Below are positions 1 to 64,000 of a stretch of 64,000 bases of DNA, in pieces (position 1 is the first letter of the stretch; the number at the start of each line of letters is the position of its first letter). Origin of the DNA: a bacterium (GTDB lineage: Bacteria > UBA8248); contig OZ241875.1 in the NCBI GenBank assembly GCA_965203325.1, forward strand, positions 2,656,001 through 2,720,000, written 5' to 3'. The notes under the pieces are model-generated. The model made no database searches and was not told the origin of the DNA. It worked only from the letters and a program-made list of their open reading frames with translations. Both the position numbers and the translations under genes were made by a program.

Positions 1-242
1 TCGAGCGGACCCTCGAAGACGTCGATCTTGACGTTGAACCGCTCGGAATCATCCGAAGCCTCTGAGGCGGTCTCCAGCCCCTCGGGGTGGTCCGCATCGG
101 GCGCACGGCCGGTCTCCAGGATTTCCCAGTTATCGGGATTTCCCGCGGACATATCGCTGCCCCAGGGCAGATCGGCGAAGCCGGTCGCCTCTGAAGGCGC
201 AGCCGAGCCTTCTGGTGGTGGCGTATTTTCTGGGGGATTCAT
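1..242 (-). CDS. scpA: Segregation/condensation protein A, N-terminal part (runs off the window start)
   Basis: Not in the ORF track. The reverse strand from ATG at 242 reads MNPPENTPPPEG...DDSERFNVKIDVFEGPL(D); FEGPLD is the ScpA N-terminal signature. An in-frame alternative ATG lies at 317. Confidence 0.8.
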   Translation of the reverse strand, partial: MNPPENTPPPEGSAAPSEATGFADLPWGSDMSAGNPDNWEILETGRAPDADHPEGLETASEASDDSERFNVKIDVFEGPL

Positions 243-501
243 GCTCACCCCGGATGGGCGGACTGAGCGGTCTTTGCCGGGCGATTTCACGAGCCCACGG
301 GCGGGGAGACTCTCCATCACCCAGGAATTACTTTCAAGCCTAGAAAATATGGATATTCTTGTCAAATGGGAAAAATCGGAATTTTTCAAAAAATTCAAGC
401 GCTTATGCGTCTTCCTCTCGACCGGTCGCCTCGTCCGCCTTGAGGGAGAAGCGCCTCTGGGGGATAATCGGAGTTCTGATAATCTCGACGAGGAGGAATC
501 G

Positions 502-1344
502 ATGGCAGGCAAAATCATGTCTCTCACGCAAGCGGCGGCCCTGGTGCAGGATGGAGATTTGCTCGCCTTGGGCGGAAACGCGCTCACGAGAATTCCCGCC
601 GCCTTCGTCCGGGAACTCGCCCGTCAGGGGCGGGAGAATTTGCGTCTCGTGAAGACGGCCGGCGCCTATGACGTCGACTTGCTCTGCGCGGCGGGGGCCG
701 TGGCGCAGACGCAGACGGGCTACGTGGGATTCGAGAACCTCTTCGGCCTGGCGCCCTCCTACCGCAGGGGCGTGGAGGAAGGCCGCGTGCAAGCGGTCGA
801 ACACGCCTGCTCCACCGTCATCGCGGGTCTCAGGGCCTCCGCGCATGGCCTGCCGAGCCAACCCGTGGCGGGTCTGGAGGGCAGCGACATGGCGGCGCAT
901 ACCGGTTTCCGGAAAGCGAGAGACCCCTACACGGGCGAGTCGGTATTCATGATCCCGAAAATCAGGCCCAGATTCGCCGTTCTCCATGTGACGTACGCAG
1001 ACTCCGAGGGAAACGCTCGGATAGACGGCGGCGCGTTCGAGGACGTCTTGATGTCCAGAGCCGCCGAGTCGGTGATCCTGACGGCGGAGCGCATCGAGGA
1101 GACCGCGTTTTTCGTCGAGAAACCCGACAGAACGGCGGTTCCCGCCTTCATGGTGAAAGCCGTCGTGCACGCGCCGGGAGGGGCGCGGCCCGGGGGATGT
1201 CATCCGTTCTACGATATCGACGAAGAAGCGGTGGGCGCATACCTCGATTCGGCGGCCGGCGCGGAATCCCTGCGCGCTCATCTCGATTCCTGGGAGGAGC
1301 GCGACCATGCAGGAAGCGTGGCGGCGTCGAGGGGCGTCGGATGA
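502..1344 (+). CDS. Family I CoA-transferase alpha subunit (GctA/IpdA-like)
   Basis: MAGKIMSLTQAAALVQDGDLLALGG, VLHVTYADSEGNA and VVHAPGGARPGGC motifs; GAGGAGG RBS before ATG 502. Confidence 0.85.
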   Translation: MAGKIMSLTQAAALVQDGDLLALGGNALTRIPAAFVRELARQGRENLRLVKTAGAYDVDLLCAAGAVAQTQTGYVGFENLFGLAPSYRRGVEEGRVQAVEHACSTVIAGLRASAHGLPSQPVAGLEGSDMAAHTGFRKARDPYTGESVFMIPKIRPRFAVLHVTYADSEGNARIDGGAFEDVLMSRAAESVILTAERIEETAFFVEKPDRTAVPAFMVKAVVHAPGGARPGGCHPFYDIDEEAVGAYLDSAAGAESLRAHLDSWEERDHAGSVAASRGVG

Positions 1345-2093
1345 GCGTCGCAATGCGCGAAGGCGCGTCCGAGGAGGTGCGCGCCGCCGCCGACAGGATG
1401 GCGGTTTTTCTCTCCAGATTCATCCGCGACGGGGAACTCGTATTTCACGGCGTGGCATCCGCGCTGCCGATGGCGGCGATCGTCATGGCCCGGAACACCC
1501 ACGCGCCGCACCTGACCTACCTGAACATACCGGGCGGCGTGGACCCCAAACCCTCTTATCTTCCCGGCTCCACCGTGGCGCGGCAGCTCATGGAAGGCGC
1601 GCTTTCGTATTTCAACCTCACGGAAATTTTTGATCTGTCCGCCCGGGGCAAGCTCGACCTGGCGTTTCTGGGCGGCGCGCAAATCGACGCAAGGGGCGAG
1701 GTGAATCTCTCCTTCATCGGGGACCCCGCGGCCCCCAAGGTGCGCCTTCCGGGCGGCGCGGGCAGCGCGCACATTCTGCCCACGGCCGGGCGGACGGTTC
1801 TCTGGCGGACGGTTCACGACACGAGGAGCTTTCCCGAGCGCTGCGATTTCGTGACCGCTTCGGGCAACGTGGATGCGGTGGTGACGCCCTTGTGTATTTT
1901 TGAGAAGGCGGACGGCCGCCTGCGGGTCAAGTCGATTCACCAGGGCGTAACGCCCGATGCCTTGCGCGCGTCCACGGGGTTCGATCTCGGTGATTTGGAG
2001 CGCGCCCCCACCACGCCTGAACCGACGGATGCCGAGCGCACAGCACTCCACGCCGCAGACCCCGAAGGTGTCCGCCTGCGCGAATTCATCTGA
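1341..2093 (+). CDS. Family I CoA-transferase beta subunit (GctB/IpdB-like)
   Basis: DLAFLGGAQIDARGEVNLS and RLPGGAGS motifs; ATGA overlap with the alpha stop. Confidence 0.85.
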   Translation: MSVAMREGASEEVRAAADRMAVFLSRFIRDGELVFHGVASALPMAAIVMARNTHAPHLTYLNIPGGVDPKPSYLPGSTVARQLMEGALSYFNLTEIFDLSARGKLDLAFLGGAQIDARGEVNLSFIGDPAAPKVRLPGGAGSAHILPTAGRTVLWRTVHDTRSFPERCDFVTASGNVDAVVTPLCIFEKADGRLRVKSIHQGVTPDALRASTGFDLGDLERAPTTPEPTDAERTALHAADPEGVRLREFI

Positions 2094-2110
2094 AGCGGAA
2101 ATTTCCTTTC

Positions 2111-3046
2111 ATGCCGCAGAAAAGATTCGACGCCGTGGGAATCGGCCTGAACTCGGCCGATCAATTCTGCGTGGTAAAGGAATATCCGCAGGCCAATACC
2201 AAGAGCGGGGTTCTGGAGACGGCGCGCGAAGGCGGCGGTCAGGCGGCGACGGCCATGGCGGCGCTGGCGCGCCTGGGTATGCGCGCGGCCTACATCGGCG
2301 CGGTGGGCGACGACGAGCCCGGCGCTTTTTCCCTCGCGAGTTTGAGGGCCGATGGCGTGAACGTGGAAGGCGTCGTCACGCAGCGAGGACGCGCGAGCCA
2401 GTCCGCCGTCATCATCGTGCAGCAAGAAGGCGACGGGGAAGAGAAAGGCTCGCGGACGATTCTGTGGCGGCGCGAGGTGTCCCTGGCGCGAGGAGAGGTG
2501 AATGAGGAGATCGTTCGGGCGGGACGCGCACTTCATCTCGATGGCCACCACGTCGAGGCGGAAATCCGGGCCGCGCGGTGGGCGCGCGAGGAAGGCGCGC
2601 CCGTGTTCCTGGATGCCGAGCGCGCGCCCGAGGGAACCCGAGAGCTCATCGGCTTAACGGATTACCTGATCGCGGCGGAAGATTTCCCCGCTCTGCTCAC
2701 CGGCGTTTCCGACCACCATGAAGCCTTGCGACGGCTTCATGCGATGGGACCCAAGGTGGCGGGCGTCACCCTGGGCTCGCGCGGCGCGCTCGCATACGAC
2801 GGGGCGCGGTTTTATGAAGCGCCGGGGTTTCATGTCGACGTGCTCGACACGACGGGGGCGGGCGATGCGTTTCATGGCGGATTCCTGTACGGCGTATTGC
2901 GAAAGATGGGCCTTGAGGATACGTTGCGCTTCGCAAACGCGGTCGCCGCGATGAACTGCACCGCCCTCGGGGGAAGGGCCGCGCTTCCCCGCCTGAACGA
3001 AGTGGAAGCCTTTCTGCGAGCGAATTCACCAGGGAAAAGCGCATGA
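2111..3046 (+). CDS. PfkB/ribokinase-family carbohydrate kinase
   Basis: GGQAATAMAALARLG and DTTGAGDAFHGG signatures. Confidence 0.9.
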   Translation: MPQKRFDAVGIGLNSADQFCVVKEYPQANTKSGVLETAREGGGQAATAMAALARLGMRAAYIGAVGDDEPGAFSLASLRADGVNVEGVVTQRGRASQSAVIIVQQEGDGEEKGSRTILWRREVSLARGEVNEEIVRAGRALHLDGHHVEAEIRAARWAREEGAPVFLDAERAPEGTRELIGLTDYLIAAEDFPALLTGVSDHHEALRRLHAMGPKVAGVTLGSRGALAYDGARFYEAPGFHVDVLDTTGAGDAFHGGFLYGVLRKMGLEDTLRFANAVAAMNCTALGGRAALPRLNEVEAFLRANSPGKSA

Positions 3047-4275
3047 AGCGCATACTCGAAAAATTTTGCGACGCTCTCGTCCTGCTGTGCCTGTCCGTCG
3101 TTCTGAGCGGTTGCGACCTGCTCCCCGAGCTCGGCCCGCCGAAAGAATCCATCTCGGGCACCATTCGGATGAGCGAGAAGCTGCCAGTCAAAGCGTGGCG
3201 CACACGCACGCTCTTCATCATCGTCGAGCCTGAAGAAGGCGGACTGCCGCTCGCGGTGCAGCGCCTGGTGGAGACGCGGTTTCCCTATCAATACGTCATC
3301 ACGAAAGACGACGTGATGATGCGCGGGCAAGAGTTCTCAGGGCGGGTACGCGTACGCGCCCGCCTCGATGCGGACGGCGTTGCGGGCCCGCTGGTCAAGG
3401 GCGATTTCGAGGGGCGGGCGGCAGGCTTGGTTACCGTGGGCGCAAAGAACGTGGACGTGGTGATCGATCGGATCGGAACCGCCCCTCCGCCGAAAGTGGC
3501 GAAAAAATCTCCTCCCAAACCCGCTCCGCCTCAGGAGGCGTCTCCACCGGCGGCGGAAGGGGGCAAGACGATTCGCGGCGTGGTTCGCGTCGCACCAGCC
3601 CTTGCGGATAAGGCGAAGGACAAGGCGGCGATATTCATCATCGCGCGCGGAAAACAGCCCGGGCCGCCGCTGGCGGTCATGCGTATCCTGAATCCCCGCT
3701 TTCCCCTGGAGTTCACTATGAGCGAGCAGAACGTGATGATGCAGGGGGTGGCGTTCACGGGCGAGGTCAGCCTCATCGCCAAGCTGGACGGCGACGGAAA
3801 GGTCGGGACGCAGCCGGGCGATATTTTCGGCGGTGCGCGCGGGCCGGTGCAGGTGGGTGCGCGCGGCGTAGAGATCGTTCTGACGCAGGAGGCGAAAGGC
3901 GCAGCCGCGCAAAGGCCCGCGCAGGCGCAAGGGGCGGGAGAGGTGATTTCGGGAACGGTCGAGATTGCTCCCGCCTTGCGGGCGAGGGCCGAAGGCAAGC
4001 CCGTCTTGTTCCTGATCGCGCGCAAGGGCGGCGGAGGCCCCCCGCTGGCGGTCGTGCGCGTGGGGAACCCCAAGTTCCCGCTGGCGTTCGAGATTTCGAA
4101 GCGGAACGTGATGATCCCCGGCGTCCCGTTCGAGGGGATGGTTTCGCTCGCAGCGCGCCTGGACGCGGACGGCTCGGCGGGACCCGCGGGCGCGGGCGAT
4201 CTCGAAGGCCGCACAGTTCAACCGGTAAGAGTGGGGGAGAAGAACGTGCGCATCGTGATCGACAGGGCGTTTTGA
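3043..4275 (+). CDS. Lipoprotein with three tandem CycH/CcmI C-terminal-like (Ig-fold) domains
   Basis: Lipobox LSGC; three copies of (L/I)F(I/L)I...PLAVxR....FP...VM..G..F.G.V...A(R/K)LD.DG separated by Pro/Ala-rich linkers. Confidence 0.7.
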   Translation: MKRILEKFCDALVLLCLSVVLSGCDLLPELGPPKESISGTIRMSEKLPVKAWRTRTLFIIVEPEEGGLPLAVQRLVETRFPYQYVITKDDVMMRGQEFSGRVRVRARLDADGVAGPLVKGDFEGRAAGLVTVGAKNVDVVIDRIGTAPPPKVAKKSPPKPAPPQEASPPAAEGGKTIRGVVRVAPALADKAKDKAAIFIIARGKQPGPPLAVMRILNPRFPLEFTMSEQNVMMQGVAFTGEVSLIAKLDGDGKVGTQPGDIFGGARGPVQVGARGVEIVLTQEAKGAAAQRPAQAQGAGEVISGTVEIAPALRARAEGKPVLFLIARKGGGGPPLAVVRVGNPKFPLAFEISKRNVMIPGVPFEGMVSLAARLDADGSAGPAGAGDLEGRTVQPVRVGEKNVRIVIDRAF

Positions 4276-4405
4276 CGGCGCAAGGCCCCGCGCTCTGGCG
4301 CGGCGGCGGCAAAGTGTGCATAATCGCCCCTCGAAATTCCCGAGAATCTATTTCTATATGAAGTCAGGGTTTTCCTCATTCACGCACCGATAAGGAGAAG
4401 TCCAG

Positions 4406-5422
4406 GTGATCATCGACCCCCATGCCCACATCGCTCCCGAGAGTTTCATCGAAGACGTACGCCAGGGCCGTTTCGGCGACGCCGTCACCATCGAAGCGGG
4501 CGACCCGTGGGAACAACTCGTCACGAAAAATACCGTGCTCGGCGAGGAGCGGATTCACAAGAACCCGCTGCCGAAAGAAACCTATGACGTCGAGATGCGC
4601 CTGAGCGACATGGCGAACAACCAGAACGTGGACATTCAGATACTCTCCGTCGTTCCGCCCATGACGCACTATGCACTCGACGCAGGGCTCAACAGGGAAC
4701 TCTCCGCGTCGCTCAACGACGCGCTCACCGCGCTCACGAAAGAACACCCCGACCGATTCCTGTGCATGGCGCAGATTCCGCTCCAGGACCCCGAAGCCGC
4801 GGCGGCCGAACTCGACCGCGCGGTGAAAAACGGCCACCTGGGCTGCCAGATCGGCTCGAACGTCGCGGGCAAGAACCTCGACGACCCCGCGCTCGACGCC
4901 GTCTGGGCCAAGGCGTGCGAGCACGACGTGCCGATCTTCATTCACCCGGTGGACGTCATGGGCGTCAACGACAGGCTCAAGGACTATTACCTGAGAAACT
5001 TCATCGGCAACCCGCTCGACACGACGATATCCATCGCCTGCCTCATCTTCGGCGGCGTGTTCGACCGCTTCCCGAACATCAAGTTCCTGGTCTCGCACGT
5101 GGGCGGCTTCGTTCCCTGGATCCGGGGCCGCTGGCAGCACGGCTACGGCGAGCGCAGGGAGCCCAAGGTGCACGGCGCGAAAGACCCCGAGCAGTATTTC
5201 GGCAAGATTTATTACGACACCATCATCCACAACGCGGATTCGTTCGAGTTCGCCGTGAAAACGCTCGGCGTGGACAGGATTCTCTACGGCACGGACTATC
5301 CCTTCGACATGGGCTATCTGGCCGGGGCGAAGGAGATTCCGGGGCTTTCGCGCTTCTCGGCGGAAGAGCAGGAACAGATGCTCTACGGGAACGTGAAAAA
5401 GCTCTACAAGCTGGACGTGTAA
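4406..5422 (+). CDS. Amidohydrolase 2 family protein (ACMSD-like decarboxylase/hydratase), copy 1
   Basis: IDPHAH, PIFIHP, SHVGG, YGTDYPFD motifs; AAGGAG RBS. Confidence 0.9.
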   Translation: MIIDPHAHIAPESFIEDVRQGRFGDAVTIEAGDPWEQLVTKNTVLGEERIHKNPLPKETYDVEMRLSDMANNQNVDIQILSVVPPMTHYALDAGLNRELSASLNDALTALTKEHPDRFLCMAQIPLQDPEAAAAELDRAVKNGHLGCQIGSNVAGKNLDDPALDAVWAKACEHDVPIFIHPVDVMGVNDRLKDYYLRNFIGNPLDTTISIACLIFGGVFDRFPNIKFLVSHVGGFVPWIRGRWQHGYGERREPKVHGAKDPEQYFGKIYYDTIIHNADSFEFAVKTLGVDRILYGTDYPFDMGYLAGAKEIPGLSRFSAEEQEQMLYGNVKKLYKLDV

Positions 5423-5506
5423 GACCTGAAGCTGAGAAAACAACCCGACTATCATGCGGCGAAGGGGCCCGGGAGGGCCTCCTCCCTTTATAAATAAGAG
5501 AAGAAG

Positions 5507-6523
5507 ATGACGGCGATCGATCCCCATACCCATATCTATCCCGGGCAGTTCATCGCGGACGTGCGTGCGGGCCGCTTCGGACGCACGGCGACGATAGAGG
5601 CCGACGAACACGGCGAGTGGCTCATTACGCGTGGAAAGGTGCTCGGGCGCGACTCGGAGCTCAGGAACAAGCTCACGCCCCTTTACTATGAGCTTGCGCC
5701 CCGCTTCGCCGACATGGAGCGGATGGGCGTTGCGCACCAGGTGCTCTCCATCGGCCCCGCCATGACGCTCTATACGCTCGAGGCGGAAGCGAACAGGGAA
5801 CTGGCCGCCTCGCTGAACGACGGCCTGACGGCGCTGGCGAGGGAGTATCCCGACAAGTTCTCCTGCATGGCCACCGTACCCCTCCAGGCGCCCGAAGCCG
5901 CGGCGGCGGAACTCGAACGGGCGTGTGCGAACGGCCACCTCGGCGTGATGATCGCCTCGAACGTGGCGGGGGAGAACCTGGACGATCCGGGTCTGGACGT
6001 CTTCTGGGCGAAGGCCCAGGCGCTTGATGTGCCCGTTTTCGTGCATCCCACGAACGTGCTGGGCGGGGACGACCGCTTAAAGGATTTCTACCTGAGGAAC
6101 TTCATCGGCAATCCGCTCGACACCACGGTCGCGGTGGCGTGCCTCATCTTCGGCGGCGTGATGGACAGGTTCCCGGGGCTTCGGTTCTATCTCTCCCACG
6201 TGGGCGGCTTCGTGCCCTGGATCAGAGGCCGCTGGCAGCACGGCTACGGCGAACGCAGGGAACCGAAGGTGCAGGGCGCGAAAGACCCCGAGCAGTATTT
6301 CGGCCGCTTCTATTACGACACCATCATCCACAACGCGGACTGCTTCGAGTTCGCCGCGAAGACGCTCGGAGCGGAGCGGATTCTCTACGGGACGGACTAT
6401 CCGGCGGACATGGGCTATCACCAGCCCGCGCGGGATATCCCGGGCCTGAGCCGCCTCCCGGAAGCGGAGCAGGAGATGATTCTCACGACCAACGCCAGGC
6501 GCGTCTACGGGCTTGCGATATAG
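5507..6523 (+). CDS. Amidohydrolase 2 family protein, copy 2
   Basis: IDPHTH, PVFVHP, SHVGG, YGTDYPAD motifs; same length as and paralogous to copy 1. Confidence 0.9.
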   Translation: MTAIDPHTHIYPGQFIADVRAGRFGRTATIEADEHGEWLITRGKVLGRDSELRNKLTPLYYELAPRFADMERMGVAHQVLSIGPAMTLYTLEAEANRELAASLNDGLTALAREYPDKFSCMATVPLQAPEAAAAELERACANGHLGVMIASNVAGENLDDPGLDVFWAKAQALDVPVFVHPTNVLGGDDRLKDFYLRNFIGNPLDTTVAVACLIFGGVMDRFPGLRFYLSHVGGFVPWIRGRWQHGYGERREPKVQGAKDPEQYFGRFYYDTIIHNADCFEFAAKTLGAERILYGTDYPADMGYHQPARDIPGLSRLPEAEQEMILTTNARRVYGLAI

Positions 6524-6606
6524 GGGCTGGACAAAGCGTCTTCCAGGTGTAAAATTCAATCAGGTATTCCAGTTTGAGCCGGTTCAACTGCAAAGGGGAA
6601 GTTCCG

Positions 6607-6894
6607 ATGGAGGAAACCACCTTCCGCGTGGGCGACAGGGTGCGCATCAAGGAGATGTACCCCGACGGCCACCACCGGACGACGTACTTCGTGAAGGGAA
6701 AGACGGGCGTCGTCAACCGCTATTTCGGCAAATACAAGAACCCCGAGAATCTCGCCTACGGCGGCGACGGCCTGCCGCTCCGGGAACTCTACTGGGTGGA
6801 GTTCGACATCAACGATCTCTGGGATCACGAGGCGGGGAAAAAGCAGGACAAACTCTATATCGAGATTTATGAGCATTGGCTGGAGCCGGTCTAG
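6607..6894 (+). CDS. Nitrile hydratase beta C-terminal (SH3-like) domain protein / thiocyanate hydrolase alpha-like
   Basis: FRVGDRVRI...GHHRT..FVKGKTG...LYWVEF...LW...IEIYEHWLEP pattern; only 95 aa. Confidence 0.85.
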   Translation: MEETTFRVGDRVRIKEMYPDGHHRTTYFVKGKTGVVNRYFGKYKNPENLAYGGDGLPLRELYWVEFDINDLWDHEAGKKQDKLYIEIYEHWLEPV

Positions 6895-6932
6895 GCGAAT
6901 CCACCGGCTCCCCTGTGAGCGAGGAGCAAACC

Positions 6933-7697
6933 ATGGCGCACTCACACGATCACCACAACGGCGGACATGTTCACCACCACGGCGACCATCCTCACACCTA
7001 CAGCCAGGACCCCTCGGCGCACAACGCGCGGATGCAGTCCGACGACGCCTACCGCGAAGGAGCCGTGGCCCAGGTCGAGCACGATCTGGACTACTACCAG
7101 GTGCGCATGATGGCGCTGATGAACGTCCTCCGCGAGAAGGGCCTTCTCACGACCGACGAGATGCGGCGCGCGGTGGAGGAGATCTACGGCCAGAGTCCGG
7201 CCATCGGTTCGCGCATCATCGCGCGCGCCTGGGTCGATGAGGGCTTCAAGGAAAGGCTCCTGGCGGACGCGGACGCCGCCTGCGGCGAGATGGGCGTCGA
7301 CACCACGGGCATCAACCGCGTGGTGGCCCTTGAGAATACCGACACGACCCGCTACATGGTGGTGTGCACGCTGTGTTCGTGCTACCCGAGGCAAATCCTC
7401 GGGCAGCCCCCCACCTGGTACAAGAGCTTCCCCTATCGCTCGAAAGCCGTGACGGACCCGAGGGGAACATTGAAGGATATGGGCTTCGAAGCGCCCGATG
7501 ACGTGGAACTCATCGTCATCGATTCGAACGCGGATTGCCGCTATCTCATCATCCCCCAGCGTCCGGCGGGAACCGAGGACTGGAGCGAGGCGCAGCTCTT
7601 CCAGCTCGTCACGCGCGATTCGATGATCGGCGTGGGCGACCCCCTGACACCCGAGCAGCTCGAGCAAGCCATACAGGCGTCGGGGCAGGCCGGCTGA
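6933..7697 (+). CDS. Co-type nitrile hydratase alpha / thiocyanate hydrolase gamma-like subunit
   Basis: VVCTLCSCYP metal-binding motif, ARAWVD, RPAGTEDW, VTRDSMIG; His-rich N-terminus; GAGGAG RBS. Confidence 0.92.
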   Translation: MAHSHDHHNGGHVHHHGDHPHTYSQDPSAHNARMQSDDAYREGAVAQVEHDLDYYQVRMMALMNVLREKGLLTTDEMRRAVEEIYGQSPAIGSRIIARAWVDEGFKERLLADADAACGEMGVDTTGINRVVALENTDTTRYMVVCTLCSCYPRQILGQPPTWYKSFPYRSKAVTDPRGTLKDMGFEAPDDVELIVIDSNADCRYLIIPQRPAGTEDWSEAQLFQLVTRDSMIGVGDPLTPEQLEQAIQASGQAG

Positions 7698-7718
7698 TCG
7701 CAGTCTCAATCTCTCCAC

Positions 7719-7751
7719 GCGGCGGGGGCGGAAGCTCCCGCCGCTTTTTTT
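7719..7751 (+). terminator. Rho-independent terminator
   Basis: GCGGCGGG...CCCGCCGC stem followed by T7, just after the hydratase gene. Confidence 0.8.
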
Positions 7752-7765
7752 CGGGATGAGAACGA

Positions 7766-9172
7766 ATGCCCTCGCCTCGCGTCATCGCGATCCAGTTCGA
7801 CGGTCTGCGCGCCGACGCCCTGAGTGAGGAGAGAACACCGAATCTCCTCGCCGCGGCGAAGCGGGGCGCGTGGTTTCAGAATCACCGCAGCACGTTTCCC
7901 ACATCGACGAGAGTCTGCGTATCGAGCCTCGCTACGGGCGTCTATCCTGAAAAGCACGGCCTTCCGGGCAATTCGCTCTTCTCGCGCGATTTGGGCGAAA
8001 CCATCACGACGGGCCGCCATGAGAATCTCGTAAACTGGCAGCGCGCCATGGGCGGGCGTCTGCTGTTGCGGGACACCTTTTTCGAGCGGGTGGGGGGCGG
8101 CGCGATCATCAGCGCGGCGTCGAGCGGCTCCGCCTGGCTCTGGAACGCAGGCCGCGCCGCGCACCTGATTCACCCCGTTGCGGAATACCCTGCCGGGGAG
8201 CGCGGGAGGATCAAGGAGGCGGGGGAAATCCCCCATGCCGGCGCGCCGGATCTTCCGCGCTGCGAATGGGCGCTCGACCTGGCGCTCGATTACGTGATCC
8301 CGAAACTCGCGCCCGCCGTGCTCATGGTTCACCTGAGCGAGCCGGACAACACGCAGCATCACGAGGGCGCCGCAGGCGCCGTGCATCGCCAGGCGCTCGA
8401 AGGTGTGGACAGGCTGTTCGGCGCGTTCCGGGAGAGGTTTCAGGCGGAGCACGATGACTGGAGGCAGACGAACCTTCTCCTGTTCTCCGACCACGGGGTC
8501 GTGGCGACGGCGGGCATGATCGACCTGGATGCGGAACTGGCAGACCTCCCCGGCCGCGGTAAGAGCTGGCAGGCGGCGCACAGCGAGGGGGCCGCGCTTT
8601 TCTACGCCGAATCGGAAAAGACGCTTATCGAACTCGCCGCGTTCTTGCGGACGAAAGAATGGGCGGGGCCATTGTTCTCGAAAGAGGGAGATGGCGTCGA
8701 GGGCGCGCTGCCGGGCACGATGTCTCTGGGGCTGGCGGGCTGCGGCGGAGCCCGCGCGCCCGATTTGCTCATGGGCTTTCAGTGGGGCGATGGTTTCTTG
8801 GGGGGCGAGAACCGCGCGGGCGCGCTCCCCGGCTGGGGATATTCATCCGTCAACAACAAGGGCGGCGGCGGAACGCACGGCTCGTGCAGTCCGTATGAGC
8901 TTCGCAACTTCCTGATTGGCGCAGGCCCCGCTTTTCCGGCGGGCGTGCGGGTGGACGCGCCGACGGGCAACATCGACCTGGCCCCCACCATCCTCTCCCT
9001 GATGGGGAAGGAGACCTCCGGCCTCGATGGAGAGTCGCTCACGAAAACGCCCCGGGCGAGGGGAGAAGAGCGGCTCTACCGTGTGGAATCGAAGGATGTC
9101 GCCCAGACGCTATCGCGGGCGGAGGCGGACGGGCGGTTTTATCTCAACTTCGCCAGGCTGGAGAGGGCCTAA
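7766..9172 (+). CDS. Alkaline phosphatase superfamily protein (nucleotide pyrophosphatase/phosphodiesterase type)
   Basis: FDGLR, FPTSTR (nucleophile Thr), EPDNTQH, SDHG, THGS, NIDLAPTI. Confidence 0.85.
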   Translation: MPSPRVIAIQFDGLRADALSEERTPNLLAAAKRGAWFQNHRSTFPTSTRVCVSSLATGVYPEKHGLPGNSLFSRDLGETITTGRHENLVNWQRAMGGRLLLRDTFFERVGGGAIISAASSGSAWLWNAGRAAHLIHPVAEYPAGERGRIKEAGEIPHAGAPDLPRCEWALDLALDYVIPKLAPAVLMVHLSEPDNTQHHEGAAGAVHRQALEGVDRLFGAFRERFQAEHDDWRQTNLLLFSDHGVVATAGMIDLDAELADLPGRGKSWQAAHSEGAALFYAESEKTLIELAAFLRTKEWAGPLFSKEGDGVEGALPGTMSLGLAGCGGARAPDLLMGFQWGDGFLGGENRAGALPGWGYSSVNNKGGGGTHGSCSPYELRNFLIGAGPAFPAGVRVDAPTGNIDLAPTILSLMGKETSGLDGESLTKTPRARGEERLYRVESKDVAQTLSRAEADGRFYLNFARLERA

Positions 9173-9216
9173 CCTTTTGCCGCCGGTGGGAAGGCGGCAC
9201 ACTCCCAAGCCTTCGC

Positions 9217-10122
9217 CTAGCACCCGGCGTCCGTATACGCGGCGCGTTCCTCGTCCTTGAAGTCGTCCAGCAGGTTGTGCCCGCCCTCTTGTCCCTGCCG
9301 GACGGCGAAGATGGGCGGCGGCACGTCGGGGCGCCATTTGGTGGTCTCGGGCGGTTCGGGCCACTCATAGGGCAGGTGCCGGTAGGCGTTGGGCGCGTCC
9401 GCTTCTTCGAGCAGCGCGGCCATGTCCTCGCAAATCCGGCGCTGGCCCGCGTAATCGCCCACGACGCCCAACTGCCGCCCGAAGGGATACTGCACGAAAA
9501 CGGCTCTCGGCACGCAGACGCGCTCGGTGGTCTCGGGCACGTTGGAGATGATGACGGTGGCGATTCCCGCCTTTTCGATCTCGCGCTGAAGCAGTCCGCC
9601 GGACCGGTTGCAGAGCGGTCAGACCGGATAGAGAAAGGCCGCGTCCACGCCTTCGGCCTTCATCTTCTCGATCATCAGGGGCGCGGTGCGCTTCACCAGC
9701 GGGTTGAAGTTCGGGATGTAGCCCATGATGGAATAGAGCGTATCGGCCAGCGCGCCGATTTTCCCCTCCCGCTCGAAATCGAGAAAGATGTCGACCGGCC
9801 AGGAGACGTTCCTGTCCTCGGCCATGAACGAGGTGTCGACGTGCAGGTGGGAATATTCCACGTTGCCCTGGCCCGCCGTCCTGGGGATCTCCCGGTGGGT
9901 GGGGTCGCCCCAGGTGCCCTCGCGGCGCTCCCGTTCGTAGTCGAAAGAAACGTCGTCCTTCATGAAGATGCCGGCCGTGGAGACGAGGGTGACCCTGCAC
10001 TCCGCGAGCGGTTTCGCCATCGGCGTCCACGGCGTTTTGGCCGGGTCGGCGTGGCGCTGCGCCAGGACGCGCTCGCGCGAGGTGGGGTGGAAATAGAATC
10101 CATCGACTCTTTCGATTGGCAT
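9217..10122 (-). CDS. PrdB/GrdB-like selenoprotein (glycine/sarcosine/betaine/proline reductase selenoprotein B family), 301 aa, Sec at codon 168
   Basis: ORFs 9619..10140 and 9217..9540 are in one frame separated by a single TGA (9621-9619): ...VDAAFLYPV-U-PLCNRSGGLLQREIEKAGIATV...VPRAVFVQYPFG. N-half has KPLAECRVTLVSTAG, GDPTHREIP, EDRNVSWPVD. GAGGA RBS before ATG 10122. Confidence 0.9.
9577..9621 (-). promoter_or_regulatory. Putative bacterial SECIS element
   Basis: After UGA: ccgcu-CUG-c-AA-c-CGGUCC-ggc-GGACUG-c-UU-CAG-c-gcg. Hand-folded hairpin with a G-initiated apical loop 18 nt downstream of the UGA. Confidence 0.7.
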
Positions 10123-10150
10123 TATGATCCTCGAATTCATGTTTCAAGAT

Positions 10151-11419
10151 TCAGGCGGGAGACGCTCCTCTCTTATCTCTTTTCACCCAGCCGAGCAACA
10201 CGGCGAAGAAGCCGCAGAGAAAGAACATGAGCGCGAAGGCCGACAAGCCCCACAGATAGGAGCCGTGCAGGTCGAACAATGCGCCCGTCGTCCATGGCCC
10301 CGCCGAGCCCCAGAGGGCGAAGCCCATCATCGCCACGCCGTTCACGCGCCCGAAGCCCGGGCCTTCGAAATAATCCGCGAGGATGGCCGAGCCGGTGGGC
10401 CGTATGAGGCCGAGCGCCAGACCGTTGGTTATCGTGCCGATGTAGAAGCGGAACTCGGGGTCTCCCTTCTCGTAGGTGGCGAGAACGAGGGCGGAGGCGA
10501 TTCCGAGCGCGTTGCCGATGAGGTAGGTCGGCACCCGTCCCAGCCGGTCCGAGACCGGGCTTACGAGGTTCGCCCCCACCTGGCAAAGCCCCCATATGGC
10601 GAACAGCACGCTCGCGGTCTGGAGCGAGAAGCCCTGGTCGGTGGCGTGGGGCACCAGATGCACGAGCATGCCCGCGAAGGCGTAGGCCATGGGCAGGAAC
10701 GAGCCCATGAAGAAGAAAAACGGCAGGTTGTACATGGAGACCGGCGGCCCGTCGGCGGATGGAGGCGCTGGTTCCGGCGCTCCTTCTTCCGGTAGGTTCT
10801 GGACGAAGGGCGCGTCGGCGATGGTGCCTTTCTCGGATGGGTGGTCCCTGTGAAAAATGATGCAGACGGGGAGCACGATGAGCAGCGTCACGCCCGCCAG
10901 CGCGAGATAGCTCATCCGCCAGCCCAAGGCCGCGATGAGGTAGGGCGTGGCGATGTTCAGGCAGAAGGCCCCTCCCTGGCAGGTGTTGGAAATGCCTAAG
11001 GCGAGCCCTCTTTTTTTCACGAACCAGTTCGAGAGCGTGGGCACCTGGGCGATCCACGTGCTCGCGGCGAAGCCCGCGCACAGGCCGATGTACATCAGGT
11101 AAAAATGCCAGAGCGAGGTGATCTGGCTCCCGATGAGCAGGGAGAGGCCGAACACCACGACCCCCGCCGACATCGACGCCCGGATGCTCCAGCGGTCGGA
11201 GAAGATGCCCGCCAGCGGCGAGATGATCGCCTGGGCCACCATCCCGATGGAAAAAGCCGCCGCCGTCGCGCCCCGGCTCCAGCCCAGCTCGCCCGAGATT
11301 TCCTTGAAGAAGGGCCCGATGGTGGCGCGGAAGGCGATGAGGGTGATCATGACGAGGAAGACCACGCCCAGGACCACCCAGCCGTACCAGAGGCGCGAAT
11401 CGTCCCGCATGGCGTCCAT
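10151..11419 (-). CDS. MFS transporter (OFA/MCT-like), copy 2
   Basis: WYGWVVL, WFVKKRGLALG, SDRLGR; many hydrophobic segments. Confidence 0.9.
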   Translation of the reverse strand: MDAMRDDSRLWYGWVVLGVVFLVMITLIAFRATIGPFFKEISGELGWSRGATAAAFSIGMVAQAIISPLAGIFSDRWSIRASMSAGVVVFGLSLLIGSQITSLWHFYLMYIGLCAGFAASTWIAQVPTLSNWFVKKRGLALGISNTCQGGAFCLNIATPYLIAALGWRMSYLALAGVTLLIVLPVCIIFHRDHPSEKGTIADAPFVQNLPEEGAPEPAPPSADGPPVSMYNLPFFFFMGSFLPMAYAFAGMLVHLVPHATDQGFSLQTASVLFAIWGLCQVGANLVSPVSDRLGRVPTYLIGNALGIASALVLATYEKGDPEFRFYIGTITNGLALGLIRPTGSAILADYFEGPGFGRVNGVAMMGFALWGSAGPWTTGALFDLHGSYLWGLSAFALMFFLCGFFAVLLGWVKRDKRGASPA

Positions 11420-11423
11420 GGCC

Positions 11424-12713
11424 CTAGGCGCGCTCTTCGCGCGGCATGCGCGTGAGGCTCACCACGAAAACCGCGCCCGTGACGAACATGCAGCCCACGA
11501 GGAGGAAACCCGCGTAGTAGTTACCGCTCGCATCGAAGAGCATGCCCGTCACGAGGGGGCCCAAAGCGCCCACGACCGAGAAGACCATCATCGCGCACCC
11601 GTTCACGAGGCCGAAGCCCCGCCCCGCGAAATGATCCGCCAGAAGGGAAGACGCCGTGGGCCGGACGAATCCCAGAGCGAAGCCCACCCCCATCGCGCCC
11701 GCGTATATCCGCCACCCGGCCGACGCTTGCGTGAAGGCGGCCAGGAGGTAGCACGCGGCCACCCCGCACACCACCCCCACCATGAAGGTGGGGAGCCTCC
11801 CGATGCGATCCGATACCGCGCTCAGCCCGTTTCCCGCGACGAGGGCCGCCCCGTAAAGGGCGAAGAGTGCTGCGCCCCCCGAGGGGGAGAAGCCCTGGTC
11901 CGTCGCGTGGGGGATCAGGTGCACCAGGACGGCGGTGAAGATGTAGGCGATGCTGCCGTAGATGCCGCCGAGCAGCATGAACCTGCGGGTGAAGAAAAAA
12001 GAGAATGAGGCGGTCTCTTTCTCCTTATCTAAAGGGATGATGACGGCGGCTCTGGCGCGGGCGCGGGAGAATTCCTCGGAAGTGAGAAAGGGCGCGTCGG
12101 GCGCGGTGCGCTTCTCTCTGGGGTGCTCGCGCAGCAGCGCCACGGCGAAGGGCAGCAGGAAAAGAAGCACGACCCCCGCCAGCGCGAGGTAGCTCGCCCG
12201 CCAGCCGAAGGCCGCGATGAGCAGGGGGGTGAAGATGTTCACGATGGGCGCGAAGCCCTGGGCGGCGTGCGAAAATCCCATCGCGAGCCCGCGTTTCAGA
12301 ACGAACCAGTTGGCGAGCAGTTGCACCTGGGGCAGGTTGGCCGTGAAGGCGAAGCCCAGCGAGAGCAGGAAATACATGGCGTAGAAATGCCAGAGCGCGC
12401 CGATGTAGGCGCCGATGATGAGCGCCGCGCCGTTCACGAGAATGCCCGCCCCGATGACCCAGCGCATGTTGAAGCGCTCGAGCACCCATCCCGCGAAGGG
12501 GGCCACCAGCCCCTGGCCGAGCATGCCCATGGTGAAGGCGGCGGCGGTCTGCGCGCGGTTCCAGCCGAACTCGCCCGATATCTCCTTGAAGAAGACGCCG
12601 ATGGAGTTCCTGATGCCGATGACCACCGTCATGACGATGAAGACGCTGAGGAGGATCACCCAGCCGTACCACAGGCGCAGTTCTTTTCGGGTCTGGTAGC
12701 GCGATGCGATCAA
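11424..12713 (-). CDS. MFS transporter (OFA/MCT-like), copy 1
   Basis: WYGWVIL, WFVLKRGLAMG, SDRIGR; probable TTG start at 12713 overlapping the NifU-like stop (TTGA). Confidence 0.85.
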   Translation of the reverse strand: MIASRYQTRKELRLWYGWVILLSVFIVMTVVIGIRNSIGVFFKEISGEFGWNRAQTAAAFTMGMLGQGLVAPFAGWVLERFNMRWVIGAGILVNGAALIIGAYIGALWHFYAMYFLLSLGFAFTANLPQVQLLANWFVLKRGLAMGFSHAAQGFAPIVNIFTPLLIAAFGWRASYLALAGVVLLFLLPFAVALLREHPREKRTAPDAPFLTSEEFSRARARAAVIIPLDKEKETASFSFFFTRRFMLLGGIYGSIAYIFTAVLVHLIPHATDQGFSPSGGAALFALYGAALVAGNGLSAVSDRIGRLPTFMVGVVCGVAACYLLAAFTQASAGWRIYAGAMGVGFALGFVRPTASSLLADHFAGRGFGLVNGCAMMVFSVVGALGPLVTGMLFDASGNYYAGFLLVGCMFVTGAVFVVSLTRMPREERA

Positions 12714-13048
12714 GTCGATGACTGGTCTTTGAGCGGATGCCCCACCCAAAACGAATAGCCGGAGTAGAATTTCTCCACCCGTTTGATGGCGTGATCGGAG
12801 ATGCGAACGCCCTCGACGGCGACGTCCGTGACGCCGGGGTGCTGCATGAGCTTCTGGCGCACGCCCAGGGCGTAGGTGACGCTCTTGAGCATGCAGCCCC
12901 GGCACGCGCCCTCGAAGCGAAGCGAGACTTCGCCGTTCTCGCTCACGCCCTCGAGCGTGATACCCCCGCCGTGAATCTTGAGAAGCGGGCGAATCTGCGT
13001 CTCGATGATGTCCTCGACGTCTGAGATTAAGGCTTCGTGCTCGTTCAT
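12710..13048 (-). CDS. NifU/NfuA C-terminal domain protein
   Basis: IRPLLKIHGGGI...FEGACRGC motif; ATGA overlap with the upstream amidohydrolase. Confidence 0.85.
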   Translation of the reverse strand: MNEHEALISDVEDIIETQIRPLLKIHGGGITLEGVSENGEVSLRFEGACRGCMLKSVTYALGVRQKLMQHPGVTDVAVEGVRISDHAIKRVEKFYSGYSFWVGHPLKDQSST

Positions 13049-14073
13049 CCCGCCGCTCCGTTCCAGAGTTCCCGTTTCTTCGCCTCCACGTCCACGCCGA
13101 AGATGCGCGCCTGGTTGAGTCCCAGGATGTTGCGCTTGTCCTCTTCCGTGATCTGCGGATAGCCGTAGTCGTCCTGCATGGATTCGGGGATCTCCATCTC
13201 CCATATCCACTCGATGACGGGCTTCGCGTTCCCCAGGAGCGCCATCTCCGAACCCCAGAGCACTCGCTCGGAGCCCACGTCGCGGAGCAGCCTGCCCATC
13301 CACTCGGTGAAAGTCCTCGGCGCGATCATCGGCGTGTGGCCGATGCCCGAGAGCACCAGGAACACGTTCTCGTAGCGGTTCGCCATCCAGACGACTTCCT
13401 CGAAATAGGGCACCGCCAGGTGGTGGACGCCGAAGAGGAGATCGGGAAAATCGAGCGCCGCGCCCTCGATGTCGAGCGGCGAGAGGTCGCGCAGCTTCGC
13501 CCGCGTGATGGGGTTTCCCTTGTGGAACTGGAACACCTCGACACCCAGCTCGCGTCCTTTCTCATAGAGGGGATAGGCGATTTCGGGGTCGTCGCACGCC
13601 CAGGATTTCCCGTCCACGTGGGCGTTGTAGATCTTGATGGACCGCGCCCCCCACTCCTTCACCTGGCGCTCCATCTCCTCGCACGCGGCGGCCACGCTCG
13701 GGTACATGGGGTCCACGGCCCCGCAGAACAGGCAGCGTTCGGGATAGGCCTGCGCGAAAGCGTACTGCGCCTTCACGGGCGCGAAGCCGTCCTTATAAAG
13801 ATCGAACAGGGGCACGGCCTGGGCCATCGCCATGTCGGTGCCCGAATCCTCGAAGACGAGGCGGCCCATGTCCTCGACGGTCCAGCGGCGCTTGAAGCCC
13901 TCCACCGGGTGCCAGTTCGCGTAGACGTCGGTGGGCGCGGTCCGCCTCCTGCCCAGCACCTTGCTCACGTGGTAGTGGCGGTCGTATTCGCTTTGCTCCG
14001 AGACGAGGTTCTCATCCGAGTAGTCGTACATGTGCACCACGTTGTCGAAGACGAATACGTCGCCGCGGATCAT
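13045..14073 (-). CDS. Amidohydrolase family (TIM-barrel metal-dependent) protein
   Basis: DNVVH, FHKG, VHH, RVLWGSE, ITEEDKRNILGLNQARIFG; AAGGAG RBS. Confidence 0.8.
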   Translation of the reverse strand: MIRGDVFVFDNVVHMYDYSDENLVSEQSEYDRHYHVSKVLGRRRTAPTDVYANWHPVEGFKRRWTVEDMGRLVFEDSGTDMAMAQAVPLFDLYKDGFAPVKAQYAFAQAYPERCLFCGAVDPMYPSVAAACEEMERQVKEWGARSIKIYNAHVDGKSWACDDPEIAYPLYEKGRELGVEVFQFHKGNPITRAKLRDLSPLDIEGAALDFPDLLFGVHHLAVPYFEEVVWMANRYENVFLVLSGIGHTPMIAPRTFTEWMGRLLRDVGSERVLWGSEMALLGNAKPVIEWIWEMEIPESMQDDYGYPQITEEDKRNILGLNQARIFGVDVEAKKRELWNGAAG

Positions 14074-14167
14074 GAGAGGAAACTCCTTCCGTGGGACAAG
14101 AATCACCACCGCCAGATTAGCACACGGCGCGCGGGCGTGTCAGATGTTGGAAGGATTTCAGGTTTCG

Positions 14168-15046
14168 CTAGTTGATGATGTTTGTTTTTATTCCCTGCGT
14201 TTTCCAATTTTCGAAAACATAATCCACGAATCCATCAACGGGTTTTGAATTGCATATCCGTGCGAGTTCGTTGCCTGAGCTTGTTAGTATTGCTTTGCCT
14301 GTTTCTATGCCGAATTTTTCACCTTTATTCTTTTCTGGCATTTCTACGGCTATTTTTTTGCCAAAATAATTTACATGAAAAGCTCTTTGGGAAAAAGTTA
14401 ATGTAAATCCAGCAGTAGAATTAAAACTAATGAGTCCTATGTCGTTGAGGTGAGAAAAAGCTTCGAATTCTACGTTTTGTTTAGTGTAAATTTCTGCATT
14501 ATGGTCATAAATTAACGGCACAGAACGATATCCAATTGTCATAATAAATGAACAAAAGGAAGTGAATAAACCTGCGTCTTTTTTATCGAGAGAACCTAAC
14601 AAATTCACCGTCCTTTTGGTGTAGGTTCCAGGCTCGTTTGCTTCTCCCGCCAGAATTTTCGACCAAAGTTGTTGCATATCGTCATCCGAGATGATTCGAC
14701 ATTTATCAAAGAAATTCACGATCCAATCATCTTCTATTTCTTCTGGTTTTAAAGAATCCCCTGCCACACGCGGAATAGCTTTTTCTATGATGGATTCCAT
14801 GTTTTCCTGTTTTTTGGCTTCTTCAGAAATGAAGCGTAGTGCAGCTCGTTGTTGTAATTCTTTGTTTTTTAATTGCCCTTGCGTCTTGATAAGGTCCGCA
14901 TCGGCTTCTGCTTGAGCGACATTTCTAATGCGGCGAGGTTCATACAAAATGCCAGTTAGATCAAAAATTCTATCTATGAGTCGAGTGAGGGGCTTAGAAA
15001 GACCGAGAGCATCTTCAATTTTAATAAGGGATTTATCATCAGACAT
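14168..15046 (-). CDS. DUF2806-domain protein in an AT-rich segment
   Basis: KKQENMESI, DDWIVNFFDKCRIISDDDMQQLWSKILAGE...PGTYT pattern; visibly lower GC than its neighbours. Confidence 0.75.
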   Translation of the reverse strand: MSDDKSLIKIEDALGLSKPLTRLIDRIFDLTGILYEPRRIRNVAQAEADADLIKTQGQLKNKELQQRAALRFISEEAKKQENMESIIEKAIPRVAGDSLKPEEIEDDWIVNFFDKCRIISDDDMQQLWSKILAGEANEPGTYTKRTVNLLGSLDKKDAGLFTSFCSFIMTIGYRSVPLIYDHNAEIYTKQNVEFEAFSHLNDIGLISFNSTAGFTLTFSQRAFHVNYFGKKIAVEMPEKNKGEKFGIETGKAILTSSGNELARICNSKPVDGFVDYVFENWKTQGIKTNIIN

Positions 15047-15236
15047 ATCGAAACACCTTCCCTAGTATTCGAGTTGGGCTATCGGAGCATAGTATCTGGA
15101 GAAATTTTTTTCAAAAGTGAACGCTAGGAAATTGCCCTAACCTACCTAGAGTTCCCGTCGCCGTTGGACTTGGGCTTTATGTGCGCGTAGAAAAGGCTCT
15201 GGTTTTTCACGCAGCCAGGGAATCGAGGAGCATGGA

Positions 15237-16106
15237 ATGGACTGGGTGACGCTCGCCGTCATAGCGGCCCTCGCGCAGGTGCTCAGAAACGCGGCGATGA
15301 AATCCATCGGCCACAAGCTCGATGAGTACATCAACGTGCTGGGGCGGTTCGCGTTCCTGCTGCCCTTCGCGGCCGCCGCGGTGTGGATGAGGGGCGTGCC
15401 CGAGATACAGCCCGGCTTCTGGTGGTATTGCGTCCTCTTCGGCTTCCTGCAGACCTCGGCCACGCTCTCGCTCTCGAAGGCGCTCCTCTACGGCTCGATG
15501 GGCGTGGTGACCTCGCTGTGGAAGCTCGCGACCATCTGGCTGGTGGTGCTCGCTTTCATCACGCTGGGCGAGGCGCCCTCGGCCTGGGGGCTTCTGGGCA
15601 TTTTCGTCACCCTGGCGGGTGTCTACGGGCTGAACGTCTCGCGCGCGCGGATCGGCTGGTTCGAGCCCGTGCGCGCCATATTCACCGACAAGGGGATGCG
15701 CTACACCGTGCTCGCCTCGCTGCTCTACGCGCCCTCGGTGATCACCTTTAAGCAGGCGGCGGTGCTCTCGGACGCGACTTTCGGGACGTTCATGACCTAT
15801 GCGGCGGCGTCGATCGTCGTTTTGCCGCTCACCCTGTGGAAATCCGCCGAACACTTCAAGGACGCCCCCAGACTCTGGAAGGGCTTCGTCTCCCTGGGGC
15901 TGTTCGCCTTCATCACGAGCCTCGCCCAGGCGGAGGCCTACCGGCTCACGCTCACTTCTTATGTGGAGTCGGTGAAGCAGGTCGAGATTCTCCTGGCCAT
16001 CGGGATCGGCTACGTCTTCTTCAGGGAGCGCGACCGCGTGCGCGAAACGCTCCTGGGCGGCGTGGTGATCCTGGCGGGAATCGTTCTCCTGATCCTGGCG
16101 GGGTGA
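15237..16106 (+). CDS. DMT/EamA family transporter
   Basis: About 10 hydrophobic segments in two repeats; TLGE and FFRE motifs; YVESVKQ. Confidence 0.85.
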   Translation: MDWVTLAVIAALAQVLRNAAMKSIGHKLDEYINVLGRFAFLLPFAAAAVWMRGVPEIQPGFWWYCVLFGFLQTSATLSLSKALLYGSMGVVTSLWKLATIWLVVLAFITLGEAPSAWGLLGIFVTLAGVYGLNVSRARIGWFEPVRAIFTDKGMRYTVLASLLYAPSVITFKQAAVLSDATFGTFMTYAAASIVVLPLTLWKSAEHFKDAPRLWKGFVSLGLFAFITSLAQAEAYRLTLTSYVESVKQVEILLAIGIGYVFFRERDRVRETLLGGVVILAGIVLLILAG

Positions 16107-16134
16107 ATTCCGGCCGAAGAGGGAGGAATTCCAG

Positions 16135-16405
16135 CCGCAGGGGTCAGACATATATGTCTGACTATGTGTCCGCCCTGCCCCCGTGGTTGTTCCTGCGATG
16201 AACAATTCGATGATCGGGATTCCTTCCTCGCCCTGAAAGGACAGCCCCTCCTCGGGGCTGTCCCGCCCCCCCTACCCCCCCTTGTCAGGGGTCAAACGCG
16301 AGTGATGAACGAGCGTTTGCATGAGCCATTGACGAGAAACACATCGTCTTGCAAAACCTCCCTCTTCGGTCGGTTTTGACCCCTGACAAGGGGGGTAGGG
16401 GGGGG
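16135..16405. repeat. REP/MITE-like repeat cluster left of the surface lipoprotein
   Basis: Palindromic GTCAGACATATATGTCTGAC unit (16135-16162) and an inverted pair of CCCCCTACCCCCCCTTGTCAGGGGTCAAA (16266-16296 / 16375-16405). Confidence 0.8.
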
Positions 16406-16683
16406 TGCTTTTCCAGTCGAGAGAGGCGGTTCTTCTACCCCCTGAAAAGGGTGCTTTCAAGACGAAGGCGGGGAATTCCCGGAAAAAAAGCCGTTCTGGG
16501 GCATAGACCCGGCGAAACGTCGGGTTTCTGGGGTCCGATAATTGCTGTTATCGGCCCCCAGAAGCCCCGTTTTGCGCCGAACAACCCGATTCGGGCCGCA
16601 TTTGGGCCGCAAATGAGCGAAAAATGAGCGAAAAAAGGCGCAAAACGGCGCCCGAAACCCCTCCGGGGACCCCGGAATTGCGC

Positions 16684-16711
16684 TTGACATGGCCGTGAGA
16701 GGTGTTATATT
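16684..16711 (+). promoter_or_regulatory. Sigma70-type promoter for the lipoprotein gene
   Basis: TTGACA-N16-TATATT with an extended -10 TG. Confidence 0.65.
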
Positions 16712-16957
16712 TTCTGATAACAGCAATTAACGGCGGCCAGGCCGGGAAAGGCTGACGCATACCGAAGGAATCTGCCTCTCGCGGAACTGCCGGCCCGGAC
16801 CATGCGTGGGCCAAGCCTACCATATTTCGGGCGGCCGAAAATACGAATCATCAGTTTGTGAAGGCCCGAAATAAAAGCTCACGAAAGGAGGTTAATCGGA
16901 GAAAGCCGGAAATTCACGGAAAATCCCTTTTTCTATGTATTCAGGAGGACTCACTAA

Positions 16958-19630
16958 ATGATGTTCAAAGACAAGTATATTCACAAGCTTTACGCTTTCG
17001 CGCTGGCGGCGCTCTTCGCGCTGACGCTGGCGGGCTGTGGCGGCGGTGGCGGTGGTGCTGCTACGCCGGACCCGGAGCCGCCACCGGTGCCGCCGACGGC
17101 TTATGAGGTGGCGGTTGATGCAATCGCGGCAGCCGAGACGGAGGCAGCGGCGCGGGCGGCGGTCGCCACGGCAGTGGCCGCCGGCATCTCGGGCACGGAG
17201 CTCCAGGACCTGAACACGAAGGTCGACGAGCGCGTGGCGGCCCTGGCCATGATGGCTCGGATCGATGCGCAGAAGATGGCTTTGGCGAACGCGGCCGGCA
17301 TGATCGACACGTCCGACCTGTCGACTCAGGCTGCGGTCGATGCGGCCGAGGCTGCCATCGCCGCGCTGAAGGCGGCGATCGCCGCCGCGGCCGACGTCGA
17401 CGACACGTCGATGTACGACGCGCAGGTGACCGCGGCCGAGACAGCCGTGGCGAACGCGCAGAGCATGCTCGACCATGCGGCCCAGACGACGGCGCTGGCG
17501 GATGCCGTTACGGCCCTTCAGGCAATCGACCTGACCGACCTGTCGACGCAGGAGAAGATCGACGACGCCCAGGGCGCCATCGACGCGCTTCAGACGGCGC
17601 TGGACAACGCGACAGAACTGAGCGCTGCCGAAAAGAGAGCAGCCATGACCGAGCTGGCGACAGCCAATCGGAACGTGATGCTGGCGCAGGGCAGAACCGA
17701 CCTCGAGGTCCAGAGGATGGCGCTCTCGAGTGCCGTCGAGGGCCTTCAGGCAATCGACCTGACCGACCTGTCGACGCAGGAGAAGATCGACGACGCCGAA
17801 GCGGCCATCGTCGCGCTTGAACTGGCTCTGGAGCAGGCGACCGATCTGACCGACGCCGAGAAGCTCGACGCCACCGTCGACGTGACGGTGGCCAAGCGGA
17901 GGGTGGCGAGTGCGCAGGAAACTCTCACCGCCAACGTCGGTACGCAGAGAACGGCTCTTGCGGACGCGGCCGGCATGATCGACACGTCCGACCTGTCGAC
18001 CCAGGAGAAGATCGACGCCGCCAACGCGGGCATCCGGGCTCTCAGGCAGGCGCTGGAAGACGCGGTCAATGTTCCGAACAAGTCGATGTACCAGAGGATG
18101 CTGGACGACGCCATTGCTGCCGTAGATAGTGCGCAGGGTGGCATCGACACCGCAACGCGCCGGACGAACCAGACGACAGCGCTGTCGGATGCTTCCACGA
18201 CGCTCCAGGCGGCCCTCGCGGCGCTTGCCGGTTCGACGCCAACGCAGGAGCAGCTCGACGCCGCCAACAATGCCCTTACCGCTCTGAACGCGGCGATTAC
18301 CGGCGGCGCGGACCTGACCGACGCGGAAAAGGCTACGTATGTGCGAGAGGCGACCAATGCGGCGGCGCCGATCCAAACGGCGCAAGCCGCCTTCGATAAG
18401 GCCGAGGACGATGCGCAGAAGGCCGCGGATGCGGAGATGATGGAGGATGCCAGGAAGCTGTATGCCGGCATCAGTGTTCAGACGGGGACCGCTGGCTCAC
18501 CTGCCGTCGGTGATCGGATCGCCACTTACAACACCGCTGGCACCGCCATTGAGGTGAGCGCCGGCCTCCCCACCACCGCGCCCGCAGCCGTCACCCTGTC
18601 GGAAGACAAGGATGCGCCGGACGTCACCCTCCATGGCTGGGCACGCAAGAGGTACGCCGACCCCGCCGGCGGTGACAGCTACGAGGCAGTCGTCTACTCG
18701 AACGTCGGCGAACCGACGGAGGGCAAGAAGTTCGGCGGGACAGGAGCCCAAGTGACAGCCAACGAGGTCGAGTACGAGCTGACGGACGGGGCGCTCGCCA
18801 TCGACACGACCGACGCAGCTGTCGCGGGGAGAGTCGCCAGTCCGAGCTTCGACCAGTCCGCCGGGACGAAGGTGTTCAAGAAGGACGACAATGAAGTCGC
18901 CAGGATGATCCCCGGCAGCTACCACGGCGTGTCCGGCACCTACAGTTGCACGCCCACCACCGGCACCAACGCTTGCTCGGCTACGGTGGCTGCAGACGGC
19001 TTCACGCTCACCGGCGGCACCTGGACCTTCAAGCCCACCGACGCGAACGACCGGCTCATGGAAACGCCGGACGGCAACTACGCCTCCTACGGCTGGTGGC
19101 TCTACAAGTCAGCGGACGGCGATACCTTCATCGCGAGCGCATTCGTGGATGACAGGGGCGATGGCGAGGGTGCGGCCAGCGGCATCACGGCCTTGCAGGG
19201 AACGGCAACCTACATGGGTGGCGCCGCCGGCAAGTACGCGCTCCACAGCACCACCGGCGGAGCGAACGACGCCGGCCACTTCACCGCGGACGTGACGCTC
19301 GAAGCCGATTTCGGCGACGACATGATCACGGGCACCATCGACAACTTCATGGGCGCCGATGGTGAGTCGCGTGACTGGTCCGTCAAGCTGAATGAAACGG
19401 ACATCAGCGATACCGGGGATATTGACGGTCTCGGCGGTGCCGCCAACGACGAGCAGGTCGGGACGGTCTGGACCAGGGGCGGGACGGCTGCCGCTAAATC
19501 CGGCCAATGGTCCGGAGCTCTCTATGGCAACGGCGACGACGGCGTTCCGCAGGTCGCGACCGGCACGTTCTACACCGAGTTCAATCGGGACGGAAAAATG
19601 GTCGGCGGCTTCGGCGTGAAGAAGCAGTAG
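16958..19630 (+). CDS. Large surface lipoprotein: helical 74-76 aa repeats plus C-terminal TbpB-like beta-barrel
   Basis: Lipobox LAGC followed by poly-Gly; four ID(T/L)(S/T)DLSTQ repeats; C-terminal ATYMGGAAGKY...FTADVTLEADF...ITGTIDNF...WSGALYG...ATGTF...VGGFG. Confidence 0.8.
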   Translation: MMFKDKYIHKLYAFALAALFALTLAGCGGGGGGAATPDPEPPPVPPTAYEVAVDAIAAAETEAAARAAVATAVAAGISGTELQDLNTKVDERVAALAMMARIDAQKMALANAAGMIDTSDLSTQAAVDAAEAAIAALKAAIAAAADVDDTSMYDAQVTAAETAVANAQSMLDHAAQTTALADAVTALQAIDLTDLSTQEKIDDAQGAIDALQTALDNATELSAAEKRAAMTELATANRNVMLAQGRTDLEVQRMALSSAVEGLQAIDLTDLSTQEKIDDAEAAIVALELALEQATDLTDAEKLDATVDVTVAKRRVASAQETLTANVGTQRTALADAAGMIDTSDLSTQEKIDAANAGIRALRQALEDAVNVPNKSMYQRMLDDAIAAVDSAQGGIDTATRRTNQTTALSDASTTLQAALAALAGSTPTQEQLDAANNALTALNAAITGGADLTDAEKATYVREATNAAAPIQTAQAAFDKAEDDAQKAADAEMMEDARKLYAGISVQTGTAGSPAVGDRIATYNTAGTAIEVSAGLPTTAPAAVTLSEDKDAPDVTLHGWARKRYADPAGGDSYEAVVYSNVGEPTEGKKFGGTGAQVTANEVEYELTDGALAIDTTDAAVAGRVASPSFDQSAGTKVFKKDDNEVARMIPGSYHGVSGTYSCTPTTGTNACSATVAADGFTLTGGTWTFKPTDANDRLMETPDGNYASYGWWLYKSADGDTFIASAFVDDRGDGEGAASGITALQGTATYMGGAAGKYALHSTTGGANDAGHFTADVTLEADFGDDMITGTIDNFMGADGESRDWSVKLNETDISDTGDIDGLGGAANDEQVGTVWTRGGTAAAKSGQWSGALYGNGDDGVPQVATGTFYTEFNRDGKMVGGFGVKKQ

Positions 19631-20099
19631 CAGCGAAGAGCAGGACGCCTGTGGCTTCGGGGCTTCACGGCCCCGGGGCCCAAGGCGGTATGAGGAGAGC
19701 GAAAAAGGGGGTTGCCCGTTGGTTGCTTCTCTCGTGAGAGCAAACTGTACCGCTCCTGGTTGTGAGTTTGAGTCCTCGAGCCGGGAGGGGGAACAACGGG
19801 CAGCCCCTGTTTTCGCTTCATGAAAGCAGCCGACACCCCGACTCGGCCTGCACCTCGGGGATCGTGTCGCAGCAATTCCCATCTTCAGGGGTTTTTCAAC
19901 CCCTTAAAGCAGCCCTTTGCGGGGTGTCGGCCCTTTCTCTTCCGACCGGTCGTGCTCGCCTCCTCGCCTTGAAAGGACAGCCCCTCCTCGGAGCTGTCCT
20001 GCCCCCTCTACCCCCCTTTGACAGGGGGGTCTTTTTTTCACCGAGAAGAATTTTACATTCACTCCCCCTTTGAGGGTTTTGCCAATCAACGAGAGAAGG

Positions 20100-20257
20100 G
20101 ATCAACTCCCCCCTTGAGGGGGAGTCGATAAAGCCGAGCGATTTGTGCGAAGGCTGAATCGGTGGGGGGACATGCCACAGATAAAAGCTCCCCCCACCGA
20201 ATCGCTTGAGGGCTTCGCCCTTAGCTCTTCGACTCCCCCTCAAGGGGGGAGTTGATC
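20100..20257. repeat. 158-bp MITE-like palindromic element
   Basis: Perfect 29-bp terminal inverted repeat GATCAACTCCCCCCTTGAGGGGGAGTCGA (20100-20128 / 20229-20257) plus an inner inverted repeat TCGGTGGGGGG/CCCCCCACCGA. Confidence 0.85.
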
Positions 20258-20343
20258 TTGCTCGTTCATCACTCGCGTTTGACCCCTGACAAGGGGGGGG
20301 TAGGGGGGTTGGTTTTCGGGGCGAGCGGGCGGTTTGCGGTTTC

Positions 20344-20582
20344 CGTAGGGGCGGATCTATGTGTCCGCCCGTATCGGGAATGTCTATGCCCGTAAGAGGC
20401 CTCGGACAGGTCTCGACCCCGGACAGGCACAGGGGCCTGTCCGGCTACGTCCCGCGTATCGAGACGATCCGTAGGGGCGCTTCGTGAAGCGCCCGTTTCT
20501 CCGGCAAGGGCGGTTCGCGAACCGCCCCTACACCAATAATGAGTACTCCGCAGGGGTCAGACATATATGTCTGACCCCTACA
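20344..20582. repeat. GTAG-family REP cluster (BIME-like)
   Basis: Several G(T/C)AGGGG-palindrome and palindrome-CCCTAC units, e.g. GTAGGGGCGCTTCGTGAAGCGCCC and GGGCGGTTCGCGAACCGCCCCTAC. Confidence 0.8.
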
Positions 20583-21046
20583 GAACCCTCCATCCGGGGG
20601 GTTGGCCCTCAATCCGGGGGCGCATTTGCCCGCATTTGGCGTTACCGGGCATGCGCCCGCGCGGGGCAGGATCGGGCGCGCGAACCTGGAGGAGTTCCGA
20701 TGGACCCGGGCCGGATGGATCTGGAAAGAAGAAAGCGAACGGACGCGGCGGCCCGGGTTCGGCCGGCGGCGGACCCGGCGTTTGCCGCGCGACGGGAATT
20801 CCTGAAAAATACGATAAAATCAGATAAATTGACGGGGTTTTTCGATAAATTTCTGACTATGCAAATGGTTGTAATCAAAAGGGTTATCATTCAAATCTTA
20901 GCGTCCCGCACTCAGATATGGCGCAAAAAAAGTTTTTCGCCGACCCCCGCATTTGCCCGCAACAGCCCGCATTTCCTCCCGCACCGCATCACGCCGGCAA
21001 AGCCTCATTCATCCATCGGCTTTGACCCCCGCAATTGCCCGAAGCG

Positions 21047-22015
21047 CTATTTGCGGATGGTGCCGAAGCTGAAGCCGGTGACGAGGTGCTTCTGGATCAG
21101 GACGCCGAGGATGACCACGGGGATGGTGATGACCGTCCCGATCGCCGCCTGCGGCCCGTAGAGTCTTCCCTCCGACGCGCTCTGGAACTTGTTGAGCAGG
21201 ATGGGCAGGGTGACGACTTTCGGCTGGGTGAGCGTCAGCGCGAGCAGGAACTCGCTCCAGTTCAGGATGAAGATGAACAGGAACGTCACCACCATGCCGG
21301 GCGCGACCAGGGGCATCACGACGCGGCGCAGCGTGTAGATGCGGCCCGCGCCCGTGATGTGCGCGGCGTGCTCGATGGTCTTGGGAATCTCCTCGATGAA
21401 GTTCAGCATCATCCAGATGACGAAGGGCAGCGTGGTCGCTATGTAGAGGAGGCACAGGCCGGTGTAGGAGTCGATCAGGCTGATCCGGTAGCCGAGGACC
21501 GTCTGGGTCGCGAAGGGAATCAGGATGGCGTAGTACATCACGACGGGAATCGCGATGATGATGGGCGGGACCATTCGGATGGTCAGTATCATATAGCGGA
21601 AATACTTCCCGCCCACGTTGAAGCGCGAAATCGAGTAGGCTAGGAACGTGCCCAGCAGGAGTGCTATCAGCGCGCTGACGGAGGAGACGAGCATCGAATC
21701 GCGCACCGCCCCCCAGATCGTGAAGACATGCTCGAGAACATCGCGGTCGACGCGATCGCCCTGTCCGAACAGGCTGAAAATCAGCCGGTAGTTGTCCAGG
21801 GTGGGTTCGTATCCCCCGCCGATGAAGCTCGGGAACCAGTTCGGCGGCCAGGCCAGCCAGTCGCCCGAATCCTTGAAGGAAGTCGATATCATCCAGAAGA
21901 TCGGGAACATGACCATGCTCGCCCAGCCCAGAAGCGCGGCGTGGCGGAACCAGAAGAAGAGGTTGTAGCGCCTGGCGAAGGACATCTCCGCGCGCCTGCC
22001 GGCCTCGTTCGTCAT
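21047..22015 (-). CDS. Carbohydrate ABC permease (MalG-type), copy 2
   Basis: EAA-like loop IEHAAHITGA, WSEFLLAL, QKHLVTG. Confidence 0.9.
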   Translation of the reverse strand: MTNEAGRRAEMSFARRYNLFFWFRHAALLGWASMVMFPIFWMISTSFKDSGDWLAWPPNWFPSFIGGGYEPTLDNYRLIFSLFGQGDRVDRDVLEHVFTIWGAVRDSMLVSSVSALIALLLGTFLAYSISRFNVGGKYFRYMILTIRMVPPIIIAIPVVMYYAILIPFATQTVLGYRISLIDSYTGLCLLYIATTLPFVIWMMLNFIEEIPKTIEHAAHITGAGRIYTLRRVVMPLVAPGMVVTFLFIFILNWSEFLLALTLTQPKVVTLPILLNKFQSASEGRLYGPQAAIGTVITIPVVILGVLIQKHLVTGFSFGTIRK

Positions 22016-22102
22016 CTCATTCCCACCTCTCGGGCGATGGACCGCTCCCGCACGAGCAGATACATCCTGTCATTTATCCATTCCCCGCATTATCGCGGGG
22101 GG

Positions 22103-23071
22103 CTACTTGCGGATGGTGCCGAAGCTGAATCCCGTGATGAGGTGTTTCTGGATCATGACGCCGAGGATGACCACCGGTACGGTGATGACGGTCCCGATCG
22201 CGGCTTGCGGCCCGTAGAGCCTGCCCTCCATCGCGCTCTGGAACTTGTTGAGCAGGATGGGCAGGGTGATGACTCTCGGCTGGGTGAGCGTCAGCGCGAG
22301 CAGGAACTCGCTCCAATTCAGGATGAAGATGAAGAGAAAGGTCACCACCATGCCCGGCGCGACCAGGGGCATGACCACGCGGCGCAGCGTGTAGATGCGC
22401 CCCGCGCCCATGATTTGGGCGGCGTGCTCGATGGTCTTGGGGATCTCCTCGATGAAGTTCAGCATCATCCAGATGACGAAGGGCAGCGTGGTCGCTATGT
22501 AGAGGAGGCACAGGCCGGAGTAGGAGTCGATCATGCTGATCCGGTAGTTGAGGACCGTCTGGGTGGCGAAGGGAATCAGGATGGCGTAGTACATCACGAC
22601 GGGAATCGCGATGATGATGGGCGGGACCATGCGGATGGTCAGGATCATGTAGCGGAAATACTTTCCGCCCACGTTGAAGCGCGAAATCGAGTAGGCCAGA
22701 AACGTGCCCAGCAGGAGCGCTATCAGCGCGCTGATGGAGGAGACGACCATCGAATCGCGCACCGCTCCCCAGATCGTGAAAGCCTGTTCGGCGTATTCGC
22801 GGCTGAGGCCTTCGCCGTGCCCGACGATGCTGAAAATCTGCCGGTAGTTGTGCAGGGTGGGTTCGTATCCCCCGCCGATGAAGGACGGGAACCAGTTCGG
22901 CGGCCAGGCCACCCAGTCGCCCGAATCCTTGAAGGAAGTCGAGACCATCCAGAAGATCGGGAACATGATCATGATCGCCCAGCATATTAGCGCGGCGTGG
23001 CGGAACCAGAAGAAGAGGTTGTAGCGCTTGGCGAAGGACATCTCCGCGCGCCTGTCGGTCTCGTTCGTCAT
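22103..23071 (-). CDS. Carbohydrate ABC permease (MalG-type), copy 1
   Basis: Near-identical to copy 2; ATGA overlap with the MalF-type gene. Confidence 0.9.
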   Translation of the reverse strand: MTNETDRRAEMSFAKRYNLFFWFRHAALICWAIMIMFPIFWMVSTSFKDSGDWVAWPPNWFPSFIGGGYEPTLHNYRQIFSIVGHGEGLSREYAEQAFTIWGAVRDSMVVSSISALIALLLGTFLAYSISRFNVGGKYFRYMILTIRMVPPIIIAIPVVMYYAILIPFATQTVLNYRISMIDSYSGLCLLYIATTLPFVIWMMLNFIEEIPKTIEHAAQIMGAGRIYTLRRVVMPLVAPGMVVTFLFIFILNWSEFLLALTLTQPRVITLPILLNKFQSAMEGRLYGPQAAIGTVITVPVVILGVMIQKHLITGFSFGTIRK

Positions 23072-24018
23072 CCCATTCGCTCCTCTTCGACGATGGATCG
23101 TTCCCGCACGAGCAGATAAATGCCGTAGAAGATGAGTGCTCCGAACATGAAGAGCAGCAGAATCGAGGCGGCCGCGCCGAAGCTGTACTTGTTGAACTGC
23201 CACACCTGCCGCCAGAGGAAGAAAGCGATGGTTTCGGTCGAGGTGCCCGGCCCGCCGAAGGTGAGCAGTACGGACAGATCGAAGAGTTTAAGCGCCTCCA
23301 TCGATCGAATGATGACGGCGATCATGATCGCGGGCTTCAGCAGCGGCAGGTGGACTTTCCAGAATATCTGCCACCTGCTTGCCCCCAGAACGCGCGCGGC
23401 GTTGGTGAGTTGTTGCGGGAGCGCGGCGAAACCCGAGAGGAAAATCAAGAACGTGAGCGACGTCCACTGCCAGACGTCGGCGAGGATGATCGCCCACTGC
23501 GCGGCGATGGGGTGCGAGAGCCAGCGGATGCGCGGGTTCACGCCCATGGCTTCGGTGATCGGAGACAGAATCTGGTTGAGGGGGCCCGAGTCGATGTAGA
23601 TCATCGAAAAGTTGTAGCCCCCCACGACCGGCACCACCATCATGGGGACCAGGAAAATCGTGATGTAGATTCGCCTCCCCCGGAATTGCTTATAAGCCAG
23701 CATGGCGAGAAGAAAGCCGAAGAGCAGTTCGAGCAATACCGCCGTTCCCGCGAAATAAAAAGTCCGCCCGAGCGCCCACCAGAAATCCTCGGTGGTGAGG
23801 ACGCGAGTGTAATTCAGCAAACCGTGAAAATAGGCCTGCTCGAAGGGCCGGTTGGCGCGCCATTTGAGGAGGCTGATGTAGATGGTGAGTATGAAGGGAA
23901 CGGCGAGAAGCAGGAGGAAGGTCGCCTCCACCATGATGAACGGTATCAGGCGGAAAACCTTCTCCTGGGACAGCCAGGCCGAGAGACTCTTGCGTTCTTT
24001 TATCGTTGCTTGGGCCAT
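23068..24018 (-). CDS. Carbohydrate ABC permease (MalF-type)
   Basis: ADVWQWT, AARVLGASRWQ, LTFGGPGTSTET. Confidence 0.9.
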   Translation of the reverse strand: MAQATIKERKSLSAWLSQEKVFRLIPFIMVEATFLLLLAVPFILTIYISLLKWRANRPFEQAYFHGLLNYTRVLTTEDFWWALGRTFYFAGTAVLLELLFGFLLAMLAYKQFRGRRIYITIFLVPMMVVPVVGGYNFSMIYIDSGPLNQILSPITEAMGVNPRIRWLSHPIAAQWAIILADVWQWTSLTFLIFLSGFAALPQQLTNAARVLGASRWQIFWKVHLPLLKPAIMIAVIIRSMEALKLFDLSVLLTFGGPGTSTETIAFFLWRQVWQFNKYSFGAAASILLLFMFGALIFYGIYLLVRERSIVEEERMG

Positions 24019-24108
24019 CTTCTCTTCATCTTAACTAGAGTCAAAGCGCATCGCGCGAGGCGCCCGCCCCGGCTTTCACACCGGAGCGGGCGCTCTTGTG
24101 CGCGGTGT

Positions 24109-25587
24109 TTAGTTGGTCGGCGCGAACTTGTCGATGTAAGCGCCGCTGGCGACGCTCGCTCTCCAAGCCGCAATTTGCTCTTTCCGGCCGATGTCCTCGG
24201 TGATGCGGTTCCAGCCTTTTTCGACGTTCTTCGCCGCCTGCTCGGCGGAGATGTTGCCCTGCATGACCTGCGCCATGTTCTTGTCGAGCACGTTGAAGTA
24301 CTCGTAGTTACCCTCGATCATGAGCAGGGAGATGGCGTTTTTCGCGTTCTTCATCGTCATCTTCACGAAAGGCTCGGTGTGCTTGGCGAGCACGGCCTTG
24401 TTCGTCAGGTTCGACATGCGCATCGGATCCCAGAAGCCTGCCGGGTCGGCGATGGCGATGTCGCCCTGGGTCGGGCCCGTGAACCACTGGATGAAGTAGT
24501 AGGCGAGCTCGGGGTGTTTGCTGTGCGCGTTCACCATGTAGCCGGTGCCGGCCGCCTGCGGCGCGCGGCGCACCATCTTGCCGCTCGCGCCTTTCACGGC
24601 GGGAACCGGGCAGGCCAGCTGCTTGCCGCTGATCTTGCTCTTCGGGTTGCGGTTGGCGTAGCCCATCGCCGAGGGGAAGGACATGAACGAGAAGGCCCGT
24701 CCGCTGCCCCAGTGAGGATAGAGCTGCGGCGTTCCCCAGCCCTGCACGTCGGGCGGCATGTACTTGACGATCGAGGTGAATTCCTTGATCGCCCGGATGC
24801 CGTTCGGCGAATTGATGGTGGGGTTCATGTTCTTGTCGAAGAGCAGTCCGCCCACATAAGCCGGGAAGTGCCTGTAGGAGAAGTTGATGCTCCGGTAGGC
24901 CTGCGCGCCGTAGAGCGGCTGATCGAACTTCATGCCCCAGCGGGTCTGGCCCTTTTTCGTGTGGAAGAACTTGGCCATCTGCTCCCACTCGGCCATCGTG
25001 TCGGGACATCCGGGAGCCTTGCCGAACTTGGCCTTGTACTCCTTCGCGGCCGCCTTCATGATGTCCGAGCGCAGGAACAGCGCGATGTGGTCGCCGTCGA
25101 GGATGAACCAGTAGGTCTTCCCCTTGTACTTCTGCTGCGCCAGAAGGCCCGAGTCGATGCCCGTGAAGTCGGGTTTCCCCTTGGCCATGTACGCATCGAG
25201 CGGCTGGAGCGTGCCCGCGCCCACCGCGTCGGGAATGACGTAGGGGAAGTGGTTGATGACGTCGTACTGTCCCGTCTTCGCCACGGCTTCGGCCATGATC
25301 TTGGCCGGGATGTCTGTGTAGCCGTACTGGATGGAGCCCATCTCGACGCCGGTGAGCTTCTTCCATTGCCTCAGGTATTTCGGCTGGGAGTTCTTGAAGA
25401 GCGAAATCAGGAGCATGGTCTGCTTCGGATTCTTCAGATTATGCTTCTTGATGTACGCTTTCGCTCCGTTGATGGCGCGCTCCTCAACCGTCTTGCCGGG
25501 GTGTACCATCATGGCGGCGATGGCCGTCGAGGCCACGAAAACCGTGACGCCCATCAAGATCAGCGTTGCGAGAAAAATTCTCTTCAT
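24109..25587 (-). CDS. Sugar ABC extracellular solute-binding protein
   Basis: Signal peptide; YDVI, LQPLDAY, SKHPELAYYFIQW, ISAEQAA; operon context. Confidence 0.85.
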   Translation of the reverse strand: MKRIFLATLILMGVTVFVASTAIAAMMVHPGKTVEERAINGAKAYIKKHNLKNPKQTMLLISLFKNSQPKYLRQWKKLTGVEMGSIQYGYTDIPAKIMAEAVAKTGQYDVINHFPYVIPDAVGAGTLQPLDAYMAKGKPDFTGIDSGLLAQQKYKGKTYWFILDGDHIALFLRSDIMKAAAKEYKAKFGKAPGCPDTMAEWEQMAKFFHTKKGQTRWGMKFDQPLYGAQAYRSINFSYRHFPAYVGGLLFDKNMNPTINSPNGIRAIKEFTSIVKYMPPDVQGWGTPQLYPHWGSGRAFSFMSFPSAMGYANRNPKSKISGKQLACPVPAVKGASGKMVRRAPQAAGTGYMVNAHSKHPELAYYFIQWFTGPTQGDIAIADPAGFWDPMRMSNLTNKAVLAKHTEPFVKMTMKNAKNAISLLMIEGNYEYFNVLDKNMAQVMQGNISAEQAAKNVEKGWNRITEDIGRKEQIAAWRASVASGAYIDKFAPTN

Positions 25588-25764
25588 CTCGATTCCTCCT
25601 CCCTCCTGGTTAGGAAAGGCGATGTCATGCTTGCGAATCGCCGGGTTCGAACGCTAAGTTCCCATTAACTGATTCTTCCTGCCTTATTCCGATGTTGCCA
25701 CTTCCTTGCGATACATCGTTTTCCAGACCTTTGTTATTTTTCGTTGGTCGTGCAGCGCCGGCCG

Positions 25765-26838
25765 TTATTCCAGCCGTGCGCCGCTTTCGGCGTCGAAAAA
25801 GTGTATTGCGCCCGATTGAAAACCGAATCGGATTTGATCGCCGGGGCTGAACTCGCGCTCGGCGTCGACTTTGGCCACCAGAAATTCCTCATCGCCGCAG
25901 GAGAAGAAAACCAGCGTTTCGTCTCCCAGCGGTTCGATGAGCCTGACATCCGCGGCCGCGCCTTCATCCCCGATGCTCACGTTCTCGGAACGCACCCCGA
26001 GGTTGATCGCTTTGTCTATAGCGGAGCCGGGCACGGCGCCAGGCTCGATGCTCAGCTCGAAATATTCGGAGACGAACCTAGGCGCGTCGCTGTTCTCGAT
26101 GCGTCCCGAGACAACGTTCATCGTCGGCTGGCCGAAGAACGTGCCCACGAACTGGTTGGTCGGTTTTCTGTATATCCCGAGCGGGGTGTCGATCTGCTGC
26201 ACGTATCCGCGGTCCATGACCATGATGCGGTCCGCCATCGTCATGGCTTCGGCCTGATCGTGGGTGACGTAGACGAAGGTGGATTTGAGTTCCTCGTGGA
26301 GGCGCTTGAGTTCGGTGCGCATCTCGATGCGCAGCTTGGCGTCCAGACTGGAGAGTGGCTCGTCCATGAGCAGGACTTGCGGCTGGGTGATGATCGTTCG
26401 CGCCAGGGCCACCCGCTGCGCCTCGCCGCCCGAGCACTGGGCGGGTTTTTTGGATAGTAGGTGGGATATCTTCATGGTCGTGGCGACTTTGGAAACCCGC
26501 TCTTTCACGTCCGTGTCCGCGGTCTTGTCCACACGCAGACCAAAGGCGATGTTTTCAAAGACGGTCATGTGAGGGAACAGGGCGAGGTCCTGGAACACCA
26601 TGCCCAGGCCGCGGTCGCCCGGTTCGAGGTGGTTCACCATGCGGTCGCCGATGAACATCGTGCCGCTCGTGGGTTCCTCGAATCCGGAGATCATGTTGAG
26701 CGTGGTGGTTTTTCCGCAGCCCGACGGCCCGACCACCACCATGAACTCGCCGTCACTCACCTCGAGGTCAACGCCCGCAACGGCGGTGACGGTTTCACCG
26801 AATTTTTTCACCAGGTTTTGGAGTGTAATGGAGGCCAC
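25765..26838 (-). CDS. Sugar ABC ATP-binding protein (MalK-type)
   Basis: GPSGCGKTT, SGGEAQRVALAR, DEPLSSLD, YVTHDQAEAM; GTG start at 26838 chosen for its RBS. Confidence 0.92.
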   Translation of the reverse strand: MASITLQNLVKKFGETVTAVAGVDLEVSDGEFMVVVGPSGCGKTTTLNMISGFEEPTSGTMFIGDRMVNHLEPGDRGLGMVFQDLALFPHMTVFENIAFGLRVDKTADTDVKERVSKVATTMKISHLLSKKPAQCSGGEAQRVALARTIITQPQVLLMDEPLSSLDAKLRIEMRTELKRLHEELKSTFVYVTHDQAEAMTMADRIMVMDRGYVQQIDTPLGIYRKPTNQFVGTFFGQPTMNVVSGRIENSDAPRFVSEYFELSIEPGAVPGSAIDKAINLGVRSENVSIGDEGAAADVRLIEPLGDETLVFFSCGDEEFLVAKVDAEREFSPGDQIRFGFQSGAIHFFDAESGARLE

Positions 26839-26873
26839 CGCAATTATCCCCTTCAAATTCGATGGTCAAAGAA

Positions 26874-26907
26874 CATCATCCCGAACAAATCATCATCCCG
26901 AACAAAT
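26874..26907. repeat. Perfect 17-bp tandem direct repeat
   Basis: CATCATCCCGAACAAAT x2, upstream of the sugar ABC ATPase. Confidence 0.85.
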
Positions 26908-27279
26908 TAGACGATGCGGCAGAAATATTTTGTTCTGAACACTGGATTATGCGCAGATTTGTTATTTTTTTCAACTGCTTCTTTTAATGTTGACTTCTCG
27001 GCTCCGTCGCCCCGATCCCATGTGATAAGCGGGGAACTCAGGATTTCAGATTTTTCCCGTTCATTTGTCCAAGAGACATGCTCGCATCCGCTCCGGAATC
27101 ATTTTCTCTCGTTGGCTCATTTGAACTCTCACGGGAGTCGCTCAGGCGTGGAATGGCGTCGGCACGGAGGAGCGCAGGAATTCTTCATTTTCCACGTGTT
27201 GAATTTATTTGCAAAATTGATTAGTAGAACTAAGCATTGTTTTACCCGCATTGATGCCCGGATGATGATGGGGGCAACG

Positions 27280-27972
27280 TTGGCTCAAAAAATTCTCATC
27301 GTGGAAGACGAGATCGACATCCGCGAACTCCTCACCTACAACCTCCAACGGGAGGGATTCGAGGTCGTGGGCGCGGCCAATGGCGAAGATGCCCTGGAAG
27401 CGCTCAGGAACGAGGAACTCCAACTGATTGTTCTCGACCTCATGCTTCCCGATATATCCGGCCTCGAGATTTGCCGCCATATCCGGCGAGATTCCGCGCT
27501 GAGCCGGCTGCCCGTGATCATGCTGACCGCCAGGGGCGAAGAGGTGGACCGCATCGTCGGTTTCGAGTTGGGCGCGGACGATTACGTGACCAAGCCCTTC
27601 AACATCCGGGAAATGATTCTGCGCGTGAAAGCGGTGCTCGCGCGATCGAAAACGACACCGGCTGCGGGAAAATCACTCAGGCGCGGACCGCTGACCATCG
27701 ACTCCGAGCAATACGAAGCGTCGGTGGACGGACGCCAACTCTCCCTGACGGCGACGGAATTCCGTCTTTTGCACCACCTGGCCGCTCACCCCGGTTTCGC
27801 CCGAAATCGCGACGAGTTGCTCGACGTCATCTGGGGAGAAGATAAATTCGTCACTCCCCGCACCGTGGACACGTATATCCGCCGCCTGCGGGAGAAGCTC
27901 GGCCCGGCGGGGGATATGATCCAGACGCTTCGAGGCGTGGGGTACCGGTTCAAGAAGATGTCCGAAGAGTAG
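27280..27972 (+). CDS. phoB: Phosphate regulon response regulator (OmpR/PhoB family)
   Basis: KILIVEDE, LDLMLP, GADDYVTKPF, RTVDTYIRRLREKL; upstream of the pst operon. Start uncertain (ATG 27262-27268 or TTG 27280). Confidence 0.88.
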   Translation: MAQKILIVEDEIDIRELLTYNLQREGFEVVGAANGEDALEALRNEELQLIVLDLMLPDISGLEICRHIRRDSALSRLPVIMLTARGEEVDRIVGFELGADDYVTKPFNIREMILRVKAVLARSKTTPAAGKSLRRGPLTIDSEQYEASVDGRQLSLTATEFRLLHHLAAHPGFARNRDELLDVIWGEDKFVTPRTVDTYIRRLREKLGPAGDMIQTLRGVGYRFKKMSEE

Positions 27973-28002
27973 TCCTCCTCGCCACCCGGAGGAAACCCGC
28001 AT

Positions 28003-29778
28003 ATGCGCAGATCCTTCTACAAGAAATTGATGGCGAGTTATCTCGTCGTCATCACCGTGGTGTTCTCGGCGGGGATGATTTACCTCCATTTCGGTCTCTC
28101 GGCCCAGTTGATGGAACATGCGGAGGAGAACCTCGCCCGCAACGCGCACCTGGCCCGCCGTCAACTGGTTTCCTCGATTTCGGCGAACCCGCAAAGTGAC
28201 CACATGAATGTAATCGCCGAGGAAATCAGCCGCGCGCTCGGCGTGCGAGTGACGGTCATATCCGCCTCGGGAAAGCTGCTCGCGGACTCCGACCTCGCGC
28301 TCGATGGCTCCGAACGAGCCGAGAGCCGCGCCGACAGGCCCGAAGTCATCGCGGCGAAAGAAAAGAGGATAGGCTCCAGCGTCCGCCGCAGCCCGAGGGG
28401 CGAGGGAGACTTGCTCTATCTGGCTCTTTCGATTGACGCGGGTCCGGTGTCCGGCGGCGTAATTCGTCTGGCCATGAGCCTTCGGGAAATCGAAGAGACC
28501 ATCGCCGAGATGCGGGGACTTCTCCTGGTGGCCGGTGCTCTCGCGTTTTTGCTCGCCATCGCGGTCAGTTTCGGGGCCGGCGTTATCGTACGCCGGGGGT
28601 TCGATGAGATTTATAGATCCGTGCAGAAGATTGCCCGCGGCGACTTCAGTTACCGCATCGCTTCGAGACGGCAGGATGAGTTGGGCGAATTCGCGCGGAC
28701 CATGGACCAGCTCGCCTCAGAGGTGGAAGCCCGTCTCGATGAGCTGCGCAACGAGCGCGACAGGCTGGAAGCGATTCTCGAGGGAATGACCGAGGGCGTC
28801 ATGGTCACCAACGCCACGGGGGATATTCTCCTCGTAAACACCGCTTTCAGGGAGTTTTTTCCCTCGCTGCCCGATTTCGAGAATGACGCGCCGGTTCCTC
28901 TCGAAGCCGTGCGCTCCACCGAGGTGCAGGAAGCCGTGCGGGAGATGCTCTCTCGCTCCGCGGCCCGGATGGAGCGCGAGGTGGAAGTCCTGCCCGCGCG
29001 CACGCTGACCTTACACGCCAAGCGGGCGAGGGCGGAGGGAGAATCGAACCTCGTCCTGGTGTTTCACGATGTCACCGAGGTCAAGCGGCTCGCGGGAATA
29101 CGGCGGGAATTCACCGCTAACGTATCCCATGAGTTGCGCACGCCCTTGACGGCGATACAGTGGGCGGCCCAGACGCTCGAGGTGACTGCGCAATCCGACC
29201 CCGAAGCAACGCGCCGTTTCGCTTCCACCATCAACAGGCACGCGCGGCGCCTATCGGCCCTGGTCGAGGACCTGCTTGAACTCGGGAGGATAGAATCCAA
29301 GGAGGAGCACGTCCGACCCGAGGAAGTTTCCATACAGAGCGCGATGGACTCCGTCGCCCACACGTTGGCTCCCGTAGTCGAGAAGAGGGGCGTTCAACTG
29401 CATACGGAGATTCCCGATGAGGCAGACCGCGTCCGGGCGGACCCTGCAGCCCTGGAGAGGATTCTGATCAACCTGGCCGAAAACGGGGTGAACTACAGTT
29501 CCGAGGGCGGCGAAATCACCGTGTCCGGACACCTGCGCGAAGATGGCTTCGTCGAGGTTTCGGTGGCCGATCAGGGAGAGGGAATTCCCCCCGAGCATCT
29601 TCCCCGGATATTCGAGCGTTTCTACCGGGTGGATTCGGCCCGCGCTCGGGAGAACGGGGGCACGGGTCTGGGTCTTTCCATCGTGAAGCATCTCGTTCAG
29701 GAAATGGGCGGAGATGTTTGGGTCGATAGCACGCCGGGCCGGGGCTCCACCTTCCGCTTCACCGTTCCCGCGCCCTGA
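28003..29778 (+). CDS. phoR: Phosphate regulon sensor kinase (HAMP-PAS-HisKA-HATPase)
   Basis: FTANVSHELRTPLT, RIFERFYRVD, GGTGLGLSIVKH. Confidence 0.9.
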   Translation: MRRSFYKKLMASYLVVITVVFSAGMIYLHFGLSAQLMEHAEENLARNAHLARRQLVSSISANPQSDHMNVIAEEISRALGVRVTVISASGKLLADSDLALDGSERAESRADRPEVIAAKEKRIGSSVRRSPRGEGDLLYLALSIDAGPVSGGVIRLAMSLREIEETIAEMRGLLLVAGALAFLLAIAVSFGAGVIVRRGFDEIYRSVQKIARGDFSYRIASRRQDELGEFARTMDQLASEVEARLDELRNERDRLEAILEGMTEGVMVTNATGDILLVNTAFREFFPSLPDFENDAPVPLEAVRSTEVQEAVREMLSRSAARMEREVEVLPARTLTLHAKRARAEGESNLVLVFHDVTEVKRLAGIRREFTANVSHELRTPLTAIQWAAQTLEVTAQSDPEATRRFASTINRHARRLSALVEDLLELGRIESKEEHVRPEEVSIQSAMDSVAHTLAPVVEKRGVQLHTEIPDEADRVRADPAALERILINLAENGVNYSSEGGEITVSGHLREDGFVEVSVADQGEGIPPEHLPRIFERFYRVDSARARENGGTGLGLSIVKHLVQEMGGDVWVDSTPGRGSTFRFTVPAP

Positions 29779-30124
29779 GCGGGGCCGGCACCTTCTAATG
29801 TAAGTTTTGGTTCGGGCCGGTTTCATTGCGGGGGCGGATTTGACCCTTGCGCCCCTCGATGCGCGAAACGAAGCTGGCATCCCGTAAACCGGATTTGTCC
29901 GAAAAATCACTCGATTGCCATCCGTTCGTAACATTTCCGGCTCCTTTTTTCCCTATAGTCCACCTCGTTCGGAGAGCAATCGCGGGACGGAGCGTTTCTG
30001 CTCATGGTTGCGTATACGCAGCCCCCTGAAGAGGCGATAAAGTTCTCCGGGCAAAGAAGCGCGCAGTCCATGGGGAATGCGGGAAGGTAGAGATTCACAA
30101 GTGTGGGAAGAGAGGGTCCGTCCG

Positions 30125-30163
30125 TGTCTCTGTATGTTCACAGTTTTGTCACGAAAATGTAAC
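30125..30163 (+). promoter_or_regulatory. Pho box array upstream of pstS
   Basis: TGTCTC/GTTCAC/TGTCAC/TGTAAC at exact 11-bp spacing (30125, 30136, 30147, 30158). Confidence 0.8.
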
Positions 30164-30210
30164 AAAGTCTTTCGTTTTTTCCTGTAGTTTCAATCCACCC
30201 ATAGGAGGAA

Positions 30211-31218
30211 GTGAGAATGATCAGGTTTTCCAGGATTTGCGGTTTGGCCTTCGCGGCTGTGATTTGCCTCGTGCTCGTAGCGCAGCCCGTCGGCGCGGCC
30301 CTGATGGTGGACAAGAAGTTGCCCGCCTACAAGGCCACCAGCGGCGTTTCCGGGAACGTGAAGTCCGTAGGTTCCGATACGCTGAACAACCTTATGACGC
30401 TCTGGGCCGAGGGCTTCAGGCGTTCCTACCCGGACGTGAAGATCGAGATCGAGGGCAAAGGCTCTTCGACGGCTCCTCCCGCGCTCATCGCCGGCACCTC
30501 GAACTTCGGCCCGATGTCGCGCGCCATGAAATCGAAGGAAATGGACGCTTTCGAGAAGAAGTTCGGCTACAAGCCGGGCCGCATCCGCGTCGCCGTGGAC
30601 GCCCTAGCCGTCTTCACGAACAAGGACAACCCGCTGAAGTGTCTGAGCCTGCCGCAGGTCGACGCCATTTTCTCCAAGACCCGAAAGGGCGGCATGAAGA
30701 CCGACGTTACGACGTGGGGCGAGGTCGGCCTCAAGGGCATGTGGGCGAGCAAGCCCATTTCCGTATACGGCCGCAACTCGGCTTCCGGCACGTACGGCTA
30801 CTTCAAGAAAGTGGCCCTCTACAAGGGCGACTACAAAGATTCCGTGAAAGAGCAGCCCGGCTCCTCGGCGGTGGTGCAGGGCGTGGCGTCGGATAAGTTC
30901 GCCATCGGCTATTCGGGCATCGGCTACAAGACCGCAGACGTGATCGCACTTCCGGTGTCCAAAAAGACCGGCGGCAAATGCTACGGCCCCGAAGCCAAGA
31001 ACGCCTATTCGGGCAACTACCCGGTCGCGCGTTTCCTCTACATCTACGTCAACAAGAACCCGAACCAGCCGCTCGACCCCCTGAGAGCCCAGTTCGTCAA
31101 GTACATCTTCTCGAAGGAAGGCCAGCAGGCCGTCATCAAAGCGGGGTTTTTCCCGGTGAACGCGGCCATCGCGAAACTGGATCTCGGAGCCCTCGGCCTC
31201 GGGTTGGGAAGCAACTAG
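30211..31218 (+). CDS. pstS: Phosphate ABC substrate-binding protein
   Basis: VGSDT, GKGSSTAPPAL, GRNSASGTYGYF, YPVARFLYIYVNK. Confidence 0.95.
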   Translation: MRMIRFSRICGLAFAAVICLVLVAQPVGAALMVDKKLPAYKATSGVSGNVKSVGSDTLNNLMTLWAEGFRRSYPDVKIEIEGKGSSTAPPALIAGTSNFGPMSRAMKSKEMDAFEKKFGYKPGRIRVAVDALAVFTNKDNPLKCLSLPQVDAIFSKTRKGGMKTDVTTWGEVGLKGMWASKPISVYGRNSASGTYGYFKKVALYKGDYKDSVKEQPGSSAVVQGVASDKFAIGYSGIGYKTADVIALPVSKKTGGKCYGPEAKNAYSGNYPVARFLYIYVNKNPNQPLDPLRAQFVKYIFSKEGQQAVIKAGFFPVNAAIAKLDLGALGLGLGSN

Positions 31219-31296
31219 TTTTTCCACGCAACGCGGCGGCGGGGACGGCGGAGCGGATTCGCCGTCCCCCCGCTTTCATTTTTGAAAACGAGAGAT

Positions 31297-33930
31297 ATGA
31301 GCGAAAGCCGAGTATCAGACGCTGAGGATAAAGAACCGAGAAAGCCGGGCCGGATTCGCGATTTGAGGGCAAGACAATCCGTCCGGATCATCGACAAGCT
31401 CGCCACCAACATCATCACCGTCGGCGGGCTTTTCGTGATTCTGGCCGTGCTCGGGATCATGGCGTTTCTCGTGGCAGTGGCCTTGCCGCTGTTCGCCGGA
31501 GAAACGATAACCGGCTCGGGTGTCTTCCGGGTCGCTGCGCCCAAGAGCCCTCTCCTCAGTGTCGAGGTGGATGATTACAAAACCATCGCCGTCCTGGTTT
31601 CGAAAGACGGCGTGTTGACGCCCGTCCACGCATCGACCGGAAAACCGCTCGCGACGTTGAAACTCGATTTCGAGGGCGCCGAGGCGAGCGCTTTCGGGCG
31701 AACGCTCAAGGGCGGAAACGTCGCCTTCGGCTTCCCGGATGGAACGGTCCGGTTCGGAAAGATCGTCTTCCGCACACAGATATTGCCGGCCGAAAGGGTT
31801 CCGAAGGGACTCACCAAAATCGACGAGCGCGATTTCACCGACGGCAAGGTCGTTTATTCGCGGATTCCGGGCGACCAGATGCGGAAAATCTGGGTGGAAT
31901 CAGAAGTCAAGGAACCGCAGGAGGTGGCGCCGCAAGGCACGCCCATCGTGAAACTCGACTACAAGGTGGGCGGGACTCCCGAGCGCCCGAGCATTTCCTT
32001 CGCCACGGTGGACGCCAAGGGCGTGGCGCGCCTGAGCCTGACGGAGACGAGAGTCAATCTCCTGACAGGGCAAACCACTTCGTCCGTAGAGAGCGTGGTT
32101 CTGCCCGACTTGCCGCCCGGAACGCGCATCGTCGACATACTCCTCACGGAAAAGGCCGATAAAGTCTACATCGGCGTCGAGAATGGATTCCTCCTTCGCT
32201 ACGACACCAGGAACTTCGACGCCATTACTCTCGTGGAGAAGCGCGATCTGCTTCCCATGGATGAGAAGCTGACGGTGTTCAAGACCCTCATCGGCGAGGA
32301 ATCCATCGTCGTGGGAGGCTCCAGGGGGTCATTGAGCATCTTCTTCCAGGCGCGCAGGCCGGGCGCCACCACCTCGGACGGACTGGTGTTGGTGCGCGGT
32401 CATGAACTGGAGAAGCACGCCGCCGCCGTTTCGGGCTTTTCCACCTCCCAGCGCAGCCGGATGTTCGTCACGATGGGCTCGGGCGGAGACATCTGGCTTC
32501 GCCATGCCACGAGCGAGTCGACGCTGCTGCGCTTCAAGATGAAGGACATGACCGGCTCTGCGCGATACATCCGCCTTTCCCCGCGCGATGACGCAATTGT
32601 CGCCACGGACGAGAAGGGCGTGGTGAATTTCTGGAAATTCGAGGCCGAACACCCCGAGACGACCTTTCAGACCCTGTTCGGAAAAGTCTGGTACGAAGGC
32701 TATCCCAAGCCCGAGTATACGTGGCAATCCTCCTCGGGAGACGATGCGTTCGAGGAGAAGATTTCCCTCATCCCCCTGATATTCGGGACCATCAAGGGAA
32801 CGGTTTATTCTCTCATCTTCGCGATACCCATCGCGGTGCTGGGCGCTATTTTCACCTCCGAGTTCATCGGCCCGGAAGTGCGCTCCGTCGTGAAGCCCGC
32901 GATGGAGATGATGGCCTCGCTACCCTCGGTGGTTCTCGGCTTCGTGGCCGCCCTGATACTGGCGCCCATCGTGGAAACGTGGATAGCCGCGGTCTTGCTC
33001 ACGTTCATGCTGATCCCGTTTCTGCTGTTGCTCTCTGCCTATTTATGGCAAGTGATGCCGCCGCGGGTCTCCCTTCCCCTGTCGGGATTTCCCAAGCTCG
33101 GCCTGGTGTTCTTCGTGATCATTCTGGGCTCGCTGCTCGGCTATCTTATCGGGCCGGGATTCGAGAGGCTCTTGTTCGGCGGCGACTTCAAGGCCTGGGC
33201 GAACGGAAACATCGGCATTGCGACGCCGATGCTGTTCATCATTTTTTATCCCGCCTCATTCATACTCGTTGCTTTCCTGGCCGAGCGGTTTTTGGGATAT
33301 GGATGGAGACAAAAACTCAGACAGATGGACCATTCACGGGGTGCGCTCTTCGAGCTTCTCCGCTGGGGCGGAACGCTGGTCGTCGCCGGACTGCTGAGCT
33401 GGGTGACGGCCGTGGTGCTCACGGCGCTCGGTCTGGATGCGCGCGGCGGGGTCATCGACACCTATGTCCAGCGCAACTCCCTCGTCGTGGGCTTCGCAAT
33501 GGGTTTCGCCGTCATCCCGCTCATCTACACCATCGCCGAAGACGCGCTCAACTCCGTGCCGAGCCACTTGAGAGCGGCGAGCCTCGCTTGCGGCGCCACG
33601 CCCTGGCAGACGGCGCTTTGGGTCATCCTGCCCACGGCGGCCAGCGGGATTTTCGCCGCCGTGATGATCGGCATGGGCCGCGCGGTGGGCGAAACGATGA
33701 TCGTCGTCATGGCGGCGGGCAACACCCCGGTTCTGGACTGGAACATTTTCTCGGGCCTCAGGGCGCTTTCGGCGAACATCGCGGTGGAACTTCCAGAAGC
33801 CGTCAAGGACGGGACGCTCTACCGGGTGCTGTTCCTGGCGGCCCTCGTCCTCTTCGCGATGACGTTCGTCGTCAATACGATTGCAGAGGTGGTTCGCCTG
33901 CGCTTCCGCAAGCGCGCCGCGCAGTTGTGA
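31297..33930 (+). CDS. pstC: Phosphate ABC permease, long form with a large soluble beta-rich insert
   Basis: LIPLIFGTIKG, EMMASLPSVVLGF, GRAVGETMIVVMAAGN. Confidence 0.9.
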   Translation: MSESRVSDAEDKEPRKPGRIRDLRARQSVRIIDKLATNIITVGGLFVILAVLGIMAFLVAVALPLFAGETITGSGVFRVAAPKSPLLSVEVDDYKTIAVLVSKDGVLTPVHASTGKPLATLKLDFEGAEASAFGRTLKGGNVAFGFPDGTVRFGKIVFRTQILPAERVPKGLTKIDERDFTDGKVVYSRIPGDQMRKIWVESEVKEPQEVAPQGTPIVKLDYKVGGTPERPSISFATVDAKGVARLSLTETRVNLLTGQTTSSVESVVLPDLPPGTRIVDILLTEKADKVYIGVENGFLLRYDTRNFDAITLVEKRDLLPMDEKLTVFKTLIGEESIVVGGSRGSLSIFFQARRPGATTSDGLVLVRGHELEKHAAAVSGFSTSQRSRMFVTMGSGGDIWLRHATSESTLLRFKMKDMTGSARYIRLSPRDDAIVATDEKGVVNFWKFEAEHPETTFQTLFGKVWYEGYPKPEYTWQSSSGDDAFEEKISLIPLIFGTIKGTVYSLIFAIPIAVLGAIFTSEFIGPEVRSVVKPAMEMMASLPSVVLGFVAALILAPIVETWIAAVLLTFMLIPFLLLLSAYLWQVMPPRVSLPLSGFPKLGLVFFVIILGSLLGYLIGPGFERLLFGGDFKAWANGNIGIATPMLFIIFYPASFILVAFLAERFLGYGWRQKLRQMDHSRGALFELLRWGGTLVVAGLLSWVTAVVLTALGLDARGGVIDTYVQRNSLVVGFAMGFAVIPLIYTIAEDALNSVPSHLRAASLACGATPWQTALWVILPTAASGIFAAVMIGMGRAVGETMIVVMAAGNTPVLDWNIFSGLRALSANIAVELPEAVKDGTLYRVLFLAALVLFAMTFVVNTIAEVVRLRFRKRAAQL

Positions 33931-33937
33931 GGACAGG

Positions 33938-35764
33938 ATGAAGGCGAAAGAACCAAAGAAGAAAAAAGACAAGAAAAAAGCGGAGATGCCGGTTCCGGAA
34001 GCCGACTCGGGCAATTACATGGAACCCGGGCCCGAAGCGGCGCAGACCTTGGAGGCGGAAAAAAGCCCGCCCGGCCGGACGGGACTTCGGGCGTCACTCG
34101 ATTTCAAGGCCAGAGGCGAGCCTTTCATCTGGGTCATGGGCGGAGCGCTCGCTCTGGGCGTGTTGATGATCATCGGTTTTCTCGCGCTCGTCCTGTGGAA
34201 CGGCATCGTGACGTTCTACCCGGGTCCGGTGGAGGTGGTGACTCTCAAGAACGGCAAGAAAATCGCCGGCGAGCCGTTTCGCTCGGAGAACTTTCGCCCC
34301 TCCGAGGAGCAGTTGAAAGGTGTCGACCCCGAATCCCGGCGCGCCATCCGGGAGGCGGACGGGTTTGCGAGCCGCACGCTCTATAGAATCGGAAATTTCG
34401 ACATTTATAACGAAGACTTCAAGTGGGCGGTGGCGCATCAGGTAGCCAAAACCGAGACGCCGCCCGGCATATTCTTCGTCGAGCGCAGGGAGTGGGGCCC
34501 GTTCATCGGTTTTATTAAAGAATTGACGCTCGACGGCCGCCGGATTCCGGGCGAAAAAGTATCTCTGGATGCGTTGTACGCGGCTCACGATGAGGCGGTC
34601 GATCGCAGGGAAGCCGTTCGCTCCATCGAGGTGGACGAGATAGGCGCCATCAACTACTACATCGAAGAAGACAGGCTCGCCCTGCGGCGCACCGAACTCG
34701 ACTACGGGAAGAAGAGTGCGGCGTATCGCACCGAGAAGGAGAGGTTCGAACGCCAGACGAAGGAGAGGCGGGCCGGATTCGCTGTACTTAAGAAGCGAAT
34801 CGCCGCTGTCAACGAAGAGGATGAGAAATTCAAAATCACCCTCCGGGAGATCGGTGGCCGCGAGAAACGTTTGAGGCTCTCGGAACTCGTCCGCATCTAC
34901 CCGGCCAACGACCTGTCGTTCTTCGGGAAGATGGGCGTCTATTTCTCCCGGTGGGGCGAGTTTTTGACTGACGACCCACGCGAAGCGAATACCGAAGGCG
35001 GCGTTCTGCCTGCGATTTTCGGCACCGTCATGATGACGCTGCTCATGGTCGTCTTCGTCGCTCCCTTCGGCGTGGTCACGGCGCTCTATCTGCGTGAATA
35101 CGCCAAGCAGGGCACCCTGGTCTCCATCGTGCGCATCTGCGTGAACAACCTCGCGGGCGTGCCCTCCATCGTCTACGGCGTGTTCGGCCTGGGATTTTTC
35201 GCCTACACCATCGGAATTAGAATCGACCAGTTGTTCTACCCGGAGAAGCTGCCCAACCCTACCTACGGGACCGGCGGTCTTCTATGGGCGTCCCTGACGC
35301 TGGCGCTCCTCACCGTTCCCGTGGTGATCGTGGCGACCGAGGAGGCGCTCGCCGCTGTTCCCCGCTCCATGCGGGAGGGTTCTCTCGCTTGCGGCGCCTC
35401 GAAATGGCAGACCATCCGGAACATCGTTCTGCCCCAGGCGATGCCGGGCATCATGACCGGCCTTATACTGGCGATGGCGCGCGGGGCGGGCGAAGTGGCG
35501 CCTCTCATGCTTGTGGGGGTGGTGAAACTCGCGCCTGAGCTTCCTTTCGACTCCTTCTTCCCGTTCCTGCACCCGGAGAGAAGCTTCATGCACCTGGGTT
35601 TCCACATCTACGACGTGGGGTTCCAGTCTCGAAACTCGGAAGCGGGGAAACCGATGGTTTTCGTCACGACGCTTCTTCTGATCGCAATCATCGCTTTCAT
35701 GAACGCTTTCGCCATCATGGTTCGCAACCGCCTTCGCCGGAAGTTCGTGGAAGGCCAATTCTAG
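33938..35764 (+). CDS. pstA: Phosphate ABC permease, long form
   Basis: PREANTEGGVLPAIFGT, NNLAGVPSIVYG, ARGAGEVAPL. Confidence 0.92.
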   Translation: MKAKEPKKKKDKKKAEMPVPEADSGNYMEPGPEAAQTLEAEKSPPGRTGLRASLDFKARGEPFIWVMGGALALGVLMIIGFLALVLWNGIVTFYPGPVEVVTLKNGKKIAGEPFRSENFRPSEEQLKGVDPESRRAIREADGFASRTLYRIGNFDIYNEDFKWAVAHQVAKTETPPGIFFVERREWGPFIGFIKELTLDGRRIPGEKVSLDALYAAHDEAVDRREAVRSIEVDEIGAINYYIEEDRLALRRTELDYGKKSAAYRTEKERFERQTKERRAGFAVLKKRIAAVNEEDEKFKITLREIGGREKRLRLSELVRIYPANDLSFFGKMGVYFSRWGEFLTDDPREANTEGGVLPAIFGTVMMTLLMVVFVAPFGVVTALYLREYAKQGTLVSIVRICVNNLAGVPSIVYGVFGLGFFAYTIGIRIDQLFYPEKLPNPTYGTGGLLWASLTLALLTVPVVIVATEEALAAVPRSMREGSLACGASKWQTIRNIVLPQAMPGIMTGLILAMARGAGEVAPLMLVGVVKLAPELPFDSFFPFLHPERSFMHLGFHIYDVGFQSRNSEAGKPMVFVTTLLLIAIIAFMNAFAIMVRNRLRRKFVEGQF

Positions 35765-35779
35765 TGGAGACGTATTGAA

Positions 35780-36610
35780 ATGGTGTCCAACGCGGTAATG
35801 AGCGAGCAGGAAGCCGAATTCGAAACGACGGCGTACCACCCTGTTGAAAGTGAACTGGGCAGCGTCATCGACATCGACGACTTCAGCTTCTGGTACGGTG
35901 AGAAACAGGCCCTGTTCGACAACACCATGAAAATCCAGAAAGAACTCGTCACCGCCCTGATCGGCCCCTCGGGTTGCGGAAAATCCACGCTCCTGCGCGC
36001 GCTCAACCGCATGAACGACCTTATCGACGGAATCCGCAGCGAAGGGAAGATTGCGATTGAGGGAACCGACATTCACGACCCGCGCGTGGAAGTCATCGAG
36101 CTTCGCAAACGCCTCGGCATGGTCTTCCAGAAGCCCAATCCCTTCCCGATGTCGATATTCGAGAACGTGGTCTACCCCCTGCGGGTGGACGGCATCCGCG
36201 ACAGGAATCTCCTGGAGGAGACCTGTGAGCGCTCCCTGCGCGACGCCGCGCTGTGGGACGAGGTGTCCGACCGGCTCCAGGACAACGCGCTCGGCCTCTC
36301 CGGCGGTCAGCAGCAGCGCCTGTGCATCGCCCGCGCGATTGCCTCGGAGCCGGAAATCATCTTGATGGACGAGCCCTGCTCGGCACTCGACCCGATCGCC
36401 ACGGCCCGCATCGAGGATCTGATAGCGCAACTCAAGGAGAATTTCTCCATCGTCATCGTGACACACAACATGCAGCAGGCCGCCAGGGTATCTGACAATA
36501 CGGCCTTCATGTTCCTGGGCCGGTTGATTGAATACGGAGAAACGAAGAAAATTTTCATGAACCCCATGAACGTGCGCACTTCTGATTACATCACCGGCCG
36601 ATTCGGCTAA
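35780..36610 (+). CDS. pstB: Phosphate ABC ATP-binding protein
   Basis: [32 protein letters not shown]. Confidence 0.96.
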
Positions 36611-36642
36611 GCGCTGTCGGCTAGGCGCTGGAGGAGATTTGC

Positions 36643-37326
36643 ATGGCACTGACGAGCGGAAGGGCACACACGAGTTCGGAATTCGAGAGCGAACTCCAGG
36701 AACTCCGCCGCGTTCTCCTGGAGTTGGGCGCCAAGGTGGAGGCCATGATGGCGAAGAGCATCGAAAGCCTCACCCGCCGTGATTCCGAAATCGCCCAGAC
36801 AGTCATCGAGAGCGATTTGGAAGTCAACCAGCTCGAAGTCGACGTGAACGAGCTTTGCCTGCAGATAGTAGCGCTCAGGCAGCCGACCTCGGTGGACCTG
36901 CGCTTCATCACGACGGGCATGAAAATCGCCTCGGACCTCGAGCGGGTGGGCGATCTGGCGGTGAACGTCTGCGAGCGGGCGCTGGAGTTGAACGAGGAGC
37001 CTCCGCTCAAGCCCTATATCGAAATACCGCGCATGGCGAGCGCTTCGAGCCAGATGCTGCGCGAGAGTCTGGACAGCTTCATCAAGGAAGACGTGGTGCT
37101 CGCGCGCAAGGTCATAGCGAGCGACGACGAGGTGGACGACATGAACGAGGAGTTGTTCCGCGAACTGCTGACCTACATGCTGGACAACCCGCGCAACATC
37201 AGCCGCTCGACCCGCCTGACGTTCATCTCGAAATACTTCGAGAGAATCGCCGATCACGCAACGAACATCGCAGAGGCCGTCCTCTTCATGGTGGAAGGCC
37301 GGAACCCGAGACGCAGCGTCGATTAG
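36643..37326 (+). CDS. phoU: Phosphate signalling complex protein
   Basis: QPTSVDLR, DLERVGDLAVN, ERIADHATNIAE. Confidence 0.95.
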   Translation: MALTSGRAHTSSEFESELQELRRVLLELGAKVEAMMAKSIESLTRRDSEIAQTVIESDLEVNQLEVDVNELCLQIVALRQPTSVDLRFITTGMKIASDLERVGDLAVNVCERALELNEEPPLKPYIEIPRMASASSQMLRESLDSFIKEDVVLARKVIASDDEVDDMNEELFRELLTYMLDNPRNISRSTRLTFISKYFERIADHATNIAEAVLFMVEGRNPRRSVD

Positions 37327-37409
37327 CTCCAGGCTCGTTCGCCTGAATCCATTTGTTTTTCAGAAATGAATCCCGGCTTGTTTACCTCGCCTTTTCCGGG
37401 AAACCGGCT

Positions 37410-38459
37410 CTAAGGATTTTCTTTGTCTGCTATTCCCAGCCTGGATTTCAGGAGTTCGTAGTTCGAGGGGTCCATTTCCAATTCGTTCCGGTTGATCGCG
37501 CGCGCGAGTTCGCTCACGGCGTCGTTACAGGGCGTGGGAATGCCCAGTTCCTTTCCCTTTCTTGAGACGAGGCCGTTGATGAATTCGATCTCGTTCTTGC
37601 GGCCCTTGATGTGATCGTGAATGGGCGCCGTGCGAGCGCGCGGGCCGGTGTGGCCCGTCATAGTCGTGAGGGCGTTCAGCAGCACCTTGTCCTCATCATC
37701 CGCGAAATCATCCGCATTCAGCCCGAAGACGGGCTCGATGTTGATTCCCATCGCCGTGCCGACCGCTACGGTCTCTTTGCCGAGTTTCACCGCGACCTCG
37801 AAGATTCCGGGAAGTTTCGCGACCTCTCTGTTCAGTAAACCGATGAGTCCCCAGGGCCCCATGCTCATCGAGTTCACGACGAGTTTCGTCCATTTCGTGC
37901 CCCGGATGTTGGTGGAGATGTCCACCTTGGCGACGTGGCTCAGGATTTTCTGGATTTCCTGAAGACGCGGTGTGATGGATCCGTCCAGCTCCCCAACGGC
38001 GAACCAGGTGCCCGTTCGCGGCGTGTTGCGCTGAACGTGGCCCGGGGTGAATATCTCTCCCGATAGTTCGATGCAGCATCCCACCACGCGCTCGGGACCG
38101 AGAATGGAAGTCGTTATCTCCTCTTCGTTCATGCTGTTTTGCAGACCCACCAGCACGCCGTCTGCTTTCAAGTGGGGCGCCATGAGTTCGGCCATCCAGC
38201 GCGTGTCGAAAGATTTCACCGCCAGGAGGATGAGGTCGAATTCAGGTTTCACGGAGGCCAGCTCGCACACGTGGAGCGCCTTGACGCGAACCTTCAGGTC
38301 GAGGTCCGGCATCTGGACGTGGAGGCCGTCTTTTTTCATTGCCTCCACATGCGCCGGCCACTGATCCACGATGGTGACGTCATAGCCGGCGTCGGTGAGG
38401 TCGGCGGCTGCGCTGCTGCCGATGGCTCCGGTTCCGAACACGGCGATCTTCTCGAACAT
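37410..38459 (-). CDS. Ketopantoate reductase (PanE/ApbA) family protein
   Basis: GTGAIG, LAVKSFDT, LQNSM, KWTKLVVN, EIEFING. Confidence 0.85.
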   Translation of the reverse strand: MFEKIAVFGTGAIGSSAAADLTDAGYDVTIVDQWPAHVEAMKKDGLHVQMPDLDLKVRVKALHVCELASVKPEFDLILLAVKSFDTRWMAELMAPHLKADGVLVGLQNSMNEEEITTSILGPERVVGCCIELSGEIFTPGHVQRNTPRTGTWFAVGELDGSITPRLQEIQKILSHVAKVDISTNIRGTKWTKLVVNSMSMGPWGLIGLLNREVAKLPGIFEVAVKLGKETVAVGTAMGINIEPVFGLNADDFADDEDKVLLNALTTMTGHTGPRARTAPIHDHIKGRKNEIEFINGLVSRKGKELGIPTPCNDAVSELARAINRNELEMDPSNYELLKSRLGIADKENP

Positions 38460-38942
38460 CTCTTGCCCTCCCTGGGTTTTCAACCGCGGACGATTCCCGA
38501 ATGAAACCATATGTAGCATGCCTCTCGCCGGTTTCACGACCCCTCACGAGGCTGGTTCATCCAGCGGCAAGCCACGCTTTGGCGATTTTGGTCTGTCCTC
38601 CGGCTATTGGTTGACACGCAGGTGGCAATCACTAATCATGGTCGGAATCTTGAAAAGAGAATAACTGTGCGAAACAGGTCGTTTTTATAAGCGAAGCGGG
38701 GGCGATTTTTGGATTCCGCAGAAGATGGGAAAGCCTCGTATTATTGAGCCGGAAATCAGCGAAGGGTTGGTTTATTGGCAGGCTCGCCGCATGCCGCATC
38801 ATCAAGCCGGAATCTTCCCGTCCACCCACGGGTCTTTTGCCCCTCAGGAGCCGTGTGCCGCCGCACATAGTGAATCATTAGAGCATGGCCATGTGAAACT
38901 CCAAGCGAACCTATCGTCGACCGGACACCGAATAGAGGAGGA

Positions 38943-40478
38943 GTGAAGATGAAGAAGAAGTTCGTTATTTTTGGAATGGCTGTTTTCATGTCGCTTACGC
39001 TGATGTCTGGAGACGCGTTTTCCGCCAAGAAAGATCAGCTTCTCATCGGGATGCCCGGAGACCCGACGACGTTCGACCCCCACATCCGGCTCGGGCTTCC
39101 CATGCTGCAGTCGTGGCCGCTCGTGTTCGACAACATCCTCGCGCGCGACATCAAAGGGAAAATCATCCCCGCTCTCGCGACGTCATGGAGTTACGTTTCT
39201 CCTACGGTGCTGGAACTCAAGCTGCGCAAGGGCGTGAAGTTCCATAACGGGGAGCCCGTCGACGCGAACGCCGTGAAGTACAGTATCGACCGTCTGTTCG
39301 ACAAGAAGATCAAAAGCCGCTTACGGAGTTTCTACAGGAGTGTCAAAAAAGTCGAGGTGGTCGATTCGCACACCGTGCGCATCCACACCAAGCATCCCGA
39401 CCGCTATCTCCTCTCGCCGCTGGCGGATTTCAGCGCGGTGGTCCCGCCGAAACACTATGCTTCCAAGGACCTCAAGCACCTCGCGCGCAATCCCGTCGGA
39501 AGCGGCCCTTACCGCCTGACGAAATGGCGCAAGGGCTCCGAGATGGTTTTCGAGGCCGCCTCCGGATACTGGGACAAATCCCGCCAGCGCGTGAAGAAGG
39601 TGATCGTCAAGGTCATTCCCGAGCCGACGACGCGCGTCTCGGCACTCGTCTCGGGCGCGGTCGACATGATCAAGGACATCCCGCCCCAGACGGTCCCGAT
39701 GGCGAAATCGAACCCCAACGTCGACGTGGTTGCCGGACCCGGCCCCAAGGCTTGTTCGCTCATCATGGTTGTCAAGGACGGCGCGCCCTGGTCCGACATG
39801 CGCGTGCGCCAGGCGGTGAACTACGCCATCGACAAGGACAGCATCATCAAGAACGTGCTTCAGGGGCACGCGACCGCATCCATGGGGACAGTCGTCGGCC
39901 CGAACAGCTTCGGCCACAACCCGGACCTCAAGCCCTATCCCTACGATGTGGCCAAGGCGAAGAGCCTCATGAAAGCGGCCGGATACGAGAAGGGCTTCAC
40001 CGTTCCGCTGGTCGTTCCCCTGGGACGCTATCTCAAGGGCGTGCAGGGGGCGGAGGCCATCGCGGGGCAGCTCAAGAAGATCAACATCAACGTCAAGGTG
40101 AAACCTCTCGAATACGGCGCCTGGCGTCGGAACAGCCGCTCGAAATGGAAGAAGGGATATAAGCCTTACTGGAATTACGCCTGCCGCAACGATCTGGCGC
40201 TCCATGCGGCCTGGATGTACTCAGGCCTCCTGTACAGCAAATCGACGCACGGCGGCGTGAGGAGCGAGGAGCTCGACAAGATGATCGTGGGCGCGCGCTC
40301 CGAGCCGGACGAGGCGAAACAGGCCGCGAAATACCGCGCGCTTGCCGCATACATCAGGGAGCAGGCCTTCCTGGGCTTTTTGTATCACCTCGATGAGATT
40401 TCCGGGAAGAAGAAAGCCGTCGACTGGAAGATGCGCTCCACGGGCCTCGTGATCGCGACCGACGCGGGCTGGAAATAA
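38943..40478 (+). CDS. Peptide/nickel ABC substrate-binding protein (family 5)
   Basis: PALATSW, LRKGVKFHNG, PVGSGPY, VRQAVNYAIDK. Confidence 0.92.
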   Translation: MKMKKKFVIFGMAVFMSLTLMSGDAFSAKKDQLLIGMPGDPTTFDPHIRLGLPMLQSWPLVFDNILARDIKGKIIPALATSWSYVSPTVLELKLRKGVKFHNGEPVDANAVKYSIDRLFDKKIKSRLRSFYRSVKKVEVVDSHTVRIHTKHPDRYLLSPLADFSAVVPPKHYASKDLKHLARNPVGSGPYRLTKWRKGSEMVFEAASGYWDKSRQRVKKVIVKVIPEPTTRVSALVSGAVDMIKDIPPQTVPMAKSNPNVDVVAGPGPKACSLIMVVKDGAPWSDMRVRQAVNYAIDKDSIIKNVLQGHATASMGTVVGPNSFGHNPDLKPYPYDVAKAKSLMKAAGYEKGFTVPLVVPLGRYLKGVQGAEAIAGQLKKININVKVKPLEYGAWRRNSRSKWKKGYKPYWNYACRNDLALHAAWMYSGLLYSKSTHGGVRSEELDKMIVGARSEPDEAKQAAKYRALAAYIREQAFLGFLYHLDEISGKKKAVDWKMRSTGLVIATDAGWK

Positions 40479-40611
40479 AAGGCGATTTCACGCCTCTCTC
40501 CCGGATTCCGTTCGGTGAATCCGGGGGAGGGCGGCGCCCGAGACCCGAATGCGTCACTTCGGGCGGGCGTAGGGAACAGGGTTCTGGATTCGCCTTGTAA
40601 CGGGGGGCGCA

Positions 40612-41529
40612 ATGACGGGATTTATCGTTCGGCGGATGCTTCAGGCGGTCGTGCTCATGAAGTTCGTCCTGATCTTCGTGTTCCTGCTTTTGCATCTCTC
40701 GGGCGACCCGGCCCGTATCATGCTGCCCGATGACGCCACTGAAGAAGACATCGCCGAACTCAGAAATGACATGGGGCTCGACAAGCCGCTGTTGACGCAA
40801 TACCTCATCTTCTTCCGCAACGTCCTGCGCGGCAATTTCGGCGAATCCTTCGAGCACGGGGAGTCAGCCCTCAAGGTCGTGCTCGAACACCTGCCCGCCA
40901 CCATAGAACTCGCCGCGGCCGCGTTCATCATGTCGGTCATCATCGGGCTTCCGTTCGGGTGCATCGCCGCCCTCAAGGAAAACACCGTCTACGACAAGGG
41001 TCTGATGTTCGGCGCCGTGCTCGGCCAGGCGGTTCCCGATTTCTGGCTGGGGCTGATGATGATCCTGTTCTTCTCCGTGAAGCTGGGTTGGCTGCCGCCG
41101 TTCGGCTACGGGGAGCCGGTTCACTTCGTCATGCCGACCATCGCCGCCGGCGTCTTTCACACGGCCCGCCTCGCGCGGCTGATGCGCTCCGAAATGCTGG
41201 AGGTGCTGCGCCAGGACTACATTCTCACGGCGTACTCCAAGGGCCTGGCCGAGAAGATCGTGTTGTTCAAGCACGCCCTCAAGAATTCGGCCATCCCCAT
41301 CGTCACCATACTGGGGCTGGACCTCGCCCTCACCCTGGGGGGGACCGTCATCACCGAAACCGTGTTCGCCTGGCCCGGCGTGGGGCGGCTCACCGTCGCC
41401 GCCATCCACCACCGAGACTACCCCATCGTCCAGGCGGCGGTTTTCCTGCTCGCGCTGGGCTTTGTCTTCATCAATCTGCTGGTGGACATCATCTACACTT
41501 ATCTCGATCCCAGGATTCAGTACCGATGA
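40612..41529 (+). CDS. Peptide ABC permease (DppB-type)
   Basis: GDPA, QDYILTAYSKGL, TETVFAWPGVG, LDPRI. Confidence 0.92.
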   Translation: MTGFIVRRMLQAVVLMKFVLIFVFLLLHLSGDPARIMLPDDATEEDIAELRNDMGLDKPLLTQYLIFFRNVLRGNFGESFEHGESALKVVLEHLPATIELAAAAFIMSVIIGLPFGCIAALKENTVYDKGLMFGAVLGQAVPDFWLGLMMILFFSVKLGWLPPFGYGEPVHFVMPTIAAGVFHTARLARLMRSEMLEVLRQDYILTAYSKGLAEKIVLFKHALKNSAIPIVTILGLDLALTLGGTVITETVFAWPGVGRLTVAAIHHRDYPIVQAAVFLLALGFVFINLLVDIIYTYLDPRIQYR

Positions 41530-42443
41530 GAGGTGACAGCGATGAAGTCCTCATGACGACCGAGGAGTTCCAGCACTTCGACGAGACTCCCTGGTGGCGG
41601 CGGCTCGCGCGCTCGCTCATCGCCACGAAATCGGCGATGGCGGGCGCCGTGATATTGCTCATCGTTTTGTTCGCCGCATTGTTCGCACCCCTGATCTCGC
41701 CGCTGGACCCCACGGCGCAATCCCTCACCCGGGTGATGAAGCCGCCCATGTGGGAGGGAGAGGGGCACCTCTTCTACCTGGGCACCGACCACCTCGGACG
41801 CGACCTCCTGAGCCGGTTGATCTACGGCGCGCGCGTGTCGCTCATCGTGGGACTCTCCGCAACGGTCATGGCGGGGAGCATCGGTCTCATCCTCGGCATG
41901 ATGGCGGGCTATTTCGGCGGGCGGGTGGACTATCTGCTGATGCGGCTGGTGGATTTCGTCCTCTCGTTTCCGTTCATTCTGCTGGCCCTGGCGACAATCG
42001 CCATACTGGGGCCGAGCCTCTGGCTGATCGTCTCGTTGATCTCGTTTCGCCAGTGGACGGTGTACGCGCGCGTGGTGCGCGGGAACGTGCTCTCGATTCG
42101 AGAGCAGGAGTTCGTCATCGCCTCGCGCGCCGTCGGCGGCAGCGATTTGCGCCTCATCTTCCGCCACGTTCTGCCCAACGTCCTGGCCCCCGTCATCATC
42201 ATCGGCTCCCTGTATCTGGGGCGGCTGATCGTCATCGAGGCGGGCCTGAGCTTTCTGGGGTTGGGCGTCCCGCCACCCACGCCCACCTGGGGCGGGCTGC
42301 TGGCCGAGGGCCGCTCCTACCTGTATGTCTCGTGGTGGATCGTCACGTTTCCGGGGCTCGCCATCACCCTCACCGTGCTGGGAGCCAACCTCGTGGGCGA
42401 CTGGCTGAGAGACGTCTTGGACCCGCGTCTCAGGACGCGCTAG
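41526..42443 (+). CDS. Peptide ABC permease (DppC-type)
   Basis: LGTDHLGRDLLSRLIYGARVSL, HVLPN, EAGLSFLGLG. Confidence 0.92.
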   Translation: MRGDSDEVLMTTEEFQHFDETPWWRRLARSLIATKSAMAGAVILLIVLFAALFAPLISPLDPTAQSLTRVMKPPMWEGEGHLFYLGTDHLGRDLLSRLIYGARVSLIVGLSATVMAGSIGLILGMMAGYFGGRVDYLLMRLVDFVLSFPFILLALATIAILGPSLWLIVSLISFRQWTVYARVVRGNVLSIREQEFVIASRAVGGSDLRLIFRHVLPNVLAPVIIIGSLYLGRLIVIEAGLSFLGLGVPPPTPTWGGLLAEGRSYLYVSWWIVTFPGLAITLTVLGANLVGDWLRDVLDPRLRTR

Positions 42444-42474
42444 CGGATACCCGTTCTCATTCAGGAGAAAGACA

Positions 42475-42921
42475 ATGGCTGAAGACATGATGGAAAACTA
42501 CGTCGACAAGAACCCCGACGTTCAGGAACGATTCAGGAAAGCGGGCGAAATCCGCCGCGCGATGGGAATCTACGGAGAAGGCGGGCAGACCACGAGCGAT
42601 TTTCTGCAAATTTCTCCGGCGCACACGCAGACCATCATGGAGTATTGCTTCGGCATGGTGTGGGCGCAGTCGGAGACGCTCGACCTGAAAACGCGCGAAA
42701 TCATCGTGCTCGCCACCATGGTGGCGCAGGATCTGCCCGGAGAGCTGGAATGGCACGTGCGCTCCGCTCTCAATCTGGGCCTCACGCAAGATGAGATCAT
42801 CGAAGCTATCGTGCAGTGCTCCCCCTACGTCGGTCTCCCCAAGACGAACCATGCGCTGAGAGCGGCGAAGCGCGCTTTCGATGAGGCCGAGGGAAAAGAA
42901 CCGAGCGATCTGGGGCACTAG
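42475..42921 (+). CDS. Carboxymuconolactone decarboxylase (CMD) family protein
   Basis: FGMVW...LDLKTREIIVLA...HVRSALNLGLT..EIIE...YVGLP. Confidence 0.85.
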   Translation: MAEDMMENYVDKNPDVQERFRKAGEIRRAMGIYGEGGQTTSDFLQISPAHTQTIMEYCFGMVWAQSETLDLKTREIIVLATMVAQDLPGELEWHVRSALNLGLTQDEIIEAIVQCSPYVGLPKTNHALRAAKRAFDEAEGKEPSDLGH

Positions 42922-42946
42922 GGGTTGTTCCTGCTCGCCGAGGGGT

Positions 42947-43435
42947 TTATTCCCCCTTGAGGAGCCTGGGCCAGTTCTTATCGCCCAGTTTGATGTTGCC
43001 GGGGATGTCCTGCTCCCAGGTCTGCTGAACGCCCTTGCTGTAGTTGAGATAGAGCTTGCCGTCCACGATCTTCCAGGCTTCGGGGACGATGCTCGCCGTG
43101 TAGCCCCGGCTCACGGCGTATGCGCAGTAGCCTCCGTACCGGGGGGCGTATTTTTCAGGATTCGCGCGGAACAGATCGCGGTTTTTCCCGCTCGAGAAAT
43201 ACCAGGTGGCGCCCTTCCACTTGTGGGAGAAGGCCTTCTTCCCCTGGACGGGTTTACTCTCGGTGAAATAGGCCACCGGGTCATACCCCCGGATGGCGCC
43301 TCCCAGCAAAGTGGAATAAACGGGCGTGATGGCCGCAGCCGACACAGGAAGAACGAGCAAGAAGGCGGCGAGCCATGCAGTGGCCCATACCCGTCGGTGG
43401 CGAGAGTTCCATAGCGATTGATTTGGTTTGCGCAT
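42947..43435 (-). CDS. Secreted YHS-domain protein (Cys form of a family with Sec members)
   Basis: GYDPVAYF, PEKYAPRYGGYCAYAV, IVDGKLYLNY; signal peptide. Confidence 0.85.
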   Translation of the reverse strand: MRKPNQSLWNSRHRRVWATAWLAAFLLVLPVSAAAITPVYSTLLGGAIRGYDPVAYFTESKPVQGKKAFSHKWKGATWYFSSGKNRDLFRANPEKYAPRYGGYCAYAVSRGYTASIVPEAWKIVDGKLYLNYSKGVQQTWEQDIPGNIKLGDKNWPRLLKGE

Positions 43436-43553
43436 CTTTTGAGAGATCCTCTGAAAAATCAAAGCGGCGACGTTCCGAGGGTATTCCAATCCCCGGTCAC
43501 CATTATACCCCAAACCCGCAGAATTCGTTTCGCAGTCGCGGCGAAAAAACCCA

Positions 43554-44231
43554 TCAGGGGTCGTAAAACTCCGGCAGGGTGAGGTAGCCCTCGCGCGGCA
43601 GTTCATTGTTTAACGGGAGGCCCTGTCTTAGTTTCAGCCTCTGGACGGTTCGCAGATGCGCGAGCACGTTCCAGTAGACGTGGCGCAGGACCCCGCCGAT
43701 TTCCAGGTGGAAAAGGCCGGGGTGCTCTTCGTCTTCGGAAAAGCCGAAAGGGTGCAGGCGGACGGACATTCTGTGGTAGTCCACGGGCTTGTGGGGGTCT
43801 CCCGGGCGGTCGACTTCAGGGTCGGTGTAGTAGGTGAACGACAAGGAGCGCAGTCTCTCCTCGCTTTCACGTTCGATGATTTCACAGCAAAGCGCGGCCC
43901 AGGGCCGCATGAAGTCGACGACGGCCTTCTTGTCGCCCGCCGCTTCGGGCGGGACGTGGCGGATTCCCCCGTCGATGAGATTGGCGATCAGGCCGGCGGT
44001 GTCGGGAAACGCATAGCCCTCGTGGCTGAGCATCTCGCCCGCCCTGAGATACAGCCACACGGGCGTCATGAGGGCGATGTGGCGGATTTGCAAATCCATC
44101 GACCATCGCGCCCAGGGCGGCTCCTCATCGGCGTAGCACATCTGCTCGTGGGTCAGGCTCTCGACTTCTTCGTAGACGAGGTCGGGATAGTCTTCGAGAG
44201 CGATTCCAAGTTTTTTCCATTCTTCATTCAT
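43554..44231 (-). CDS. Hypothetical protein, possibly DinB-like four-helix bundle
   Basis: WSMDLQIRHIA near the N-terminus and LRHVYWNVLAHL near the C-terminus; GGAGG RBS. Confidence 0.55.
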   Translation of the reverse strand: MNEEWKKLGIALEDYPDLVYEEVESLTHEQMCYADEEPPWARWSMDLQIRHIALMTPVWLYLRAGEMLSHEGYAFPDTAGLIANLIDGGIRHVPPEAAGDKKAVVDFMRPWAALCCEIIERESEERLRSLSFTYYTDPEVDRPGDPHKPVDYHRMSVRLHPFGFSEDEEHPGLFHLEIGGVLRHVYWNVLAHLRTVQRLKLRQGLPLNNELPREGYLTLPEFYDP

Positions 44232-44419
44232 CGGTTTTCACCTCCGGGGCAGGTTATCACCGGAAGGTGCAATTATACCTTCTTGTAAGCAAGGAAAAAG
44301 AAGAGTAGAATTTTCCCATCTATTCGAATCATTTTATATTTGCGCACTTTTCCGTGTCGGGCTCTACGATGTCCCCGCAAGGGGGATGTTTCTATTCCTG
44401 CTCAGGGAGGATCATACCA

Positions 44420-45409
44420 ATGGCAAGAAGAATCGTTCCAATCGTTTTCGTGGCCATCGCGTTTCTCCTCACCCAGGGAGCGGCCCCTGCCTTGGGAGCC
44501 AAGAAGGTCGTCATCAAGGTCGGCCACATGTACAGCAACAAGAACCCCACGCACTACGGGGCCATCGAATTCGGAAAGATGCTCGACAAGCTCAGCAAGG
44601 GAACCATGGAGGTGCAGGTGTTCCTGAAGGGACAGGTCGGCGACGGAAAGACCCAGTTGCAGTCGGTCCAACTGGGCGCGATCCAGGCGACGTTCCAGGG
44701 CCTCACGCAGTTTCCCGCATACGACAGCCTGAACCTCCCCTATTTCTGGAAGAGCACCAAGCACGTGCGCTCGGTCGCCAACGGGCCGCTGTTCGAGCGC
44801 TGGCGCAAGGATTTTTTGAAAAAACGCGGGACGATTATGGTCAGCGTCATCAACCGGGGCGCGCGGCACGTGCTCTCGCGCAAGAAACCGCTCAAGACGC
44901 TCGCCGATTTCAAGGGTCTCAAAATCCGCGTCCCGCAGGCGCCCCCGTGGGTGCTGGCCTTCCGGGGACTTGGGTCGAAGCCCACGCCGATGTCCTGGGC
45001 GGACGTGTATAACGCCATGCTGCTGGGCACGGTCGACGCCATGGAGAACACCCTGGAGACGCTCTACACGAACAAGTTCTACGAAGTGGGCAAACACCTG
45101 ACGCTCACCTCGCACCTCTCCTCGACGTCGTACTTCATGGTGAACGACAAGTGGCACAAAGGCCTGAACAAGCAGCAGCGCAAGTGGTTCGACGACGCGC
45201 TGGCCAAGGGCATCGCCCACGCGCAGAAGATATACACCGACCTCGAGAACGCCTATCTGGACAAGTTCAAGAAAAAGGGCGTGAATATCTACAACATCAA
45301 CGTGGATGAGTTCGCCAAGAAGACCGCCTCGGCCGCGGAGACCATCGGCACGAAGGGATGGGGCAAGGATTTCTTCGCGAAGGTCAAGGCGACGCGGGCG
45401 AAGTTCTAG
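44420..45409 (+). CDS. dctP: TRAP transporter substrate-binding protein
   Basis: DFKGLKIRVP, PTPMSWADVYNAMLLGTVDAMEN; signal peptide. Confidence 0.92.
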   Translation: MARRIVPIVFVAIAFLLTQGAAPALGAKKVVIKVGHMYSNKNPTHYGAIEFGKMLDKLSKGTMEVQVFLKGQVGDGKTQLQSVQLGAIQATFQGLTQFPAYDSLNLPYFWKSTKHVRSVANGPLFERWRKDFLKKRGTIMVSVINRGARHVLSRKKPLKTLADFKGLKIRVPQAPPWVLAFRGLGSKPTPMSWADVYNAMLLGTVDAMENTLETLYTNKFYEVGKHLTLTSHLSSTSYFMVNDKWHKGLNKQQRKWFDDALAKGIAHAQKIYTDLENAYLDKFKKKGVNIYNINVDEFAKKTASAAETIGTKGWGKDFFAKVKATRAKF

Positions 45410-45459
45410 CAGGGTAGTCTGAATTCGCGCCGGGTAAGCACACGGCGCGGCAAGTAATC

Positions 45460-45498
45460 AAACACCGCCGGATATTGGTGAGCCGGCGGTGTTTTTTT
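45460..45498. terminator. Terminator between convergent dctP and dctM
   Basis: AAACACCGCCGG...CCGGCGGTGTTT stem with a T-run. Confidence 0.75.
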
Positions 45499-45506
45499 GT
45501 GTCGTC

Positions 45507-46793
45507 TTATTCGACCGGCAGCAGCAGGTTCGGCAGCCACATGACGAACGGTGCGTAATAGACGATGGCGAACAGGGTAACGATAAGCGGAATATAAAAA
45601 GGCGCAGTGGCCCGCACGATGGTCCAGAAGGGTACTTTCGTGATGTCCGACACCACGTAGAGAGCGAGCGCGAACGGCGGCGTGAGGTTTCCGATGACGA
45701 GGTTCAGCACCATAAAGACGCCCAAGTGCACGAGGTCGATGTCCAGCGCCTGGGCGATGGGCAGCATGACCGGCGTCACGATGAGCAGCAGCGGCGTTGG
45801 CTCCATCACCATGCCGCCGATGAGCAGGAAGATGTTGAGCACAAAGAGGATGAGCCACTTTTCCTGCAAAGCGGTCATGAGGAAATGAGCGAAGATGAAA
45901 GGGATGCGCTCGATGGTGATGAGTCGCGTGAAAACCGAAGCGGCCGAGAAAATGAACAGCACCACCGCCGTATAGATGATCACTGTCGATAGGATGCGGG
46001 GCAGATCGGATGGGCGCACCTCCTTGTAGACCACCATCCCGAGAAACAGCGACCACGCCACGGCGAGCACGGCCGCCTCGGTGGGCGTCGTGGCGCCCGA
46101 GCCGATACCGCCCAGGATGATAGCGGGCGTCAAGAGCGCCAGGAAGGCGGAGCGGAAGCTCTTCCATATCTGCGCGAGAGAGGCGCGCGGGTATTTTTTG
46201 TATCCCCGGTTGCGGGAGATGAAGTAGACGATCACCATCATCGCCCCGCCCATGAAGAAGCCCGGAATCACGCCGCCCAGAAAGACGCGCCCCGCCGATT
46301 CCTCGGCGATGCTCGCGTATATCACCATGATGATGCTGGGCGGGATGATGGGACCGATGCAGGAACTCGCGGCCGTAACGGCTGCGGAGAAGGGCTTGTC
46401 GTAGCCCTCCTTGGTCATGCCCTCTATTTCCACCCGGCCCAGCCCCGCCGCGTCGGCGAGCGCTGAGCCGGACATGCCGGCAAAGATGATGCTGGCGACG
46501 ATGTTGGCGTGTCCGAGACTGCCGGTCAAATGGCCCACCAGCACTTTGGCGAAATCGAAAATCCTGTCCGTCACCTTCGATATGTTCATGACCTGGGCGG
46601 CGAAGATGAACAGCGGAATGGCGATGAGCGAGTAATGCTCCAAAGCGCCGATCATGATGCTCGCCAGGAAGGTGACCGGCATTTCGGAGAGAAACGTCAG
46701 GTAAAACAGGCAGGTGAAGACCAGTGCGAAGGCTATTGGGGTGCTGAACGCGAGGAAGAAGAAAAACAGTAAAACGAGAATCAAGGCGTTCAT
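45507..46793 (-). CDS. dctM: TRAP transporter large permease
   Basis: AIPLFI, FAGMSGSALADAA, IIPPSI, TPTEAA, LTPPF. Confidence 0.93.
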   Translation of the reverse strand: MNALILVLLFFFFLAFSTPIAFALVFTCLFYLTFLSEMPVTFLASIMIGALEHYSLIAIPLFIFAAQVMNISKVTDRIFDFAKVLVGHLTGSLGHANIVASIIFAGMSGSALADAAGLGRVEIEGMTKEGYDKPFSAAVTAASSCIGPIIPPSIIMVIYASIAEESAGRVFLGGVIPGFFMGGAMMVIVYFISRNRGYKKYPRASLAQIWKSFRSAFLALLTPAIILGGIGSGATTPTEAAVLAVAWSLFLGMVVYKEVRPSDLPRILSTVIIYTAVVLFIFSAASVFTRLITIERIPFIFAHFLMTALQEKWLILFVLNIFLLIGGMVMEPTPLLLIVTPVMLPIAQALDIDLVHLGVFMVLNLVIGNLTPPFALALYVVSDITKVPFWTIVRATAPFYIPLIVTLFAIVYYAPFVMWLPNLLLPVE

Positions 46794-46809
46794 GCCGATT
46801 ACCTCTCGC

Positions 46810-47478
46810 TCAGACCGCCGGGGAACTCCGGTGGCCCAGTTCCGCCTTGCCCGTGATCAAACCCAACAGCTGACGCCCCGAGTGGATGATCATCAGGGTC
46901 ATTCCCACCGGAAACGACGCGCTCTGGTAGGTCTGCGGGAATTCGAGGGCAGAAGAAGGATAGGTCCATTCCAGAATAGCCACCTTGATCCCCTGGTACA
47001 GGAGCAGCAGAAGCGTCAAGAAGATGAGGACTTCGGTGATGGTGTAAATTCTTCTCTGTAAATTCTCTGGAAAGTGACCGACGAATGTTTCCATGGCCAG
47101 TTTCTCGCCGTGCTTGTATGCGAGTGCGGCGCCGAGAAAAATGGCCCAGTGGAAACACAGCAGCGTGATTTCCTCGGCCCATACAATGGGGTCGTTCAGG
47201 ACGTATCTGAAATACACCTGCATGAAGACGAGATAGCCGATGGCCGCCATGAAGGGAAACGCGAGAATCTCCTCCAGATTGCGCAGCAGGAACACACCGC
47301 CTTCGAACTTCACCTGGCGCACGAGGTATGTGATGAGGCAAGTGATGAGGATGACGGGGACGAGGTAGTGAAAAAGAGGGATGCTGATGAGCATGAGCGG
47401 CGGCTGGATCAGTGTTATGAAAACCCAGGCGACGGCCTTGAATAACGCCACGAAAGGTAGAAATATCCACTCCGACAC
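46810..47478 (-). CDS. dctQ: TRAP transporter small permease with extra N-terminal hydrophobic segments
   Basis: QVYFRYVLNDPIVWAEE...FLGAALA motif. Confidence 0.85.
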   Translation of the reverse strand: MSEWIFLPFVALFKAVAWVFITLIQPPLMLISIPLFHYLVPVILITCLITYLVRQVKFEGGVFLLRNLEEILAFPFMAAIGYLVFMQVYFRYVLNDPIVWAEEITLLCFHWAIFLGAALAYKHGEKLAMETFVGHFPENLQRRIYTITEVLIFLTLLLLLYQGIKVAILEWTYPSSALEFPQTYQSASFPVGMTLMIIHSGRQLLGLITGKAELGHRSSPAV

Positions 47479-47592
47479 GACATGACCCCTTATGGGGAAG
47501 CGAATGTCCGATGCCCGGGATTTCCCTTTTTCAGTATGTCCACATTGTGCAGAAGCATGGAGCCGGGGTCAACCGGTCGTTTTCGGGGCCGG

Positions 47593-48693
47593 TTAGAGAT
47601 CGCGCCACGGCTGGAGCACGGTCTTCACCTGTTCTTCCCCGGGGAACTCCCCGCCCGTGATTCGCACGGCGCGCTCCGCCTCGGCGAGCGGGAAGCGGTG
47701 GGTCACCATCTCCGTGAAGGGATAAGGCGAGTGCGCCGCAAGGTCGAGCGCGCCCCGCACGGCGTCGCTCGTGTGGCTGTATGCGCCCTGGATGCGAATC
47801 TCGCCCCACACCAGGGGGTCGAGTTCCAGAGTCCCCTCTTTCCCGCCGGTGAGACCTGCGAGCACCACCGTGCCCATCCTCCGCACGAGCCTGGGAGCGA
47901 GTCCCGCAGCGGCGGGGTTGCCCGTCACGTCGACCACCACGTCCGCCATCCGCCCGCCCGTGAGTTCCCGGACTTCTTCTTCGGGGTCTTTTTCCTCGAT
48001 GTCGATAGCGTGGTCCGCACCGAAGCGTTTCGCCTCCTCCAGGCGCTTCGCGTCGCGCGCGAGGCCGGTGACGATCACCTGTCCCGCGCCGGTGTGCTTC
48101 GCCACCGCGCACGCGCAAAGACCCTGGGGTCCGGGACCCAGCACCACCACGGTGTCGCCGACCGAGATGCCGCCCAGGTCGTGCGCCCACCGCACCCCGT
48201 TCGCCAGCACCGCGGTGATGAGCACGGCGGATTCATCCGTAAGGCCGTCGGGCGCCTTGTGGATGCCCGCGCCCGGCGGCAGGTAGACGTATTGCCCGTA
48301 AGCGCCCCACAGGTGCGGCGGCTCCGCGCAGGAGCGCACGCTGCCGTAGACCATCGCGTCCTTGCACAGGCGGCGGTTGCCGGTGTGGCAATACCAGCAC
48401 TGGTTGCAGCCCACCTGCGCCTCCACCACGAGGCGGTCGCCCTCCTTGACGCCGAGGCGCTTTTGGACGTTCTTGCCGACCTTGGCGAGGCGGCCCACCA
48501 TCTCGTGGCCCATGATGATGGGGTAGCTCCACCGGTGGGCGACCTTGCCATTGAAATACTTGTAATCCGAGGAGCAGACGCCCACCATGTCGACGTGAAG
48601 CAGGCCTTCTTCATCGCCTATCTCGGGCAGGGGGAATTCCTGCAGGCGAATTTTACCGGGCGTCTCTACGACGGCTGAAACCTCATGCGTCAT
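47593..48693 (-). CDS. Zinc-binding alcohol dehydrogenase (MDR family)
   Basis: GVCSSD, GHE, CNQCWYC...C, GPGPQG. Confidence 0.92.
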   Translation of the reverse strand: MTHEVSAVVETPGKIRLQEFPLPEIGDEEGLLHVDMVGVCSSDYKYFNGKVAHRWSYPIIMGHEMVGRLAKVGKNVQKRLGVKEGDRLVVEAQVGCNQCWYCHTGNRRLCKDAMVYGSVRSCAEPPHLWGAYGQYVYLPPGAGIHKAPDGLTDESAVLITAVLANGVRWAHDLGGISVGDTVVVLGPGPQGLCACAVAKHTGAGQVIVTGLARDAKRLEEAKRFGADHAIDIEEKDPEEEVRELTGGRMADVVVDVTGNPAAAGLAPRLVRRMGTVVLAGLTGGKEGTLELDPLVWGEIRIQGAYSHTSDAVRGALDLAAHSPYPFTEMVTHRFPLAEAERAVRITGGEFPGEEQVKTVLQPWRDL

Positions 48694-48723
48694 GGTGGTC
48701 TCCCGTAAATCGTTTGCACAGCG

Positions 48724-49380
48724 TCAGTCGGTGTCGAACTTCTGCGCGAGGCGGGGGAAGAGGTCGCGCATGGATTCGCCCCCCGCGATGCGCCCTTTGA
48801 CTTCGTTTTCGATATCCCGAATCCGGGTGACCTGCCGCTTCACCTTTTTCAGAGCGCTTTGCGGAACGACGGCCACGCCGTCGATGTCCGCGACGACGAT
48901 GTCCCCCGGCGCCACGCGCACCCCGCAGCAGGTGACGGGCTCGTCTTTCGCCACCACTTCCAGGCGCTTCGGGAAGGCGAGGCTCCACACCGATTTGCTG
49001 AACACGGGGAAATCGAGGTCGCGCAGCGCTTCCAGGTCGCGCGTCGCGCCGTCGATCACGCAGCCGAGGGCGCCGCGCCGCTTGCAGACGCTGCTCGCGC
49101 CACCGCCCCAGACGGCCAGGGGAGAGCCCGCCGCGTCGACGACGACCACGGATCCTTCCGGCACTTCTTCCACCGCGTCATAGAGGCTGAACAGCGCCTT
49201 GGCGCCCGGGTTTCTTACGGGCGCGAACACCATGGTGGCGGCCGGCCCTGCGAACCTGGGATACGTCTCGGGCGCATTGGGCCGGGGGCCTTCCATGATG
49301 AGGTTCAGCCCCAGGGCCGTTGCGGCGTCGCCGAGCGTCGCCGTATCGACATCCGAGAAAAAAGCCGCGTCCGAATTCAT
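48724..49380 (-). CDS. RraA family / HMG aldolase-like protein
   Basis: AVWGG, DGATRD, VAPGDIVVADIDGVAVVP. Confidence 0.88.
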   Translation of the reverse strand: MNSDAAFFSDVDTATLGDAATALGLNLIMEGPRPNAPETYPRFAGPAATMVFAPVRNPGAKALFSLYDAVEEVPEGSVVVVDAAGSPLAVWGGGASSVCKRRGALGCVIDGATRDLEALRDLDFPVFSKSVWSLAFPKRLEVVAKDEPVTCCGVRVAPGDIVVADIDGVAVVPQSALKKVKRQVTRIRDIENEVKGRIAGGESMRDLFPRLAQKFDTD

Positions 49381-49469
49381 CCGGGTCTCCTTTTCGTGTT
49401 GAAGACTTGGCTGCGTGCATCCGCCATGTTCGGGATGGGGGCAGTATAATCGTTCCAGGAGAAAAATAC

Positions 49470-49556
49470 ATGAGAACTCACCAGATCACGTTCACGGTTC
49501 GGACCACGGACTCCAACACCCCCAGGAAGGGTGAACAAACCCCCCGTTCGGGCTAA
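49470..49556 (+). CDS. Putative 28-aa leader or small peptide
   Basis: TATAAT (49445), AGGAG (49457), ATG 49470; MRTHQITFTVRTTDSNTPRKGEQTPRSG. Confidence 0.35.
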   Translation: MRTHQITFTVRTTDSNTPRKGEQTPRSG

Positions 49557-49595
49557 GATGGGTTCATCGTCCAAGTCTTGTTGAACGGGAAATCC

Positions 49596-51605
49596 ATGAG
49601 CCGGGAAATCGACCCCATCACCCTGGAAGTCATCAACGAGTCCTTCGTCGCCGTCGTCCGGGAGATGCGCGCGAACATGGTGCGCACTGCGTATTCCTCC
49701 ATCATCTACGAGGGGCACGATTTCTCCTGCGTGCTCGTGGATGGGGAGGGCCAACTCGTCGCCATGGCCGAGGACAACCCCGTCCACATATTCCCCGTGC
49801 CGATGGAAGTCAGAGAAATGCTCGAGCGCTTCGGGGGCGACATCCACCCGGGCGACGCCTTCATCCACAACGATCCCTATACCGGCGGAACGCACCTGAA
49901 CGACGTGGCGATCATCTCGCCCCTGTTTCATGGCGAACGAATGGCGGTCTACCCCGTCGTCCGCGCGCACTGGGGGGACGTGGGCGGCACGACGCCGGGG
50001 AGCATTTCCGGGAAGAACACCGAAATTCTCCACGACGGGATCCGTATCCCCGTATTGCGGATCATCGAGAAAGGGGAGATCAACCAGGGGCTTCTCGACC
50101 TCCTGCTCCACAACATGCGGGTTCCCGAGGAGCGGCGCGGGGATTTTTTCGCCATGCTCGCCACCTGCCACACCGCTCACAAGCGGCTGGAGGAGTTGGC
50201 GGCGAAATACGATTGGGGCGTCATGCTCGCCGCGAAGGACCGCCTGCTCGCGCGCGCCGAGGCCTCCATGCGGCGCAGAATCGCGGCCCTGCCCGACGGG
50301 GAATCCACATATGAGCATTTCATGGATCACGACGGGCACTCGCTCGACCCCATACGCATCCGGGTGCGGGTCGAGAAAAAAGAAGATGAACTGATCGTCG
50401 ATTTTCACGGAACCGACCCCCAGACCAGAGGCGCCTACAACGTGGGCCCCGCCATGGCCCCATCCGCCGCCTTCAGCGTCATCAAGGCGTTCCTGGACCC
50501 CAGGGGCGCGATCAACCACGGGGCCTTCCGTCCGCTCGACATCCGGGTGGAGCCCGGCTCCCTGCTCTCGGCGCGATACCCCGCGAGTTGCGCGGGCTCG
50601 ATGGAGGTGAGCCACGCCGTGGTCTCCGCACTCATCGGCGCCACTGCGCGCTTCGCGTCCGATGTCGTGACGGGCGACCTCAAGGGCACGTCGAACCATG
50701 TCTACATCGGCGGGCGGGACGCGCGAAGCGGAGAGCCGTTTCTCTTCTACGAGTTTCCGGCGGGCGGCACGGGCGGCTTCGCAGAGAACGACGGCAACAA
50801 CGCGACCCGCAATTTCACGGAAGGGGATTTCGCCTCGATCCAGTCGGTCGAGGTCATCGAGCAGGGCCAGCCGCTCAAGATCAGGGAGTTGTCCCTGCGC
50901 GCGGACTCGGGTGGGGCCGGCGAGCGGCGTGGCGGCCTGGGCCTGCGCCGTGCGGTGGAAGTGCTGGCGGAGAATGCGTTGCTTTCCATCTCATCGGACA
51001 AGAACGTCATTCCGCCCTTCGGCGTTCTCGGCGGCGGGCCGGGGAAGCCCAATCGCTTCGGCGTCGCGCGGGGCGGGGAGACACTGGCGCCTTCCGGGAC
51101 GCCCGGAAAGGCGGCGGGTTTTCCGCTAGAGCGGGGCGATGTTTTCGTCATGGAGACCTCTGGAGGCGGTGGTTTCGGCGACCCGTTTCAGCGGGATATC
51201 GAGTCGGTTCTCGCCGACGTGCGCGCGGGCTACGTGACCGAAGATGGCGCGAGGGAGGATTACGCCGTCATTACTCGCGGCGGCGTCCTGGATGAGGAGG
51301 CCACGCGCGCGCATCGCCAGGCCGCCCGCGCCAAAAGGCGCGCGCTGACACTCGTTTTGAAAGACGAAGACGCCGGAAGAGATTCCCGCCGCAGGTGTTT
51401 TATGAACCGGAAAACGCTGACAGGCCGTCATCTCGAAGGAGGAAGTCTGGTCGAGTTGCGCGGAAAATGGGGGGTGCCGCTGCGCGCGTGGATCGAAGAA
51501 GACGAGGGGCTGCCCGATAACGCCGTGGGGCTGGCCGCAGACGGGGTCGCCATACTCGACGCCGAAGAGGGCGACGGTGTCTATCTGTCTCCCGTGAGCG
51601 TTTGA
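49596..51605 (+). CDS. Hydantoinase B / 5-oxoprolinase family subunit
   Basis: IDPITLEVI, HDFSC, NDPYTGGTHLND, DSGGAGERRGG, SGGGGFGDP. Confidence 0.93.
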   Translation: MSREIDPITLEVINESFVAVVREMRANMVRTAYSSIIYEGHDFSCVLVDGEGQLVAMAEDNPVHIFPVPMEVREMLERFGGDIHPGDAFIHNDPYTGGTHLNDVAIISPLFHGERMAVYPVVRAHWGDVGGTTPGSISGKNTEILHDGIRIPVLRIIEKGEINQGLLDLLLHNMRVPEERRGDFFAMLATCHTAHKRLEELAAKYDWGVMLAAKDRLLARAEASMRRRIAALPDGESTYEHFMDHDGHSLDPIRIRVRVEKKEDELIVDFHGTDPQTRGAYNVGPAMAPSAAFSVIKAFLDPRGAINHGAFRPLDIRVEPGSLLSARYPASCAGSMEVSHAVVSALIGATARFASDVVTGDLKGTSNHVYIGGRDARSGEPFLFYEFPAGGTGGFAENDGNNATRNFTEGDFASIQSVEVIEQGQPLKIRELSLRADSGGAGERRGGLGLRRAVEVLAENALLSISSDKNVIPPFGVLGGGPGKPNRFGVARGGETLAPSGTPGKAAGFPLERGDVFVMETSGGGGFGDPFQRDIESVLADVRAGYVTEDGAREDYAVITRGGVLDEEATRAHRQAARAKRRALTLVLKDEDAGRDSRRRCFMNRKTLTGRHLEGGSLVELRGKWGVPLRAWIEEDEGLPDNAVGLAADGVAILDAEEGDGVYLSPVSV

Positions 51606-51655
51606 GCGTGTTCGGGGATACCGGGAGCGCTCTATGCCATGTCCGATGTAGATGA

Positions 51656-52402
51656 TTATTGTCTTTGAAGCAGGACTTGTAAGGCCTCGGTCGACTCCCT
51701 GCCTTGCGCAACAGTTTCCCGCAGCGCTTCCCTGGACTCCCCGCCTTCTTCGATGAGTTTCCTGAAGGCTTCGCTCGATTCTCTGCGCTGCTCCCTGCCT
51801 TCCTCGATGAATTTTTTCCAGGCTTCGCCGGATTCTCTACGTTCTTTTCTGCCTTCCTCGATGAAATCTCTGAACGCCGCCCTGGACTCCCTGCTTTCTT
51901 CGATAAGCGTTCTTAATGCTTCGCTGGACTCTCTGCGCTGCTCCCTGCCTTCCTCGAAGAATTTTCTCCAGGTTTCGGCGGATTCTCTGCGTTCTTTTCT
52001 GCTTTCTTCGATAAGTGTTCTTAATGCTTCGCTGGACTCTCTACGTTCCTCCCTGCCTTCTTCGAAGAATTTTCTCCAGGTTTCACCGGATTCTTTGCGT
52101 TCTTTTCTGCCTTCCTCGATGAGTTCATTCAAACTTTCGCGGAACGCCGCTCTTGATTCCCTGCTTTCTTCTATAAGTTCTTTCAGGGTTTCGCTGGATT
52201 CTCTGCGTTGTTGTCTGCTTTGTTCAATGAGTTCGCTGAGCGCCGCGGAGTTCTCGTCCTGCTGCTTCGAGCGGACCCTGTTGCCCCAGAGCATCGCGGC
52301 GATTCCACTGCCTATCAGGAGGCATTGCAACCCCCCGACAACCGCGACAACCCAGATATTCAATTCCATTAACGCCAAAGTCGCTGCTTCAAATTCCGTC
52401 AT
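51656..52402 (-). CDS. Membrane-anchored coiled-coil protein made of 14/18-aa repeats
   Basis: N-terminal hydrophobic helix, then about 12 ES..(A/T)(L/W/F)R..(I/F)EE(S/G)R(..RR) units; GAGGAG RBS. Confidence 0.8.
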   Translation of the reverse strand: MTEFEAATLALMELNIWVVAVVGGLQCLLIGSGIAAMLWGNRVRSKQQDENSAALSELIEQSRQQRRESSETLKELIEESRESRAAFRESLNELIEEGRKERKESGETWRKFFEEGREERRESSEALRTLIEESRKERRESAETWRKFFEEGREQRRESSEALRTLIEESRESRAAFRDFIEEGRKERRESGEAWKKFIEEGREQRRESSEAFRKLIEEGGESREALRETVAQGRESTEALQVLLQRQ

Positions 52403-52678
52403 TTTTGTGCACTCCTCAAGGACTCGAATGGATGATATTCGGGTCCTCTTGAACGCTCGTGCAACAGCATCATAGCGTTTTCCGGCGATTGCCTCAACTT
52501 GATTCAGGCGGGCGTGAGGGTCTTATTCCACCGGCGAATCCGGACTGGGAGCCGCGAGTAATTCCCGAAAGAACCTTTGGGCGATTCAAGAACCGATGTA
52601 TCATCGCCGTTTGTATCTCCAAATCGATTCGTTATGAGCGCGATACTTATTGGATTTTTTCAGGGGACGGCCTGCGCA

Positions 52679-54703
52679 TTGAGTCTCGTCGGCATAGACA
52701 CCGGAGGAACCTTCACCGACCTCGTTTTCTACGATGAGAACGAGAAGCGGATAGAAGTCTCCAAAATCCCGACGCTTCGCGGAGAAGAAGACGCGGTTTT
52801 TCTCGAAGGCCTGGAGAGTCTCGACCTCTCCGCCATCGGGCGGATCACGCACGGCACCACCGTGGGCACCAACGCGATCCTGGAAGGCGCGGGCGCGCGA
52901 ACCGCGATTCTGACGACGCGCGGCTTCCGCGACGTTCTGGAGATCGGCCGAACGCAGCGCCTCGTTCCCCAGAGCCTGTTCGACCCGAAATTCGTCCGGC
53001 CCCGGCCGGTCGTCCCCCGTGAGCTGCGGCTCGAGATCGAAGAGCGCGCCCTCGCGGACGGCGGCATCGAGGTTCCGGTGGATGAAGCGGAGGTCGAGCA
53101 GCGCGCCGGGGAGCTGAGAGAACTCGGGGTGGAAGCGCTGGCCATCTGCTACCTGCACGCCTACGCCAACGGGAAGAACGAGAGGCGCACGGCGGAGTAT
53201 CTCGAGAAATTGTTGCCGGGCGTATATCTCTCGCTATCGCATGAGGTCGTGCCCGAATACCGCGAGTTCGAGCGCTTCTCCACGGCGGCCCTGAACGCCT
53301 GTCTCGGCCCCAGGATCAAGAACTACGTGGGCCGTCTGGAAGGAACGCTCAGAGAGAAGGGATGCCGCGCGCCCCTTTTCATCATGACGTCGAACGGCGG
53401 AATGCTCGACGCGGAGAGAGCAGCGCGGTTTCCCGTGCGCACGATACTCTCAGGACCCGCCGGCGGCGTCGTGGGCGGGGTGTCGGTCGCCGAGTCGCTG
53501 GGTCTCGATCACCTCATCACCTACGACATGGGCGGCACGAGCACGGACGTTTGCCTCATCCGCGACCGCAGGCCCGTCGTGAGCACGGAGAACATCATCG
53601 GCGCCTATCCGCTCAAGACCTCGCAGCTTCAGATCAACACCGTGGGCGCGGGCGGGGGGAGCATCGCCTGGTGTGATGAGGACGGCGCGCTCCATGTGGG
53701 TCCTGGGAGCGCGGGCGCGCGTCCGGGGCCGGCCTGTTACGGGTTCGGGGGCGGGGAGCCGACGGTGACGGACGCGAACGTCGCCCTCTCGCGCATCGGC
53801 CCGCGCACCCGGCTGGCCGGGGGACTCGAACTCCACCCTGAAAAGGCGGAGAGTGCCCTCGGAGCCCTGGCGGAGGAGCTTGGGATTTCAGACGCCGTCT
53901 CGATGGCGCGCGGGGTGGTCGACCTCGCCGTCATGCGGATGGTGAGTTCTATCCGCGAGATTTCCATCGAGCGCGGCTTCGACCCGAGAGAACACGCCCT
54001 GCTCGCCTACGGGGGCGCGGGGCCGCTGCACGCCGCCCTGATCGCGGGGGAACTCTCCATGAAGAGCATCGTCGTGCCGCGCTTTCCGGGGAATTTTTCC
54101 GCCGTCGGTCTCTTGATGGCGGACGCCGTCCAGGAGAACGCCGGAACGTGCTTCGTCGCTTTGGAGGATGCGCAGGAAAGCGCATTGGAGCGCATTTTCG
54201 AGAATTTGACGATTCCCTGCGCCGGGCAGTTGCGCGGGGCCGGGCTGGATGAGATCGAGACGCTCCGTTATGCGGACGTTCGCTACGTGGGACAGGCGTT
54301 TGAGCTCACGATTCCGGTTCCGGAAACGAAGGGCTGGCTGAAAGCGCTGGGCGGCGATTTCCACGCCCGCTACGAGGCGCGCTACGGGCATTGCCATCCC
54401 GGCGACCCGCTCGAGATCGTGAACCTGCGGGTGCGGGTATCCGGGGTGGTGGACAAGCTGGGGTGGGTGAAGGTGGAAAACCCCGGGGGCGGGTTGGATG
54501 ACGCGCTCGTGGAGCGAAGAAGCGTCGTGTTCGAAGAAGATGTTCCCGATTGTCCCGTCTACGAGCGCGATTCCCTGCCAACGGGCGCGGAGATTGGCGG
54601 GCCCGCCGTCATCGAGGAATACGGCTCGAATACCCTCGTGCCCCCCGGCTGGACGGCGAGGCGGGACGCTCTCGGGCATCTTCACCTGAGCGCATCGGGC
54701 TGA
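52679..54703 (+). CDS. Hydantoinase A / 5-oxoprolinase family subunit
   Basis: GIDTGGTFTD, HGTTVGTN, SGPAGG, DMGGTSTD, GAGGGSIA, PTVTDAN; TTG start inferred. Confidence 0.93.
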   Translation: MSLVGIDTGGTFTDLVFYDENEKRIEVSKIPTLRGEEDAVFLEGLESLDLSAIGRITHGTTVGTNAILEGAGARTAILTTRGFRDVLEIGRTQRLVPQSLFDPKFVRPRPVVPRELRLEIEERALADGGIEVPVDEAEVEQRAGELRELGVEALAICYLHAYANGKNERRTAEYLEKLLPGVYLSLSHEVVPEYREFERFSTAALNACLGPRIKNYVGRLEGTLREKGCRAPLFIMTSNGGMLDAERAARFPVRTILSGPAGGVVGGVSVAESLGLDHLITYDMGGTSTDVCLIRDRRPVVSTENIIGAYPLKTSQLQINTVGAGGGSIAWCDEDGALHVGPGSAGARPGPACYGFGGGEPTVTDANVALSRIGPRTRLAGGLELHPEKAESALGALAEELGISDAVSMARGVVDLAVMRMVSSIREISIERGFDPREHALLAYGGAGPLHAALIAGELSMKSIVVPRFPGNFSAVGLLMADAVQENAGTCFVALEDAQESALERIFENLTIPCAGQLRGAGLDEIETLRYADVRYVGQAFELTIPVPETKGWLKALGGDFHARYEARYGHCHPGDPLEIVNLRVRVSGVVDKLGWVKVENPGGGLDDALVERRSVVFEEDVPDCPVYERDSLPTGAEIGGPAVIEEYGSNTLVPPGWTARRDALGHLHLSASG

Positions 54704-54721
54704 TTTATCTTAAAGGTTCCC

Positions 54722-55687
54722 ATGAGCGAAGCGGTGAAATACGGATACGGCTACGGGATGCAGCCGGGGGATGTCCCCACCCACGCCGATTTTCTGGGCT
54801 TCATCGAAAAAGTCGAAAGCGCAGGCTTCGATTCTTTCTGGCTGGACGATCACATCGCGTTTCGCGGCAATTTTCTCGAAAGCTTAGCCGCCCTCGCAGC
54901 CGCTGCGGCCAGAACCGAGCGCATCACCCTGGGTAGCCTTGTTTATCTGCTGCCATTGAGGCGCCCGGCCATCGCGGCGAAGGCGGCGGCCACGGTGGAT
55001 TACCTGAGCGGGGGCGGGCGCTTCATCTTCGGCGTGGGCGTGGGAGGCGAGGAGGTGCGGGAGTTCGAGGTCTGCGGCGTGCCCAGAGCCGAGCGCGGCG
55101 CGCGGACGGATGAGGCCATCGAAATCTTGCGCAAGCTGTGGTCGGGGGAGGCGGTGAGCCACGAGGGGCGATTCTTTCGCTTCTCGGATGCGCGGCAAAG
55201 CCCCGCGCCCTTGAGCCCGGGCGGTCCGCCGATCTGGGTGGGCGGCAGGAGCGAGGCCGCGCAAAGGCGGGCCGCACTTTCGGCGGACGGCTATGCGCCC
55301 TATCTGTTTTCTCCCGCACGCTATGAGAAGGGGCTGGAGCAGGTTCGCCGCTTGGCCGCGGGGGCCGGGCGCGTGATCGATGATCCCCAAAAGCCATGGA
55401 CGCCCGCGCTTCACCTGTTCGTGAACTTGCGGGAAAAAGAGAATGATGCGCTCGACAGTGGTGCGGAAAACCTTTGCGTAAGGTATGGGATGGATATGCG
55501 CGATGCGGCGAGGAGATACCTGCTCCACGGATCGATGGCGCGTTGCGCCGAGCGAATCAACGCATTTCATGAGGCGGGCGTTCGGCACTTCATCTTCAAG
55601 GCGGCCGCGCCCGCCGGTGAGGAGGCGGAGCACATGACGCGGCTGGCCGAAGAACTCCTGCCCGAGGTGAGGCGCCATGTCGGCTGA
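54722..55687 (+). CDS. LLM-class flavin-dependent oxidoreductase
   Basis: GFDSFWLDDH, TERITLGS, GRFIFGVGVG, PPIWVGG. Confidence 0.9.
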   Translation: MSEAVKYGYGYGMQPGDVPTHADFLGFIEKVESAGFDSFWLDDHIAFRGNFLESLAALAAAAARTERITLGSLVYLLPLRRPAIAAKAAATVDYLSGGGRFIFGVGVGGEEVREFEVCGVPRAERGARTDEAIEILRKLWSGEAVSHEGRFFRFSDARQSPAPLSPGGPPIWVGGRSEAAQRRAALSADGYAPYLFSPARYEKGLEQVRRLAAGAGRVIDDPQKPWTPALHLFVNLREKENDALDSGAENLCVRYGMDMRDAARRYLLHGSMARCAERINAFHEAGVRHFIFKAAAPAGEEAEHMTRLAEELLPEVRRHVG

Positions 55688-57347
55688 GGCGAGCGGACAC
55701 GTAGATACCTTCACGCGGGACAACCTGCCGCCGGAATCCCTGTGGCCGGAGATGGACTACGGCGTCCTGCCGGAACTGGCCGCCTATCCGGCGCGGATCA
55801 ACGCAGGCGCCGCCCTTATCGACGAGATGGCCGTGGGCGCGCAGGCCGGGCGGCCCGCGATTCATTACGGCGAGGCGCTTTGGAGCTATCGCGCGCTTTT
55901 GGAGAGCGCCAACAGAATTGCTTCTGTGCTGTGCGAGCGCTTCGGCCTCGTGCCCGGAAACCGCGTTCTTCTTCGCGCCTCGAACCATCCCACCCTCGTG
56001 GCCGCGTGCCTCGGGGTGTTGAAGGCGGGCGGGGTGGTGATTCCGACCATGCCGGTGATGCGCGAGCGTGAACTGGCCTATGTGATCAAAAAGGCGAAAG
56101 TGGGCTTCGCGATTTGTGACATTCGTTTGAGTGAGGATTTACTCACCGCGGCGAAGGCTTCCGAATCACTCCAAAACGTCGTCCTGTTCGGGGGTGAGGA
56201 GCCGGGCGGCCTTGAAGCCCTGATGGCCGAAGCCTCGCCCGAATTCCAAAACGCGGACACGGCGGCGGACGACGTGGCCCTCATCGGCTTCACCTCGGGT
56301 TCGACGGGCACGCCCAAGGGCACCGTGCATTTCCACCGCGATCTGCTCGCCGTCGCGGACACGTTTCCCAAATACCTCTTCGGCCTCGGCCCCGGTGACG
56401 TGGTTTGCGGCAGCCCGCAGATCGCCTTTTTGTACGGGTTTTGCGCCTTCATCACCGACGCCCTGCGCTTCGGGGCCTCCTCGGCCCTGCTCGAGCGGGG
56501 GACGCCGCGCGATCTGCTCGAAGCCATAGATAAGTACCGGGGGACGGTGTGCTTCAGCACGCCCTCGGGCTACAAGCAGATGCTCGACATCGCGGAAGGA
56601 TACGACCTCCGCAGCCTGCGCGCCTGCATCGCGGGGGGAGAACCCCTGGAACCCTCCGTATTCCGCGAATGGCGCGAGCGAACAGGCGTCTCGATCATCA
56701 ACGGCTTGGGCATCTCGGAGCTTTTGCACATCTTCATCTCGGCGAGCGGGGAGGACATCCGCCCCGGCAGGATCGGCCGCGCCGTGCCCGGCTACGAGGT
56801 GCGCGTGGTGGATGAGGAGATGCGCGATACGCCGCCCGGCGAGGTGGGGCAGATGATCGTGAAAGGCCCCACCGGGTGCCGCTATCTCGACGACATGGAG
56901 CGGCAGCGGGGCTACGTGCGGGAGGGCTGGAACATGACGGGCGACCTCTGCCGCGTCGACGCGGAGGGGTATATCTCCTTCGAGGCGCGAACCGACGACA
57001 TGATCAATACCGGGGGGTACAACGTCTCGGGCCTCGAAGTCGAAGCCGTGCTGCTCGAACACGCAAAAGTGCGCGAGTGCGCGGTGGTCGGTTCGCCGAA
57101 CGCCGAGCGCGGGGAGATCGTAAAGGCGTTCGTCGTTCTCTCGGGCACCGCCGAAGCAGACACTGACGAAGCGCAGGACGCGCTGGTCCGGGAGCTTCAG
57201 GATTTCGTGAAGGCCCAGCTCGCGCCCTATAAATACCCGAGAGCGGTGGAGTTTTTGGAAAGCCTGCCCTTGACGGCCACGGGCAAGATACAGAGGGGCG
57301 CTCTTCGGAAGCTGGAGAAAGAGCGCGCGGGGGCCGGGGCGGGCTGA
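55677..57347 (+). CDS. abmG: Aromatic acid-CoA ligase, 2-aminobenzoate-CoA ligase-like
   Basis: GHVDTFTRDNLPP..LWP N-terminus, FTSGSTGTPKGTVHFHRD, KGPTGCRYLDD, APYKYPR. Confidence 0.75.
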   Translation: MSAEASGHVDTFTRDNLPPESLWPEMDYGVLPELAAYPARINAGAALIDEMAVGAQAGRPAIHYGEALWSYRALLESANRIASVLCERFGLVPGNRVLLRASNHPTLVAACLGVLKAGGVVIPTMPVMRERELAYVIKKAKVGFAICDIRLSEDLLTAAKASESLQNVVLFGGEEPGGLEALMAEASPEFQNADTAADDVALIGFTSGSTGTPKGTVHFHRDLLAVADTFPKYLFGLGPGDVVCGSPQIAFLYGFCAFITDALRFGASSALLERGTPRDLLEAIDKYRGTVCFSTPSGYKQMLDIAEGYDLRSLRACIAGGEPLEPSVFREWRERTGVSIINGLGISELLHIFISASGEDIRPGRIGRAVPGYEVRVVDEEMRDTPPGEVGQMIVKGPTGCRYLDDMERQRGYVREGWNMTGDLCRVDAEGYISFEARTDDMINTGGYNVSGLEVEAVLLEHAKVRECAVVGSPNAERGEIVKAFVVLSGTAEADTDEAQDALVRELQDFVKAQLAPYKYPRAVEFLESLPLTATGKIQRGALRKLEKERAGAGAG

Positions 57348-57588
57348 CGCATCGCGCAGGCTTCACCGTCGGGGCCGGATGCGCCCGGTGGTTTTTACTC
57401 AACCGGGGAAATTCCGGTAGTGTCTCCCTTTGAAAACGGGAACGTCGCGAAGGCGGGATATAAGTCTCATCAGAAGATGTCAAGACTGTATTTGAATGAT
57501 CGGTTTAATTTTCTCTACCCACCAAGGGGTTTTTGAAAAAGTCGTCCTCCTCAGGGAATAAAGGCAACCCCCCCTACCCCCCCTTGAC

Positions 57589-59110
57589 GGGGCTGTTGAA
57601 AAACCCCGTTTTGAAGCGGGAGGTATGGCGTCTCACGCAGCGGCGGAGAGGAAGCCCGCGAGGTGCGTGAGGCCGCCAGGAACGCGCATTCGGCGTCTCA
57701 AGGCGGCGCAGGCCCTCCACAGAGCGAATAAACGCGCCGCAACAGCGGCGGCGAGCCGCTTGAGGTTCACCGCAGTCGCCGTCAGGTAGGCCTGGATCCT
57801 TATGTTCGCAAGACCCCGGCGCACCGCCCGCGCCAGGCCGTGCCAACTCTTCGCCTCGCCGTGATAGCCCTCCGAGCGACCCATGTGCCGGCGCCACAGC
57901 CGACCCTCCTCCTCCCCACGGCGCGTGTGGCGACGGCGCGCGCGTAACAGCGCCGGATACTCATGCGGAACCAGCACCGTCCTGCTCGTGCGGGACTTCG
58001 ACAGACAATCGGCCTTGAGCGCGCAGCCCGCGCAATCGCGCGTCCTCGATACATAGTAGCGACCCCGCTCCGTCTCCTTCCGGGGGCGCAGCGTCTTGCC
58101 CCCCGGACACTTCACCACCTTGTGACGCTCATCGTAGCGGAACAGCTGCAACGGCACCCGGCTCTGGGAAGGCTCCTTCTTCGCCGGTATCACCGCGTCC
58201 ACCCCCCGACGCTCCAATGCGCCGTACACCTTCGAGTACGCATAGCCCGAATCCGCCGTCACCACCCCGGGCGCGCGCCCCGTGAGCTCGCAAACCGCAT
58301 CCAACTGCGGCTCCATCATCTCCCGCTCGTTCAACGTCCCCTCCGTCACCGCAACGTCGAGGACAACGCCCCGCTCATCGTCCACCACCGCGTGGTGCTT
58401 GTAGCTCGGCTCGAACCCCGCCCGAGCGCTCTTGCGCGCCAGGCGAGCGTCCGGGTCCGTTCGGCTCACAGACCCCGAACCCCCGCCCCGGCCTTTGCCC
58501 TTCTTCTCCGTCTCATCCTCCGAATCGTTCTCCCGCACCACCTTCTCCGCGTGGCGCTCCGCCAGACTCTCCCAGCTCACGTCCGCACGTATCAAAGAGG
58601 CGTCCATGTGAACCACCTCTCCCGTCGCCACCTTCGCCTCCACGCAAGCCTGAACCGTGCGGCGCAATACCTCCTTGAAGCGCTCCTCCCCCCAGCGCTG
58701 GCGAATCCGCGTCAGGCTCGAATGGTCCGGCAACTCCTCGTCCAGCCTGTACCCGATGAACCACCGGATCGCCAGGTGCGCCTGCGCCTCGCGCAACAGA
58801 CGCCGGTCGTGGGCGTAGCCCAGCAGCAGGCCCGCCAGCATCAACCGAACCACCACTTCGGGGTCCAGGCCCGGACGGCCATTGTCCGCGCAATAGCACT
58901 CCGCCACTTCCTCGCGAAGCCAGCTCAAATCCAGTACGCGGTCCACCTGCCGCAATATGTGATCTTCGGGAATCAACTTCTCCAGCGGGCCGGCCACGAA
59001 CAAGTCCATCTGCTCGCGCCTCTTGCGATCCAGCATCGAGGGAACTCCCATCTCGGGCGAGTCGGGATAACTCCATACGATCACAAAACCAAGGGTTTTT
59101 CAACAGGCCC
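57589..59110 (-). mobile_element. IS1182-family insertion sequence, 1522 bp
   Basis: 18-bp TIRs GGG(G/C)CTGTTGAAAAACCC with 1 mismatch; 5-bp direct repeat TTGAC at 57584-57588 and 59111-59115. Confidence 0.92.
57633..59036 (-). CDS. IS1182-family DDE transposase
   Basis: LIPEDHILR, GRPGLDP, PDHSSLTRIRQR, TDPDA, ADSGY, CxxCxxxxxC, EGYHGEAK..HGL; intact frame. Confidence 0.92.
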   Translation of the reverse strand: MLDRKRREQMDLFVAGPLEKLIPEDHILRQVDRVLDLSWLREEVAECYCADNGRPGLDPEVVVRLMLAGLLLGYAHDRRLLREAQAHLAIRWFIGYRLDEELPDHSSLTRIRQRWGEERFKEVLRRTVQACVEAKVATGEVVHMDASLIRADVSWESLAERHAEKVVRENDSEDETEKKGKGRGGGSGSVSRTDPDARLARKSARAGFEPSYKHHAVVDDERGVVLDVAVTEGTLNEREMMEPQLDAVCELTGRAPGVVTADSGYAYSKVYGALERRGVDAVIPAKKEPSQSRVPLQLFRYDERHKVVKCPGGKTLRPRKETERGRYYVSRTRDCAGCALKADCLSKSRTSRTVLVPHEYPALLRARRRHTRRGEEEGRLWRRHMGRSEGYHGEAKSWHGLARAVRRGLANIRIQAYLTATAVNLKRLAAAVAARLFALWRACAALRRRMRVPGGLTHLAGFLSAAA

Positions 59111-59545
59111 TTGACAGGGGGGTATGAAAAGGCGACGCCCGCCGCCGGTAGAGGTTTTTTTCTTGCCCCCTGACGAGGGGGCTTTCTTTTTTTGCCCCCC
59201 TGACAAGGGGGGGTAGGGGGGGGGTTGATTTTCTAAGCGAGAGCCTGCGCCTCCGCCCTGTTTCGGGTTTTGGCCGGAATGACGGCGGTGGTCAATTCCG
59301 ACCGAGGATGACTTTTCCAACAACCCCTCTCCCGTCTTGCGGCGGTTTTGATAAACATGGTATTCTCTCTCATTATATTCATCATAAAATCATTCAATGC
59401 TCTTTCGGTATTACTGTATTTCCTGTGCAGAGGAATCGAAGGAGAGCCATATTTTCCCGACACATTCGGTGCGCCCCGTCTCGGGGCGTTGATTGAGTCC
59501 ATGACGCAAGCCGCGAATCCTGCGGCCCAGAGGGAGGCTGAAATC

Positions 59546-60592
59546 GTGGATAACAGAACGAACGTACGGGGTCTCATCTTCAAATCGGTATTGGCGGTTA
59601 TTCTGGGAGTGGCGCTCGTCTTCACGGCCGCCACGCCTTCGGAGTCGGCCGTCAAGCGGGTCGTCATCACCCAGGCGGTCGAGAGCCTCGCCTTCGTCAG
59701 CAACTACGTGGCGCGTGCGAACGGCTACTTCGCCGAGGAGGGTCTGGCCGCCGAGGTCATCTCCACGCGGGGCGGCGGGCCGGACATCAAGGCCAACCTC
59801 GCGGGCCAGGCGGATTTCTCCATCGCGGCGGGCACCTACCAGATCAACGCCGTGAAGGCGGGCGGCGCCCTCATTGCGGTAATGAGCTGTCTCAACCGCA
59901 GCATCGTCAACTCCGCCATCCGCACAGACGTCGCCAAGAAGCTCGGCATCACCGCCAAGACGCCCTACAAGGAAAAGATCAAGAAGATGAAGGGCTTGAC
60001 CGTGGGCGCCACGCGCCCCGGCGCGCTCACCTACAACCAGGGTGAATACTGGATCCGCCAGGCCGGCTACACGCCCAACAAAGAGGTGAAGCTCATCGGC
60101 GCGGGCGCGGGCCCGGTGCTCGTCGCAGCGCTGCAGCGCAACAAGATTCAGATAGCGATCCAGACGATTCCCGTGCCGGAGACGGCCATATTCAAGGGCA
60201 TCGGCATTCCCTTCGTCACGAACTCCGCGGGCGATGACCCGGAGATGGACCAGTTCATGATGGAGGTCCTGCTCGTGCGGCCCGATTACGCGAAGAAAAA
60301 CCCCGAGACCGTCCGCAAGGTGGTCCGGGCGCTGCTCAAGGCCAATAACTGGATCGCCAAGCACAGCGCGGAGGATATTCGCAAGAAGATACAGCTCTAC
60401 TTCGCCAAGACCGACAAGAACCTGCTGCGTGTGAGCATCGAGGCGGTGAAGACGGCCGTCTCGCTCGACGGGAAAATCACCCAGCGCGCGGTGGACATCA
60501 CGCAGAACCTGCTCATCGCGGCGGGCAAGCTCAAGAAGGCGTTCCCCAGGAGCACCCTGGTGACGGACGAATATCTGCCCGGCAAGATGTGA
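59546..60592 (+). CDS. NitT/TauT-family ABC substrate-binding protein
   Basis: YVARANGYFAEEGL, MKGLTVGATRPGA, KNPETVRKVVRALLKA; GGAGG RBS before GTG. Confidence 0.88.
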   Translation: MDNRTNVRGLIFKSVLAVILGVALVFTAATPSESAVKRVVITQAVESLAFVSNYVARANGYFAEEGLAAEVISTRGGGPDIKANLAGQADFSIAAGTYQINAVKAGGALIAVMSCLNRSIVNSAIRTDVAKKLGITAKTPYKEKIKKMKGLTVGATRPGALTYNQGEYWIRQAGYTPNKEVKLIGAGAGPVLVAALQRNKIQIAIQTIPVPETAIFKGIGIPFVTNSAGDDPEMDQFMMEVLLVRPDYAKKNPETVRKVVRALLKANNWIAKHSAEDIRKKIQLYFAKTDKNLLRVSIEAVKTAVSLDGKITQRAVDITQNLLIAAGKLKKAFPRSTLVTDEYLPGKM

Positions 60593-60669
60593 GCGATAAC
60601 TTCCGACTCTGAAAACCGCCGGGGAGGGGCCGCCATCCGCCTCTCCCCGGCGTTGGAGATTCATACGCC

Positions 60670-61473
60670 GTGCCTCCAATTCTCTCGATCAAGAACCTGC
60701 AAAAAGAATTCTTCTCGCGTGGAAACCGTGTGCTCGCCGTCGAGGATTTGAGCCTCGAGATCGAAGAGGGCGAGTTCCTCACCATCGTGGGGCCGAGCGG
60801 CTGCGGTAAGTCCACGCTGCTGAACTGCATCATCGGGCTGGTGCACCCCACCTCGGGCGTCATCACCTACAAGGACAGGAAGCTGCACGGAATCAACACC
60901 GATATCGGCTACGTGCCGCAGTCGGACTATCTCTACCAATGGCGCACGCTCATCAACAACGTCGCCTTTCCGCTGGAGATGCGCGGCGTCGATCAGAAGA
61001 CCCGCCACGAAAAGGCGCGTGAACTCATCCAGCGCGTCGGCCTCGCGGGGTTCGAGGATCACTACCCCCACGAACTCTCGGGCGGAATGCGCCAGCGGGC
61101 CAACATCATACGCACTCTTATTTATGACCCCGAGGTCATCCTGATGGACGAGCCTTTCGGGCCGCTCGACGCCCAGACGCGGATCATCCTTCAGGATCAG
61201 CTCTTGAAACTCTGGCGCGAGGCGCGAAAGACCGTCATCTTCATCACGCACGATCTCGTCGAGGCCATCGCCCTGGCCGACAGGGTCGTCGTCATGACGA
61301 GCCGGCCCGGCAACTTGAGGAGCGTCGCCGAAGTGGACATTCCGCGTCCGCGCGACGTGTTCACCATCCACAGCGAGGAGGCGTTCCGAAAGACCTACGA
61401 TCAGCTGTGGCAGGAATTGCGCGAGGAGGTCCAGCGCAGCGAGGATTGGATGAAAAACGGGTCCGCCGGTTAA
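60670..61473 (+). CDS. NitT/TauT-family ABC ATP-binding protein
   Basis: [29 protein letters not shown]. Confidence 0.93.
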   Translation: MPPILSIKNLQKEFFSRGNRVLAVEDLSLEIEEGEFLTIVGPSGCGKSTLLNCIIGLVHPTSGVITYKDRKLHGINTDIGYVPQSDYLYQWRTLINNVAFPLEMRGVDQKTRHEKARELIQRVGLAGFEDHYPHELSGGMRQRANIIRTLIYDPEVILMDEPFGPLDAQTRIILQDQLLKLWREARKTVIFITHDLVEAIALADRVVVMTSRPGNLRSVAEVDIPRPRDVFTIHSEEAFRKTYDQLWQELREEVQRSEDWMKNGSAG

Positions 61474-61499
61474 AGCGAGCGGATGAGAGGGGGAACCCC

Positions 61500-62597
61500 A
61501 TGGTCGACATGATCGATAAAGAGGCGAGCGAGGGCAAGGGAACGAGCGAGCCGGAAGGAAGCGCGGGGGAGGCTCCCGCCCGCGTCAGGCTGCCCAAGCT
61601 GGGCGAGATTCTCCTGACGATTCCCCTGCCGGGCGTACCGCAAATCTGGCGGGGCGATTACCTGATAGGCGCGCTCCTGCTGGGCCTCACCGCGGCCGGC
61701 TACATGATGTGCTCGGTCACGGGCATGTTCTTCCACGCCATCGCGTTCGTGGACGTCTCCATCACGCACACCGGCCGCATCATCAAGAACTCGCGCCTGC
61801 GCATGTTCGCCTACCGGGCCTCGTTCGCGATCGGCTTTCTGGCGATGTGGGAACTCAGCGCCTGGGAGATCGGCCCCAAGCAGTGGCTCTGCGTCGATCC
61901 CTTCTGGTTCGGTTCGCCCCTGCGCGTCATGGACTATATGGTGGAGATAACGCTCTCGGGCAGCCTCTTCATCGACACGTGGACGACGATGTACGAGGCC
62001 TTCCTGGGCTACGTCCTGGGCGCCGCGCTCGGCATCGCGCTGGGCTTCATACTGGCGCGTCTGGAGACGCTGGCCGAGATACTCGACCCCTTCATCGTCG
62101 CGGTGAACGGCATTCCGCGCGTGGCGATGGCGCCGATTCTCATCATCTGGTTCGGCATCGGGGTGGAGTCGAAGATCGTACTGGCGGTGAGCCTTGTGCT
62201 CTTCCTCACCTTCATGAACACCTACTCGGGCTTGAGAGGCGTGGACCCGAACCTCAAGAACCTCGCCCAGGTGATGGGCGCGAACGAGATGCAGGTTCTC
62301 TGGAAGGTCACGCTGCCCGCCGCGATGCCCTGGATACTCACGGGCCTCAAGATCGGCGTTCCCTTCGCCATCATCGGGGCCATCCTGGGCGAGTTCATGG
62401 CGGCGAGCAAGGGGCTGGGCTTCATGATCCAGCACACGAGCAACCTGTTCAACATCGCGGGCTCGTTCGCGGGCCTCATCCTGCTCATGTTCATCGTGCT
62501 GATCGCCAACGCGGCGGTGAACTGGCTGGAGCGCTACCTCCTGCGCTGGCGGCCCAAGCAGCAGGCCGCCGGCGAGGGCGCGACGGACGTGTATTAG
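61500..62597 (+). CDS. NitT/TauT-family ABC permease with N-terminal extension
   Basis: IPRVAMAPILIIWFGIG, LPAAMPWILTGLK, GEF...KGLG. Confidence 0.9.
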   Translation: MVDMIDKEASEGKGTSEPEGSAGEAPARVRLPKLGEILLTIPLPGVPQIWRGDYLIGALLLGLTAAGYMMCSVTGMFFHAIAFVDVSITHTGRIIKNSRLRMFAYRASFAIGFLAMWELSAWEIGPKQWLCVDPFWFGSPLRVMDYMVEITLSGSLFIDTWTTMYEAFLGYVLGAALGIALGFILARLETLAEILDPFIVAVNGIPRVAMAPILIIWFGIGVESKIVLAVSLVLFLTFMNTYSGLRGVDPNLKNLAQVMGANEMQVLWKVTLPAAMPWILTGLKIGVPFAIIGAILGEFMAASKGLGFMIQHTSNLFNIAGSFAGLILLMFIVLIANAAVNWLERYLLRWRPKQQAAGEGATDVY

Positions 62598-62627
62598 GGT
62601 TTCCGGCTCGTATTCTTTCTGATTCGT

Positions 62628-62825
62628 CGCAGGGGCGGACCGCGAACCGCCCCTGCTATTTCGTTGTGTGTCTCGTAGGGGACAGGTCGCGACCTGTCCC
62701 TACACGTCCTCTTCTGTCCGGGTCGATCAAAAGCGCATTCATTTGTAGGGGCGGCCCCCCGTGACCGCCCACATCGTATATGTTCATCCCTGTGGCTGGA
62801 CAGGCACGGAGGCCTGTCCCTACAC
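62628..62825. repeat. GTAG-family REP cluster between convergent genes
   Basis: GCAGGGGCGGACCGCGAACCGCCCCTGC, GTAGGGGACAGGTCGCGACCTGTCCCTAC, GGACAGGCACGGAGGCCTGTCCCTAC. Confidence 0.8.
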
Positions 62826-62827
62826 AC

Positions 62828-63619
62828 TCACGCGTTTTTGTCCGGCGGCCAGGGGGTGACGCCGATTTCACCGCGCATCAAGCGGCGGAACGCGACCCGC
62901 CGCCGGATATCGCGCGAGACGGCGCTCATGACGCGCCGCCACGTCACCGGGATGACGCCCTCTGCGCGCTTGTGTTCGGTGCGCGCGCGTCTGCGGTCGC
63001 GCTCGATCTGGGAATCGTCTTCCTCGTCGTGCGAGACGACGGGCGGGTCGACGTAGAACACGTTCAGCCCGTTCTCCCAGAAGCGCGAGAGCGCCTGGTC
63101 GATCTCCCACATCATCATGGGCGTGTTCTCGAGAAAATGGCGGGCCGCCTCGCGCGTGATGACGTAGCCCTCGCTGCCGTAGTCATGGTAGCGCACCCGC
63201 CCGACCCGGTGCCCCGTCGAAAGACGCTCGCAGGGAATGAAGGCTCTGCGCGAGCGCCGGTTCAGCTTCACGACGTCGAAGGCGAAGGGCCTTTGCTCGA
63301 GCGCGTCCAGCACCTCGGGCAGGTCCACAGACAGCCCGGCGTCGTCTTCGAAGATCGCCACGGTTTCCGGGCCGTTCTCCACGATTTCGCGCATCACCTG
63401 CCGCTGGCTCATCCAGTTGGCGATTGAGCCGTCGGCCTGGGGCCAGAGGCCCAGCCGCCGCCGGGTTTCCCTGTCGACCATAGAGTAAGTCTCTTGTGTG
63501 AAATCCCGAACCTCGGCGGCGGGGTGAAACGCCGCTTCCATAGCAAGAGAGGCGAACTGCTCCTCCATCCGGCGGCGGCGCTCCACGGCCCTTTCGAGAT
63601 TGATGACGAACACTTTCAT
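62828..63619 (-). CDS. Glycosyltransferase family 25
   Basis: VFVINLERAVERR, IFEDDA, GYVITREAA, EID. Confidence 0.88.
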   Translation of the reverse strand: MKVFVINLERAVERRRRMEEQFASLAMEAAFHPAAEVRDFTQETYSMVDRETRRRLGLWPQADGSIANWMSQRQVMREIVENGPETVAIFEDDAGLSVDLPEVLDALEQRPFAFDVVKLNRRSRRAFIPCERLSTGHRVGRVRYHDYGSEGYVITREAARHFLENTPMMMWEIDQALSRFWENGLNVFYVDPPVVSHDEEDDSQIERDRRRARTEHKRAEGVIPVTWRRVMSAVSRDIRRRVAFRRLMRGEIGVTPWPPDKNA

Positions 63620-63861
63620 GGTCGGGTCCCCTCGTGTCGGCGGACATCTTTACTCATCCGCCGGACGATTCTGACGCATTTTCTCCATTTAGTTCAAAGC
63701 GGCTGACGACGGTAATTCGTAGGGTTTTTTCAGGTTTGATCACTTCTGAATTTGCGATGATTGAATACTGAGGAGCAATGAGTATTAGAGGAAACGCTCA
63801 ACGTCACTTCAGTAACTCGTTTCACGCAGATTCATGGATTTGCGTCGCTTCATCTTGATTC

Positions 63862-64000
63862 TCAAACTAAATCGCCGTCGTTCTTTGCGCGCCGCACCTT
63901 GCGATAAAAGTATATCCGCTTGAGCGCCTCTTCCCGTAGATTACTCAGCACGCGGCGCCCAAGTTTCCAGAAATTCCGGCTCGGCCGGGAATCCGCCGCT
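63862..64000 (-). CDS. C-terminal end of a gene entering from the window end, possibly another GT25 paralogue
   Basis: Reverse strand reads ...SRNFWKLGRRVLSNLREEALKRIYFYRKVRRAKNDGDLV*, a basic amphipathic tail resembling that of the adjacent GT25. Confidence 0.4.
   Translation of the reverse strand, partial: AADSRPSRNFWKLGRRVLSNLREEALKRIYFYRKVRRAKNDGDLV

What the first reader, a model, noticed from the sequence alone, without database searches (positions are those of the whole stretch)
9217..10122. Hidden selenoprotein: in-frame UGA joins two ORFs into one PrdB/GrdB-like protein with UxxC
Seen: the minus-strand ORFs 9619..10140 and 9217..9540 share a frame and are separated only by TGA at 9621-9619. 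Readthrough gives FLYPV-U-PLC-NRSGGLLQREIEKAGIATV, and a hand-folded hairpin (CGGUCC/ggc/GGACUG plus a lower stem) has its loop 18 nt after the UGA. Known: D-proline reductase PrdB-type selenoproteins carry Sec in this context (acidic-hydrophobic strand, U, then E..GI.TV and PRA), and bacterial SECIS elements lie just 3' of the UGA. Inference: a 301-aa selenoprotein that standard gene calling splits or labels a pseudogene.
Basis: partly seen in the sequence, partly recalled or inferred. Interest (0 to 1): 0.85.

Follow-up and report, generated by a model that had tools for sequence, protein, structure and literature searches.

The report
Stand-alone PrdB-like selenoprotein gene
The apparent stop codon inside this gene almost certainly encodes selenocysteine, so the two pieces are one protein of an already catalogued selenoprotein family that gene callers routinely cut in half.

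Summary
Two minus-strand ORFs share a frame across one TGA (9619-9621). Read through, they give a 301-aa protein (start 10122) with a U-P-L-C motif. The reading as a selenoprotein is well supported:
- TGA is kept in 31 of 31 related loci and in two paralogues in this genome.
- Codons after it are under purifying selection as strong as those before it.
- 56 of 80 distant homologues that span the column have Cys there.
- The Sec aligns with the Sec of this genome's own GrdB.
- tRNA-Sec, selA, selB and selD are all present.
- The 6-bp hairpin (9592-9606) is the gene's minimum of synonymous variation, and its geometry matches the selD and grdB hairpins of this genome.

The protein passes Pfam GRDB but fails the PrdB and GrdB equivalog cut-offs. 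The genome has no PrdA or PrdC, so it is PrdB-like, not a demonstrated D-proline reductase.

"PrdB, pfam07355, UxxC" has been listed among the most abundant marine selenoprotein families since 2005, and relatives of this lineage are listed as selenoprotein-rich. This is an ordinary new member with unknown substrate. Earlier notes of this scan flagged two other selenoprotein genes, of other families, in this genome.

The parts
9217..10122 (-). Full selenoprotein CDS: 301 codons including Sec, stop TAG at 9217-9219. An alternative upstream ATG lies at 10140. The report numbers residues from 10140 (P0001), so Sec is U174; counted from 10122 it is U168.
   Evidence: frame and TGA; purifying selection on both sides of the TGA; orthologues start at the Met equivalent to 10122.
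10128..10132 (-). Shine-Dalgarno-like GAGGA, 5 nt upstream of the ATG at 10122.
   Evidence: Read directly from the sequence. No such motif lies before the ATG at 10140.
9619..9621 (-). In-frame UGA read as selenocysteine (U174).
   Evidence: TGA in 31 of 31 related loci and 2 paralogues. One TGA inside almost every phylum match that spans this column. Aligns with the Sec of this genome's GrdB. No variant letters in contigs of 4 runs.
9610..9612 (-). Cys177 codon (TGC), the C of the UxxC motif and the presumed resolving thiol.
   Evidence: At least 90% conserved in alignment A3. 48 of 80 distant homologues are CxxC at these two columns.
9592..9606 (-). SECIS-type hairpin: 6-bp stem CGGUCC/GGACUG with triloop GGC. 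The loop starts 18 nt after the UGA.
   Evidence: RNAalifold recovers it on its own. 96.5% of cells are paired against 22-55% when the partners are slid. The stem codons R179 CGG, S180 TCC and L183 CTG are the only invariant six-fold codons, 3 of 34. selD and grdB of this genome have the same geometry.
10151..14109 (-). Context: co-directional, tightly packed upstream genes. Amidohydrolase_2 (13045-14109), NifU-like (12710-13303), MFS (11424-12905) and MFS (10151-11419, whose stop TGA lies 28 nt before the 10122 start). Probably one operon with the selenoprotein gene.
   Evidence: Pfam. The order is conserved only in the close relatives; the divergent loci have other neighbours.

Best explanation
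This is one intact gene for a selenoprotein of the GrdB/PrdB superfamily (Pfam GRDB), of the short, PrdB-like, stand-alone type.

During translation, SelB carrying Sec-tRNA(Sec) binds the small hairpin at 9592-9606, whose GGC loop starts 18 nt after the codon, and inserts selenocysteine at UGA 9619-9621 instead of terminating.

The product is an alpha/beta (Rossmann-like) protein. Sec sits at the N-terminal cap of a helix just after a beta-strand, and Cys177 lies one turn further on. The two can therefore cycle between selenol/thiol and selenenylsulfide.

By analogy with GrdB and PrdB, Sec is the nucleophile of a reductive cleavage and Cys177 resolves the adduct. The substrate and any partner subunit are unknown. 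It is not part of a canonical D-proline reductase, because the genome has no PrdA or PrdC.

Shown: gene integrity, conservation of the UGA, family relationship, Sec machinery and RNA-level constraint on the hairpin. Inferred: SelB binding, the redox chemistry and the operon link to two MFS transporters.
For: 1. Same frame and a single TGA.
2. TGA at this column in 31 of 31 related loci and in 2 paralogues of the genome. 46 of 51 genomes of the phylum have a match, and nearly all matches spanning the column carry one TGA.
3. dN/dS after the UGA (codons 201-262: 0.08-0.35) equals that before it (0.09-0.28) in 10 comparisons. Codons 175-200 hold no ATG, GTG or TTG yet are conserved.
4. U174 aligns with the Sec of this genome's bona fide GrdB (E 6e-13). 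Of 80 distant homologues spanning the column, 56 have Cys (48 as CxxC), and 33 more end exactly there.
5. Pfam GRDB scores 37.3 bits against a cut-off of 22. TIGR04483 PrdB is the best NCBIfam hit, E 3.9e-36.
6. tRNA-Sec (75.9 bits, anticodon TCA), selA (571 bits), selB (393 bits) and selD (333 bits, itself with one TGA) are present.
7. Hairpin: it is the RNAalifold consensus. It holds the only 3 invariant codons among 34 conserved six-fold columns, and none of 69 four-fold columns is invariant. It gives the lowest synonymous-entropy window of 177. dS in codons 175-200 is below the upstream dS in 9 of 10 comparisons. selD (GGGUCC-GGA-GGACCU, loop at 17 nt) and grdB (7 bp, GGG loop at 18 nt) of this genome have the same geometry.
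8. TGA ends 7 of 10 Pfam-supported genes in the window, so the genetic code is standard.
9. The structure model has pLDDT 86.7, with U174 between strand 167-171 and helix 175-190.
Against: - No direct evidence of selenium incorporation or of translation past the UGA. No RNA run was available.
- Covariation in the hairpin is thin because it barely varies: one double-sided change (C-G to A-U) and five U-A to U-G, and 33 of 500 shuffles reach the observed score.
- Folding energy of the single sequence equals that of shuffles (z 0.19).
- No Rfam family matches.
- Paralogue 3076's hairpin is imperfect and grdA's differs (4-nt loop at 25 nt).
- 24 of 80 spanning homologues have neither Sec nor Cys at the column (S 9, G 7, W 3, D 2, N, E, T), so the residue is not universally essential.
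- 3 of 31 loci carry frameshifts inside the gene.
- The protein fails the curated cut-offs of all five NCBIfam models it hits.
- No conserved partner gene was found, so the chemistry is by analogy only.
Confidence: 0.93

Rival explanations
1. Genuine D-proline reductase subunit PrdB: the protein works with a pyruvoyl-bearing PrdA to cleave D-proline to 5-aminovalerate.
For: TIGR04483 PrdB is the best-scoring NCBIfam model (E 3.9e-36). IMG names homologues 'D-proline reductase (dithiol) PrdB'. The UxxC motif is the one listed for D-proline reductase (PMC13188914, table passage).
Against: The score is 124.7 bits against an equivalog cut-off of 300. The PrdA model finds only a 25.8-bit match inside GrdE against a cut-off of 700. 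PF09338 has a single hit, the GrdE of the grd cluster. PrdC scores 47.8 bits against a cut-off of 490. No such genes lie next to any of the 9 divergent loci and paralogues examined.
Confidence: 0.04
2. Alternative substrate-specific 'protein B' module that feeds this genome's glycine reductase system (GrdA, GrdE, thioredoxin) in trans. The three paralogues would then give three substrate specificities.
For: The genome has a complete-looking grdA-grdE-grdB cluster at about 523-526 kb. The protein is homologous to the C-terminal, Sec-bearing half of GrdB. Known sarcosine and betaine B components are paralogues of GrdB (NCBIfam names GrdF and GrdH).
Against: It lacks the N-terminal ~185 residues of GrdB. 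It is never adjacent to grd genes in the loci examined. No interaction was tested.
Confidence: 0.15
3. Pseudogene: a nonsense mutation truncates the protein at 173 residues and the downstream ORF is decaying.
For: Public gene calls end at this codon. 3 of 31 related loci have frameshifts in the gene.
Against: The identical TGA is kept in 31 of 31 loci and across paralogues only 38-66% identical. Downstream dN/dS is 0.08-0.35. Cys sits at the column in 56 of 80 homologues.
Confidence: 0.01
4. Two separate, translationally coupled genes, or UGA decoded as Trp, Gly or Cys rather than Sec (altered code or near-cognate read-through).
For: 3 of 80 spanning homologues show W at the column. These may be gene calls made under a TGA=Trp table.
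Against: There is no ATG, GTG or TTG in the 26 conserved codons after the UGA. TGA terminates 7 of 10 Pfam-supported genes in the window, including the MFS gene 28 nt upstream. The full Sec machinery and a constrained hairpin at SECIS distance are present.
Confidence: 0.02

Closest known systems
Marine 'proline reductase PrdB' selenoprotein family (pfam07355, UxxC) of the Sargasso Sea and GOS selenoproteomes (PMC1088965, PMC2398784; passages read)
   Same: Same Pfam domain, same UxxC Sec motif, and Sec forms coexist with Cys forms. GOS lists 235 Sec and 110 Cys sequences; here 33 stop-truncated and 56 Cys forms are among the top 150 representatives. Environmental, non-clostridial hosts.
   Different: I could not compare sequences with the published sets, because their supplementary tables were not opened. 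Identity with that family rests on domain plus motif. Those papers give it the name and function of PrdB without addressing the missing PrdA.
D-proline reductase PrdB of Clostridium sticklandii type (NCBIfam TIGR04483)
   Same: Best-scoring model. It aligns over residues 36-260 to model positions 18-234 of 238. Short form without the GrdB N-terminal domain, and a UxxC motif.
   Different: The score is less than half the equivalog cut-off. The protein has an extra N-terminal ~35 and C-terminal ~45 residues. The genome has no PrdA or PrdC.
Glycine reductase selenoprotein B (GrdB), including this genome's own copy at about 523 kb
   Same: 27% identity over 223 residues, with Sec aligned to Sec and a shared RSG and E..GI.TV context. 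Same type of SECIS hairpin at the same distance.
   Different: It lacks the GrdB N-terminal half. The motif is U-P-L-C against U-G-T-G in this genome's GrdB. It is not next to grdA or grdE.
Bacterial SECIS elements (the fdhF type, as I recall it: a stem-loop just 3' of the UGA with G in the apical loop)
   Same: Position directly downstream of the UGA inside the coding sequence. A small apical hairpin whose first loop base, G, is invariant.
   Different: Only a 6-bp stem with a 3-nt loop. There is no conserved lower stem, no bulged U, and no Rfam match. The fdhF comparison is recalled, not tested here.

Membership tests
Bacterial Sec-decoding gene (true selenoprotein) | In-frame UGA conserved among orthologues | tested here: met
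   31 of 31 loci plus 2 paralogues. One TGA in nearly all spanning matches in 46 of 51 phylum genomes.
Bacterial Sec-decoding gene (true selenoprotein) | Cys-containing homologues at the aligned position | tested here: met
   56 of 80 spanning homologues have Cys and 24 have other residues.
Bacterial Sec-decoding gene (true selenoprotein) | Coding constraint continues downstream of the UGA in the same frame | tested here: met
   dN/dS is 0.08-0.35 for codons 201-262 in 10 comparisons.
Bacterial Sec-decoding gene (true selenoprotein) | SECIS stem-loop immediately 3' of the UGA | tested here: met
   Consensus hairpin, the gene's synonymous-variation minimum and the same geometry in selD and grdB. 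Covariation itself is weak: 33 of 500 shuffles do as well.
Bacterial Sec-decoding gene (true selenoprotein) | tRNA-Sec, SelA, SelB and SelD in the genome | tested here: met
   All four score above the curated cut-offs.
Bacterial Sec-decoding gene (true selenoprotein) | Selenium found in the polypeptide | not testable with these tools
   Needs 75Se labelling or mass spectrometry.
Pfam GRDB (PF07355) | Score at or above the gathering threshold | tested here: met
   37.3 bits against 22, residues 38-170.
NCBIfam TIGR01918 (glycine/betaine/sarcosine/D-proline reductase selenoprotein B subfamily) | Score at or above the curated cut-off | tested here: not met
   54.4 bits against 65.45.
D-proline reductase PrdB (TIGR04483 equivalog) | Score at or above the equivalog cut-off | tested here: not met
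   124.7 bits against 300.
D-proline reductase PrdB (TIGR04483 equivalog) | Pyruvoyl proprotein PrdA encoded in the genome | tested here: not met
   TIGR04480 gives at best 25.8 bits against 700, and that match lies inside GrdE. PF09338 has a single hit, GrdE. The genome is one contig, 95.5% complete.
D-proline reductase PrdB (TIGR04483 equivalog) | PrdC electron-transfer protein | tested here: not met
   TIGR04481 gives at best 47.8 bits against 490.
Glycine reductase GrdB (TIGR01917 equivalog) | Score at or above the cut-off, full two-domain length, and grdA/grdE neighbours | tested here: not met
   48.5 bits against 602. It aligns only to GrdB residues 186-402. The neighbours are MFS transporters.

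The most novel reading that the evidence does not exclude
The stand-alone PrdB-like selenoproteins are not proline reductases. They would be an uncharacterised family of Sec/Cys-dependent reductases that work without a pyruvoyl PrdA partner. This phylum keeps them as Sec forms in three or more paralogues per genome. In this genus one copy sits in a conserved operon with two MFS transporters, a NifU-like protein and an amidohydrolase, which would point to reductive processing of an imported small molecule.
Probability: 0.45. Interest if true: 0.5.

Novelty: new member of a known kind. Interest (0 to 1): 0.27.

Why it matters
Practically, it is an annotation fix. Public gene calls for this family are cut at the UGA into a 167-172-aa stub, and the C-terminal half is lost. 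The same holds for two more paralogues in this genome.

Biologically, it adds a cleanly documented case to a family that is among the commonest marine selenoproteins. That family's usual name, PrdB, probably misstates its function in organisms without PrdA.

The in-genome SECIS pattern is a 6-7-bp stem with a GGN triloop 17-18 nt after the UGA, shared by selD, grdB and this gene. It could help find further selenoprotein genes in this selenoprotein-rich lineage.

Tried and rejected
- Single-sequence folding: the MFE of the 62 nt after the UGA equals that of shuffles (z 0.19). It is therefore not used as evidence.
Four of the seven added pairs are unpaired in 7-12 of 19 sequences, and overall it is no better than shuffles. 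Rejected.
- Rfam scan of 9400-9800 at E up to 10: only four chance-level hits and no SECIS family.
- PDB by sequence: nothing related, with either the single protein or the 20-sequence profile.
- Fold searches: Foldseek found 0 matches at E up to 0.001. The VIA-align wide search peaked at Z 8.5, on LacI/periplasmic-binding and SDR Rossmann folds, within the background range. So the fold is only a generic alpha/beta similarity, and no PrdB or GrdB structure was found to compare with.
- Conserved neighbours: the amidohydrolase-NifU-MFS-MFS context holds only in close relatives. Nine divergent loci and paralogues have unrelated neighbours (cyclase, ADH, DUF1207, FAA hydrolase, xanthine-dehydrogenase family, DoxX, cysteine dioxygenase, MDMPI) and no shared partner.
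- RNA evidence: no RNA holder was listed among the 24 runs, so expression was not assessed.
- BSepDB supplement search for 'proline reductase', 'PF07355', 'selenoprotein B' and 'UBA8248': 0 occurrences in the one file held. I cannot say whether that database lists this gene.
- Literature search for 'PrdB-like', 'GrdB-like', 'proline reductase-like' and 'PrdB homolog': 2 papers, both on Synergistota fluoroacetate metabolism and not relevant.
- Crude window scan for other in-frame-TGA genes with the same hairpin geometry: 4 candidates including the target. The two I translated (33872-34588 and 42457-43284, minus strand) are Arg/Pro-rich out-of-frame junk. The fourth (28-1515, plus strand) is a normal CoA-transferase stop.
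- translated the wrong frame of grdB. This was corrected.
- P0014 (302 aa) looks like a frameshifted gene call and was not used.

Full report
**Observation**

On the minus strand, ORF 9619..10140 and ORF 9217..9540 are in the same frame and are separated only by TGA at 9619-9621. Reading TGA as U gives one 307-residue product from the first ATG at 10140 (P0001; residue numbers below follow it), with ...DAAFLYPV-U174-PLC177-NRSGGLLQREIEKAGIATV....

GAGGA lies 5 nt upstream of it, and divergent orthologues begin at that Met.

The hairpin CGGUCC/GGC/GGACUG is at 9606-9592, and its loop starts 18 nt after the UGA.

**Is the UGA read through?**

- The search for related loci returned 31 loci from MAGs titled Nitrospinota, Nitrospinaceae or 'bacterium', at 66-95% protein identity.
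- All 31 have TGA at the same column, as do two paralogues elsewhere in this genome (C1:3076038 and C1:2498551).
- 28 of 31 keep the frame to the end. L057, L058 and L060 have frameshifts within the gene, of unknown cause.
- 46 of 51 species genomes of the phylum have a match, and all 22 other genomes of the genus have three or more. Nearly every match spanning the column carries one TGA. The rows with 'none' are fragments that stop before or start after residue 174, plus one 36%-identical match in G009.
- In 10 pairwise comparisons, dN/dS for codons 201-262 is 0.08-0.35, against 0.09-0.28 for codons 8-173.
- The 26 codons directly after the UGA contain no ATG, GTG or TTG, yet they are conserved. 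A separately initiated downstream gene is therefore excluded.
- TGA terminates 7 of 10 Pfam-supported genes in the window, including the MFS gene that ends 28 nt before the 10122 start. The code is therefore standard.
- Contigs of 4 runs from 3 studies cover 9592-9621 with no variant letters; the nearest variants are at 9580 and 9634. One of these runs may be the source of this DNA.

**Sec machinery**

The genome (one contig, 4.39 Mb, 95.5% complete) has the following, all above the curated cut-offs:
- tRNA-Sec, 75.9 bits; ARAGORN reports anticodon TCA;
- selA, 571 bits;
- selB, 393 bits;
- selD, 333 bits, itself with one in-frame TGA.

It also has a grdA (with TGA)-grdE-grdB cluster at about 523-526 kb.

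**SECIS**

Folding energy of this sequence alone is uninformative (z 0.19), and no Rfam family matches. The comparative evidence is strong.

I used 29 sequences: the window plus 28 loci, with the three frameshifted loci dropped.
- Only 3 of 34 conserved six-fold-degenerate columns use a single codon. They are R179 CGG, S180 TCC and L183 CTG, which are exactly the two arms of the stem.
- None of the 69 conserved four-fold columns is invariant.
- The 6-codon window starting at codon 178 has the lowest normalised synonymous entropy of 177 windows (0.112 against a median of 0.503).
- dS in codons 175-200 is below the upstream dS in 9 of 10 comparisons.

RNAalifold was run on 19 representative sequences out of the 35 collected, including the paralogues.
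- It returns just this 6-bp stem with a 3-nt loop whose first base, G, is invariant.
- 96.5% of cells pair, against 22-55% when the partners are slid.
- Variation is scant: one C-G to A-U change (the second tandem copy in L056) and five U-A to U-G changes. 33 of 500 shuffles reach the observed score.

The 13-pair structure pairs 82.2% of cells against 82.8% in shuffles.

Within this genome, other selenoprotein genes compare as follows:
- selD carries GGGUCC-GGA-GGACCU with its loop 17 nt after its UGA.
- grdB carries a 7-bp stem with a GGG loop at 18 nt.
- grdA differs, with a 4-nt loop at 25 nt.
- The two paralogues are weaker.

Three genes that must be served by one SelB thus share a short stem, a GGN triloop and a 17-18-nt spacing.

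**Family**

- Pfam GRDB is passed: 37.3 bits against 22, residues 38-170. The match stops just before the Sec.
- The best NCBIfam hit is PrdB TIGR04483 (E 3.9e-36), but its 124.7 bits are below the cut-off of 300.
- The broader TIGR01918 subfamily (54.4 against 65.45) and the GrdB, GrdF and GrdH models are also below their cut-offs.
- BLASTP against this genome's own GrdB aligns residues 19-221 to GrdB 186-402 (27% identity, E 6e-13). Sec falls on Sec, with a shared RSG and E..GI.TV context. The protein lacks the N-terminal half of GrdB.
- The exhaustive HMMER search finds 1,342 clusters at 50% identity with E up to 1e-3.
- Among the top 150 there were 153 matched stretches. 80 span column 174, and 56 of those have Cys (48 C..C, 5 C..S, 2 C..D, 1 C..G). 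The other 24 have S 9, G 7, W 3, D 2, N 1, E 1, T 1. 33 end at the column at their own C-terminus. 40 are other fragments.
- In the first search, 23 of 29 hits cover only the N-terminal ~55%. All six short forms that I aligned end in the column just before U174.
- Sources name the homologues 'D-proline reductase (dithiol) PrdB', 'glycine/sarcosine/betaine reductase selenoprotein B family protein' or hypothetical.

**It is not a canonical proline reductase**

- The PrdA model gives only 25.8 bits against 700, and that match lies inside GrdE.
- PF09338 hits only GrdE.
- PrdC gives 47.8 bits against 490.
- The gene ends a tightly packed, co-directional run: amidohydrolase_2, NifU-like, MFS, MFS. 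That order is conserved in the close relatives.
- Nine divergent loci and paralogues have unrelated neighbours and no shared partner.

**Structure**

AlphaFold2 on a 20-sequence alignment gives pLDDT 86.7 and pTM 0.87. U174 lies between strand 167-171 and helix 175-190, and C177 is in the first helical turn. This is the usual geometry of a redox-active CxxC or UxxC pair.

No solved relative exists by sequence. By fold there are only generic alpha/beta matches: Foldseek found none at E up to 0.001, and the best VIA Z was 8.5.

**Mechanism**

Shown: an intact gene, a conserved UGA, an RNA-constrained hairpin at SECIS distance, and the Sec machinery.

Inferred:
- SelB binds the hairpin and inserts Sec.
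- Sec174 and Cys177 act as a selenol/thiol redox couple.
- By analogy with GrdB and PrdB, as summarised in PMC13188914 (passages read), Sec attacks a substrate and Cys resolves the adduct.

The substrate and any partner are unknown.

**What is known already**

- 'Proline reductase PrdB' with a UXXC motif was the third most abundant selenoprotein family in the Sargasso Sea, with 42 genes (PMC1088965, passages and tables read).
- In GOS it is listed as pfam07355, UxxC, with 235 selenoproteins and 110 Cys homologues (PMC2398784, Table 2 passage read).
- Reviews list D-proline reductase (TIGR04483, UxxC) among the most widespread bacterial selenoproteins (PMC9312934 and PMC13188914, passages read).
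- BSepDB ranks MAGs of GTDB phylum UBA8248 at 48-54 selenoproteins each. One of them has the name of the record behind locus L050 (PMC13326102, passage read). That the window's genome belongs to this phylum is my inference from its relatives.
- The one BSepDB supplement held contained none of my search terms. The GOS supplementary tables were not opened. Sequence-level identity with the published sets is therefore not shown.
- My search for text on stand-alone 'PrdB-like' proteins found nothing relevant.
- Earlier notes of this scan report two other selenoprotein genes in this genome, OsmC-like and DUF442. I did not re-test them.

**Verdict**

It is a new member of a known family in a lineage already known to be rich in selenoproteins. 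It matters as an annotation correction, and as a well-documented example of the stand-alone PrdB-like type whose substrate remains unknown.

Noticed in passing
G000:C1:3075936-3076817 (+) (locus L025:1399-2289) and G000:C1:2498521-2499213 (+) (locus L027:1363-2163): Two further PrdB-like paralogues in the same genome, 66% and 38% identical. Each has TGA at the same column (motifs UPLC and UGLC). Their neighbours differ: an MDMPI/DinB-like gene for the first, DoxX and a cysteine-dioxygenase-like gene for the second. All 22 other genomes of the genus have three or more copies.
   Followed up: partly
G000:C1:522900-525771 (-) (loci L024, L028, L029): A bona fide grdA (one TGA)-grdE-grdB (Sec at residue 350, motif U-G-T-G with no Cys at +3) cluster. 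This implies a glycine/betaine-type reductase in a 'Nitrospinota'-labelled lineage.
   Followed up: partly
G000:C1:1726679-1727641 (-) (locus L019): selD is itself a selenoprotein gene. Its SECIS hairpin GGGUCC-GGA-GGACCU is almost identical in sequence to the one in the window gene. A 6-7-bp stem with a GGN triloop 17-18 nt after the UGA may be this lineage's SelB recognition pattern.
   Followed up: partly
L056:5468-5911 and L056:6001-6891: One relative carries two PrdB-like copies in tandem. The first copy's hairpin has A-U where all the others have C-G, which is the only compensatory change seen. Its N-terminal part lies in another frame or is interrupted.
   Followed up: no
L057, L058, L060 (matches at about 6001-6910): Three related MAG chromosomes or contigs have frameshifts inside this otherwise conserved gene. 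These could be assembly indel errors or real inactivation.
   Followed up: no
window 12710-14109 (-): The ORFs for amidohydrolase_2, the NifU-like protein and the first MFS transporter overlap by 196-259 nt as listed from the first possible start codon. The true starts of the NifU-like gene and of MFS 11424-12905 are probably further downstream.
   Followed up: no

Follow-up and report, generated by a model that had tools for sequence, protein, structure and literature searches.

The five-gene locus

Do five closely packed genes, the last of which encodes a selenoprotein, belong to one pathway? This question is raised by positions 9217-14073 of the window (the whole stretch of 64,000 nucleotides analyzed), for which the original prediction was a single pathway running from an amidohydrolase, through a NifU-type protein and two transporters, to an orphan selenoprotein. 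The genes (ORF calls and Pfam) and the smaller features around the last of them are as follows:

13045-14073, minus strand: Amidohydro_2 (ACMSD-type TIM-barrel) enzyme, 342 aa (PF04909, 3.5e-28, 99.6 bits, cut-off 26.4)
12710-13048, minus strand: Nfu-type protein with a NifU C-terminal domain and a CxxC motif, 112 aa (PF01106, 2.3e-16, 60.1 bits, cut-off 27)
11424-12713, minus strand: MFS transporter 1 (MFS1), 429 aa, TTG start (PF07690, 2.2e-39)
10151-11419, minus strand: MFS transporter 2 (MFS2), 422 aa (PF07690, 3.5e-43)
10128-10132, minus strand: GAGGA ribosome-binding-like site, 5 nt before ATG 10122 (read from the sequence)
9217-10122, minus strand: PrdB/GrdB-like selenoprotein, 301 aa from ATG 10122, or 307 aa from ATG 10140 (PF07355; translated with TGA as U)
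9619-9621, minus strand: in-frame TGA for selenocysteine, U174 (numbered from 10140) of a U-P-L-C motif (U174-P-L-C177); the sole in-frame TGA of the gene
9592-9606, minus strand: candidate SECIS core; the hairpin has 6 bp (CGGUCC-GGC-GGACUG) and lies 16 to 30 nt from the U of UGA

The genes had been described as co-directional with tight junctions, and all four junctions agreed with this when read again from the sequence. The NifU start overlaps the amidohydrolase stop in an ATGA (13048-13045), the TTG start of MFS1 overlaps the NifU stop in a TTGA (12713-12710), and MFS1 and MFS2 are separated by 4 nt (11420-11423). The gap between MFS2 and the selenoprotein is 28 nt with ATG 10122 or 10 nt with ATG 10140; the start at 10122 is favoured because of the GAGGA at 10128-10132 and the N-termini of homologues. 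Near this junction we found neither a terminator-like site after MFS2 (minus strand) nor a promoter-like site, a scan that weighs little because its sites were no more numerous than in shuffled sequence.

The amidohydrolase and its Nfu-type partner

The conserved unit of the locus is the Amidohydro_2 enzyme together with the Nfu-type CxxC protein, not the five genes. A search of metagenomes identified 80 loci with the amidohydrolase, 75 of which had room to judge the downstream neighbour, and in 72 of these a NifU-like gene followed directly (the exceptions were L044, L057 and L098). The two genes share a 4-nt start/stop overlap in 37 of the 72 loci, and the CxxC is kept in all 72 NifU partners, which represent 63 distinct sequences. 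The selenoprotein was present at just two of the 80 loci, both from 97% identical relatives. NifU also adjoins the amidohydrolase in the six best plasmid matches (about 40% identity, Rhizobiaceae), none of which has the selenoprotein; one of these plasmid partners is annotated as "NifU family protein". The pair spans Rhizobiaceae plasmids and Nitrospinota, and homologues are also present in Mycobacterium and Bradyrhizobium. Its neighbours elsewhere include FAA hydrolase, RidA, SDR, amidase, HpcH aldolase and GntR/IclR regulators. The pairing does not hold everywhere: a second amidohydrolase paralogue in the source genome (68% identity) has no adjoining NifU gene. Within the phylum, the amidohydrolase was found in 28 of 51 genomes. 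A literature search on the pair returned no pertinent publication by title. This pair is a more solid result of our analysis than the findings on the selenoprotein.

An HxH motif at the end of strand 1 defines the Amidohydro_2 family. An atypical NxxH in its place had been noted for this enzyme, and the alignment of 20 homologues bears this out: the strand-1 motif is D-N-V-V-H (D10-N11-V12-V13-H14), in which D10, N11 and H14 never vary and Val alternates with Ala at position 12 and with Ile at position 13. Thus the first His of HxH is missing and only the second is kept. Other invariant residues include C117, H152, C160-D161-D162, H184, H217-H218 and E276. H184, H217-H218 and E276 are located at strand ends in a metal-free structure model (pLDDT 92), and are putative metal ligands. 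Foldseek searches with this model matched gamma-resorcylate and LigW decarboxylases (about E 1e-11); the best TM-score was with BB4693 (PDB 3irs, 0.67/0.80), which a profile search also matched at 5.8e-11.

In the Nfu-type protein, the CxxC is part of a G-A-C-R-G-C motif, with C49 and C52 invariant in all 22 aligned sequences.

The transporters

MFS1 and MFS2 are 46% identical and likely a tandem duplicate. MFS1 is absent or fragmented in three of 21 syntenic relatives (only one MFS in L018 and L021, fragments in L019), and MFS2 is the copy kept where relatives have one. The single MFS of L041-L043 is likewise closer to MFS2 (48-50%) than to MFS1 (40-42%). Models of lactate, monocarboxylate and oxalate-formate transporters (TIGR00890, TIGR00892, NF049980) gave only partial matches, all below cut-off; the best specific match was SfMCT (106.3 bits, cut-off 320), so that the assignment is to the general MFS_1 family. 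This MFS type occurs at six of the 80 amidohydrolase loci, all of them Nitrospinota-like.

The selenoprotein and its decoding

As had been proposed, the product of the last gene is a genuine selenoprotein: it has a UxxC motif, a conserved TGA and Cys homologues, and the genome carries Sec machinery. All 32 aligned relatives keep the TGA (L035 was placed by motif only). Among the best 150 family representatives, 92 read through the Sec site, 49 of them with C..C, and another 42 end at UGA. The source genome contains tRNASec, selB (392.8 bits, cut-off 242) and selA (571.4 bits, cut-off 268). The candidate SECIS hairpin forms in 31 of 32 sequences, without covariation. Its codons CGG, UCC and CUG are invariant, and nearby conserved Pro, Leu, Arg and Gly residues use 3-5 codons. 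The single-sequence fold downstream of the UGA was not better than shuffles (z = -0.71), and the hairpin had no Rfam match.

The protein was predicted to be something other than a Stickland PrdB or GrdB, and both profile scores and relatives bear this out. It scored above the cut-off for PF07355 (37.3 bits against 22, over profile positions 216-344 of 347 only), and below those for TIGR01918 (54.4 bits against 65.45) and for PrdB, TIGR04483 (124.7 bits against 300). As had been reported for the window, no PrdA/GrdE, GrdA or thioredoxin family matched any of the 52 ORFs (9 + 43) in our Pfam scan, which drew on 59 picked ORFs plus the NifU and DUF2806 ORFs and left out short, low-scoring ones.

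The whole genome was searched for a prdA/grdE partner set. A canonical GrdC-GrdA-GrdE-GrdB locus is present 2.1 Mb from the window (C1:522900-527225); it comprises GrdC-beta, a GrdE/GrdG-like gene and two genes that contain a UGA, namely GrdA and a GrdB/GrdF-like gene (415 bits). PF09338 matched solely the GrdE-like gene of this locus, and NF053623 (FarE) matched just the distant GrdE-like gene, below cut-off (140 bits against 675). This set is nevertheless irrelevant to the PrdB-like protein. Five near-complete relatives were checked for GrdA and the GrdE/PrdA family: neither was found in G023, G025, G033 and G034 (98-100% complete), which keep the orthologue beside the amidohydrolase, nor in G039, which has a PrdB-like gene. 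Since all five keep such genes without GrdA or GrdE, the PrdB-like protein is truly an orphan. Across the phylum, PrdB-like genes are present in 46 of 51 genomes (1-7 copies each), against 35 of 51 for GrdA.

Linkage of the selenoprotein to the cluster

The gene-neighbourhood analysis supported linkage within one genus, and the selenoprotein was unlinked in relatives outside it. Among 31 genome loci of the selenoprotein, 21 (at least 84% identity) are syntenic with the window, a synteny that extends to the unrelated flanking genes EamA and NHase-alpha; the remaining 10 (62-78% identity) are without all four partner genes. Within the genus, 22 of 23 genomes carry the orthologue on the contig of the amidohydrolase, at a distance of 1.6-5.8 kb, and in 20 of these 22 no opposite-strand genes lie between the two. 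In the two congeners L032 and L035, three opposite-strand genes separate MFS2 from the selenoprotein. A sister genus retains amidohydrolase-NifU-MFS without the selenoprotein, and in L041-L043 the order is EamA, amidohydrolase-NifU-MFS, NHase, again without it. In genus g8, all four genomes have the amidohydrolase; the PrdB-like gene is absent in two and on another contig in two. The selenoprotein is therefore separable from the cluster, and joined it in one genus only.

The source genome contains three PrdB-like paralogues, each in a different context. The contexts of PrdB-like paralogues include cyclase and creatininase, SDR and ADH, DinB/MDMPI-SCP2, Amidohydro_1, and DoxX and CDO.

Explanations of the locus

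We consider it somewhat better than an even chance that the locus is a composite, made of an amidohydrolase-Nfu core, a gained MFS transporter and a passenger selenoprotein, and not one pathway. The core is a translationally coupled pair, an ACMSD-type Amidohydro_2 enzyme without the first strand-1 His and a small Nfu-type CxxC protein, that stays together across phyla in neighbourhoods of organic-acid catabolism. The two may form a two-subunit decarboxylase, hydratase or lactonase-like enzyme, in which the Nfu protein probably delivers or holds an iron or Fe-S centre for the barrel enzyme, with the invariant C117 and C160 as candidate ligands. In Nitrospinota the pair would have gained an oxalate-formate/monocarboxylate-like MFS, duplicated in the source genus, which most likely imports the acid substrate. 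The selenoprotein is probably co-transcribed with the cluster, given the 28-nt gap, its own GAGGA site and the absence of a terminator-like site in the gap, and would act as a stand-alone UxxC selenol/thiol oxidoreductase whose substrate is not specific to the cluster. Several observations speak against the composite: 22 of 23 genomes of the genus keep the selenoprotein near the amidohydrolase, the gap before it is too short for an intergenic promoter, the farACEB operon offers a precedent (PMC10838667), and the second amidohydrolase paralogue is without NifU. A genus-specific functional recruitment of the selenoprotein is thus conceivable.

If the five genes formed one dedicated pathway, the selenoprotein would reductively cleave an imported alpha-substituted carboxylate, with the CxxC of NifU as reductant or Fe-S donor and the amidohydrolase acting on the product or a precursor. 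The close co-directional packing, the linkage in nearly the whole genus and the dispensability of GrdA and GrdE for the selenoprotein fit this proposal, as does farACEB, which according to the available text joins a selenoprotein-B homologue to an oxalate-formate-type MFS and an Fe-S protein (PMC10838667). We nevertheless regard it as quite unlikely, because NifU follows the amidohydrolase at 72 of 75 loci and the selenoprotein is at two of 80, two of four g8 genomes have amidohydrolase-NifU-MFS without any PrdB-like gene, the synteny in the genus takes in unrelated flanking genes, MFS2 and the selenoprotein are kept apart by three opposite-strand genes in L032 and L035, paralogues occur in unrelated contexts, and a pyruvoyl-type partner such as FarE is missing. 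The one-pathway claim of the original prediction is thus not supported, given linkage in a single genus and the intervening genes. Its proposal of NifU as the reductant of the selenoprotein is likewise unsupported, since NifU tracks the amidohydrolase, on plasmids (6/6) as in metagenomes. The separation in L032 and L035, where the selenoprotein stands alone behind the opposite-strand genes, would agree with an independent transcription unit unrelated to the cluster, as would the many contexts of the paralogues and the gene's own GAGGA site. Its promoter would have to lie inside the 3' end of MFS2; with a gap of just 28 nt and no terminator-like or promoter-like site (in a scan of little weight, at the level of shuffled sequence), we find such a unit unlikely.

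The grd locus, with its GrdC-beta, GrdA, GrdE/GrdG-like and GrdB/GrdF-like genes, suggests another role, in which the short PrdB-like protein would be an alternative, substrate-specific "protein B" feeding the GrdA/GrdC machinery 2.1 Mb away; in Synergistota, one reductase is said to serve several protein B complexes, according to the available text of that report (PMC10838667). This role is largely refuted by the five genomes that have a PrdB-like gene without GrdA or GrdE/PrdA, and the excess of PrdB-like genes over GrdA in the phylum (46 against 35 of 51 genomes) also opposes it, making it extremely improbable. By analogy with FarB, one could also imagine that in one genus the selenoprotein was recruited into the terminal position of an acid-uptake operon (amidohydrolase, Nfu, MFS), for reductive C-X cleavage of an alpha-substituted carboxylate (imported or newly formed) without a pyruvoyl partner, and that Amidohydro_2-Nfu is a new two-subunit enzyme type whose CxxC Nfu completes the metal site of the barrel lacking its first His; that both would be true together seems to us very unlikely. 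Were the recruitment true, it would open the first functional access to a family that ranks with the most abundant selenoproteins of the surface ocean. If an Nfu protein completes the metal site, this way of arranging a cofactor would be new to a well-studied superfamily.

Comparison with known systems

The amidohydrolase shares its TIM-barrel fold (TM-score 0.55-0.67) with ACMSD-type enzymes, namely gamma-resorcylate decarboxylase (2dvt), LigW (4l6d), LigJ, LigY and the uncharacterised BB4693 (3irs), and retains their strand-5 and strand-6 histidines. It differs in having Val or Ala for the first His of HxH, in its two invariant Cys, and in its Nfu-like gene neighbour; the strand-8 acid, usually Asp in ACMSD-type Amidohydro_2 enzymes, is the Glu of a G-S-E. 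We know of no characterised member of this Nfu-linked type. Its partner has the NifU C-terminal domain and the G-A-C-x-G-C motif in common with Nfu/NfuA Fe-S carriers (PF01106; TIGR03341). Unlike NfuA, it is single-domain and not two-domain, scoring 43.5 bits against a cut-off of 269.35 over profile positions 102-169 of 190 only, and its gene is coupled to that of a catabolic enzyme, not to Fe-S assembly genes.

The homology of the selenoprotein to D-proline reductase PrdB (Clostridium sticklandii, C. difficile; TIGR04483) spans profile positions 18-234 of 238, and both have Sec in a UxxC motif. In contrast to PrdB, the selenoprotein is extended at both ends, by about 35 residues at the N-terminus and about 45 at the C-terminus, and there is no PrdA proprotein in the window, nor any PrdA family member in the five relatives. 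The farACEB fluoroacetate reductase operon of Cloacibacillus porcorum, a proposed case of non-Stickland reductive cleavage, resembles the locus in combining genes for an oxalate-formate-type MFS and an Fe-S protein with that of a selenoprotein-B homologue, as far as the available text describes it (PMC10838667). The same text describes for farACEB a GrdE-like subunit, FarE, a GrdB-like subunit of full length, FarB, and a dependence on GrdA, GrdC and GrdD (PMC10838667). None of these is linked in the window, where PF09338 gave no match for a FarE/GrdE-like subunit. The Fe-S protein of farACEB belongs to the radical SAM enzymes (PMC10838667), whereas that of the window is Nfu.

Another close known system is the environmental "proline reductase PrdB" family, catalogued since 2005 in the Sargasso Sea and GOS selenoproteomes (PMC1088965, PMC2398784), with a UxxC motif given for it (PMC2398784); the available text of these surveys offers no partners or function (PMC1088965, PMC2398784). 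The PF07355 domain, Sec in UxxC, PrdB-like length, occurrence in non-fermenting marine bacteria and Cys homologues at the Sec site are common to this family, as far as the surveys' available text describes it, and the window protein, with no distinguishing feature found. The selenoprotein of the window is thus a copy of this partner-less "marine PrdB" family, already catalogued, to which it adds a context in one genus. Since 2005, counts of ocean selenoproteins have placed marine PrdB proteins with the commonest, and the locus shows that they do not depend on GrdA, GrdE or PrdA. This independence, together with their copy number (up to seven per genome in the phylum) and their varied small catabolic and redox clusters, favours the role of a general redox helper over that of a reductase subunit.

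Gene organization of the cluster and its surroundings

The original prediction joined five genes at window positions 9217-14073, encoding an amidohydrolase, a NifU-type protein, two MFS transporters and an orphan selenoprotein, into one pathway. The features of this region are:

14168-15046, minus strand: DUF2806 gene, inside a low-GC insert, with a promoter-like site
13045-14073, minus strand: Amidohydro_2 protein, 342 residues
12710-13048, minus strand: NifU C-terminal-domain (Nfu-type) protein, 112 residues, motif G-A-C-R-G-C
11424-12713, minus strand: MFS transporter 1 (MFS1)
10151-11419, minus strand: MFS transporter 2 (MFS2)
9217-10122, minus strand: PrdB/GrdB-like gene, broken by a single TGA at 9619-9621

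The predicted junctions were all confirmed: the ATGA and TTGA overlaps, then gaps of 4 and 28 nt. The 28-nt gap before the selenoprotein presupposes the ATG at 10122 as start, which has GAGGA upstream and agrees with the N-termini of homologues. MFS1 and MFS2 share 46% identity. None of the Grd, Prd and thioredoxin genes said to be missing from the window was found in a Pfam scan of 52 of its ORFs. Scanning 8900-15300 for promoters and terminators returned 1 promoter-like and 6 terminator-like sites, where shuffles expect 1.6 and 6.5, and there was no Rfam match in 9000-14300 (E up to 1). The sequencing runs listed for 9217-14109 were six of DNA type, from three studies, and none of RNA.

The low-GC insert (14145-15157, 1.0 kb) is intergenic between an EamA gene and the amidohydrolase; GC is 0.50 in the 2-kb interval around it and 0.64 in the neighbouring one, and the insert is missing from the related loci L026, L005 and L006. 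Convergent to the five genes, a plus-strand cluster at 4406-9172 contains two classical HxH Amidohydro_2 genes, a nitrile hydratase (NHase) beta C-terminal fragment, an NHase alpha gene with a His-rich N-terminus, and a phosphodiesterase. Its NHase and Amidohydro_2 part keeps its position opposite the amidohydrolase-NifU-MFS genes even in the related locus L041 (GC 0.36, measured in L041 alone among L041-L043). ORF translations at window 16272-16627 and at G000:C1:2495378, on contig C1 of the source genome, share a near-identical stretch (…LTPDKGGRGG…), whose presence at two distant genome sites points to a dispersed repeat.

Evidence for selenocysteine

The prediction of a selenoprotein was borne out by a conserved in-frame TGA, by Cys homologues, and by tRNA-Sec, selA and selB genes in the source genome. 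The TGA is followed by P-[LIV]-C in 32/32 related sequences, namely the window, the paralogue L002 and 30 genome loci whose frame could be followed (the gene of L035 was placed by motif only). At E up to 0.001 the short PF07355 family counts 1342 representatives. Of the 150 that score best, 42 terminate immediately ahead of the UGA position, as expected because gene callers stop at UGA, and 92 extend past the site, 49 of them with Cys-x-x-Cys. A 6-bp hairpin, located 16-30 nt 3' of the UGA, is formed by 31 of the 32 sequences. The codons for Arg, Ser and Leu within it are invariant, while conserved residues close by use 3-5 codons. Hairpin and invariant codons together suggest a candidate SECIS. 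The hairpin showed no covariation across the 32 sequences and no Rfam match, and the single-sequence fold 3' of the UGA had z = -0.71.

Single-base deletions (alignment columns 486, 580 and 598) break the selenoprotein frame in L032, L033 and L035; L033 and L035 have one such deletion in common, and the sequence after the deletions is still conserved in all three. These assemblies appear to be long-read, and the frame breaks may be assembly errors or early decay. In one relative (L031:6975-8894), the PrdB-like selenoprotein gene is doubled in tandem.

Linkage of the selenoprotein to the cluster

Related loci were searched with the single selenoprotein sequence as query, the protein alignment A1 being too divergent. 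The full cluster was present at 21 of 31 genome loci (84-95% identity). Unrelated flanking genes (EamA, phosphodiesterase and nitrile-hydratase alpha) are common to these loci too, so that synteny of the cluster has no discriminating power. At the remaining 10 (62-78% identity), all cluster partners were absent. Among 51 genomes from the phylum, 46 have PrdB-like genes, with 1-7 copies per genome, and 28 have the amidohydrolase; selenoprotein orthologues of at least 84% identity are found in the source genus only. All four genomes of the sister genus have the amidohydrolase, with the PrdB-like gene absent in two and on a separate contig in two. The loci L041-L043 have the order EamA, amidohydrolase-NifU-MFS, NHase-alpha (amidohydrolase 75% identical; in L041, NHase-beta-C and Amidohydro_2 follow past NHase-alpha), with neither selenoprotein nor phosphodiesterase. 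In L032 and L035, MFS2 is separated from the selenoprotein by glyoxalase, polysaccharide deacetylase and CMD genes on the opposite strand. The neighbours of the two other source-genome paralogues and of relatives' paralogues differ from the window cluster: DinB/MDMPI-SCP2, SDR with ADH, cyclase with creatininase, Amidohydro_1, and DoxX with cysteine dioxygenase. The selenoprotein is linked to the other four genes within one genus only, and the proposed five-gene pathway is unsupported.

The genome was also checked for a canonical partner set, and a grd locus was found at C1:522900-527225, with GrdC-beta, GrdA (with UGA), a GrdE/GrdG-like gene and a GrdB/GrdF-like gene (with UGA). GrdA is present in 35/51 genomes of the phylum. 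Five genomes that are 98-100% complete (G023, G025, G033, G034 and G039) have PrdB-like genes, and neither GrdA nor the GrdE/PrdA family was found in them. This makes the short protein independent of the Grd machinery, and we rejected the canonical locus as its partner. The wider locus (L119, G000:C1:516077-527225) is of canonical glycine/sarcosine/betaine-reductase type, in a Nitrospinota genome, and neighbours a dimethylglycine-dehydrogenase-like FAD/GcvT fusion, a DmdA-like gene and an MmgE/PrpD gene.

A conserved amidohydrolase-Nfu pair

The NifU gene goes with the amidohydrolase and not with the selenoprotein. Amidohydrolase homologues 50-65% identical carry names from Mycobacterium, Bradyrhizobium, Paraburkholderia and Reyranella. 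The amidohydrolase alignment yielded 80 metagenome loci, 75 with enough downstream room to judge; a NifU-like gene lies directly 3' of the amidohydrolase in 72 of the 75, with the 4-nt overlap in 37/72 and CxxC retained in 72/72, and the same adjacency was seen in 6/6 best plasmid hits. Among the 80 loci, only 2 have the selenoprotein and only 6 the window's MFS type. NifU adjoining the amidohydrolase in 72/75 loci, and the selenoprotein occurring in 2/80, identify NifU as the partner of the amidohydrolase. At other loci the pair lies in a catabolic setting, with genes for FAA hydrolase, RidA, SDR, amidase, HpcH aldolase, other MFS types and GntR/IclR regulators. The amidohydrolase-Nfu pair is the conserved, uncharacterised element. 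Judged by title, nothing pertinent was among the 12 of 357 papers listed on NifU with amidohydrolase.

The amidohydrolase was modelled at pLDDT 92. Its fold is similar to that of gamma-resorcylate and LigW-type decarboxylases, and the highest TM-score is to the uncharacterised BB4693. D10, N11, H14, C117, C160, H184, H217, H218 and E276 are invariant, and the strand motif is atypical as predicted, the second His alone remaining of HxH. Nfu may complete or load the metal site. Complex prediction for amidohydrolase (alignment A2) and NifU (A4) scored 0.08 and 0.03, where the mark is 0.32, and counts neither way.

A second amidohydrolase paralogue (G000:C1:792779-793867, 68% identity), whose group is found in most genomes of the genus, has no adjoining NifU gene; a 383-aa ORF begins about 120 nt after it. 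In L018, which has a single MFS gene, a low-GC island (L018:3835-6249) carrying an N6/N4 DNA methylase-HNH fusion and an unknown gene splits the amidohydrolase from its NifU gene.

The selenoprotein and the PrdB family

The PF07355 match is confined to the C-terminal third of the selenoprotein, which scores 124.7 bits against the PrdB model (cut-off 300). Its structural model (pLDDT 84.8) had no PDB match by Foldseek at E up to 0.001, and a sequence search for a solved PrdB or GrdB structure gave none matching it. In the wide search with VIA-align, Rossmann folds of LacI and SDR type came out best with Z 8.6, which the tool rates as common; these matches are just generic Rossmann-like. A literature search on "PrdB-like" selenoproteins returned no paper. 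The protein is a new member of a family that is known but unexplained: two surveys (PMC1088965, PMC2398784) list "Proline reductase PrdB, pfam07355, UxxC", counting 42 genes for the Sargasso Sea, and 235 selenoproteins and 110 Cys homologues for GOS.
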